A stretch of DNA of 64,000 nt from Ascidiella aspersa (Eukaryota): positions 14,012,001 through 14,076,000 of the forward strand of contig OZ004612.1 of NCBI GenBank assembly GCA_963924565.1, given 5' to 3'. Position numbers and translations under genes: made by a program. Below are positions 1 to 64,000 of this stretch, in pieces (position 1 is the first letter of the stretch; the number at the start of each line of letters is the position of its first letter). Below the pieces are notes generated by a model. The model was given only the letters and a program-made list of their open reading frames with translations. It was not told the origin of the DNA and did not search any database.

Positions 1-275
1 CCATTGGCGAGGTAGGCCTGTGCCCGGTGCCACTCCGCTATCTCCTGACGAGCGCGGAGCAGAAGGGTTTGCAATCGCGGCAGCATTCGGTCTTTGTGAC
101 TTTCGATCATTGCCTGAAATGGAACTGAAGATGAGCAAAACAAAAAAGCTACGCTTCTCGAAAATCGAAAACCGCACGACGGTGATGCTCGGCGATGCAC
201 AGCTATTAAAACGCGGACAAGTGACTTTAGACTGTTGTTTAGACTGCCAAAAAAATATCCAGGGTTGTCATAGAT

Positions 276-565
276 CAGTGTTTCTCAACCTGAGGGTCGC
301 CAACCAAAATTGGGTCGCTGGTTGGTTCGCCAGCTGCAGTATTTGGATTTGTTTAGATTTATTGAGGTTTGTTTTGCGCGAGAGTTGTCCCATACTTGAG
401 AAAATTCATAAAGAAATACGAAGATATGGCTCATATTGTTAAAAACTATTTATGTTAATGTTTTACGATTTATGCGCAAAGAAAGTTGGAACGCCAAAGC
501 TTCGCTGTCATACTTAAATGTGCTTGATATTTTGGTCGGCGCGAAACAACGATTGAGAAACACTG
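276..565. mobile_element. hAT/Buster-type MITE
   Basis: TIRs CAGTGTTTCTCAA...TTGAGAAACACTG; degenerate nnnTAnnn flanks tcatagat/gtatagaa. Confidence 0.75.
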
Positions 566-729
566 GTATAGAATAACCGAACGTAAACGGAATGATTTTA
601 GACTGAAAAATGATATCTGACCACGGCGGCTAGATCGTGGTAAGTGCTGTGTTTCTTTGACGGGTTATTATCTTAAACTTTTACTTTGGTATTTTGGATG
701 TCCGATAAAGTGAATCGTAACAGATGCCC

Positions 730-3700
730 TCAGACAGGTGGTGGTATCGGATTCGACCGATACCCGGGTGTATCTGCCTGATACCAAAAGAATATAGGAA
801 ATTCAGCTGTTGTTTTCGACTAAACGCAATAACTTCGTGAAAGGTTCATTTATTATGAAGTAGAGTAACACAACTAGAGATAAAAAAATATTCTATCTCT
901 TATAACTTATTTTTGAACGGTAACCTAGAAAGAATACCTTTAACATTTGAATGTCATTTATTTTGCATTTTTAGCATATCAATAAAGTAACGATGTCTTA
1001 GATCGAATCGTAACTTTTCTTGTCCAAAATATCGGATACATGTATCGCAATAAAATTTCAAGTAAAGGACTTTCCTGTGTAGTGTTGCAATGTCTTTATT
1101 TGGATAATATGTTACTCCAGTGGTTCTCAACCGGGGTACTGCGGCACCCTGAGGTACCATTTCTAATGCCCACAGGTGCTGAGAGATATTTCAGAATCTT
1201 TAAGAATATGATTTTTGCTCAATTCTTACAACGTTTTGTGCAAGATTAGAGTAAAATGAATCCAATTAAAACTTCCTACGTTGTGCAGAGTTGATGTGTG
1301 TTGTTCCAGCCGTTTATTGTGACATTCTGGTGATATACCTACGGAAAATTCTTGCAGGGTTGCCGCAATCTATTTATCATTTGTGATGGGTGCCTTAAGC
1401 CATAAAAGTTGAGAACCACTGTGTTACTCTATCTGTTTAGCACCACTTTGCTTAAGTCACATTTGGGTTGGATTAAAAAATGTTGCATTTTATTATAAGG
1501 TTGCGTTTTGAAGTGATACGCAAACTTTTATTTTTTTTATATAATTTGGGGCACTTTTCTCAAGGTTGTATAAAAACGCAGTTAACCCTTGTAGGTCCCA
1601 CTTGTTGTACCAATATTTTACAAGTTGTACCAATATTTTTATCTCAGTCGTTACTCAATTATAGCGAAATGGCGGCCCTTCTGTACGTACATCAGTAGCT
1701 ATATATAATACTACATTTACAGATGTGGTATCTTCGGGATTTGTAAAACTATCTTCTCGAGTGTTTAAAATTGTTAGGGTTAGTACTAACTGCAACCACG
1801 ACATGTATGCACTTTCGCAAGTCACTTTAAAACTCAAATCGCCGTGTAAAAGGTGACATGCCCTGGAAATGTGGTAACTGAAGAAAGGTTAAATTTGTAT
1901 AAGGTGAAACACTAACAATGGCACAATCTAAACAACAAGGCGAGGGTAACTCCGCTCGTGATGTTACTTTGTGGAACGAAGAGTTTCCTTCCATAATACT
2001 GTCAGAGGTAAACATGCTACAGCAGCAAGCTACAGTGTTGTCGTTGTGTAAAGTTTTTACGTTTAGTCCTATCTGCAAATTATTTGATATCTGGTTTGCG
2101 GCGCTCGACAGTATTACATTAATGCGTTTCAAAATATTGATCGGAATTTAATGAAAACAATACGAAACACTGTATCCGTTAGCGCAACAGTGCAGGGTAA
2201 TTTCGCGCTTTACCAGCTGCACGTTTTTTTTTTTATAGCTACCGTAATGTGCACGTTATTTGGATTCAGATTCTTGAAAAACACATACAATTCTACGGAT
2301 GTGAGTTTAATTCACGTGTTTGTACTTACGCTTCTGGAACCGTACTAAACCGGCGTTACATTACCACTGCAAATTTCAACAACATTCAACTTTTGTTAAA
2401 ACATGTTTCGGGTCTGAAATTATTCGATTCAGGAAATAGAACAAATATTATAGATCGAAACCACGCTTCTATCGAACTAAGTGGTACGCGTCGCTTTTTT
2501 CCTCCAAGTGGTAGGCAGGCAAAAAAGGTTGGGAATGACTGGCATACTGTGTGTTGCCCGCCAAAGTGCGCAACTAAAATTTCGATGTGCGGGCAATTAG
2601 TGACCAGGTGCTGGCAATTAGTGACCATACTATGCTACAGCATGACCAACAAACCGATAATATTATTCCTTTTTTTTATGTAGGAATTAGGGAAAAGACG
2701 ACGATACCCGATTAAACTGTCTCCACGGCTATTGTGTTTTTCTACCCCTACAAGATATAGTAATGCTAATATTTGAAAACACTGTATGCGTACCTGACAG
2801 CAAAACATTTCATAAATTGTCGCATGACAATAAAAAAATGGAAAAGCATAAACATTTTTCAGTATTCACTCAAAACATAACAAAAACGTACCCGTTTGCT
2901 GTCGATCAGCGACTGGCGTAGTTCGCAGATTTGAACATACATCTGTCTTTCATCTTCATTGCTAAGAATTCCCACATCGTAGTGGTCTATCCGGCAAACT
3001 AAAGTTAGCAAAATCTGATAAGTTGATCAATTCTACAACGCAGCGTACAAAAGAATATAAATATATGTTAATAATGTACAACCTTTAATCTTGTATTATC
3101 AAGCAAGATTTTGCACAAAATCGTGAACAAGTACTTTAGATTTAGAACACTATTGCCACCAAAATGTCTACCAATCGAGCTTCCGCGATACATATATATT
3201 TTGCATCAAATAAACTCTACCTTTAATCTCTTGGTTTGTTACTTTAATACAATTCAAGGTTTACAACGTAAGTTGAAGTCACGTTAATTTATCCAATGGA
3301 CTTAATTTAGTCAAGAAATTTTACCTAACATGTGAAGTCAGGTGATTTAAAACCAGTTTCCTAAGTGAACGCCATATTATTGCATTGGTATGTTGTCCGT
3401 CTAATTTAGCGACAGCTTTTAAATTTAAAGTGGATAGAATTAATTGTTTTTTCACACATGGTTAAAGTGGCTGTGGAACTTTTACAGGGTTTAAACACAC
3501 AGTATAGAGTAATATTTTACTTGAGTGGAAAATCTAGAACGTTAGTTTAAGTAGAAACATAAAGTTGTATTACACCCAACAATAAGGATTTCAGCGTTAA
3601 ACATGGCACGCTGAAACTAATTAATCTAAAACATCATTGACTTTGTTATCAATACCAACATTTTAGTTTTAACACACCTTAAAGTAGAATTTGGCATGTA

Positions 3701-6700
3701 CTTATGTCAAGTGATGCGTCTAACAATCTTATTTACGCAAAGTTCTCTTGCATTGAACAAACAGATTCGAAAAAGTAAGTAATTGTTGTTGGATTGGCAA
3801 AAAACAACTTTTAACCAACAAAGTGGAAAGTGATTGTTCCTTGTGGTTTTAGGGTTATCGATCAGGGGCTCCAACCGACCTGACTAACACGCCTGCTCGA
3901 TGTTTAAAAGCGGGTGTATGTCGCGGTAAAGGGTTTCGCGAAGCGCAATAAATCTGCATCTTGAGGCGACACACTTTTTTAAAAGTAATACACCCCTCAT
4001 CTGTTCGGGGGTAACGTCTCGGTGCTGAAGGTACTATTGCCGCTAATCGTACTTACTGTTACCACCAGTGCAATGATCAAGGTGTTGATATTTGCTTTGA
4101 AACGTCTCCAGTCTGTTGGCATTTTCATGGTTTAAGCTTCGCAGTTCGGCGATGTCCTGAATCGCGCAAAAAACAACGAAATAAACACACTTGAGCAGGA
4201 CACATTAAAACAACAAGTTTTCATGTTTTTCGTTCTGGGCTGGTGTGCTATACCTTTGGGCTGCTTACCCCTAATAAATGTCTACTTTTCCTTAAGGTCA
4301 TGGTACTGGGAAAATATCATAACAGCTCCACTTTGGCAGTGCAGAGTTGCCAATCGCTTGCGCTACTGGCAGCCACTACAACATATACTTTTTTTTAATC
4401 GACTTGACAATACAGCATCCGGTGCCACGATAAATCGCTATAAGCATAAAGCAATATACACTTATGGTGTCGCGTTACGGCTGTGTAGTAGGAAACAGGA
4501 TAAGTTGCTGGTGCGATTAAAATAGCCTTGCATATGTGTCGCAAGCCTTACAGGCAAAAAGAGTTGAAAAGCTAGTGACTTTTCTACCAAAATCTATGAC
4601 AAATGCAATGAAAGAATTGCGTAAATAATGACTGAAAAAAGTTAGTGGTTATTTAATTTCGAGTTGTTTGTTTATTAAATATTTATGTCGTCTCTGATCT
4701 TAGGCTATTTTAAACCAACTTAATCAAGAACTTTAATCGGTAAGGCAATCATCCATCCGGGGCCACGAAAGTATATTTCGAGGAAACTGAATCACCGAAC
4801 ACAGAAACATTTTTTACGCGGTCCAGTTAAAACGAACAATATGCCTTAAGGGTATTTCGCGCTCGGGCTTACTTTGAAAGCTTAACTGCCGAATTCACAG
4901 CAAAATCTAAACACAAGTTGCCCGCGGCCGATTAAAAAAGTCATTTCGTGACCTTGAGGACAATACGAGGTTCAGCCAAGACAAATGTTGACACATTGTA
5001 GCATTTTAGAATTACTATAAAATGGAAATACAGAGGACTGTAAAATAGAAGTAAGCTTATTAAAGGGGACATACTGTTATTAATGTGAAGACATATTATG
5101 TTAGCGACACATCTCACACCCGACGTACAAAACACGAATACATGTAAAGAACATTAATTTGGTATTTTATAAATATATAAAATCTCCAAATTCTCACAAC
5201 ATTGTTTTACAGAATCACAGATTTACTGACTATTCGTAGCTGTTTGAAAAACCCACTTACTCGGATTATAATTTGCACTCTTCCCGTTTGGCTGTCTCTA
5301 TATATTGTGGGGTTTTGGCCGTTTGTGTAAAAGGGAGGATCATTCTGTAAAAAAGGGTTAAAATTTACAGTTGTGACAAATTCTAATATGCTTAAAGTTA
5401 ACAGTTACGATAAAAAGTCATAAATTCGCAAGTAAGCTGCTTTTACCAAACTATATCTAGAAAACAGATCAAAAATCAGTATGTTATAACATTTTCCCAC
5501 TTCGAACAACTTTTAGAAGACATTGGTTATCGAACGTTTGAGGTTAATTGTCTTAAAATAATAATTATTATTTTACAAAGCCATCTGATCAGTAACATTA
5601 ATTAGGAACAAAACAATTAAGAACTTATTTAAAAAACTTTTTCAAACATAGTATAGCCTATTCAATAACTCTTTTGTGAACTGCTGTGTTTGTATTACTT
5701 TTGTTTATGATACTCACCCCTTGTAGGTTCATGTCTGGAGGCATTTCATTCTTAAACATGCTTGCGGGTCGTTGAAGGGCAGTACACCAGTCACCTAGTG
5801 TGTAATTCCAAAAACTATCTCAGTCAATTGCACATTAAAGTTTGTCTCTAATTCACAGAACCGACACAAAAAATAAAGCATAATTAACAAATGGGTTAGC
5901 AAGCAAGTAGTTCATAACTAATAAACGTTATTTATGAAAGTGAGATTTTTTTGGTAAAATGCAATACTGAATAGCATGCCCACAGCTGTTTCAAACCTCG
6001 ACTATGACGTCACTTTACAGCTGACTTAAAAGCCTTCTGCAGCCCGCTGCCTTGTTGTGCATTTATCTGAGCTTTGTAACCTGAATAAAAACAACTCGCT
6101 AAAAACGCCATTCAATCGACTTTTGGGCCATCTCAAGTCCATCACGTCTTACACGCTTTGGCACAAGCCACGCTAATAAATTACGATGTAAGTTAAGCTG
6201 TTCGCATTGCTTAAAGAATTAAAGCGTCGGTCGCACTGTACTTGGAGGTTATGCTGTCGGCGATGACAACAAAAAACAACTCTGGCCTTGCTACATGGCA
6301 AGGTTTTCTGGTTGATAATTAACTTTTGTCATTCATGTTTGCCTCTGGCAAGTTTTTGTTTGATATAGCGAGCATCGATTTCAAGGAAACGACAGCGAAG
6401 CATACGTAATATAGGTAGGCGTTATTCCTGCTGTTCCGATTCCCCTCTTCTTGCAAGGGCCTTCAGTTTCTGCGACATGGGTATAACATTTACGACTCGC
6501 AATCTCATCTGACTTGTCGCAGCGTGTTGGCCACGGGTAACGTTTAATAGTAGCTAGCATGTTTAGGCCAATAGTTTACCACGGCAAGAATCCGAAAATA
6601 GCTGTTTTCGCGCCGCAAAAAAAATACTTACTTATTGGCTGGACGAGTAATTTTTGTTTGCAACACTTTCGAAGATGCAAACAATGTGTGAATAAACGAT

Positions 6701-9700
6701 TAAAGGCGTGCACATTCATATCTTAAGCACATAAACACTCGTAAGTTGAATGTGATTCATTATGGCTGCTGGTTGGGTATTGCGAGAGCTGCTTTCGCTG
6801 GATTTAATCAGCTAAATTTGAAGCGCGTGTTGGTAACCTGTTAGTAATCGGATAAACTTTGAATTAGGCAGTCCTTCGAGTAGCATGCACGCTTTTAAAA
6901 TATAGGAGGCATTCTGTTTGGTCTTAAAAGCAGTAAAATACTAGCTGAAAGTTTGACCCGACACACTCAAACCATATTTTTATATAAAATAATACATACT
7001 TTAAAAAACAAAAAATGTAACACATGTAAGAAAACCTTTCCAGTAGGGAGGAATTACTTCATATTTTCAAAGTTCTTTCCAGAAGCGCGATATATTTTAT
7101 GGTTCATTAACTTTAAAGTCTAACAAAAGTAATTGATCGTACGTTTTATTTTATGTTCGAAGAACAAAACGCCAATATAACTTATAAATTCGCAAAACAG
7201 GTATTTTAAAAATTCCATATAGGACGTACTGCGACTTTCAAACCGGTCTAACACATGTACAGTTTCAACCACTAACAGATCATTAGCGCAGTAATTTTCG
7301 CATGTATCCAAGATAAACTACAAAGCGTATAAATAAACTACAAAGCATTTAAACATTGGAAAAAAAACTAGAATGAAATCATACAGGTGTTTCGTTCTTT
7401 TTTCTTTTGTAAGTAATTCTACTAGTTTCCTTAGGACTTTACTTAATTCAACATGCTCACTTGAAAACAAAAATTTGCGCTGTATGCAAATTTGTAAAAA
7501 AACACATTGATCCCAGTACGTTATCCGAAACATATATAGTGAAGTGTAGTTTGGTAGGTGTGCCGTCGAACCTTATCACCACAGTTAGTTTGCCGAAGAG
7601 TAAAAAGGTTTCGAAGCACTGAAATAAAATAAAACATAAAGACAGTGTAGATCCTCTGTCAATAAGCACTGCTGGTAAACATAAAAAACTGGTTTGATCT
7701 ATAGCAAACTTCTACCAATCGTCCATGTTTTAATCTGTATTTAACTAGGCCTACCATATGTCCTCTTTTCTTAAGAAAACTGAATTGTCCTCCGAGGACG
7801 CTTAAAAATGCTCTGATGTCCTTCTTTTTGCACCAGGCGTTAGCTACTTATACTTTTAACAAGACTTTCAAGCGAGACGTTGTATTTATTTCCAAAAAAA
7901 GTAGCCATGAAACATGCTGAATTTCTGGTTTAAAAAGATTTTCCAGCAAATTGCCCTACCGGCCCTACCTTCTTGATTTTTATTGCAAACATTGCGCCAG
8001 AAAAATTGTACCAGAACCTCACATGTAAAAAGGCCTATCAATAAAGCAAAGGTGTAAGTTTGGTGGGCATATCCTACGATCAGTGTTAGATGAGGGTCAT
8101 CTACGTGACTCAGATACTAAAACAAATAGTGGATAGATGCTTGGTCTGCACTAACATCGTGATGTCAAATGTCTATAGCTTCCTTTATCAATAGTCGACA
8201 CCAAGTGGAATCGGTGCCTTAATTTTCACTAAGTTGAAAATGAATAAAGAGTTATTCGAAACGTTCAAAACGCAAAAAACATCATCGAACTAAAACGTAC
8301 AATTCTACTTTTGTTTTACTTGCCGGCAAAAAAATGTCCTACTTTAGGGTGCTAAAAATATGGTAGCCCTATATAAAACTCATTTGTTTTACGATTGCTG
8401 ATGTTGATTAAATGGAATGTCAAATAAAATAAAAAACACGAACATGACCAAAACTCTTAACTTTGGTCAGATAAAGTTGTACTTTAGAGTTAGTTGCGGA
8501 ATCGCCATTTTAGTAAATCGTACAAAGCATTTCTGTGCTTCGACGATATTGAAGTAATGTAGGACTAAGTATAAGGTTATTATAAAAAACAACGCAATAA
8601 TATAGTTTAATCTCACACTTTCTATAACTCGAGAATAACACCGTTTTACCTAAACTTGTTTGTTTTAGCAAAAAAGGTTTTAAATCAGGGGCGGGCAACG
8701 TGCGGCCCTTTGCCATTTTTTTGTGCGGCCCTTCGCCTTCTTCCAAATATTTTTCCCTAAATAAGGTAGTTTTGTGTGCACCAATGTTGGAACTTTTGCT
8801 CTTTCAGTTTCCTGTGGGAAAGTGCAATGTATCCATTGTTCCCTCTAAGAAAATTTTCTACTGCGAAAATAATTTTTGTAGTGCGCAAGATTATTTTAAG
8901 GCTGCGTTGGCAGGTGTCCGCGGTAGACATTGGGGCAAGGCGTGAAAATTTTAAAGATGACCTTACAAAGCGTGACGTCATGAAACAAAGACTTGCGATA
9001 AACTTATGTGCAACTGCAATCGAGTTAAATATGTGCAAGGATATGGCAACAAAGCGGTCGCGCGAATTTTTTTTGAATATTTGGGTTAAATTGACAAAAG
9101 TCTACTTTTTAAAAATAGGATGCCTTTAGGGCACAATCAAGAACACGAACTATTCGCTCATTTGCCGTGGGACCATTGACCACACAGCTGTATATGCACA
9201 GAAATCGTGTAGAAACTGCAATTATGTTAAAAATTTACTTCCTAAAAAATGCATTCCGCCTGTATGATCACGAATTTGTCAAACACTCCACTACTGTGTT
9301 CGGCACTCTTTAAAAAGACCAATTGGACAAAGTAATTTATTACGTCACAATCGTCAATGCGGATTTGATTTGGTTACTTGCTTTTAGCTACAAACTTCAA
9401 CGAAACATGGCTAATGCGAAATGCTCAAACTGTTGTGGCAAAAAAACTGAAGATATTTTAGTTCTAATTTGAGAATGATGTAAGTGTGCAAAAGCAAATT
9501 TTATTGCGCAATTTGTCTGGTGTTGCTGCGCAATTGCGCAGTTGCGCACCTTAGAGGGAACACTGAATGTAAACCATAGGCTACACCGCTACACTAATGC
9601 CGTTGTTGAACTAGAATGGGAAGCATCTATTACAAAACAATTTTTATTCATAGAGTTTTATGTCACGTTGGTATGATAAAGAATTGTTTTGCAACATTTA

Positions 9701-10350
9701 CACTTGTCTGGTACGACTTTTGGCGCGCATATTGATTGAGTATGTACAACAGCTGGTTTTGAATTAAGGCTGTTTAATAGTTTGCGTCCATGCACATCTG
9801 GCCTGGAACCAAACATTGACAAGTTGGTTCAAAATATCCAGCATCAGCCTTCTCACTGACTTCTATTTGAACATCCACATGTGTGTCTGCTATGATATTT
9901 CATATTCGCTTGTACTTGTTTTTCCAGTAAAAGCTTAAAATATTAATTAGTGTTTATTTGATGTGCGGCCCTCCTGTAAGCATTAAATTTCCTAACTGGC
10001 CCTTGTGTTAAAAAGGTTACCCGCCCCTGTTTTAAATGAGCAAATCAAATCAATTAAAACATTGTAATGACTCATCGAATGACCAAGATACTCGATACTG
10101 CCACAGCGCTCTTAAAAATAGCCGAAACAGCCGTGTAATATATTTGGCTTTGATGGTTGGTTTTATAATGCATGGCGGTTGGGTGTAAGCAAATAAAATC
10201 CACCAGTAACACGTATAATAAAAATATATTCAATACATTGGTAATACATCATACCATGTGAAATCCGTCCCTAAAATCAATAAATTTATGTCGTATTTTT
10301 CGAAAGGCGAGTTATTAAAGCATACCTGTCTTGCGACAAAGCCTTTTCAT
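730..10350 (-). CDS. Uncharacterised multi-exon protein-coding gene (about 200 aa as modelled; ends uncertain)
   Basis: Stop-free, phase-compatible GT-AG exons: 10350-10326 (MKRLCRKT G), 5794-5718 (DWCTALQRPASMFKNEMPPDMNLQG), 4156-4057 (DIAELRSLNHENANRLETFQSKYQHLDHCTGGN), 2998-2892 (ICRIDHYDVGILSNEDERQMYVQICELRQSLIDSKR), 2072-1917 (IGLNVKTL...PCCLDCAI), 1789-1691 (LVLTLTIL...YIATD), 777-730 (ADTPGYRSNPIPPPV*). The internal exons are well supported; the first and last are tentative. No family recognised. Confidence 0.6.
1118..1421. mobile_element. hAT/Buster-type MITE
   Basis: TIRs CAGTGGTTCTCAAC...GTTGAGAACCACTG with a perfect 8-bp TSD TGTTACTC (nnnTAnnn, the Buster-type target). Confidence 0.92.
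7746..8371. mobile_element. Non-autonomous hAT-like element with TAGG-type TIRs
   Basis: TAGGCCTACCATAT...ATATGGTAGCCCTA; flanks tatttaac/tataaaac (6/8). A related end lies at 29655-29749. Confidence 0.65.
8686..10029 (+). mobile_element. Internally deleted Buster-type hAT transposon with a transposase C-terminal relic
   Basis: TIRs CAGGGGCGGGCAAC...GTTACCCGCCCCTG; perfect TSD TTTTAAAT. 9776-9859 reads NSLRPCTSGLEPNIDKLVQNIQHQPSH*, the typical Buster/SPIN/GTF2IRD2-like C-terminus. Confidence 0.9.
8834..9565. mobile_element. hAT-like MITE nested in the 8686-10029 element
   Basis: TIRs CATTGTTCCCTCTAAG...CTTAGAGGGAACACTG; flanks aatgtatc/aatgtaaa (6/8). Confidence 0.8.
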
Positions 10351-12619
10351 CCTGTTTGAAATCAGTCGATTTAGCCGTACGCGTCGATAAACACACGCAC
10401 CACACACGCCGCACACACATCGCGACATTTACGTTAACAACAAAGCTATTTGCTCAATTTAATGGCTGTTTTAAATAGAAGCCAACACCTGCAGAAGCAT
10501 GCTTTACATAAAATTATACACAACGTTTAAACGCACACCAAACGTATTCATGCTGTTTAGTGATCAATGTAATACTAATACCACACTACCTTGAACTAGT
10601 TCTCACTTTCATATGGGTTTGAGAAATTGTTAGCCTAAACAATTCGAGTAACTAAGCTGTATAAGATTTGCCTAACTCCAAACTCCTTGCGCTAATGTTT
10701 TTGCGATTTGAAGTAAACATTGCAGTGACCGCTCTTAAAAGGTTGCAATCTATGTACTTCATATTTTGCTTAAAATCGAAGTTCATCATACCTGCCTTTT
10801 TTCTGTTGCGTCAACCGCAAAGCCAGCCAAGCGTAATGTCTGGCAATGCCCTGCAATAAGACAAATCAACGTACCGTGGAGGTAAACAGCAGGCTGAAAA
10901 GGGGGCTTGCGGTAAAACGATTGGTAGACTGGCAGTCATGTCTGGTGCCTAAAAGATGCTTAATGAATCCCGACTTGAAAACATTACAAGACCTATCGAG
11001 TACATGTTGACCTAATACGACCAGTTTCCAACAGGCCAAGGACAGCAGTTGTTTTATATTTCGTGCAGCGATAAGCTGTCTTGACGCACATTCAGGTGTA
11101 CTTTTCAAACAATTGGCTTTCGGGATAACCTTTTGATATAGTTAAAATACTTCTGCAAGGCCGTACTTTTCCAGTTCTGAATTATTAATGTCCGGTTCTC
11201 CACATTGTGCGCTTGCAACGAAATGTAAATTATATTTGGCGGCCAACCATCAGTCGCTCGAGCCGGACAGTAGTTAAGGTTCGACAGCTGCTGGGTTATT
11301 AAGAGACTATTTAAATTGTCTATACATCAGTTTGTAATATATACCCATATTCCCCTAATTTGACAATTTGTTCTTTAAATACCGGTACCTATGTTATTGA
11401 GTTAAGATAACGCAAGCGTTATCTTTAATAGGCATAGGCGTTTAAATAGGATTGATGCAACTATTTAAATGCAATATTTTTTTGTTACAAACGGAACATT
11501 TTCTTAACTGGTATGTGAACTTCAGCAGCTAACTACCGTAGGACGCAAGTTACAAAACTGCGGACCAAGCAACATCCGACTTTGTTGTCAATATTAAAGC
11601 GTCATTCTAAAATCTAGATTAAGGCTTGCAATTTTTTTACCGTGTGAATCACATCAGGAACATGATCAACGAGCCTATGCTTGCTGCTTCGTTGTTATGA
11701 TGTATAATGCACAAAACGCTATCTTGCTCAGCCGGATGTAGGTCGACGTTTAGTTAATAGACTTCCGCATACTGACACAAATTCTGAAAGGGTCCTGGCC
11801 AGGTATCCCAGAAAGAGGAGGCTGGTGGTTAGCCGACATCCGTCTTATAATTTTTTTTCTTGATAAACGTGTTCCAGAGACGGTTTAGAGTTTAGACAAG
11901 CTTTTGAATCCTGGGATATAGTATCAATTAAATTTTCCGGAAGATACTGAATTGAAATATTGCCTAAACTTTTTTATTAATACCTGATAAAATGGAAATA
12001 ATGTAGCCATGTAAGTCACGAATGTTGGGCTATAACGGATCGATAGCGCAGCTGGATTGGATCAGTCCCCATACGACCGGTAATTTTTGGCATTCATACC
12101 TAAACAAAAATCGTAATTCAGCATTAAACATATATTCCAGGACCTTACGTCATTAACAACAACTTTACAAAAATGGCATTGTATTTTGGTGAATTTTGCG
12201 CAATGCGACCATCTAAAATTTTGCTAATTCACGAAGATTGTAAATTATCTAGAATCCTGCTAACTCAGACGTAATTATGTAATTTCGCATTTTATGTTAA
12301 TACTCACAGTCACAAGTAAACACGATGACAATTTGTTTAACGTTTTTTATTATAAATCTAACAAGTTGTAAAAAAACAGATGCTTAGATGTTTATGTGCG
12401 CAAAAAATCATTAAAACACAAGCAGCTGAAGCGGGTCGAAATTTAATAAGTGACATAATAATGCCTATTATAAGACAATTGATATATTTTAAGGGTAGTT
12501 CTAATTTACGGAATGATGAATGGTCGGAACGCTCACTAATTTAAGAGTTACCCCGTTAAAACAATTATTAAACCAACGCACAATACTTGGGTTAGGGTGG
12601 GGGCAAATTTAAGGATCAC

Positions 12620-14670
12620 TATATAAAAGACAAAGTTGCCAATTTGAAAAGTAGAGTTGTTGCACAACATTTTTTTCCCAATATTTCAATTGAACAAGAA
12701 TCTATTGTTGCAGCTAGTGATTTTGTGGCCGAAGTGATTGCGAAAAAATGCAAGCCATATTCTGATGGCGACTTTGTCAAAGAATGTCTACTACGGGTTG
12801 CTGATGCCATGTGTAAAAAAATAAGTCTTTCTAGGCCAGCGTTTCTTAACCTGGGGTAAATTTACCCCTGGGGGTGTCGCCATAACTCACCATATTTGTA
12901 ATTTTTAGTACGATTTATGTATTTAGTTTTATTTGCAATGACTAATAAACATGACTGAGTGCATCTTCTACATAAAAATTGCTGTTTTTAGCTCTTAAGA
13001 GATGCTATATCAGTTAACGTACATCTGACAAAATTTGTGTTTTTTTTTATTTAGCGCAGCAAATGTCACACTTTTTCTAAAACCACACCAAGCTACATGT
13101 GCAAGTGTGTCAAACGTAGACAGTAGACGGAGATGTTTAAAATCGTCCCTCATTTGTAACATCATAACAAATGCTGTTGATTTCTAGTAAAACATCTAGC
13201 ACTTGTTTTAACATTGCCTATAATTGTCTCCAAAATGGGGTCGCAATGTAAATTCTGATTACATCTTATTAAAATTGGGGTCGCTTATTTGAAAGATTGG
13301 AGACCACTGGATTAAGGTAACGTGTCTGCGAGCAGTTTTGAAAGTTCCGATATACTTTTTGAAATTTCAGTGCTGGTTATACATGTGATTGCCTAATTTT
13401 GTCAATGGGTACGGCTTAACTGGCCAAGTTAGTTTAATGTTGATCCTTTTAGTCCAATGATTAAGGCTTTAAACAACTCATTGACTGATTATTATATAGT
13501 CTGTAAAAGTAAAAACTGTATTCTTAAAAATGGTGTAGAGAAAGACGCATGTCTGTTTGTGCTTGTAATTATAGCGTGTTCGCCTGGTAAAGTGTTAAAT
13601 ATTTCACCTAGATACTCATTTCCTTTCGTAGCCGTTCTGGCAAATCTAGCCGACATTCGACTCTGCTAATCTCCATCGCAGTCGCTCTTGTGCTATATAG
13701 TGTCACGCTGCTGTTGGATTAAACACTACATTCAACTGATGCATGCCTTACTTGCGAGACCCGTTTTTACTGCGCTGTAAGCTCTTTTATTGAAAGCGAA
13801 ATATGCTAAATTATCTGAATGTACAATAAATCTATAAGCGACCTGACAGTATGCACTTTGAAATCCTATGACAGTTTGTTTAGTTTCGATTCAGTGGAGT
13901 CAGATAGTACGGTGGTCATGTCTCACCTGTTGAAATATACAATGGCATGTCCCAAAAGAAGAGAAAGTACCACAAAAATTATTTGAATTTTAGATTTACA
14001 TATCTTATTTGAGAATGGTGTTCCTCAGTGTGTCTTGTGCGTGGAAACATTTCTTAACAGTACCATGAAACCGCACCTATATCAAATTCTCATCCAATTA
14101 TGATGAGCAAAAACTGGCGTTTTTTAGTCAAAACTGTCCAGTCTAAAATGAAAAAAATAGACTAAACTGGAATGTTTTGACAACAACTCGTTGCCAAAAG
14201 CAAGGGAACCCGTTGTATTGATTATACCTGATGTTATTTGTTACCTTCCTTTTTCTCATAGATGAGAACTATTTTATATAATGGGGGGTAAATCTTCCAT
14301 AGGCTCCCTGAAAGGGACCACAAAAAGCAGTGATTTACTGAGAGCTGTTATAAGTATAACAACTTTGAGGGTCCGCAAGTTTTCTCCAGAATGAAGTATA
14401 CTAAATCTCCGGCGAGGTCACTGATATCTGATAGTCACCTGAAGGATTCTCTGCGTGTTGCTACAACTTAATTTTGAGCCAAATTAAGTCTCGTTCTAAA
14501 TAAGCAAAGCCAAGCTTCGCATAATGTTTTGTTTTAAAATAAAACACGATTTTTGAAAGTGTTTTCTGTAATAGATTTTATTATTATTGTAACTTTATTG
14601 AATTGTGGCCCACGAAACATTTTGAAAATCAATTTTGACCCTTTACACAAAAAGGTTGGACGCCTATGAC
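12620..14670 (+). pseudogene. Mosaic of decayed Buster/SPIN-type hAT transposase fragments and MITE pieces
   Basis: ORF 12644-12859 has ASDFVAEVIAKKCKPYSDGDFVKECLL (GTF2IRD2/SPIN-like). About 14020-14080 reads VPQCVLCVETFLNSTMKPHL (Buster BED-finger region). About 14382-14525 reads FSRMKYTKSPARSLISDSHLKDSLRVATT...KQSQASH (hAT dimerisation C-terminus). All are frameshifted or truncated. Confidence 0.8.
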
Positions 14671-14963
14671 TTAAGTGCTTTGTGATAAATACAGTTTCTT
14701 TGTAAACCATAAATATAAATAGTTAAAAGTTTCCCTAATTGAGCCAACGTTGTTGTACAATAAAGCAACGAAACAAAAAATTATAAATGTATAAAATGCT
14801 ATTTAGGTTAGTTTTGTAAAGCAGACCCAGTGTTTTTAATCATAACTACAAGTGTTTAATACATAACGGATTTGCAAAAATCTCAAACAATGTTTCAATT
14901 GAAATCCTATTCAAATTTGCGGAAGTTGAAAAATGTTTTTTAATAATGAGTTATCACGTAAAG

Positions 14964-16544
14964 CAGTGGTCTCCAACCAATTTAATAAGCGACACCAATT
15001 TAAATAAATTGAAATCAGAATTAACATTGCGCCATTTTTGTTTTCCTATATACAGTATTACTACTGGAACTAAGTAACACAAGACAATATGCGTAAGTTA
15101 TACACATTTCCAAAGAACTGTGGCTACATATGTGCACCAAAATGATTTATTTTAGAAAGTTTTATTTAAATTATCAATTTGAATTTAGCACACGAACGAA
15201 CACAAAAATTTCAATTTGTTTCAACACTAAATTACATTTAGTGTGATGGTTGCGCCTGCATAGCCTATAGTGTCCACCAGTTCTAGAAAACGTGGCTCCA
15301 TTTTGCATTTGTAATGCTCTACTTCCGTGTAATGTTCTACAAGCGATTTACGATGTTTCATTTTTAATATGCTCATTGCGCTGAATGTCATTAGACAAAG
15401 CCATTTGGTTGTAAACGGAATGAGTAGTTAACTCACAAAATTGGACAAAGTCGGATAAATTAATTGCATCGAAGTCCAAAAGTAAATATTTATTTGCTGA
15501 AATCTTTGTAACCTATAGCTCAGTGTTCCTAAACTTTGTTTAGCCACGCCCCCCTTTGGTAATTTTCGTATGCCTCGCGTCCCCCTACGAAAATCAATTC
15601 GGCATTTTTCAATTAATCATCACTAAGACAACATGAAAATAGACAAGTGTATTGTTTACAAAATTGAGTTTTATTGGTTGAATTGACTAAACTGTAAATT
15701 AGGAGACGGTTTCGTATTGGGCACACAACACATTGCTCGTGCTCGACACATTGATTTTTATCGAGCTGATTTTGACATACATGTTGTGAGGGCATATACT
15801 CCACAGTTGTAAAGATGTGATGTCGAGCCCGAATAAAAATGCCAAGCGTAAAAATTTAACATTGCGTTGTTCAAAAGATGGGACGACACACAAAACAACG
15901 GCAATATTGCAAAAACATTATTAATTCGCGCAAAAAAGTTTGACTTCCCCGGTTGCTAGCCTTTATCACTTATGAAATATGGATAAAAAATAGTTCGAAG
16001 GGGGGATTTCGTTTATGTACAAGTTAGCAACTTTTATCGTTTATCCATAAGTTAGAAAAATTGTAATTAAATAGGGCTGTTACACCTTCGATGATATGAA
16101 AACAAGCATTGGCAGTTAAAGAAACTTTGTGCTGAAAAAATCAACAAAAGTAAAATACAAAAGATTCGCGCGGAGAGCGAAAATTTTTGCAGTTTCAATG
16201 TTAAAGTTGGCAAAAACCAGAGTTTGGTCAGCTGTAGGAGTGATGGTGCCTAAAGCAACAGAATTACTGCAAAAAATTTAAATAATAAAGTAGAGCTCGC
16301 GCTTCCCTAAGAATTGCTTGGCGCCCACCTCGCTACTAAAGCAGCTCTTTAGAGCTTAAACTACTTATTTTATAAGCTTATCTTTTCGATGTAGGCCTAC
16401 TCAGTTTATTAGTATGACGTCTTGTAAAGAAAACAAAATGCATAAATCGTCCTGAAACAGCAGAAATATGTTGAGTTATGGCGACCCCACAAAAAATTTA
16501 GGCGACCCCCCATGGGGTCGCGACCTACAGGTTGGAGACCACTG
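14964..16544 (-). mobile_element. Deleted Buster-type hAT element with a transposase relic and an inner MITE fragment
   Basis: TIRs CAGTGGTCTCCAACC...GGTTGGAGACCACTG; TSD acgtaaag/acctaaag. Minus strand near 15340-15430 reads LLIPFTTKWLCLMTFSAMSILKMKHRKSL (hAT dimerisation motif). Another TIR, CAGTGTTCCTAAAC, starts at 15521. Confidence 0.85.
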
Positions 16545-16975
16545 ACCTAAAGCACCAAAAGACACATCTATGGCCACATTTTCCCTAAACATTTACTAAA
16601 CGTTTTTAAAAAAACGCTAACTTAAACATGGAGAGCGAACTAAAGATAACTGATTTTTTGTTCATGCGGTATTTTTCAGTGTTACAAATTTTATACCCCC
16701 TCTTGTTGGTGTTAAAGGGTCATTTTTCAACTTCTGCAAATTTTAATATGATTTCAATTAAAAAAACTGTTTAGCGGTAGGTATGTCCGATGTTTGACTA
16801 TTACATTGTAAAAGTATATGCACTTCGCCATTTGCATCTTGTTGTTTTGCTTTTGCGCGTTTAAAAAACCTTGCATCACTCGCTGTTAACATGTTGCACT
16901 GTGCACCCAAATACGAAAACTAACAAGCTGTTTTTAATCACAAGCTATCCCAACTAAAGGTTCCATATATTAAGC

Positions 16976-17528
16976 CAGTGGTTCTCAAACTGGGGTCCGC
17001 GGTCCGTTTGGAGTCAGCGAGACAATTTTCTGGAACCGCGAAGCACCTGACAAAAAATCAACACTATACGCTTCTGAAAAAAAAAATTTTTGTGCAATAC
17101 AATTTTAAGGCAACTTACTTTTTCAAACCAATCTTAACAAACACAATTATATTAATGCCGTGCATGGCCTAATTGTGGGACAAAAGAAAGAAAGTCAAAC
17201 TCAGGCTCGACCTATACGCAAAAAGTGAATCTATACGCTAACGTAATTTCAACGTGTTTGTGCTTGTCATCAAAAGCTATACGATAAGTTGTTCATCGCG
17301 TGATTGTATGCTTTGAGTTGATTTGTGACGTCATAGTGTTACGTTGCGCTAATGACAATTACGTTTTTACCGCGAGCTGGTAGCAAAGAAGCAACTGCAC
17401 CCGTCCCATTGATACCTTTAAAAACAACGTGGAATTTTGTGTTTGTTTATAAGGCGACCATGAGCAATTTAAAAAAATTGGAAGGGGACCGTTGCGTAAT
17501 TTTTTTAAAAAAAGTTTGAGAACCACTG
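16976..17528. mobile_element. hAT/Buster-type MITE
   Basis: TIRs CAGTGGTTCTCAAAC...GTTTGAGAACCACTG; TSD tattaagc/gattaagc. Confidence 0.88.
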
Positions 17529-18285
17529 GATTAAGCCCTCGCGCGGGTTTATTGCTAAAGGTTACAACACGTATAACAACGAGATCTTTCAAGTTGGGCG
17601 AAGGACAAAATAAAGAAGACGCGCATAGTCTCGGTCATGAATATTGGGTTAAACCTGAAAAGTTACTGTACATCTAATTGTAAACGTTATACGCTAAAAA
17701 GCTGCAACATCAAAACAAACCGAATTTCGGTTTTCAAGTTTTTGTACTTATAGTCTTTCTACAATGTTTCCACTCTACAACAACATACGCTGCGACTTTA
17801 TATGTTATTTAGGCCTATTCGCTCCTGTGTTTCAAAACTACAGGCCTGTACATTTTACGGCGCTTAAATTTCTGTTCGGTTAGCTTTGATTTGGCGAAGT
17901 GCTTTTAGGGGCACGGAATTCTAACATTTCCGGGTTTCACTGACAGTGATAAAGGGGTTTCCGTATTTTTGTTTTACTTTTTATACTTCATTTAGAACAG
18001 CGGCAAGCAGTATTCAAAGGAAGATAGCTGTTCAGATTGCAACGTTAACCCTTTCTTTTCGACTTCATTTGTACATTTTTGACGCGTACAATTCACGGTG
18101 CGCGTATCAATTTACTCGTTCAGTTTAGTGACCGAAATCTAGTTTTATGCGTGTCCTAGAATGATGATTGTACAAATAAAACGGCATACCGACAAAATGT
18201 ATGTTTGTCATATTGCGAAGTGTTGAAAACATGTCGCTTAAAATTGGTGCTTCCGGACACAAAACGTAATCTAGGCCTACTAAGG

Positions 18286-19448
18286 CAGGGGTCGGCAACC
18301 TTTCGTACGCGGTGTGCCAGTTTATGAATAATGTCAAAATATTAACAACTCGCGTGCCAAACATTTTTCTATGTTTGGTTTCGCACTGACAATCAGGGCT
18401 GCGGAGTCGGTTAAAAACAATCCGAGTCCGACTCCGGCGAAATATCAGATTTCATCACGTCCCGAGTCCGACTCAGTCTCTGTATTTCACCAATTTACTT
18501 AACTAAATTAAGGTGGATATTCCGCAACCACTCTGGATATTCCGCAATCCACTCTATGGTCATGGAAAATATGCCACAACCATATGCTATTCCACCTTAA
18601 CAACTTACAGTTTGCTGCCTTATCAGTTTCGAAATTTGGTACTGCTCATGCCGCACACGTCGGACTCGAGTAGTTTTAACTGGTCTTACTCGACTCCCGA
18701 GTCCGACTCAGCAGCCCTACTGTGATCTGATATCTAATTTACGTATATTTTTTTAAATATACTTCGATGCTTTTAAGCCGATACCTAGAAGTGTTAACTA
18801 TCAGTTTCGTTTCTGTTGGTTTCTCAGTCGCACAAAAACACACGTGCTTACTCTTAATGCAGAACAGTGGTTCTCAACCTTAAAGTTTAGGATTCAAACG
18901 AGTTGTACTTTTAAATAGTTAACACTTGCAGCATTGTGACGTAAGATGAAGTCCAAAGTAGACCGTTAACTCTATGTTTTATCACAATGCTACAAATTAC
19001 AAAACTGGCTAATTCTAAATTTGATAAACAAGCCGCCTTCAACATCTTGCTTTTTGCAATTAAGATATAAGTTTGTAATATATTTGGCGGACCGGCGGTT
19101 GAGAACCACTGATTTAGAATGCCCTACTTTAACGTAGTAAACGTTGCGCCAAATTTGGGGCATTGTGACGTAATACGAACTGTTGGTAAACAACAAGTAC
19201 ACCTACAAAAAATAATATTAAATACAACACAGTTAAGACACTTATTCGTGACACGAACTGGCAACGTGTACAACCATTTAGTTAGCGCTAGTGTTAGTGA
19301 TGTATTAGTAATGTTAATGATGTGGTAGTGATGTAATGGTTGCACTTTCTTAAGGTGATATAACGTGAGCGTTAAATTAATTGGCGTGCCATGCAAAATC
19401 ATCTTGCGTGCCACAAGTAGCACGCGTGCCAGGGGTTGCCGACCCCTG
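18286..19448. mobile_element. hAT/Buster-type MITE carrying two nested MITEs (18394-18719 and 18865-19111)
   Basis: Outer TIRs CAGGGGTCGGCAACC...GGTTGCCGACCCCTG with perfect TSD TACTAAGG. Inner elements: CAGGGCTGCGGAGTCGG...CCGACTCAGCAGCCCTA (CCGACTC repeats) and CAGTGGTTCTCAACC...GGTTGAGAACCACTG. Confidence 0.9.
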
Positions 19449-19806
19449 TACTAAGGGGTTTGTGATGTTTCGTTTTCACGCACTGGGTGGTTTTTGCCAC
19501 ATGGGTGTTATTTCACTATTCACGCAAGTGTGGCCTTTAACCTGGTGACAAATTTTCACAAAAATAGATTAGTGTTCTGCTTATATTTATTGTAACATTC
19601 CGATAACGTGTACGCAAACAATAAAGCGGTCAGGTATATTTTTTTTTCTACAATTAAAAATGTCATATATTATAAAAAAAGCAGCTTACGATATATTCTT
19701 GAAAATCGTTAAAGTCATATCATATTTACACATTTTTTTCTGCCTTTCGGGCGAATTTTAACTTTACATTACAAGTGTTCCGTTTTATTCATGATCGACG
19801 AACGGC

Positions 19807-20877
19807 TTAATTAATTTGCGACAAAAAATTATTGACGAAAACAAAGACACTGGCCTCCGTTTCCGCCACAAGATCGACATCGTTCGCTTCGAACTTCAGG
19901 TACTTTCCCACCCTTTTCTGTCGGAGTTTGAATGCGCCTTTTACGACGTCGTGCGGAATCAGCTTGAAAGCGCCCATGCGGGTACTCTTGGTAAACTCCA
20001 CATCGGCGAACTCGCGCAGCACTAATTTGTCCCGGCTGTGGTAAACGCCATCCACGATGCTGGTCTTCGAAGACAGCACCATCAACAGGTAATTTTCGCT
20101 TTTCAACGCCTTCAGTCCTAGGATGATGTCGTTGCTTCCGGGTTCGGTGGCGACGATCCAGTGAGGACAGAAGATTACTTCGTCCACGTGAACCTCCGCT
20201 CCGCTCAGGGTTCTTAGGGGAGCAATGCTCTTCTCGGAGCGGATGTTCACCAGGCGAGCACGGAATTTGGTGCCGCTCTTGGCAAGTACGGGATCTCCGC
20301 AGTCGCGAAAGATCAACTTTCCAAACGGATCCTCGTCGGTCTGAGATTTTTTATCAGTTTCACTTCTGTCACTCTGTTCTGCGACAGTTTCTTCGCTGTC
20401 GGAAGTCATGTTTGCCCCTGATTCAAAATTCTGGTTTACTTCGGATTCGATCACAGTAGAATCACCAGGAGTAGCGGCAACTAAAACAACGGCCAACTTC
20501 GCGTCATTTTCGTCAGGTTGTTCGATATTTTCTTCGTTGTTAGCTTTTTTCTTATCATCATCGAACTGTTCCTCCCCGCCTGTTTCAACCTCGCCAGACT
20601 TAACACCTTCACTCGTCACGGTTTGCTCTTCCTGTTTCGAGCTGTCCGCAGGAGAATTTTCCGACATATTAAAATCGTCGACCTCAATAACAGGGGGGTA
20701 AGCGTCGGTCTGCCGCTCATCATACTTTACCGACCGGGGCCAGGTCGCAAACCTTTGGCTGCTGGCCGCCAACCGAAAACTGCCGTCCTCGTTGAAGTTG
20801 AAAATCACCTCTTCGAAAGCGAAACCACTGGACGCGGGCCGGACCATGTACCCACTTTGGCATTGGCGTCTATCCAT
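19807..20877 (-). CDS. Leaderless protein (356 aa): acidic N-terminal region plus C-terminal beta-trefoil-like (IL-1/FGF/fascin-like) domain
   Basis: Single GC-richer ORF; first ATG at 20877 (the track start is TTG). The C-terminal ~160 aa show three trefoil-like units, including DIILGLKALKSENYLL...KLVLRE and GAFKLRQKRVGKYLKFEANDVDLVAETEASVFVF. No signal peptide. The fold is inferred by eye. Confidence 0.8.
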   Translation of the reverse strand: MDRRQCQSGYMVRPASSGFAFEEVIFNFNEDGSFRLAASSQRFATWPRSVKYDERQTDAYPPVIEVDDFNMSENSPADSSKQEEQTVTSEGVKSGEVETGGEEQFDDDKKKANNEENIEQPDENDAKLAVVLVAATPGDSTVIESEVNQNFESGANMTSDSEETVAEQSDRSETDKKSQTDEDPFGKLIFRDCGDPVLAKSGTKFRARLVNIRSEKSIAPLRTLSGAEVHVDEVIFCPHWIVATEPGSNDIILGLKALKSENYLLMVLSSKTSIVDGVYHSRDKLVLREFADVEFTKSTRMGAFKLIPHDVVKGAFKLRQKRVGKYLKFEANDVDLVAETEASVFVFVNNFLSQIN

Positions 20878-22785
20878 TACCGCGATGGAGACGACAGTTC
20901 TATACCGCTTTTGAACTGTTGACAAACTAAATTAAGTTCAGGGCGGCCCGATAGAATATATACCCAGTGCAATAGTTGAGCCACGGGCGTCGTCATATTC
21001 GTTGTGTCATTTGATGAGATAAACGTAATTAAGACAGCGTTTTTGTACCGGAAGAACATTTGGCTACGCGATATTGCGATGAAAGCGTGAATAATTTATA
21101 TTGTTTCGTTGCAATTAAATTTTGCGTACATGTTATGGGCTAGCGCATAACATCTGTGTCATACAATGTAATTTTTTTATAATAACTATATTCTATTTAT
21201 GGCGCTGATTATACAAACACATAACTAAAACGACGAAACTAATTGTGAAGGGGGTAGGGCAATTTTACAAGGCTCCACGTCAAGTAGTTAAACGTAGCGA
21301 TTGTACAAACTACTTTGGTTCCACATAATTTTTTGTTATTTGCGTACTCACTATTTTCATACGTCGTTAGATAGTGATGCTGCTCATTTAAGGGAAATAT
21401 ATTGAGGTCCATGTATTTTTGTTTATCTAAGTTTTGTACCTAGCTTAATCTTTTTATGACATTTAGATTATGGTTGAGTTAAATATTATTTTGAATGACT
21501 GAAACGTGGCTGTCCCTTTAAAGTAAAACGTTCTTATTTGGCATAAATTACAAGTGTTGTAATGACTTGACTTATAGTGTTCAACTGGGTACATAAATTG
21601 CTGTTTTCAAATGACTTGACTTGACTAAAGTGATTTTGGTAAAGCACTTGACTTAAGTCTATTGGACAAATGACTTTAGTCATTGAGTCAAATGGCTTGC
21701 AATTAAGTAGACTAGTGCACATTTTATAAAATTTGGTTATTTACGTAATTTTTTGCACGTAAACAATTTAAATGCTATTTTCTGGGTTTTTCTTTTCGTT
21801 GATTTAAGCTATTGCTTATATTCCTTGTTGATCGGCAAGTGTGTATTCGACACATCTGCGAATAAAATAGTTTATTCGGAACGCAGAAAGTATTTTGCAG
21901 TAAAACAAGAGTTTACGTATAAAGAATAAAAAACGACATTCCATAATAATTAACAGCACTAAATCAAGCTTTCTTCTATTTCTCGTTAAATATGTTAAGC
22001 GCATGTAACGTTCCTGGCGGTGCTATATTATCCGGTGTTGGCGTAGCCTAACAACGGCCTATTTTCTATAATATGTATATTCTAATTACCACGTGATTAA
22101 TGTGCAATTTATGAAATTCATTTCCAAACAGCAGCTTGAATTTTAACTGACTTAGCACACAGCTGGGGCGCAAATGTTGCGATAATCGTAGCATAATAAC
22201 ACCCGGGAAAATATCTTCGTTTTGTCATTCAGGTTGCGAAAGGTGTGCTTGTAATTTGGCGTAGTGCTGCGCATGTAACTGCAAAGCTGATAGTGGCATT
22301 CTGACTGTACGGAAGTTAATAACGCATATTTTACGGTCTTCAATAGTTTAGGCCTCCAACGTAAGTTAACGATTGCACACCGAGCATTTTACAGCTGACC
22401 ATGGCATTAGTGTCAACCACGCACATGCTTTCGCTAGACGGGCGATTCCGATCATTTTTTCTCTTTATGACGTCATACACGTCACACTTTTTCTTCATTA
22501 AAGTCAAACAGAAAATGGGTGAGTTTCCCTTTAAATATCCGGGGCCTCCTTATGCATTTCTGGATACGTACGCCCCTTGTATATCAGTGTTTGACCGGAA
22601 ATCATCCACATTACCAAGGTCACCGAGTGGATGTCTTGATATTCGGACAGGGATTTTACTTAATTAGCTGCCAGAAGCTTAAAATTTCGGAAGTTGTGTT
22701 TCCTTTTAAACCCTTCTCACCAGACAATTATGACAAAACTGGTATATTTTTGATAAATTTTATTATAAATAAACGACACTTTGTT

Positions 22786-27950
<5,165 letters not shown>

Positions 27951-28340
27951 TTTAAAGCTAGGTGAGCTGTTGTACTGTACGTCAGAGGTATTTTATTTTT
28001 CACACTATTTGAGATGGCACACGTTGAAACTTGGGATTAGGTTGCAGCCTACTATTACCTGTAGGACGTAGATTGTATGTCAGACGCCATGTTGTGTCTA
28101 ACATTTTGGAAAAGCATGGATTACTAAAATAATAGTTTGAAAGAATAAAGTATTCTAAGAGTAAATATAATGCAAAATTTGTAATCTGACCAAATATCTA
28201 TTGATGTCGTTTTGCATTTCCTTGGTAGTTGCAGGCAAAAGTTACAGAACAAACAAAGCAAAAGGTATAAAAACAGACACAAAAACAAAAAATCAAATTA
28301 AAATGTCAGAATCAGTCACTTAACTTTTGCCAATAAGGAA

Positions 28341-29375
28341 CAGGGAGTCGAACCGTTTGACTATTCCGGTTCAGGTTCGGTTCTGGTTCAAGGATTTTTT
28401 CAAAATCCGGTTCAGTTCCGGTTTCGGTTTCGAACAATTCAAATGTTCCGGTTCGACCATCGTTATTTCAAAACCGATTCAAAAAGTTCCGGTTCACATA
28501 CAATATAATTTGCGTCAAATCTATAAAATGTGGGTCAATAAATGAGGAGACTAATCTTTGAATTGTAAGTCATTTAATCTAAGTTACGTGACGTATTAAA
28601 CAAAACAGCAACTCATTATTGAAATATCTGAAAAATAAAAACATCAACGTTGTTTTAATTAATATTTATAATTTTTGTCATAAAATTTTAAACATGTCGT
28701 AAGCAGGGAGTCGAGCCGTTTGACTTTTCCGGTTCAGGTTCGGTTCGGGTTCAAGGATTTTTTGGAATCCGGTTCAGTTCCGTTTTCGGTTCGAAGGAAT
28801 TTAAAAGTTACGTGACTGATTAAAAAAACAGCAACTCAATATTGAAATATCTAAAAAAAAAATCAACGATTTTTTCATTCAATATTCATATTTTTTTCAT
28901 AAAATTTCGAGCATGGCGTAACTTGACTCTGTAAAATCGAAGTTGTGACGTCATGCAGGAGCGAACCGCTTTTATTTACAGGTTCGGGTTCGGTTAAGGT
29001 TCAGGTACTTTCAAATTATTCGGTTCAGTTCCGGTTCGGCTCCTTAAAATCTTATAAAAACCGGTTCAGGTTCGGCTACGGTTCGGAAAAAATTGACCCA
29101 AAACCGGTTCATAAAGTTCCGGTTCGGTTCCGGTTCGACTCCCTGGTCGTAAGTTAACTCTGTAAAATACAAGTATTGACGTCATGCTGGAGTGAACCGC
29201 TTTTGTGACAGGTTCGGGTCGGTTAAGGTTCATGTTCTTTCGAATTATTCGGTTGAGTTCTGGCTCGGCTCCTTGAAATCTTACAAAAAATGGTTCAGGT
29301 TCGGTTATGGTTCGAAAAAAAATTGACCCAAAACCGGTTCATAAAGTTCCGGTTCGGTTCCGGTTCAACTCCCTG
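28341..29375. mobile_element. MITE with GGTTC sub-terminal repeats, containing a copy of its own family (28704-29145)
   Basis: Outer CAGGGAGTCGAACCG...CGGTTCAACTCCCTG with flanks ataaggaa/ataaagaa. Inner CAGGGAGTCGAGCCG...CGGTTCGACTCCCTG with perfect TSD GTCGTAAG. Decayed copies near 29795-30070 and 34585-34660. Confidence 0.9.
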
Positions 29376-30718
29376 ATAAAGAATAATCTTTTTACCGAGA
29401 TCGTTATATTGTTTACACAAAATGTCATTGAAATTGTATAAAACCGTCAGATGCTTGAAACTGATCCAAGGCTTTCGCTTTCTTGGCAGAAAATGCAGTT
29501 GAATCAGTTTCTTGCCGCCTTTGCACAAATTTGCATAAGCCTTAACTGGTAGTGGTAGGCCTATAATTTTTTGGAAATAAATACAACGTGTCGCCTAAAA
29601 CGCTAAAAGTCTTGTTGAAAGTAAGCAACTAACTTGAAAAGCGAACAAAGTGGACATTTGGGCATTTTTTGACGTCCTCGGAGGACCATTTACTTTTCGT
29701 GAGAAAAGAGAACAAATCCTCCCAAAAGGGGGGAGATATGGTAGGCCTATACTTACAAGGTGTGTTTTAGGTGTATAATATATCTCATGGAAGAAGGGAG
29801 TCGGACCGTTTGACATTATCGGTACAGCTCAGTAAAGGTTTTTCAGAATTGCGTCGAGCTCCCCTATTTGTAATACAAAATATTTTTTTCGTAACCACTA
29901 GTTTAAAAATCTAAGTTCCGACGTAATACTGGAGTAAACCGTTTTTTTGACAGGGTCGTGTCCGGTTAATTTTAGGGGTTTCAAAAATAAAAATTAAATT
30001 TCGGTTCGTCTGCTTAAAATCGTAAAAAAAGGTTCGTTTACGCTTCTAAAATAATGACGACATAACCGGTTAATTGTAGCACTTATCTAGCAATATTAGT
30101 CTGTAGTGCCTAATTTGACGTCACTATGTACGTAACCGTTGTACACTAACGCGTGACCTAGCGCCGATCCAAGTGCTTATGGCGTTTCGCAGGTCATTCT
30201 ACTTTACACAGCTAGTTAAAAGCGACTTGAATCACAGCGATCTTTTATCGTGTGTTCTGAAATTTGTGAATAGTTTGGCTTCTCAACGAGCAATATCTGA
30301 AGTGACTTTGTCTTGAGTTCAAGAAGTTAACGACAGATATTTTAGCGGCAGCCATCGGTTCTCGTCTTAAAAGCCAGCGCCATCCTAGACCTTCGACCCT
30401 CACCAATGCAGCCCGTGATCCCTAAATTAATAAAGAGCCGATTCGGGTTCGGTTAGACTTCCTTCATAAAAGCGAATAGAAGTTCAAGCAAGACCTGAAT
30501 TATTATTTTTTTTACTTTAATTGGTTTGCTGATTTCACCTCACCTCATTTCAATTAAAAAAACGAAGGACATTTCAAAAGATTTATTATAAGAGCTTTTT
30601 GATATAAGTGAACTATGTTTTTTCTCAAACAAGGTTTCCAACAAAACTATTACGTGTGACGCATTTTAATTTACTTAAATTTTGAATTTAGAAAATAAAG
30701 CGTTGTACACAAACTTTA

Positions 30719-30787
30719 AAAGTTACAGAATTAGTATTCAAATTTAAAGCGACATTTTTGCTTTACATTTTCATCAGCTGTAACTTT
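30719..30787 (-). promoter_or_regulatory. SECIS element (form I) of deiodinase A
   Basis: Minus strand: helix I AAAGUUACAG/CUGUAACUUU (10 bp); core AUGAA...UGAA; helix II AAUGUAAAGC/GCUUUAAAUU (one mismatch); apical loop AAAAAUGUC. Starts about 56 nt after the stop. Confidence 0.9.
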
Positions 30788-30842
30788 TTAAGTTTTAACG
30801 AGGCTCGAAGCACTTGTAAGGGAAGTGGTTTAGCTAACTATT

Positions 30843-32731
30843 TTAAACCATTTTAATCAGCTCTGACTCCATTTCTTCAAGATTGTAGTAATCAGGTCCT
30901 GTTCCGCCAACGTATACAATTAAACCATCTTTAATAATGTAAAGCCGCTCAGGACTTGCTCCATAAGCCCAACACGCGTCATCAGACATGTTGTCAGCCA
31001 TGACCGGAACTGAGAGCTGGATGTCATTTTTGAATATATTAGCTGCTTTTAACCGCTCTTCAATGGTCCTGTGGTTATTAATGGTGTATTTATTTGTTTT
31101 TAAAAACCAGCCATCAGTTGGGTGAGCCTCTCGTATGTAGACGCTGACGAAATCTGCTACGGATTTGTGACGCTCGGCGATTTTGCCGAAGTCTTTTGCC
31201 TGAAATGAGACCAGTTTGCTTATACAGTACTTTATTTTGTCGGTTATTTGCCATTTAAAATAAGGTAGTCGGATAATGACAAATCTTATAACGTATTGAT
31301 AACGTCATTGGGTATCACTATAGTAATGACGTCATTGGGTATCCGGGTGCTGCAGTACTTTTTGCTTGGAATATAAGGAATCGGAAGCGGAAAAAATACG
31401 AAAAAAATACTTACAGATTTCGCATCATTGTTTGCTTCTAACTTAAAACAAAAATTTATTATAAAATCTAGACAACCACGAAGTGCCTGCGGTCCCGAGG
31501 CAACTATTGCGATAAATCCTGTTTTAGTAGCCCTGGGTGTTTCACAATATTAAAAGAAAACGCCACTCAACTGGACATAAGAGGACCAGGGAATTTATAT
31601 TATAAAATGTACCAGAAACATGGCTTGAGGAACATGGTCTAGTGCCCCCACCCAGGTTCAGCCCTTAAAAAAGACCAGTTTGACAGCACTGTTCAATATG
31701 CAGCCTATAGTTTTCGTCGTTTCACAATATCAGAAAGAGGGGGAAAATTCATATTACTAAGGAGAATAGACTGTGTTAAAAAAATATTATGTGGCAGTCA
31801 CAGTAAAAAGTAGTTTAAAAAGAAACTCATCTAAACTTCATTTTATATGTAGATATATTAAATAGTTTATTTTCTGAGTTAGTCCTTCGCGCCCCCTTGC
31901 AAAGCCTTCACGACCCCCAACCCTCCAGGAAAGCGCGCCCTCTAGCCAACAATCCCCGATCTGTCCAACTATGTTTTGTCAAAAATTGTCCATTAATCTT
32001 GGAAATTAAGCAAGTACCTCTTTCTAAAGGACTGTGGATAATTTGGAAAATTTAAATTATGAGTGGACAAACCGTCTATTACGCCAATTATAAAGTTGGT
32101 GACGTATAAAAAATTCTATCGTTAATACATTGCTATATAAGTTTCCAATCAGAGGCTTACCTTTGCCATAAACGGGGGTCAGGAAGAGGATCCGAAGTTA
32201 ATAACAAGCGGACGATTCATCTTAACTAGATCAAATATCGAGCAATATTTTCTGCTTTCCGTGGAATAAAGCTTAACGTTTGGGGGATTTTTGCCAATGT
32301 TAGCTTCTTTCGTAAGATCTGCAATTACTTCCTTAAACACTTCAGAAAGCGCTTCCGGCTGAAAAAAAAGTACGGTAATATTGGTCTATAATCAATTTAA
32401 ATCATTAGTTTTATACAGTAGGCCTATAAATAAAAACAATACAGGTACGGTTCCTTTTCTTTTCGACAGTAAATGTTAAAAAAATTTAACATTATAATTT
32501 GGTATTCTGTCTACATATCACTTTTTTTTACTTTTTACAAATTTTAGCTTTTGAAAATCTTACCGAGAAAAACCTTTCCCTTGTGGCATCACAGTCACCT
32601 GCAATGTTCAACAACCCAACTTTAAAACAAAGAATCGTCATCAAATCATGTACAGCAAATCTCGTCATGGTTATTCCAGTTCTTACCATTGCAATACAAA
32701 AAACGCAGATGTATCGAAACAAGTTAGTCAT
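30843..32731 (-). CDS. Iodothyronine deiodinase-family selenoprotein, copy A (240 aa, 3 exons)
   Basis: Exons 32731-32564, 32358-32161, 31199-30843, all phase 0. Hydrophobic N-terminus; RPLVINFGSSSUPPF with TGA at 32181-32179; VYIREAHPTDGW, NHRTIEER, DNM...AYGASPERLYII. SECIS downstream. No DIO1/2/3 orthology assigned. Confidence 0.95.
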
Positions 32732-33966
32732 TTTGTTATATTGTACACTGCACTAGTTTTTTGACATAAACGCTGGGGAGCTTTACAGAAAGAAGGCAGG
32801 CCTACATTAGACTTCATTTGTGATGATGCCATAGCAGTTAAACTTTAACTTTTAAACTACTCGTATTAATATTTGCACTAAGTCTGCATTTTAACATGTA
32901 TTTTGTTAATTCTGCAAATACAGCAGGCTTTATAGCTGACTAGATGACTCAAAAGTCTTTCGCCGACCCTAAGAACTTTGCACCCTGTATAAAATGAAAA
33001 CAGCATATTATGTGATAAAGACTATACTGTAATGTGCGCTTAGTAAAAATAAGCAGATTGTCCAAGATAACGGAAAATATACTACACAATTTTTTTAACG
33101 TTGAATATAAACAACTAACGCAGCCAGCACAGAATAGCATAAAATTAAACAAAAACCTTTGCTTTATTTTTTTTTAACTGTGAAAAAATCATTATGTAAG
33201 AGGGATACGCGGCCCCAAAGTATATTAAACCCTTAAATAACACTTCTCGTCTTTGGTGAAGCATTCGCTTATGTGTATACACCAAGGTGCAGTTATAAAA
33301 CGACCCCTGGGTTAGGCCCATTGCTCACAGCTAAAGTCTATTTTTTTCTAAAAATGCTCAATTAGCCGATGCTGTTAGTCACCCAAAAGCAACTAATATA
33401 AATTAATTATGTAACAAGAAAAAAAAGTACCGGCGGCCGAAACTTTTCATCTGCCATATTTACGTAATGCAATTCTTCTTATCCGTTTCTGGCCGCGCAT
33501 GACTAAATAGCTTTTTACTCCTGCGTACCAACTGTTATTAAAATAAACCTTCATCCCAAGGCTTGCCGCAGACGTATATAAGGTAGATTTAATCTTACAA
33601 ACGGACAATGTAAATTACTTCTAGTTAATATTTGCATTGGGGTTAATTTTTCTAAACTTGACATAAGACATTCAAGCTGCTCTCGGACATCTCCACTCAT
33701 GCTGCGTGTAATACGGGTAAATTAAGGAGTCAATTGAGGAGATACGATAAGGTTTCTGCTGATGTAGATTTTGGGCTCGCTTTCGGTCGCTGAATATTTT
33801 TTCACATATGCATTCGGAGAGAAAACGTGTGATGGCGGAACCACGTATTGGCTACTCCCACCCAGTATTGTACCATTCAACATTAAACAGTACAAAATCA
33901 TTTTTTGATAACATGTAATATCACAAAGCGAAAATTTCCGAGAAAGCTTAGAATAAAAAGCAAAAA

Positions 33967-34027
33967 TTGCAGGTTGAACTCTCAAATTTGAAGCGAAACT
34001 TTTGCTAGAAATTGTCAAATACTGCAA
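33967..34027 (-). promoter_or_regulatory. SECIS element of deiodinase B (non-canonical UUGA core)
   Basis: Minus strand: helix I UUGCAG/CUGCAA; core UUGAC...UGAG; helix II AAUUUCUAGC/GCUUCAAAUU (two mismatches); loop AAAAGUUUC. Homologous to the copy A SECIS and at a similar distance from the stop. Confidence 0.8.
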
Positions 34028-34082
34028 AGTTTGATTTTATCAAAGCGATTTCAGGGCCGAAAGGTGAATTATTGTCAGCGGA

Positions 34083-35920
34083 TTAGACTTTATTAACCAT
34101 TTTAGCCAACTCCGATTCCATTTCGTCAGGATTATAATGGAAAGGTCCCTCACCGCCAACGTATGCAATTACGCCATCTTTGATAATGTAAAGCCGTTCA
34201 GGAACTGCACCATAAGCGCGACACGCGTCATCAGACATGTTGTCAACCATGACCGGAACTGAGAGTTTGACGTCATTTTTGAACATATTAGCTGCCTTTA
34301 ACCGCTCTTCAATGGTCCTGTGGTTGTTAATGGTGTATTTATTTGTTTTGAGGACCCAGCCTTCAGTTGGGTGAGCCTCTCTTATGTAGACATTGACGAA
34401 ATCTGCTACAGAATTGTTTCGCTCAACGATTTTTGCAAAGTCTTTCATCTATGAAAAATGTTTACATTTTAAATGAACTGAATTGGCAATCTTTCGCGAT
34501 CCTATTACGTAAGATAAGCCTGACACTTTTTTATAAACGCGAAAATATACGCGAAAGAAAAAAGTTAATAACGTTATTTGACACATGGAGTCGAACCGTT
34601 TGACTTTTCCGGTTCAGGATCGGTTTGCGTTAAGGGTTTTTTTCAAAATCTGGTTCGAAAAAAAATAATTTCATTATTGAGGCAATGCTTGGAAGCAACA
34701 GTATATTTAATAAAACAGTTCTATTTCACGGCCGCCAGGAAAAGTTACGTCATAAAACAATTAATCCTAAAACATATGCTGTTCAACAAACTTAAAAATT
34801 GCAACTAGAATCCAGTCTAGTCGCGCAAGGCGCAAAATATCTAGCGTTTTATTGTTTACTTTAATGTAACCTAACGTTTAATATTTGCCCAAGTAAACGA
34901 ACCATAAATATTTGTACGACTTACATTAATTTAAAGATTAACCTACACAGTACAAAAAGTGTTATCAAATCAAAGTTATTCTGTGCTTTGTCATTTGTAA
35001 GTTACACATTTTTTGGATTTTTTTCATTACGAACAGTTATGTAATACTTGCAAACTTGAATTAATGATTAGGCTTAGACTTAAAACTTGACCGGCTTTAA
35101 ATATATAAGTTCTGGCACGATAGAGCTGAAACCTGGCCAGTTCGTCTTATCGAAGTATCAGAGTTCACCAAATTTATTCCACCACACATACACTGTACAT
35201 TCACCGAAACACAGTACAAAAATTTAGGTACAGTATAACCGTATAACGCTTAAAAATATATACGGATTTTATTACCTTTGCCATGTACGGAGGTCAGGAA
35301 CAGGATCCGAAGTTAAGTACCAGTGGGCGATTTTTCTTTACTAGATCAAGCAATCGACAATATTTGTCGCTTTCCATCGAGTAGAGTTCAACATTGGGGG
35401 CGGGTTTTCCAAGTTTTGCCTCTTTGCCTAGTTGGTATTTTCTCACATTGAAGACTTGCGAAACGGCTCTCCACTATCAAGTAAGCAAAATATTCGATGA
35501 TATTGAGTTATGCATGACCATTACAACCTTATACATGGCCATCATAAGCTCATAACGGGAGCCCATTTACTTCAGCCTACAGTGAATTTATTTTTAGTTT
35601 TTATTATAATTAAAGGCTATGTAAACCAGTTAGTTAGGGTTTTTCATACATTATATAGTTTTGTCTTTTACCACTATAAATAAACAATGTCATTGGAATG
35701 TAGTACGTTGAGGGCACTACGTTCCAAATTGCTCTTGGTAGGCTACTATACCCACCGACAAAAAAATTTCCTCAGCGCCAACAAAGTTGCTGGAAACATA
35801 ACCGAGCAATTTTCCAACGCCCAAAATCACTAACAAATCGTGTGCAGCCAACAGAGAGATGACTATTGCAGCTCTTAACGTCGCAAGGCAAAGGACATAG
35901 ATGTTTTTAAGCACATTCAT
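34083..35920 (-). CDS. Iodothyronine deiodinase-family selenoprotein, copy B (242 aa, 3 exons)
   Basis: Exons 35920-35756 (donor GTGGGT), 35473-35276, 34448-34083. RPLVLNFGSCSUPPY with TGA at 35296-35294; VYIREAHPTEGW; YGAVPERLYII; GPFHY. Same intron positions as copy A. Confidence 0.95.
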
Positions 35921-37985
35921 CTTCTAGCACAAATGTGTGCTCTAACCTTTCAATCCTGTTTCAACCACTCAGCTTTGCAAATACACGATCATTCTAGATT
36001 ACGAGTATCGCAGGTAACCTATAGTTAAAGTTTAACATAACCCAGGATATTGACAGAGTGTCGAGTTTGCTTTGTAAAGGGTTCTTTCATCGAACCTTCG
36101 AACGACATAACACTTTTTAAAGTGTCTTTTTTACCTGATTGTTTTGGTACAGCAAAAAGAAAATGAGTGTTGTTTTGTTGTCCTGTTTATATTTTTTATC
36201 TTTGACCTATTTTTTGGTCAGTTGTCACCTAACAATCCTTGATTACTTTAGCGATAGAAGCGTGTACGTGTTTCTAGATCTAGAGCGTCTGGTTTTTACA
36301 CGTTCCTTTTTGTAGGCGATAAAAATACCTGTCCCTATACAACTTTTTTAACTCTAGGCATAGTTACCACAGTTGATTTGATAATGCTCGGTGAGTACAT
36401 TGACAATGTCTTATCACATGCGATAAGCTAAAACGGCGATTCAAGCCGCCAGTACAGTGGTTCCAAAACTTGTTTTACCTTGCGGTTTTGTTTCTTAAAA
36501 TAATGGCGGACCCCTTTATTGTTTAAAACAGCGAAACTTGGCATTTTAATGTACATTACTTAACATTTACTTATCGGGAACAAGTTGATAAAGGATTTAT
36601 TACCATTTAAATTCAAAGAAGTAAAAATTCTTCAGAGTAATATAACTTGTCGGCCTATTAAATAAGAGGTGTTGTGTGGACCCCTTCAAACTTTCTCACA
36701 GTGTAAAGCAGAATAAAGTAGAATGGAAGAGTATTGGACCCGAACAGCACAGATCGCTCGCTTTGGGTATTGGTCACACCTCAGTGGATACCGGTCACGT
36801 GCGTTTTACGTCACGCAAGGCAGTGTCAATGAATTACTGCAAGCGAATGTTACAATAAACTTAGCACTGCCACTGTATCCGTCTTACAGACAAAGATAAA
36901 ACCAGGATAACTAGCACATAGAGTTGTCCGATACTTGACATTTTATTCAGAAACCCGATGTTTTGCACAAAATATGTCGCGATTTTATCTGATGTCAAAC
37001 GGGTTATTGTTAAGCTCGAACAAGCAAACTGGAAGAAAAAAATACGTGCAAAGACAGTTTTGTAAGGATTTCGGGTCAACTTTGCCTTAGTAATAAGAAG
37101 ATTAGTTACCTCAAGTTTTATTAACCTATTATTTTTATCTTAAAACGATAATTTGTCAAAAAATATTTGGTTAGCAAAACCTTGAGGCAACTGATCTACT
37201 TCGCACTAAGGAAGAGTTGGCCCCAAACCCTAACTTGGCATCGGGTTTCGGTTCCGATACTTGCATTTTGTATCATCCAAGTATTATTTTGATTAACCCT
37301 TTTAATGGTATTGTGTATATTTACCATTCGTTCAACTGCAAAACGCCACAGTTTCTATGAAATCAGACTTGGACAAACTGCGGCCAGCCAAGCAATTTAA
37401 TCCGGTCCGCGGCTCATTTTCATAAAACTTTGTTTGGGTAACATTTTTTATCTAATTTACTTTATAATTTTTTATTGAATAAATGACACTTGTAAGGAAA
37501 CCTCACTTTTCCTACTCTCACTACCTGTAAAAACGATGCTTTTTACGCCACTTTTAAAAAATGACTACACTTTATAATTTTTCATATGCTACATTTAACC
37601 CAGCCCCCAAGACTTTTTTATTCTCATGCGACGCCCTGTCAAAATAAGCGCCCAATCCTGGACTAGACTTAAAGTGGTGATAAATAATCTAGCGCATCGA
37701 TATTTTTCCTTTATATTTAAAGGCACAAACTGCTGCTGAAATTGTATATTAAAAATACCCTAAAGAGTTAAATAAATGTAAACTAAGAATCAGACAACCT
37801 ACCTCAACATAGCATTTGTTTTTAGAAACATTTTTATATTATTTTCCTAAAAAAACAACATTTTTTTGTATTATACTTTTATTCTGTTTTTATGTGTCTA
37901 CATCTGGCTGGATAATAAACTACTCAATGATAGATACTTAAAAAATTGTTAATGTGTTTAAGAATAATGTAATCTCTAACAATGT

Positions 37986-38194
37986 GTACACCGAAAGCCA
38001 TCGCAGACGCACTGAATCTGTCGATTAATGATGCAAGCAGGGTAGGCTAGAAAAACAACTAGCATCATTAATCGACAGATTCGGTGATGGCTTGAGGTGT
38101 ACTCATGATCCATAAGCCGTAATCGTTGGTCACAAAGCAGCAGAAGGGCTATATCACAGTTGTTAACAGACATATATGTGTGCATGTTTTATTG
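37986..38194 (+). mobile_element. SINE copy (same family as 41309-41624) with a 5' inverted duplication
   Basis: TSD AATCTCTAACAATGT/AATCTCTAATAATGT (37971-37985, 38195-38209). Body aligns with the 41309 copy (AAGCCGTAATCGTTGGTCA...GGGCTA.ATCACAG.TGTTA). Confidence 0.8.
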
Positions 38195-38683
38195 AATCTC
38201 TAATAATGTGTTCATCTATATTACTTTTACTAGACACTCTTCCTGATCCTTATTCTCACGGTCTTTCTTGTAGCTTAGGTGTTTCTGGTCACGAAGCAAA
38301 CCATTTGCTTTAATACAACTTAACCTTGCGACGGAAAATAGACGGCAAAAACGGTGTAGGCCTACAGCAGTTTGGAGAATATTTATAGCTTTGATTTCCA
38401 GTAACAGGCTGAAGCACCGTTGCTCAGCTATATCCCTAACCCTCTTGAGGGCCGCTGGGCGAAAGTGTGATTTATAACTTAACTAACTTGATTAGCAAAT
38501 ACATTTATGCAAAAAAATAATAAGCAAATACTATATTGGATAACTGCATTGGTGCGCGTTAACAACAAATAAAAATATTGATTTTAGTAGACTTCGCGGA
38601 TCGGTTACCATTTCCGTCGACAGTAGAAGAGAAACAAAAGCAGTTCAAAGCATTTTTGGAATTTAGGTGCACTGTCAGTTGGT

Positions 38684-40534
38684 CTATTCCATCCCAGTTG
38701 TTTCGTTGGAACTACACAAGCCACTAAACCACGATTTCGTCTTTGGTTTGTTCTTGAAACGAGGCGATTTCGGATTGCCCCACCCTGGTTGCACATTCTT
38801 TGTACGAATAAGATCTAAAGCGGCAGGTTTTTGATAAGAATTAAACGCTTCTGGCGGAGGAGCCGGAAAATCGTAACCAGAACACCGACTTTCAGAAGAT
38901 TGGCTTTCCACCTCAGCTTCATCCGAAGGATTATTTTGTTTTGCTTCCTCAATTTTATCTGACGACTCACGTTCACTAGTCTGGTCAGATTCATGATTTA
39001 GTTCTTTTGTTGATTCTATCATTTCTTCATTTTTTTGTTCAGAATTGTCAGCTTGAGTTTTGTGCTGAGTTTGTTCTGCGTTTTCCGATAAAGCGTCATC
39101 GTTTTCTTGCGATGACTCTTTATTATCAATCACGTTTTCGTCATTTTGAATATCATTGTTTCTATCGTCCGAACTTTTGTCCAGCGTTTGGCTCGTTAAA
39201 AATACACCGGGGGTTTTAGTTTGCTCTATAGATTCGGTATTTTCATCCTTTTGCAGTTGTTCATCAACAATTTCGTAACTTTTCTCTTCTGGTTCGACTG
39301 CATTAGTAATTTGATCATCGGGTTCTGTTGGTTGAGCTACATCAGTAATTTGATCATTCACTCCTGTTGGTTCAACTGCATCAGTAATTTGATCATTCAC
39401 TCCTGTTGGTTCAACTGCATCAGTAATTTGATCATTCACTGCTGTTGGTTCAACTGCATCAGTAATTTGATCATCGAGTTTTGTTGGTTCAGTTGCATCA
39501 GTAATTTGATCATTCACTCCTGTTTGTTCAACTACATCAGTCATTTGATAATTGACTCCTGTTTGTTCAACTGCATCAGTAATTTGATCGTTCACTCCTA
39601 TTGGTTCAACTGCATCAGTAATTTGATCATTCACTCCTGTTGGTTCAGCTGCATCAGTAATTTGATCATTCACTCCTGTTGGTTCAACTGCATCAGTAAT
39701 TTGATCATTCACTCCTGTTTGTTCAACTGCATCAGTAATTTGATCATTCACTCCTGTTGGTTCAACTGCATCAGTAATTTGATCATTCACTCCTGTTTGT
39801 TCAACTGCATCAGTAATTTGATCATTCACTCCTGTTGGTTCAACTGCATCAGTAATTTGATCATTCACTCCTGTTTGTTCAACTGCATCAGTAATTTGAT
39901 CGTTCACTCCTGTTGGTTCAACTGCATCAGTAATTTGTTCATCGAGTTTTGTTGGTTCAGCTGCATCAGTAATTTGATCATTCACTCCTGTTTGTTCAAC
40001 TGCATCAGTAATTTGATCATTCACTCCTGTTGGTTCAACTGCATCAGTAATTTGATCATTGATTCCTGTTTGTTCAACTGCATCATTAATTTGATCATTG
40101 ACTGCTGCTGGTTTAGCTATATCATTAATTTGATCATTGACTGCTGTTGGTTCAACTGCATCAGTAATTTGATCGTTAAGTGCAGTTGGTTCAATTGCAT
40201 CAGTAATTTGATTGCTGTTTGCTGTTGATTCAGCTACCTTAGTCACTTGATTGTTGGGTACTTCGGCTTCAATTGCACCAGTTTCTTGAGTGCTCATCGT
40301 TGTCTCGGGTATTGCAACCGTTGGTGCGACGAGAGTTTGTTCGACGTCTTCACCAAGTGAACTTTCAAAGGTCTTGAGCGCATCTTCTGTGCTGTTGTCG
40401 TTCATCAAAATAACACAGGTTTCAGTGCCATTCACGTCGACTTTAATGTCACTATCGCTTGGTGCATTTGAATCTAGTTCTACCCAAACTTGCTCCAACA
40501 ATGGGCCTGCATTAACGTTAATCGTTTCATCCAT
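38684..40534 (-). CDS. Acidic, probably disordered protein (616 aa) with about 24 tandem 13-aa repeats
   Basis: Uninterrupted ORF from ATG 40534, with long non-repetitive coding flanks on both sides of the array. Repeat consensus NDQITDAVE(P/Q)TGV; basic C-terminal tail. Family not recognised. Confidence 0.8.
   Translation of the reverse strand: MDETINVNAGPLLEQVWVELDSNAPSDSDIKVDVNGTETCVILMNDNSTEDALKTFESSLGEDVEQTLVAPTVAIPETTMSTQETGAIEAEVPNNQVTKVAESTANSNQITDAIEPTALNDQITDAVEPTAVNDQINDIAKPAAVNDQINDAVEQTGINDQITDAVEPTGVNDQITDAVEQTGVNDQITDAAEPTKLDEQITDAVEPTGVNDQITDAVEQTGVNDQITDAVEPTGVNDQITDAVEQTGVNDQITDAVEPTGVNDQITDAVEQTGVNDQITDAVEPTGVNDQITDAAEPTGVNDQITDAVEPIGVNDQITDAVEQTGVNYQMTDVVEQTGVNDQITDATEPTKLDDQITDAVEPTAVNDQITDAVEPTGVNDQITDAVEPTGVNDQITDVAQPTEPDDQITNAVEPEEKSYEIVDEQLQKDENTESIEQTKTPGVFLTSQTLDKSSDDRNNDIQNDENVIDNKESSQENDDALSENAEQTQHKTQADNSEQKNEEMIESTKELNHESDQTSERESSDKIEEAKQNNPSDEAEVESQSSESRCSGYDFPAPPPEAFNSYQKPAALDLIRTKNVQPGWGNPKSPRFKNKPKTKSWFSGLCSSNETTGME
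39285..40215. repeat. Coding minisatellite, 39-bp unit, about 24 copies
   Basis: Unit CATCAGTAATTTGATCATTCACTCCTGTT(G/T)GTTCAACTG on the plus strand; P/Q variants alternate in the centre (78-bp higher-order unit). Confidence 0.95.
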
Positions 40535-41308
40535 TTTAACCCAAAACAAGATTATAGTTCAGTTTGTCAGAAATTATTACTGAATTACTGTCGCTTTGTC
40601 GTGATAATAACGCATTCAACAAAAGCTTTCTTATCGCCTTTCTGCGATGTATTGACGTTTTTGCTGTTGTCACAAACGTTGAAGAGGAAGTGTCGTATAC
40701 CGTCAGCCAGTGAAATAAAACGTTGTTTTGTTTTCGATGATTAACGACAAATAATGCCTGCAATGCTTTTTTATGCGGGCTTTAACTCCACTTGTCTTAC
40801 TTAATCAATTATTATAATTATCAAATAGGCCTACTACGGTTACTAAGCCACAAGGAAAATTACTTTATATAAGAATGTAGGCTACACAGTGATTCAGAGC
40901 GTATATACGTTTTGCTAGAAAAGCACTGGACTTGCTTGTAAAAGCGCACTGTAGAAGCTCTAGTCTAGGTGACTGGTTCTTAACCTGGGAGTATTTACTT
41001 CAATTTGTTGAATTTCCAATGCTCTTTTGTTTGAATGTTATTAATTTGTTCGTAGGGGAAATATAATATTTTTGTTTTGGGGAGCGAGATGAACTTTTTT
41101 TAGGAATGACTTCACAAAGTTAAGTTATAGCGTGACGTCGTGAAAAAAGTTTTCTTTTTAAAGGAAATTCGTGAACAAAACACAGTTTAAGTCCAATCGA
41201 ATCACACCACGCGCAACATTACAAAACAAATTCATATGAATCAAATCACGATAGACCATCTAAACTGGTGGATAAATCTTTTTATAAAACGTAACCTATT
41301 TAAATCCA

Positions 41309-41624
41309 GTACACCGAAAAGCCATCGCAGACTCGCCGAATCTGTCGATCTATGATGCAAGCAGAGCAAGCCAGAAAAACAACTGGCCTGCAGTGAGGTT
41401 CGAACTCACGACCTCCGGTCAAGCCGGGTGAGTTCGAACCTCACTGCAGGCCAGTTGTTTTTCTGGCTTGCTCTGCTTGCATCATAGATCGACAGATTCG
41501 GCGAGTCTGCGATGGCTTTTCGGTGTACTATTGATACGGAAGCCGTAATCGTTGGTCATAAAGCAACTTCCGAGGGGCTAGATCACAGATGTTATTAAAC
41601 ACATATGTTTGTGTGTGTCTTTCA
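41309..41624 (+). mobile_element. tRNA-derived SINE with a perfect 101-bp 5' inverted duplication
   Basis: 13-bp TSD CTATTTAAATCCA (41296-41308, 41625-41637). Arms 41309-41409 and 41428-41528 are exact reverse complements. tRNA variable loop/T-arm and B-box AGGTC-GTGAG-TTCGAAC-CTCAC; TG-rich tail. Confidence 0.88.
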
Positions 41625-43007
41625 CTATTTAAATCCATTATGTAAAACCAGTGATTTTCGACCGTTGGTGTGTTGCACGAAAAATTTCTAAAATTAATTA
41701 ATTCCTTGTGGAACACCTGAAGATTCACAGAACATTTCACTTTGAATTGTTTAAGAGCGGCTGTAAAGGCCTCAGTTTACGGCGGAGCTTTCGTTGTGTG
41801 TTCAGTATTAACTTTAAAGTATCTAAACCTAAAAAAAACGAAAAGTTGACCAATTTTCGATACCCGCGAAATTTCACAACTGATATTTTACTATAAACTT
41901 GTTGGCACTAAAACATAGTTGTAAGGTTTGCAAGTGTGTAGCGCTTATTTTCCTAAAATTGAAATCCTGCTATATTTAAGATGTTTCGAGTCCACTAAAT
42001 GTTAATTTGTTTGATCTCATGTAACACTGTTTTTTTTTTATATTTTCTAATTTTATTTGGCATTATCAAAATTAGCCACTATTGTTACTTCTTAATGATA
42101 ATAACGATTAAACACTCTGTAAAAGCAAATTGTTCGCAGCGCTTTTAGCGTCAGGTGTTACGCTGCGACTACTAAAATGTCATCATGTCGTTACGTATAT
42201 ATAAGGCTCTTGTGTCAGCGACGTGATGTCTTATGGCGTGGACATATCAGCAACAGAATTGCGAATATTATTTACAAGCTGCCATTTTTTTTTAGTTTAA
42301 TGCAGCAAACTAATTGTATTCCTTTCAGTTGACTGTATTGTAGCTTTAGTGGGGTGAACATTTGTAGAAAAGGGGCAAACTATTTACAACTTAATCAAAT
42401 CCAGTCAATCTATTTAAATTATCCCGTCATACAGACAGTATTCATGAATATTTTTAGTTGGTTACATAGTTGACCATCATGAACAACTTAATACAAACAA
42501 CTTGTCTTTTATTACATTTTCTGTAGAAACAACAAGTTAATATGTACAGTAAAAAATGGCAAAAATGGTACAAATTGCAAACAAAGGGTATATGTAAGGT
42601 AATGATGATATCCAATCTAGATTTGTATGCTCGAAATACAAAAAATACCGCATACGAAAACACCAGGGGGGTGGGGCAAATTCAGTTAGGGGACGGGACC
42701 ATGACCTCTTCCAAAGTATATAGCTGTGGGTTGCAACCCGTAGAAAATATAAAGCTATACTTTAACACAAATGAGAAAAATTTGCATTGCACGACTTCAA
42801 ATATACAAAGGTAGCGATTGTCTCAGCAAAAACTACAAGCAACTTACAAGATAAAAAAAACAACACTATTTTACGCTTCTTCTTGATCAGTCTCATGTAC
42901 GCTACATTTCAAATAAATCAAACAGACCCAAATTTCACCATCAGTGAGATTAGGAGTCTGTTAAACTTTTGCTAAATACATTTTTGAAAAACAAATCCGT
43001 AAGTATT

Positions 43008-44397
43008 TTAACCAAAGTTAAGCGGACTCTTTTTCACCCAATCGCGAAGCACCCATGCCTCGGCCTTCCCAACCTCTTTACAGGCCGTCAGATACAGGGA
43101 ATCATTAACTGCGAGGTATCGCTTGGTGAGCACATGCTGGATGACGAGCTTGCTAGATTTGTGAACGATTTTGAAAAGCCTTTGGTCGTTTATCGTCTTG
43201 CTGGCGACGGTTGGTGATGACAAAAGGCCTTTCTTTAATCTTAACTGTAAATAAATATAGGAAATTTAAATTGGAGCAGTAAAAAATTTTTCTTTTTCAC
43301 ACCATGCAAGCTACATAATTAGGTGAATGCTAGCCTCCACTAAAGTATAATGTTATAATATCATGAGTAACTATTAGTTGTAGCAATTTCCGCGATTGTT
43401 TGTATTGTTGATGACCATAGATAATTGGATGTAGGCTATAGCAATTTTAGTATTATTTTATTATTGGCTGAATAACAAGTTTAGCATTTTTTGACAGTTA
43501 CAAAAAATATAGAATTTTGGGCGGAGGCTTGATTGCCTCGTGTTGGACACCCCTGGTTTAAACCATACAGCTTAATTTATTTTACGTTTTCTATCGTTAA
43601 TTTGTCGTTACACCACAATATTGGCCCAACAATACAGAAATAGACTCGAATTGCTTCTTATAAAAATACTAGTGTAAAAAAATTTTCCTTGCTTCCCCCA
43701 AAGGATTGGAAACAATTGTTTTTAAGAATACAAAAAAACGCGTTACTTTATTCCGTCTGAAATGTAGGTAGAAGCACTGGTTCCCTGACATCGCCACGCC
43801 AAACACACAGCAAAAGTTTTGGGCGTCCTTCCATAGGCTCCACCTCACCGACTTGTTAGGGTTGGATACCTTGATCTTCGACATCGTCTTCATTTTCTCT
43901 GGAAACCATCTACCGGTGACGTTTGAACGCAGCACCTCGACGCTATACTCCTTTAGAACATTCGTGTCACCGCCTTGCGTGTATCCGCTCGAAAATCGCG
44001 CGTAAAGCGGCGCAATAGGACGCCCGAGATACTGTGAATTTGCGTTATATGGAACCAACGACGCGTTAGAGTCCACCAACGGCGCCATTTCACGTACATC
44101 CTTCGTGACGTACACCGGCTTCATGAGATCTCCAGTCGACATGTCGTAAAATGGCTTCACAAGCGCCTTCGGGTCTTGGACTGCGCCTCGTCGGCGGCGC
44201 GTGGTCGTTTGGCCAGTTGTCAGCCTAACGCCATGACGCCGCAACTGATTGTTAAAGCGCCGCGCGTTCCACGGACAGATGAACATGAAGAAACAGCAGT
44301 TGCCGTCGTCTTCGTCGTCAACGTCTTCATCGTCGCTGTCCGAAAATTCGCTAAGCAAGCTTTCCATTTCAGGCAGAATGTAACTTAAAGTATCCAT
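43008..44397 (-). CDS. Leaderless protein (295 aa, 2 exons) with C-terminal beta-trefoil-like domain
   Basis: Exons 44397-43747 (donor GTAACG) and 43244-43008, phase 0; in-frame stop upstream of the ATG. C-terminus FYLHFRRNK/LRLKKG...DQRLFKIVHKSSKLVIQHVLTKRYLAVNDSLYLTACKEVGKAEAWVL. Clear paralogue of 49064-50264. Confidence 0.85.
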
Positions 44398-47300
44398 TAT
44401 AATTTAACCCTATGCGTGAAGCGAATTTCTGAAAGAAAAAACAAGCTGATTTGTTTATCAATGTCTTAGCATTCTTGTGTCGGACAGGGCGATGTTGTTT
44501 AGTTCAGACGTATTTCTAGCCGACAGGAACGTATTATAAAAGGCTTGGTAACATCCATTGGACTGTTTTATACGATAATAATGTACCCAACCACCCAAGG
44601 TTAGTAGATAAAAAAAAAATATATACTTATAGCCAATAGTGCCGCAAAATCAACCAACAAAGACATTGCTGGTACCCAAGTCTTCGAAACTGATGGACAA
44701 TCTCATTTAACTTATCTTATTCTTAGCATTGAGCATGCCTTCGCATAACAATGTAATGGTGGGTCATGCTGGCATTTACTTTGTATTACCACTGTTACGA
44801 AATATTTTGCGAAGTGATCTTCATTTTCTAAGAATCAAATGGTTATTTCCGGCACTATATATGTCTGTAGCTAATTGAAGCTGTAACTGTACATTTCAGT
44901 CTAAAACCAATTTGGTTGAGCTAACTGTGCAAATAAACCGAAGTACCTACTACTTTTACCGAAAGTTGTTTTTGTAAAAATAAATGTGCAGTCCACAATA
45001 CACATGTGCTAAAATATCGGTTGAGAACCGATACCCGACCCCCGTGTATAATTGTTTCGGTACTATTCAAATACCTAAGGTGTTCCTTGTGACCATTCAA
45101 CACCAAATTAATTGTGCATTTTAGCTATGGTTTACGATTTAACTAAAAATTTTCCCACTTAAAAGTTTTTTTTTGTAAATCAAATCTAACGAAGTTTTCT
45201 AGCACCAAATCACAATTTGATTGATACAACTTGGAACACATTCTGCTTTCAAATTTATTATATTATTTATTGATTATATAATAATTATATTATTTGGTAA
45301 CGGATGAAATAACCCTAATTTCTTGCCCAAATATCGGGTATTACTAATCCACAATAGTGATAAACTGTTGAGTATTACTACAAAGGGAATTTACCCGAAG
45401 CGTACATCATACTGACCTGTCGCCAAGCAACCCAAATAAATAACTTAAAAATCAGAACATGTGCGATGTGCCTATTGTGCTTTGTGCTACCACCAGCCTT
45501 TACATAACCTGGAATTTGTATTTAGCAAACTTTAATCTCATATTGACTACATTAAATGCATATTGTGTTCAAACAATATGCATCGTTGTATTGGGTTGCA
45601 TACGAAATATTACAAGCTTTTACTACCGTTTTTGTTATGGCATTGATCAATGAGAAAGTAATTTACCTTATCCGATTTCATTGGACACTATATCCATTAC
45701 TATACAACAAGTGACCTCAAGGACTCTCGAAAACTCTATCCCTGATTGGCCACTATACGATGTTCAACGTGTGTCCAAGAAAACCAAATAACAAAAAAGG
45801 AACAGCATTGTGTTATCGACCGTTCTTAATATTGCTGACGTTACCTTCGTTTGCATATATTTGTTTTCACGCAAAAAAGCCAATCGTTGCAATTGAGATT
45901 GAGAGTTATCTCTGTAATTTTTTTTAGTTTTAGAACAAGACAGTTTTTAAAAATTCCACATACGGATGAAACACTCAGCATTACTGACACGCCGTTTTTT
46001 AAAATTACAATGTTTTGTCCCTCTGATGTTCTTTGGCCTCATGACAACGAGACCAGCTATAGTGGTAAAATAGCAGTCAGGGCCATTTGAGATCAGTATT
46101 TTTTCCCTAATAGTTTTGAAAGCTGCGATATGAAGACCCTTGAATCATCACACGATATGGTAGCAGATCAGTACTCTTTCAGACGCAACTGTAAAATAAA
46201 AGAAATTGAACTAAACACAAAACGAATATTTTTATAAACTTCAAATAAAAAATGACCTAATGAATCTTCTTTTGTCTATTTTATCTTTATTTTAACCATA
46301 ATAAAAGTTGATTTAACATCAAAAGTGCTATTTCCTAAATTTCAAATTAGCAACTCAATAGTCGAATTTGTCACTACAGTTTACTTTGGCGACTTATCCT
46401 TTAATGACAGTCAAAAATATTCTTTTCACAATTCGAGTAGCGATAACACCGACCTTGTACTGTATTTCCTGACTGTTCAAAGTTTGTTGTTTTGTAATAG
46501 AAACAGGTGTATTGACGCGAATGACGCTTATTAACCAGGCCAAAATCAACATACATGAGAATACATACTACTGACTTGTTGCTGCGTGGTTTCTACAAAA
46601 AACATGGTCGTTCAGGTATCCTTGCATGACAGCAGTCGTTGCGGAATAAACCAAATTAATTAAGGCAGCTTGGAAATTTCTTAGGCTTACCGTTGGACCA
46701 GAAACCGCAGCGTTTTAAATAACGTAGAAAGTGGAAAAAGTTTGCCTCTAAGTATTTTTTTCCATTACTGACCAAATCAGAAAAAGGGCTCAACGGACAA
46801 ACCCTGGACAGAAGTACAGCAGTTTGCGATATTGACCCAACGGCGTATCGGGAAAGGATTTATGCCAATAGTAAGGCAATTAGGCTGCCTTTTTTGTCAT
46901 CCCTGCGTATGCGCGTGGGTACTGCGATACGTGGGAATGCAAAAGGCGTCGTGTTACGCTCCGGCCTAATACGGATTTCAAAAAGCGTCATTAAACTTCG
47001 TATGTTTTTACGATCCAGACATTCCTTCCGAGCACTTGACGTGGCACCACATTATTTACGGCTTCGATTGCTGTTCACCAAGTTATATGCATTAGCTGAC
47101 TACGAGACGCACTTTATTCGTTAAAAAGACATTTTAAGCAATTGTAACAAATTTTGAATACTACTGTGTTTTTTCTTTTAACTGATTTGCTGTTAAGTTT
47201 TAATTACTAGACCGTTAAGTGAGAACTATCCCAGTATTCGGCTTCTGTTCTGTTTTTTCAATTCTGTTTTTTGTTGCGTAAAGTGCAGTATCGTAAGTGC

Positions 47301-49063
47301 ATATGTTTAAATTTAGCTAAACGTTTTCAATTGTCAGTCGCATAAACACTTAAAGTTAAATGAAAGACACATATACATGCCTGACATCAACTGTGATCTT
47401 CAGTGGTTATAACAAATTGTTAGGACCATGCTATATCTTAAAACAAAACAGTTAAGTAAGGACCGCCCCCAATATAAATAAATAAAATTGCCTGGTACCG
47501 CAGAAAACGCATGTATTAAGCATGAAACCATATATGATAACAAATATATTTCGCAACTTTTTGCCATGCCTTTAAGTTACTTAAAATAAACTGATATCAT
47601 ACAATGTACATATTTGTTTTCAGTAACAAAAAAAAGTATATACATACTATTGAGGATTTGTGCTGCAATAAATACGTATAGTTTAATATTAATTTGCTAA
47701 AGTTTGTTTTAGACGTTGCTCAATAAAATTTATTTTTCGGCCACTTTGCTTACTTTCAAGACAACACTCTCCCCACAAGCACAGAACCAACAAAACATTT
47801 AACAAGTACATATAAAATACCAGTATTATTTTAATTAATGCAATAATAATGTTACAACGAATCAATGCACAAAACACCCTGAACCAATTTCAAGAATTTA
47901 ACCAATCTCACACATGACTGTGTTTATTTTTATCATTAGTTCGTATTGGCAAATAACTATAAATCAAATATGTACAGAAAACATGCAATGGAAACAAAAT
48001 AATCAAGCTTCCTGGATTTACAATCGTGGCATAGAACTCTGGATTAAGTAAAATTTTGAAGAAAGCAGGTTTGTTGTGGTAAATCCAGTGTTTACTCTAG
48101 CAGAGGCTAACAAATTGAGAACGAAATGCGGGCTCCTATAAGCGCGTGTTCGATGGCTTCCCTTATTTCCCGTCTTGTAGTAAAGTCCATAAGGAAGAGG
48201 GCGTCACGCAAATAGGCGAATGTTTACAACAGGCAGCAACCAACATTTTCCTGATTGCAATTAAAATAGGTATACGCACGTAATAGGCGCAACATATGCC
48301 CGCTTACAGCTTAGATAGCGAACGATGGCTTTGCGCAGAGCACTTGCCCTATAGATTATTTGGGTTGGATTTCGACACATTCAAGCGCAAAATAGCAGTT
48401 GTTATTCTGCAGGAACCACATTTTTAATAACTCTAAAATGTATTTTTTGAACGAAAAGAGTAAACAATTCTGGAAAAGTTTAGACGTTTTATAAAGTGCT
48501 TTTTACTGGTCTCATATCGAATGGCAGCAACATAGTTTGGGGAATCGCACAACTAAAGTATATAGTAAATGCTTTTCACGCAACATTTAAGAACCTTAAA
48601 CATCGGCAAGGTGCTCAAGTCCATTGCTCAAACACTCGACATCACTTAATTTAAGAGGGCGCAGAACAAACATACCACATTTAATTCTCCAAAGCGATTA
48701 AGGTTGATTGAAACAAACATAATCTATAGTACTTTTGATATGGCAGACTTGGCAGTGTTAACCGAATTACAGTTTAAAAATTACAGTTTAAAAAAGATTT
48801 GGTATGACATTCCAAAAAACTGAAAGAGTTCAATTTAATAAATTTTGTTTTATGCTGTTATATTACGCAAAATATTCACTGCCGAATGGAACTTAATTAC
48901 TATATGACGCTGTAAAACACTTAGGCCAACATGTAAGTGATAAATTCGGGGCTCACAATGTTTCAGAGATAAATTGTTAGTTTCGGAAGACATGCGCATG
49001 ACAAAACAAAGAAGGTCGCGTCGCAAAACACAAAAAAATATGAAAATAAGAACGAGAAAACTG

Positions 49064-50264
49064 TTAGTGCTTGTGGTGTGCGGTTCGTCCAGTCGCACCC
49101 TCTTCAGTTACAATAGGGTACTCACGCAAGACCCATTCCTCGGCCCTACCACTCTCACTGGTTGTGGAAAGGACGTTGTCTGCGTTGACCGTTAGGTAGA
49201 GGTCGGTGTTGCTTGGCTGCAACACCAACCTACCGGTCTTGGGCCGTTCTTTTATCTCGAAAAACCTCGCGTCGTTGGAGTGCGTGGTCAGGGGCGACGG
49301 TTCGCGGTCGCACTCGACAAGTCGAACCTATAGCAACAACAAAGCGTTTTTTTGTAGTCGTCTATCATTTTTGTAGCAATGATATACAAGATACGATTTC
49401 TACACTTTATTTAACGGTGTTTTTGTAAGGTTTTATTTACGACCAAAAAACACCTCCTTTATTTTCAGTCATATATGTCCATAACATTGCCCGCACAGTG
49501 GCGCTTTTTAGAACGAAAAGCGCTGCATTGGCCTTTTAGGGAATTCCTATTTTTTAGCTATGGCTATTCAAAAAATAAATAAAAACCTTTTTTCTTTTGC
49601 AGGATACGAAGTAGAACTTGTGCGGATTTTGGCCGGAGCTTAAGCTGAACGCTCGGTAGAAGTTTCGCGCGTCCTTCCACATTGTCCAGACCACGTCGTC
49701 TTGCGAGTCGACCAGAATTTTGGCCCTTCTATGCAAAGCCTCCGGCCGCCACCTCCCCGTTGCTTTGGTCCGTTCGATCAGAACTCCTAATTTCGTCAGG
49801 CCTTGGTAACCGTAGCCATAATCGGCAGGCGACGAGTCGCTCGCTGCCGAGAGAGTGTTGGTGCGTGGCTCGGCAAGTCTAATGAGGGCTTCACCACCGC
49901 TCGATTCGGTTGAGGGCGACAAGCCTCTGCGGTCATTCCCCTTCTTGACGGAATTCACGTAGACCGGCTTCGTATAATCGCGCAAATGAATGTTCTTTGG
50001 CGGAAGCCAGCGTTCCCTCGCCCCCAGAGCACTTTTGTCGTAGCGACCGCCCGATGACGCGGCAGTATTACGCTCGACGCCTATGCCAAAGCGTTTGTAA
50101 AATCGCGCAGCATCCCAGGGGCAAACCAGCAAGCAAAGGCAGCAAGCAGGAGAGTAGGAACCGTCATCGTCGACCTCGCTTGTTTCCTTATCGCCCAGGT
50201 ATCTTCCGATCAACGGCTCCATGTTGACTGCAGCATTACCCCAGCGCAACTGCGAAAGCAACAT
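49064..50264 (-). CDS. Leaderless protein (about 300-313 aa, 2 exons) with C-terminal beta-trefoil-like domain; paralogue of 43008-44397
   Basis: Exons 50264 (or ATG 50222)-49587 and 49327-49064 (VRLVECD...NDARFFEIKERPKTGRLVLQPSNTDLYLTVNADNVLSTTSESGRAEEWVLREY...*). Shares CC-x5-CPWxAxRF, DxxKPVYV, TGRWxPE, WxxWKDAxNF and the intron position with the paralogue. Exon 2 is absent from the ORF track. Confidence 0.85.
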
Positions 50265-53200
50265 CTGTAAGGTCACACCGGGTTAGCTGGCAGAACACTG
50301 TTGCACTGAATAAGCCAAGGAAAATTATGACATAAAAATGTTTGGCGGTTTAGCCGCCTGGTCGGTAGTAATCGACGTGGGTTTACCAAGATGCATTTTC
50401 GTGAGCGTATAGTCTAAAAGCTAAATTCCAAAATCTATTTAAAGTTGTTTGGTTTAGTTTAGATATCAAGTTTAAAGTTTGATGCCAGGAATATGATTAA
50501 AAATAAATTCATATTTGTGGAAACGTCAGCATTTGTAGCAGCAATTAGCAAACATCACTATTTTTCGGTTCTATCGAATACTCCGCTTCCTTTTAAGGTA
50601 TAAATAAGTATATTATGTTCAATTTTAGTTTGAACAATTAGGATTGTGCAACCTTTTTTCTTAAAACAAAATGTATCTGTCACGAGATTTTATCAAAACA
50701 AAATATACGCTTGCGTGTTTAAGTAAAATTGCGGAAATCAAACAAACCAGTATAGTACGATGTTAAGTACCACGCAGCGTGTTTAGTAATTACAAAATTT
50801 GTCGCCCACCACAAATTGCATCTTAACGTGCTAAAACAACGCCGGTAAGAAAACAAACAACAAATCATATGGATCGTGAAGCCAGTGTTAAATGGGTTTA
50901 AAAGTTGGCGCAATATTCATATACTTAGCTAAGGAATGTCCATACTGCTTATATTACATATATCATTGTTCTAAACAAATATTTTAATTTTGAGAATATC
51001 GTGGTTTTATTTAAAGATTTTCAAGACGGCAGACAACAACCAAAGAGGATTACTTATCATTGGATAAAGTAATCGCTCACAAAGTTACAGCGTTAAAGTA
51101 ATTATCAGGCCTAAGAGGCCGAGTTCACACATCTAAATGTGCTATTTCTAAAGAGATTAATAGAACTAATTTACCATTTCTTTTTTACCATAGAACTAAT
51201 TTACCAGCAAATCTAAGCAAAGATATTTAAATCGCTTAAAGCAACCTTTAATATTTAGTCTAAGAACTTAAATGCCCCGTTTAGCCTATATTTTTATCAC
51301 ATCGCCTTTTTGTGCGATTTAAGCCTTTCGTAAGCTAGCATATGTGGTAAGGTTAATTTAGTTCATATTTTTTAAGCTTTTTTCTCCCGTTCAGGTGTAT
51401 ATACGTATACTACACGTGCACATAATCGTCTATGGCGACACCAAAAGTTAACTATGCGCACAATATCTTTTGTTAATGTAAAGTCGTTCATGTCTGCATT
51501 TACTTCTATTTGTTAGCTACCTTAGCCTCGACGAATCCAAGGTACTTCACTGGCCTGGACAAGTTTGCTTGCACACCTTTAAAACGTACCAATACAATAA
51601 CAATATTCCGGATGCTATATTGTTGGCAAAAAACGCTATACGTACAGCATGGCGAGTCGCATTTTTGCATATAGTCTCCCTTACCTCGTAAATTAACAAG
51701 AGGGCTGAACACATCACGTTTTCGTTTTCTAAGCAGGCAGCCATCTGGAATTTTCGGCGTAGGAATCTTTCCTTTGTCACCCACCGGGTTATTATCGGCC
51801 GTCTTCCGCCCGTGGGAAGTCTCGTGCGCTGCTGCTTATTGGCACTACGCGGAAAACGCCGCTGTCTGTAATGATGCTCTAAAAAGACAAAACCGCTATG
51901 CAGCGGCTCACTGAATTGGCTTTTAGTGAATGTTTTCCGGCATTTCCTGGCGTTGTTCATTGACCGCTGAGGTGATCACGTTTCTCCCGACACAGGCCAT
52001 TTAATTTGTTATACCACCCCGTGTTGTAATGACTCGACCAAGGTGCACTCAAATCACTGTTTTCGTATGACCTGGCTTGAACTAAGTTGGCGGTAAAATT
52101 ACTTGATAAGACTTTTAGAGGGGTTGAAATATGGTTGCTTTCTTTAAGCAATTGATTTTATTTAATTGTTGCACAAAAATAATTTACTTGCTATATGTTA
52201 CGTTTTTGTTATTTTTTAGTTAAGTTTTTACCATATAGTAATAATCGGACGAGTTGATCGATTTTATTAGTTTAACGTTTTACATTTTCACAAGGCCTTA
52301 ACTTAGGACTTCACTTGTACTTGACTTGGGGAACTGATGCACCGGGACTTGACTTGTTGCCCATTTTAAAAGACTTGGACCTGAGTTAATTTACAAATGA
52401 CTTGACTGGGAAATTAATATGTCTTGTTTACAACAGTGCTAACACCAGTATTTAACTAAACGTATGAACTACAAAACACGTTGTTATAGAGCCCAAATAA
52501 TTACCCTTTACCCTGCCCAGTTTTACTAACCTAAATGGAAACATTGGAGCATAATGGTTGGAGGTTGTAGTAAGACGTAATAAGAATATCAAAGTAAATG
52601 GAAACAAATTTATAAAGAAAACGATTAATAACAACTTAAGCGATCAGAAATCGCGAACTGACTTTGAACGCCATACTATAGTAAAGTTGAGAATTGCTCA
52701 CCATCACCATACGTTTTCGATTGGACTTAGCTTTATTAAGTCAATCGGTTAAATTTTTTCCTGGTCCTCAATTTTAAATCAACATATCACTGGTCTGGTA
52801 AACATGGCTGCCTTTGGAAGTGATCATCTTTAACAAAAAAACAACAACATGTTGACAGTTGCACCCTGAAAGTGGCAATTAAAACGATTACCACATCAGC
52901 CTTTCAGTAGCTTCGGGTATTGAGTTTAATCTGTTGCTTCGTGCAATTTATGAAGATTTTTATTTGCTTTTGTTAAAAAGTTAGGTTTTGGTTAACAAGG
53001 TTTTTCTGTCGCACATCGTTTTTTGAAAATACATCTTTTTAATGCAGATCGTAACTAAAAGTATGCTTAGGGCTTCTCAATTTTAAGTTGGCCTGATAGT
53101 CCATAGAATATGACTTTACCACCGCTTATAGTTAGGGTACAATTACGAGCCATAAACGGTTTTATGAAAGAGAACGTTGTGCCAACCTGGGTGTTTTATT

Positions 53201-53540
53201 TTTTACCTCTATCCGGGAACAAAGTTTCCATATTAAACATGCACCACATGGCCCTCCCCAAATATGTTTGCTTTTTGACATATCTAAGATACAAATTACT
53301 ATAAGAAAACATATCATAAATTACAATTGGGTTGCGCAGTGTGCTGCTTATAATTGGTGAATCACTTGACAGAAACTTGGCAATTTGCTACTGCAGTTTG
53401 AAAACAGGCTTTGTAAAATTGTTTTAGATATCTTGTTCAAAGTAGTTTGTTAGGTGCGAAGCTTTAAACGAGATATCACTATTTTTTACTGTCGAAAAAG
53501 GGACATGGATTTAATAGGGATCTGTGTGTAGTTTCTGCCG

Positions 53541-53753
53541 CAGTGGTTCTCATCTTTTTTGGTCGCGTGCCACATGCTTTTATAAAGTCATTGCTTATTA
53601 ATAAAGGCCAAAGCTTTCGGCGTTAGCTTTAGATCGATTTGATGTGGCAAAGACTTAATAGTAGCCGCAATCCTGCATTTTGCGTGTACTAGGCCTACCT
53701 GCAAATCCTCAAGTACCGCTAGTGCTAAATATACCACAGGTTAGAAACCACTG
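53541..53753. mobile_element. Decayed hAT/Buster-type MITE
   Basis: CAGTGGTTCTCA...GTTAGAAACCACTG; no recognisable TSD. Confidence 0.55.
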
Positions 53754-56632
53754 CACAGTAACTTAAACTATTCATTTTCCTTTTTTTCGTTCTCTATACC
53801 TTTACAAACAAGATTTTATCTCATATTTTGCGTATCTATTTAGTGTATTTAAAAGGTGGGTAAGCACACTCCGTTTTAGCACTGCATAACTACAACAGTT
53901 AGTCTAGTAGCCTACTGTAGTTGTTTAGCATTTTTGGCAGTCCAAGTTTATACCGACACGTAGATATATAGCTTTCTATAGACAACGATATTTCAAAATT
54001 TGCTTAACCAGTGCTCCGCAATTTTTTTTACTTGCGACTGACTTAAAGAGCCTAAAAAACACGTATCTTATGTCAACGGACAATAAACGCACAAAGAAAT
54101 ATACAGCGCAGTCGAGAATAAAAGGAACGCCTTATTCATGAATGCGCCGGGCACAATATTTTTTACGTAGGCTATAAACCTTTTATTTATCTTTTAGTAT
54201 TGTGATTTAACTGTGCTGTGCGTCTTCCTTTCGAAAGCGATTCAGAGTACATTAGGGACTTTTACATCCCATTTAGAAAAAAATAAATTCCGAACAGAAG
54301 CGATGTTGAATTTATACAATTCGAACCGAGGCGGTAAGCACAAAAATGAGAATATTTTTTAATGGTATTCATGAATTTCGAGCGTATGGATAGTCTCCCT
54401 TTTTTAGTACTGTTATGACGATTGACAATTATATTGTTGTTTAGTTTGGACCAAGAATGCGGAGTCGGTTAAAAATAACCCGAGTTCGACTCCCGCCAAA
54501 AAAGTAAACCCGAGTCCGACTTTCGAGCCCAAGTCCGACTCGGTCAAATGTGCGATTTTGTCCTGAGTCCTGCCCTAACTCTACAGCCTGTATTCCGTCA
54601 ATTTACGTAACTAAAATTGCGTGGATATTCAGCAATCCAATTATAGGTGTGTCGTACAATTTATTCAATCACAATGCATGGTTGGAAAATATTCCACCAT
54701 TCTACCTTTACAATTTCCAATTGGCGGCCATATCAGTTTTAAATTTTGGTACTGTGCATGCGCATGTCTTATTCGAGTCTCGAGTCCGATTCTAGCAAAA
54801 ACAAACTGAATTACCTTTAAAAGTTTTAACTTTAAATAATATTAATAAAGTTTTACCTCGATTATTGCATATAGTCAAAATCCCCGCATGTACATGTTTC
54901 GTGTTAATTTTACAGTTTACTAAAATGTACCTGTGTTAAACGTAAATAAAAAATCGCGGGAAACACCGCGCCACACCTGGCCTGGTTCGGCTGCCGAAGA
55001 ATTATTCTCTGCTAACATGATTAATTCTAGAAGAATTATACTGAAGAAACGATGAGACCTATCTCAATTTTTTACTGATTCTACAGCTATCCAATCCGTT
55101 AGCTCGAGGAATCATTCTGCACGGGCCTGCAGTCATGTCACTCGCATGGACTGCTCAGACACTAATTGTGTTTTGGTGTGCTTTGCCATGCCTGCCGCGG
55201 AAGCTTGGAAAGAAATAAGTTTGATCCCACGCAAATCTTTAACCCGCCCTCCGGCCTATTCTTCTTAAATCCGACATACAGCGAGGTATATTGCACCAAC
55301 TGAAACAACAAACAAAGATCCGGTTGCAAAAGTTAAACCTATGCAACCCCTTTTGCATGAAGGTATGCGTTAGGCTACCGCAGTATGCGAAGAGGTAGCA
55401 TTACTGTTGTTATATCTAGAACAATCTCCGCGTGGGTGTTTGCTGCTAGAAGCAGTATGAGTTGAGGCCTTAGGGAGTTTAAGCCTTTTTCGTTTTAGTT
55501 CTGACACATCAGGTTGTAAATCTTCGTAGAAATCGGTGCAACCACATTATAGATTTTGAAGCATTATAACTTCACATGCGTTGATTGGCGTTACAATTGT
55601 TTTATCTCCTTGTTTGAAGTGTTTTCAAACTTATGTTTTATTTTGCTACTTCGAAGAGTTTGTAAACAATCACGTTGTCGCTGTATATCTAGCTTTGTAA
55701 TTCGGCCAACAGCGCAAACCTGCTACCTATAGGCAGGGTCGGATTAAGGCGGGGCTGACGAGGTCGCATGCCCAGCAGGCTCACCAATATCAATTTGCTA
55801 GGACCAACTGAATTGATGTTACCAAAAAAATATGAAGATATAATTTAAATCTTCCGGACCAAAGGTGCCAGATGGGAACACACTATACAACCAATCATCC
55901 TTCTATCAAAGTTTAGTAAAGCACACAAATTTAAAGGCGAATCTCTACTTTTCAATTTTGCGAATTTATTCTAACTTTACCTGAAAGTACAATCGTCTTC
56001 AATAAAGTATTTTCGTTTCTGGCGGCATTAGACATCACTTCTAACTTTAAAATAAAAGCCGGATCCGTCGAATAACGAGTCAGACAATGACTATACAGCT
56101 TATATTCCACCTATTTAATTGACTTGTATAGGATGGTTGCACGGTGAACCGGTGATCTACTCAAAGAGGGCCATATAACTTATCCACTCACAATTCGTAT
56201 TGTTGAAAAATATTCCACTATTTATGCTATTCCATGTTTGCAATTTGCAGCCAATTTAATACTCCGTATGCGAACGTCGGACTCGGGAATAGGGTAGATA
56301 CGTATAGTCTCCCTTTAGTTTGACTTCAACTCCGGCAAAATACTCCGATTTTGCCGAGTCCCAAGTCTGTCTCCGACTGCCCAACCCTGAGGCGAGTGCT
56401 CATTGCAGACCTCCATAAGTAAACAATCAATTGCGTTTAAGTTAGTGTATACAATTGACAAAGGTAAACCAAGGGAGAGATTTGGTCAGTATAAGCGCAC
56501 ACCACAACTGTGACAGGATACTATTTTATATCTTCTGACCTATGTTGTATATTTTAAGCTTTCAACAAGCGACAATCCTAACCTATGGGAAGTCGCTTTG
56601 TTTTTGTGGTGAGATATGATAAGCTACTAAAC

Positions 56633-56762
56633 AGCTTGATAATAAATTGCAAAGCCAAAAAGGTCGAATAGATCGACAGCATCTTGATTAAGATGTTTTG
56701 ATACAAGCTTGTATCATCTTCAGTTAATGTGACCTTTTGGCTTTGCAATTTATTATCAAGCT
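56633..56762. repeat. 130-bp fold-back element with ~32-bp inverted arms and two internal palindromes
   Basis: AGCTTGATAATAAATTGCAAAGCCAAAA(A)GGTC...GACCTTTTGGCTTTGCAATTTATTATCAAGCT, enclosing CATCTTGATTAAGATG and TGATACAAGCTTGTATCA. Confidence 0.85.
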
Positions 56763-57787
56763 ACATTACAGATCCGTGCATATAGTGTACCCAACTAAAC
56801 AGCGACTCCATTTTTTAATTATTTACCACGGCAATATCAAGGGAGCCCATGCCCATCCCCACAAACTGTATTGCTTGGATGTTTTTACTACGTAAATGCA
56901 CTTTTTTATGCCTATATCGACACGAACTGCGAGAACACCTTTTCAGCCCAAGGGCGCTGTGCGTTCTCTATAATAATTAAAAAAAAATTAGGGAAATAAA
57001 GGCATTACATAATTTTTACGCTTGAAAAAAAATACCCAAAAATATAGGTGTTTAATGGCTCACAACTTGTTTGGCGTGTAATAAATATTGATATTCCAAC
57101 TAATATGGATTTTCCAACTAAGCGCGCATGAGTATGACCGAAAACAGCAGGTTTCCAATTGTTTGTAATGTGCTTGTTTTTATGGTCACGTTATGTCGTA
57201 AATTTGTGGGGTAGCCAAAAATTCTTGATTGGTATACAATAGCTAAAACGTGCAATATATTAGTCGGGTTTCGTTTCTCAGATGCCATTTTCGTTAAAAG
57301 CCAGTATTCTAACCTGACCGCAAAGTGAGATGTACTTAAGTACCTTGTTTAACAGGAAAGGAAATTAACAGGAAAGGAAAACTGTCAATGTTTTTGTAAT
57401 GCGACACTATAAACGTTTCGTTGTTGTCCACTGCTTTGGATATGTGCCAATCTCTAGACTAGAAACGTTTTCAAGTATACTTCGGTAGGTGTGCCGTCCA
57501 GTGTTTCTTACACTATCAGCGCGCCCAGGTGAAAAACTGTCCTGCAGAGCACCTAAGAGGAAAAACTTGTTTTTTAAGATATTTGATCCACTTTACTAAC
57601 TAAGTTGTGATGACATGTTCTGTTTCTTTTGCCTGAGTGGTTCTTTGTACGTTGTATGTCATTGTTACGTCCATCGTGTTTTAAGTTTGGTTTCCCAAGA
57701 GTGTTGCCATAACTAATGACGCTTTGGAAATATTGAAAATGTGTTTGCTTTGCGTCTAAGAGGATCTCTAAACTGTTACACGTTGGC

Positions 57788-59479
57788 CAGTAGTTCTCAA
57801 ACTTTTTGAGTGCGACCCAAATTTGAGTTTTATGAGCATATCACAACGCTAGCCTCAAACATCAAAAAATGTAATTTTTCTGATAGAAATGAAATAGAAA
57901 AAGACACAGACAACCATGTAGAAACAATGATGATTACACACAACTGTAATATGGCTTGTTGGGTAACTAAAGTCTTACACAGTCTTAGCAGCTACTGTAG
58001 TTGGCTATGGCTATACTGCAGCTGGCTGCCATCAAAACGTTCAGAAAAACACTTAATATGAAATAATCCAGGCTACAGAGTTGAAGCCACGTGAAAAGCT
58101 TATGATGCAATAATTCAGTCATGATTAAATTAAAAATATTTGAAAAAATGAGATAAAAAAGTTCGTTTGCGCAGGATTGAATCACCACAGAATGACCCAT
58201 TAGTTTACCCTGCGCGACCCATGTTTCGTCCATACTTTGAGACAGGGGCGCCCGCAGAAAATTTTCCAGCGGGGGCATTCAGGGATGTAACCAGAAAATC
58301 AAAAAGAGGGGTCCTGAATTTTCAACTTAGGGAATTCCCCTATTTTTCGTCTGACGTTAATGAATAATGACGTCATAAAATAGTGACAGTTTGACGTCAT
58401 AGAATGGTGATTGCATGACGTGATAAAGAACTATCAGAAACAGCCAAATACGTCCAGCAAAAACGACCACGTGCGTCGTCGACAATCCTGTCAGGCGCCA
58501 GCTGCGAAATCACGCTGTACAATCGTTAACTTCAGGCAAAAAAACAAACCAAGAACGTGAAATATGTGTGATTAATTGTGGTAGAATCACACATAATTCG
58601 ACTATCAGCAGCGCAGTTTTCAAGTTCCATGAACGGAACGAGCGCTAAATTACAAGCACGTCTTTCACCACCTGCAATACTAAACGAAGATCGTTTTTTC
58701 CGGGTGTTATTATGCCACGATTAGCGCAACATCTGCGCCGAGCTGTGTGCCAAGTCAGCTAAATTACAAGTTGCGGTTGAGGGAAAATAAGTTGTGTCCA
58801 TTGCACACTTAGCACGTGGTCTTAGAGTATGTTTAAAGAGCATAATTTTGCGTTAACCACCATTACTTAAAAATGGAGACTTTGAAACGCACACGACAGT
58901 CACCGTTATACCTTCTTTTAAGAATCTGCTTCAGTTAAACAAATGTCGATGTTACACCAACATCGGATATATTAGCGCAGAGACCGAAAAGCGAGGAACA
59001 TACTGCGTATAACTCGACGTTTTTTAGCGAGAAAAAAAGAAAGAAGGTTTGACTTAGCGTTGTCAATTGTCAAATACACACTTGCTAATCAGTCAACCTA
59101 AACAAATAACGAAAGAGAAAAACTTCCAGCGTTTACGGTAGACCAAACAAAATACGAAAAACGGCGTTTTGCACTCAATTTTGGTTTCGCATTAGATTAA
59201 ATTAAGACGCGTGACCCAATAACTTAAAAAGCAGGCCGCTTCGAACAGTTTGTTAAACCATGACAAAACGATAATATCTCTTACAAAAAGGGGGTAAGAA
59301 CTCCCGCCCCCTGGATACGCCACTGGGGGCAATGGATAATATATAATATTTTTAACCTTTATAAGTAATACATATTACACTTATAAATAATATTAATAAT
59401 CGCATTTTGAAATTCCAGGGGGGCAAGTGCCCCCCCCCCCTTGCCCCCCGTGCGGGCGCCCATGCTTTAAGAACCACTG
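57788..59479. mobile_element. Three-level nest of hAT-type MITEs (57788-59479 > 58243-59464 > 58280-59325)
   Basis: TSDs acgttggc/acgtaggc, ctttgaga/ctttaaga and ggggcatt/ggggcaat (each 7/8). TIRs CAGTAGTTCTCAAA/TTTAAGAACCACTG, CAGGGGCGCCCGCA/TGCGGGCGCCCATG, CAGGGATGTAACCAG/CTGGATACGCCACTG. Confidence 0.88.
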
Positions 59480-62400
59480 ACGTAGGCTGCATTTAACCTA
59501 ATGTAAAGATTTGATATTTGACAACATACCACCTTAAATAAATCGAGATATAAAAACCAAAAACCAAGATTGAACAAAATCAAGACATAAAAACGTTTTA
59601 GTAATAAGCCAACATCTTCCTAATTGCTAAAATAAAAATACTTTCCATTTTAATTCCCGGGATCTTAAACGTATTCTGTGTCGCGCCTTCTAACAAGTCA
59701 TTTTACAAAATTCGATATATTTTCATCACTTAAGCTCAATCCACTTATTTGCGTTGGAATTCTATTTTTGCATATATCGAAATTGAGTCAAGCAATACTA
59801 AAATGGCACATCGTGACATGAAGAAACCCAAAATAAATTCTCTGCTATATTGGTAGTTTATACACATCAATGCTTTTGTAAGTAAGGCATTATACTTTAG
59901 CTTTCGAGACATGGCACGGAAAAAGCGTAGGTGATGATTCAGAGAAAAATTAAAAAAAAACTTATGTTTTGACGTATAACGTAAAATAATGTTTTGACGA
60001 TTAAAGTAAAAATGGATCACTGTTAAAAATACAAAAAATTTCCAGAAATACGCCTAACATTTTGGATAATTGAAACAAAAACGAAATTCGATAGAACGTT
60101 AAGTTTCGATGGAAAGCGATAATTTACTTTAATTAATATATTTATAGCTATTTACAGACAGGAAAATCACGTTTAGAAACCTAAAAATGTGTCAATTTGT
60201 CCAAGTACTTTAGTTTGGTCCAAGAACGCTACCAGTGTGCGTACGTAGGTGGATGTTATGTTTTCTATAGGATTATCATAAGTCATAAAATAAGCTTTAT
60301 ACTGCTGGAAGAGCAACACTCTAGCTTTAGTTTTTGGTCAGTCAACATAGCCACTCATTACGCTGATATTCATTTGCTGCGATTGGTCTGTTTTTGCACA
60401 ATGTTTCTCAACATTTCAGCCAAGATAACTTAGATGAAATCCTATTTTAAGCTTTTTGCCAACCTCTTTTTCCTATGACTCGTAAATAAATATGTATTTT
60501 CCGCAAGAGTATACAAAGAAATATTAATTTTAGGCTACTGGATATTCCCGCCTTGATGTTATATTTGATTAACCTACATATTGATATGCTTGAGATTCTT
60601 GGGTATTTTAGGTTTTACATGTGCCTTGCTTTTTCACTATTTTAGTTTTAATATTACTTAAAGTTATGAAATGCGTTTTGTTAAACTAAATTTGCATAAA
60701 GGGGTTAATACCATGCAACCATCGATGCCGAACTTTTTTGGGGGCGTTATTTTCTAATCAGTGTTAAATTGCTTATTAATTGGAGTGAGATAATAGCCTT
60801 GACGCTGTTGCATATGTTATGACTAAAACAAACTATTTCCTTATCAAAAGATCCTCACGGCGCCATAAAGCTAAAAAGGTTTCCATCAAAATGGGCAAAA
60901 CGTAACATTAAATTGAAGGAAAAATTGCATTTCCATATAATTAAAAAACATTGTTTGGGGATTCTATGGCTTCGTACATATGGTAATTCGGGGATTCTAT
61001 GGCTTCGTACATATACTAAAAAGATTTTACGAAAGTTTTGAGCTGGTAAACGAAAAATATAGATTATTTATTCTTGCTGCGGCTCACAATGGAGAAGTTG
61101 AACAATGTTGTATGAGCTCAGCCCCCGTTCTACCCTTCAGTTTCTTAAGCTCTAAATACAACAAGAATTGGAATTTTTGTTAGTCGTAAACTGTCAGCGG
61201 CCTCGGGAGTATAAACCAAATGAAAAATAAATTTTGACACACGAGCGTGTTACTACACAAACGGGCAGAACTGGAATTCGTGATTTTGGCGGCTACGTCA
61301 TGACTATAAACAGTCTGGGAAACCACGCTTTAGCCGGCTCTGGCGGAACGTTTTATAAGAGGCGGAGGCGGCACACATTTACTCAAACTAGATACGACCA
61401 AGCTAGGGTTTTTAGACGGGACAGTTTTTACAGGACAGGTCGGAATTACAGAAGCAAAGGGTGACTTTTGTAATATCAATTGGCGGTTATGTTTTCAGTT
61501 GAATAGCTTTTAATCCAGGTATGTCAAGCAGTAGGCCTGTTGCTTTGCAAAATATGCCTTTACTTTATACGTGTATTTCAAAAACAACGCAATACCAAAA
61601 TTATCAACAGTTGCGGGTGAAAATTACACTATTTTTTAGGACAAAGATATTCTACCCTAATCAGGTTTGTTAAAAGTGGGTGACACGAGTCTTTGCCTGG
61701 TTGGGTAAATTGCTATTCAGCCTCTTGAGATAAGAAAAGCGCCGTCTGAACTTGACACGTGACGTAAGCCGGCAAAGGAGGAAGTTGAGCAACAGAAGCA
61801 GTTTGCCAATGCGAAACGATGGTGTTGCTTTACGAACGAAAAAAATTTGCACCCTGCGTGAGATATTCATTGATAACAAAACACCGAGTGTTAGCACAAA
61901 AAACAGTGTAGTGTTTTTTCATAGCTCAACCCAATATTCGATTCAACTTATATGTCATGAAAAAAGATCAATATTTCACCTTATACCAGGGCTTTTGGAA
62001 CTGGTTGCTTATCTTTCTACCCTTGCAGTCACCGACCGCTCTTGAATTAAAACTTTTCGCGATACACAAAACATTTTTAATGATGTCGTTTTTTTCACGC
62101 ATGTCGTTTTTTTCGTCGCCTTGGATGCCCCATTGGTAGGTGGGTAGCAGTGTTTACCCAGCCTTCACAACCAATTGTTTTACTTTTCAAAACTAGATTA
62201 AAAGTTAAACTAGAGGCTTTCAGTTTTTACATATTACGTTTAATTAATGCAATCAATTTGGATAAAATTGCAATTGTTTTTTTTTATAAAAAGGTGGATG
62301 ACAAATATTCACAAGTTGAGGTTTGCAGTTTTAATGCTGTAGAATTACGCGGCACGACTTGAAATTCTTTTTAAGTGCTAAACTATAGTACCCGGTGGAA

Positions 62401-63262
62401 CAAAGAAGCACTTCGAGATAATCGAGCATTAGATTAAACTAAAATTAGATCACAAAACCAATTTCTAAATAAGCTCAGAGCGAAAACTAGAAGCGTATAA
62501 CTTGATTTGGCCGAAAACAATTACAATATCTATTGTTTAAGTCTGTGTGCTGTGCCCTGTCGTGTGCGACCAGGCGAAAACTTTGAAATGTTCTTCGTTC
62601 AATACATTCATGTCTGGTCGTGCAAACGTGTCGTCTAATAGCTTTGGTAAATGTTTCACGGTTCAAGTAAAAAAATGATTCTGGCGCTAGGACAATGCGT
62701 TTTATATAGTAAAGCAGGTGGCTGTTTTTTGTTTTGTTATGAATTACCTTACAAGCCAATCGTACCCACAAGCAACCTATAGGCTAATATATGTCCATTT
62801 ACAACTGGCCTTTTTGAAACGGCTTGGCAGTCCAGCATAAAAAGTTTTTAGGAAGTGGTTTCTTCTAGTTGGTCCACCAAAAAGTTTGGTATTGTAGTAA
62901 TTTATCTTACTGTGGTTAGCAATCAATTTTAAACCGCCTGTGTCTTGCAATACCGGAAGTCGAATGGTTGAGGCTAAGCCTGGAATTGTAAAATTTGCAC
63001 CCAAACGCATGATTTTTCTGTAGGTCGTGTCTTCCCAGGTTTTATGCCTGCGAATAGTGGTGACCACAAACACTCATATCAACTTCGTGTTAATAGCGTA
63101 AAACTTAAAAAAAATGTTTGGCAGTTTAACGCCTGTTAACTATTACACTTTTTAAGATTAATTGTAAGCTCTAATAAGCGTAGTGCAATCAATGACATCA
63201 ACTGTCTTCAAACTGTAGGAAGAAAAAGGTGTTGTTTGAACTGCAGATTCCAAAGTTTACAA

Positions 63263-63901
63263 ATGAATCGCCAACAGAATATCGACCAAACGTTATACCC
63301 AGACCTAAACGAAGTTCAACATTTGGAAGGTGCAAACACAAAGGAGCAAAATGTGCCCAGCGAGGAGCAGAATCTTCAAGTGCAAACTACTGAGGAGTCA
63401 GTTTGCAAAGTAAACGGGAAAAGGGGACGCACTGTAGTAATACGACGCTGGTATGCCAGCTTTATTTTCTGCAATAAAGATCCCTGCTTTAATTCGGACG
63501 TTGAACCGACTGTGGTGGTTTTACAACAGGCGACAACGGGGCTGTATTGTGGCCCTAAGTCGTCCGGTAATAAGCTTTTTCTTTTGGAAAACCAGCAAGA
63601 ATGGGATTTCTACCCTCTCGAAAACGGTTCGGATGAAGGGCTTTTAATGTTAAAAGACGGAACCAATCGTTATATGCGCGCCTATCCAAGGTTGTCAAGA
63701 GTCCTTCTCCAATCGTACGACGACCAGCAAGCGGCAAAGTACACATTCAAGAAAACGGTTCTTCCTCAGAGAAGCGAGGAGACAGTAATCGTGCACCCTT
63801 CCAGCGGAAAATATCTCAAGGAATTTGTTACGCGTCAAAATGAAAACAGAATTACCTTGAGTGATGAAGACAGTGCGGCCATCGGCTGGCAATCATTTTA
63901 G
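63263..63901 (+). CDS. Leaderless protein (212 aa): Q/E-rich N-terminus plus beta-trefoil-like domain
   Basis: First ATG at 63263, preceded by an AG acceptor at 63245-63246, so an upstream exon is possible. Three internal units: VVLQQATTGLYCGP...LFL...EWDF; LLMLKDGTNRYMRA...VLL...YTF; VIVHPSSGKYLKE...ITL...AIGW. Confidence 0.82.
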   Translation: MNRQQNIDQTLYPDLNEVQHLEGANTKEQNVPSEEQNLQVQTTEESVCKVNGKRGRTVVIRRWYASFIFCNKDPCFNSDVEPTVVVLQQATTGLYCGPKSSGNKLFLLENQQEWDFYPLENGSDEGLLMLKDGTNRYMRAYPRLSRVLLQSYDDQQAAKYTFKKTVLPQRSEETVIVHPSSGKYLKEFVTRQNENRITLSDEDSAAIGWQSF

Positions 63902-64000
63902 GATTATCGATTTAGCCTAGAAGAGATGTATATATACTAACATTATATAAATTGTTCTAAGAAATTATGTAACTTAGTTAAAAACACCTGTGGAGATATT

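Follow-up and report, generated by a model that had tools for sequence, protein, structure and literature searches.

L1 twin priming is known to produce a clean inversion, and SINEs carry a tRNA head at a fixed 5' end. Other tRNA-related elements include SM-alpha of Schistosoma, a tandem repeat with a hammerhead whose ribozyme is active, and Cics-1 of Ciona, an abundant ascidian element of odd modular build. Tandem and inverted insertions with a 30–40-bp tail, often at one end, have been described for Penelope-like elements (PLEs; PMC8557442, PMC3846280), the origin of such insertions and of the one-sided tail being termed unresolved in PMC8557442, and circles have been proposed as templates of the tandems (PMC4209133). 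A purified lizard PLE cut and extended both target strands, with internal starts at two sites bounding the tail, and its priming was reported to proceed without target homology (PMC11167929). Animal non-LTR retrozymes, which are 150–450-bp tandem repeats with a hammerhead expressed as circles (PMC7229834), have been argued to be PLE derivatives (bioRxiv 10.64898/2026.07.22.740005). Inverted and tailed PLE insertions and PLE-dependent retrozymes are, in other words, already published.

The locus compared here with these systems lies in a window of 64,000 nt from the ascidian Ascidiella aspersa (contig OZ004612.1, positions 14,012,001–14,076,000) and comprises two hairpins, copy 1 and copy 2 (Table 1), both of which turned out to be pieces of a 348-nt repeat unit with an internal tRNA gene, numbered from the base following its 3' end A. 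The preliminary description had seen in them two independent SINE insertions with an inverted duplication starting at the same base. The independence was borne out by genuine TSDs of 13 bp and 15 bp (14/15 matching), and the common start by the minus arms of both copies, which end at unit 252–253, a position used genome-wide and not by chance. The perfect inverted arms of copy 1 (41308–41409 and 41428–41529), given as 101 bp, are indeed present, being 102 nt each and 100% complementary if one ambiguous base is counted, with 18 nt between them. Neither the B arm (121 nt against unit 253–133) nor the A arm (197 nt aligned) has a single mismatch to the unit, and the B arm presumably represents the second cDNA. 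The spacer is the reverse complement of unit 134–151 and, hence, the minus-strand continuation of the tRNA, as had been suggested. Copy 2 is shorter and decayed, as described, with ~79% identity to the young unit. The arms do co-vary within each copy, but the copy-1 state was found in 82 of 158 insertions (the copy-2 state in 2 of 158), so that in copy 1 it is simply the state of the subfamily.

Table 1. Coordinates of the features of the two insertions in the window
Feature	Position	Strand	Remarks
Left TSD, copy 2	37971–37985	+	14/15 bases match right TSD
B arm, copy 2	37986–38063	-	Older subfamily; unit 174–252
A arm, copy 2	38059–38194	+	Unit 200 to ~348; decayed; short internal deletion
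Right TSD, copy 2	38195–38209	+	
Left TSD, copy 1	41296–41308	+	13 bp, CTATTTAAATCCA
B arm, copy 1	41309–41428	-	Unit 133–252; start site B at left edge
Spacer, copy 1	41410–41427	-	Single-copy; unit 134–151, tRNA-like anticodon loop and variable region
A arm, copy 1	41428–41624	+	Unit 152–348; start site A at 3' end
tRNA-like domain, 3' part	41428–41451	+	T arm, B box, acceptor strand
T5 run	41458–41462	+	Just 3' of the tRNA; Pol III terminator-like
Probable decayed hammerhead	41507–41557	+	Stem II GGCTT 41514–41518 / AAGCC 41540–41544 kept; catalytic core broken
Internal start site B	41525–41530	+	Unit 249–254; loop of GGCTT/AAGCC stem; adjoins 11-mer
Start site A	41618–41624	+	Unit 348 / 1–2
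Right TSD, copy 1	41625–41637	+	CTATTTAAATCCA

No unit copies were detected in the 200 kb beside the window. In two deep public runs the contigs depart from the window sequence at 41295, right before the left TSD of copy 1, suggesting another allele; an empty allele of this site was not seen in the contigs of these two runs. Four public runs contained the unit without the window flanks, which is consistent with trace DNA, and horizontal transfer was not adopted as an explanation. An identification of the copy 1 hairpin as mir-499 was rejected, with Rfam scores far under the cut-off. Between the two insertions the minus strand (38684–40558) contains a 624-aa open frame with an acidic repeat of 39 bp (13 aa) in ~24 copies. 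Elsewhere in the window, a segment is duplicated with 86% identity (30841–31304 and 34090–34389) and includes a 153-aa frame, which we take to resemble the C-terminus of iodothyronine deiodinase.

When the right half of copy 1 was used to search the genome (75 contigs, 308.6 Mb), 2218 candidates were obtained; 40 of these were scored, most of them with 100% identity across 197 nt. The hairpin of copy 1 is one among hundreds of young insertions of the unit. Many of the copies stand head to tail with a period of 348 nt, the same unit being present at different loci, and 5'-truncated copies are typical, often in tandem and often inverted. The unit begins with a leader of 100 nt, followed by the tRNA cloverleaf (102–176), a T5 run and two domains with structure. 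Stops interrupt all six frames, the longest stop-free stretch being 86 aa, and the unit lacks the ORF with reverse transcriptase (RT) and GIY-YIG domains which is expected of an autonomous PLE. Its tRNA part, seen as the full cloverleaf in other copies, scored 54 bits with the Rfam tRNA model, which was the only Rfam match to the unit (no ribozyme was reported); ARAGORN also called a tRNA, and A and B boxes are present. This part aligns with the tandem tRNA-Met genes of the host together with their trailer, and T runs follow the host genes as well. Folded as a circle, the unit was more stable than its shuffles (z −4.7; minus strand z −3.8). The positions of old copies that differed from the young unit made up 8.4% of those covered in the tRNA part and 19.5% in the anticodon loop, 16% in the three flanking segments and 9.2% in the B domain.

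A large array of the tRNA-Met genes with a period of ~154 bp is located at 26.98–27.01 Mb of contig C1 (G000; L425–L432). The array motif has 205 same-strand matches genome-wide; some copies read CAC and were called tRNA-Val. A subfamily of 346 nt with a 2-nt deletion near unit 327–330 spreads beside the 348-nt form (L042, L059, L260, L408 and L409), and L334 (1971–2070 and 2928–2997) contains a sequence more distantly related to the tRNA part (80% identity over 101 nt), which may belong to a sister family.

The ends of the insertions were mapped in 158 flank-deduplicated cases out of 251 mapped groups, excluding the groups at a locus edge. Their sense 3' ends fall at two places in the unit ~95 nt apart, either at 348/1–6 (A) or at ~248–257 (B). 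The same was evident genome-wide: the exact A motif was not continued into the unit in 328 of 556 occurrences and the exact B motif in 297 of 654, as compared with seven control motifs after which the unit continued in 90–95% of the fetched cases. Since the samples were picked by exact motifs or best matches, they are biased to young copies with intact ends. Among the 99 insertions with at least 96% identity, referred to as young, 52 were direct, and these ended at A in 39 cases, at B in 12 and elsewhere in one. Site B therefore is a primary end and not a secondary twin-priming breakpoint of the LINE type, as had been thought, although its placement in the loop of the GGCTT/AAGCC stem was correct and the loop is a recurrent priming site. 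Sites A and B have an 11-mer in common on their downstream side. The TSDs measured 12–14 bp in 57 of the 99 young insertions, and in 18 none was found. Microhomology to the target averaged 1.6 nt at A and 2.4 nt at B against 0.4–0.5 in controls, values inflated by the way in which the TSD ends were called. No position on the unit could be assigned to 14 of 54 A ends and 7 of 43 B ends, and among these a short motif of 3–4 nt is occasionally reiterated. Microhomology together with reiteration at both outer ends would be expected if each DNA end had primed its own cDNA.

Almost half of the young insertions (46 of 99) were inverted, and their outer ends followed a rule: 41 combined A with B, none A with A, none B with B, and in the remaining five one end lay elsewhere. 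Because two earlier queries were biased to B-started copies, an extra sample was drawn on contig C1 from sites of the A and B motif lists (the B list covering up to 37.35 of 40.96 Mb). Of its 34 inverted insertions 29 were A+B, again with neither A+A nor B+B (P ~2e-9 under independent equal use), and in 30 older inverted copies A+B accounted for 25, A+A for one and other combinations for four. The inner junctions obeyed no such rule, as 46 different junction pairs were present in the 46 young inverted copies, which bears out the earlier claim that every insertion makes its duplication afresh. The two segments overlapped by 1–9 nt in 26 of 40 two-segment junctions, were blunt in five and had a gap in nine. 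The arms shared at least 30 unit positions in 39 of the 46 copies and none in four; with a range of 0–348, arms of ~100 bp are not the general case proposed before. The A arms stopped at B in 18 of 92 cases, against 9.3 expected from a smooth length model (P ~0.005, one of eight windows), as would fit two polymerases on a single RNA, the trailing one running into the other; stops of the B arms a little downstream of A (14/58 against 8.7, P ~0.05) were not significant after eight windows. In one inverted insertion (L268, 2129–2479; G000:C7, ~23.153 Mb) the A arm has its end at B, with a short piece matching unit 5–13 at the junction; the insertion spans almost exactly one full unit, as if the template had been switched between the shared 11-mers.

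Comparable structures were found in the PLEs of the same genome, which has many PLE families with hammerheads. RT and GIY-YIG domains were detected in two of the families and weakly in a third; the NCBIfam profiles gave weak generic RT matches and nothing else. The inverted insertions of five families combined one long with one short end in all 31 rows, which represent 29 distinct insertions since three rows are one duplicated insertion, and their TSDs were mostly 12–15 bp. The long and short ends were spaced by ~29–36 nt in three families and by 81–83 nt in two, so the 95 nt between the ends of the unit exceed the widest PLE spacing seen. One autonomous PLE (L283/L284; G000:C2, 30.628–30.641 Mb) forms a tandem (3422 bp, ~four units) with an inverted arm, and RT and GIY-YIG lie in different frames in these copies. 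A partnership of the unit with the L338 family, whose tail is alike by eye, was rejected, as its best score was reached by 64 of 1000 shuffles.

With the footprint of the unit being that of the PLEs in the same genome, the unit likely borrows their enzyme. From the two fixed ends, the A+B pairing, the TSDs, the tandem laps and the common footprint, all of which are observed, we infer a PLE enzyme as the driver, a sense-strand template and one shared RNA: the 348-nt unit is very likely a non-autonomous PLE parasite, inserted by target-primed reverse transcription that proceeds from both DNA ends, with two internal start sites on a single RNA. The PLE reverse transcriptase-endonuclease would nick both target strands ~13 bp apart, and each DNA end would then prime one cDNA, at A and at B of this one RNA. 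The two cDNAs would extend upstream across a common stretch, stop at random and be joined by microhomology of 1–4 nt, leaving head-to-head arms within one TSD, and priming from one end only would result in a direct copy ended at A or at B. A point against this reading is that the unit insertions have short microhomology, whereas in the lizard PLE assay priming was reported without target homology (PMC11167929).

As to the form of this RNA, we lean towards a monomeric circle which would be read repeatedly. The arrays are seamless, the longest among the best 40 candidates reaching ~12 laps, each within one insertion, copies have no fixed 5' start, and the stability of the circular fold (z −4.7) points the same way. 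At least one variant was present in every pass in 9 of 22 long arrays; in one of them a 2-nt insertion occupied 13 of 13 passes, the inverted arm included. Two variants private to one insertion occurred in 3/3 and 5/5 laps of shorter copies. Circle formation would, in the absence of a working ribozyme, need a host route, for which our guess would be the tRNA-processing enzymes. The pairing rule by itself is no proof of a circle, as autonomous PLEs follow the same rule. An alternative that we hold to be only somewhat less probable than an even chance is PLE two-site priming on linear multi-unit read-through transcripts, or seamless template jumps, with the arrays homogenised in DNA. It agrees with the multi-copy linear mRNA proposed for the lizard PLE, for which hammerhead cleavage was dispensable in vitro (PMC11167929), with a unit that has no working ribozyme to cut monomers, and with the variants confined to some of the passes in 7 of the 22 long arrays (alternating in one) and in two shorter copies; the laps of some old tandems also differ. 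Against a linear template stand those long arrays that have a variant of their own in every pass, since each of them would require its own homogeneous source of at least equal length. No longer source array was present among the best 40 candidates, in which ~12 units was the maximum, and the lack of a preferred 5' end also speaks against it.

The origin of the unit may be traced through the GGCTT/AAGCC stem, which aligns with hammerhead stem II of the young PLE family L370/L376 (presumably of the Poseidon clade, judging from motifs), both strands of the stem being identical. The sequence 3' of the core also matches this family, and in both the long end lies ~81 nt from the core G. The hammerhead core of the unit itself is broken. 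The similarity is modest: its score was reached by 14 of 2000 shuffles with the young unit and by 2 of 2000 with one older copy, after 14 families had been tried; a more favorable value for L370 (0/1000) was discarded because flanking DNA had been included, the true element sequence alone giving the 14/2000. A profile of the hammerhead region from a six-family clade did not match the unit. In L370/L376 the two ends are 29 nt apart and loop II, the location of B in the unit, is not used as a start. On balance, the stem region is a probable hammerhead relic, and the probable ancestor of the unit is a PLE pseudo-LTR in which the hammerhead died and a tRNA gene was captured. A hammerhead at CTGATGA (unit 15–21) was rejected, having no GAAA and no stem II and being lost in old copies. 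A fuller scenario, in which a tRNA cloverleaf took the place of the hammerhead and the 348-nt circle is cut and closed by tRNA-processing enzymes of the host, the dead hammerhead's loop becomes the second start and a PLE dimer copies the circle from both ends of the break, is speculative and in our opinion doubtful.

The initial interpretation, according to which a LINE mobilised a tRNA-headed SINE and the RNA structure directed twin priming to the stem loop, has become highly improbable. It would account for a tRNA with A and B boxes, for the TSDs and for a short TTCA reiteration at A, which we take to resemble a LINE-type tail. It is opposed by the use of B as the terminus of 12 of 52 young direct copies, by arms that reach multiple laps and mostly (39/46) have at least 30 positions in common, and by a footprint that matches the PLEs in full. 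Moreover, the tRNA lies inside a tandem unit and the 5' ends do not cluster at it (4 of 92 A arms and 1 of 58 B arms, against 4.4 and 3.9 expected); stops of the RT at tRNA modification sites (unit 120–155) were not in excess either (10/92 against 8.6 and 7/58 against 7.5). Even less credible is self-priming by fold-back, which has been proposed on an antisense template for PLE inverted repeats (PMC3846280), or a fold-back master copy, the alternative offered in the preliminary description: the perfect arms of young copies and the palindromes reported at PLE inverted junctions (PMC3846280) would fit it, but the 46 different inner junctions in 46 copies, with two unrelated 5' ends, the four copies without any shared position and the separate priming marks at both outer ends contradict it as a general explanation. 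An assembly artefact is the least probable of all, since, despite the fact that no contig of seven public runs spans the copy 1 hairpin, the latter has a 13-bp TSD and a single-copy spacer continuing the unit, and loci of like build with different inner junctions exist by dozens, decayed old copies among them.

The counts for the unit and for the five PLE families favour two primings on the sense strand, each DNA end using a start site of its own, and thereby connect genome structure with what PMC11167929 observed in vitro; the 348-nt template with its two mapped start sites is a substrate ready for the assay of that work. The unit furthermore suggests that PLEs have SINE-like, tRNA-bearing parasites lacking a working ribozyme. 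With 46 of 99 young insertions inverted, transcription across them would yield dsRNA. Neither a tRNA-bearing, ribozyme-dead PLE-dependent element nor end-pairing counts for PLE insertions were found in the accessible literature, which consisted mostly of open papers, without Repbase.

The EN+ PLEs (PMC8557442, PMC3846280, PMC11167929) share with the unit 5' truncation, partial tandems and an adjacent inverted truncated copy, as well as an extension at one end, AT-rich TSD targets, two internal RT starts and the extension of both strands. In contrast to them, the unit has no ORF, carries a tRNA gene and has an extension of ~95 nt rather than 30–40, but the extension also reached 81–83 nt in two autonomous PLE families of this genome, against 30–40 in the literature. 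The accessible parts of the same three papers call the PLE tail "often" or "optionally" one-ended and contain no count of one long with one short end. With the retrozymes the unit has in common a tandem non-coding repeat within 150–450 bp, strong self-pairing as a circle, TSDs above 4 bp and, as proposed, PLE dependence and a pseudo-LTR origin. It differs from them by having no intact type I hammerhead and by a near-perfect internal tRNA cloverleaf with a terminator; inverted insertions with two starts were not met in the accessible retrozyme texts (PMC7229834, bioRxiv 10.64898/2026.07.22.740005), and retrozymes are expressed as circular RNA, whereas the DNA evidence for circles of the unit is indirect. 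SM-alpha and Cics-1 are likened to the unit by description. Unlike the SINE-derived satellites (PMC10702118), which grow locally, the unit forms dispersed concatemers, each within one TSD. Finally, the unit resembles tRNA-derived SINEs in its A and B boxes, its non-coding nature, its TSDs and its inverted copies, and is distinguished from both SINEs and L1 twin priming by a tRNA that has no fixed place at the 5' end, two primary 3' ends and a long duplication.
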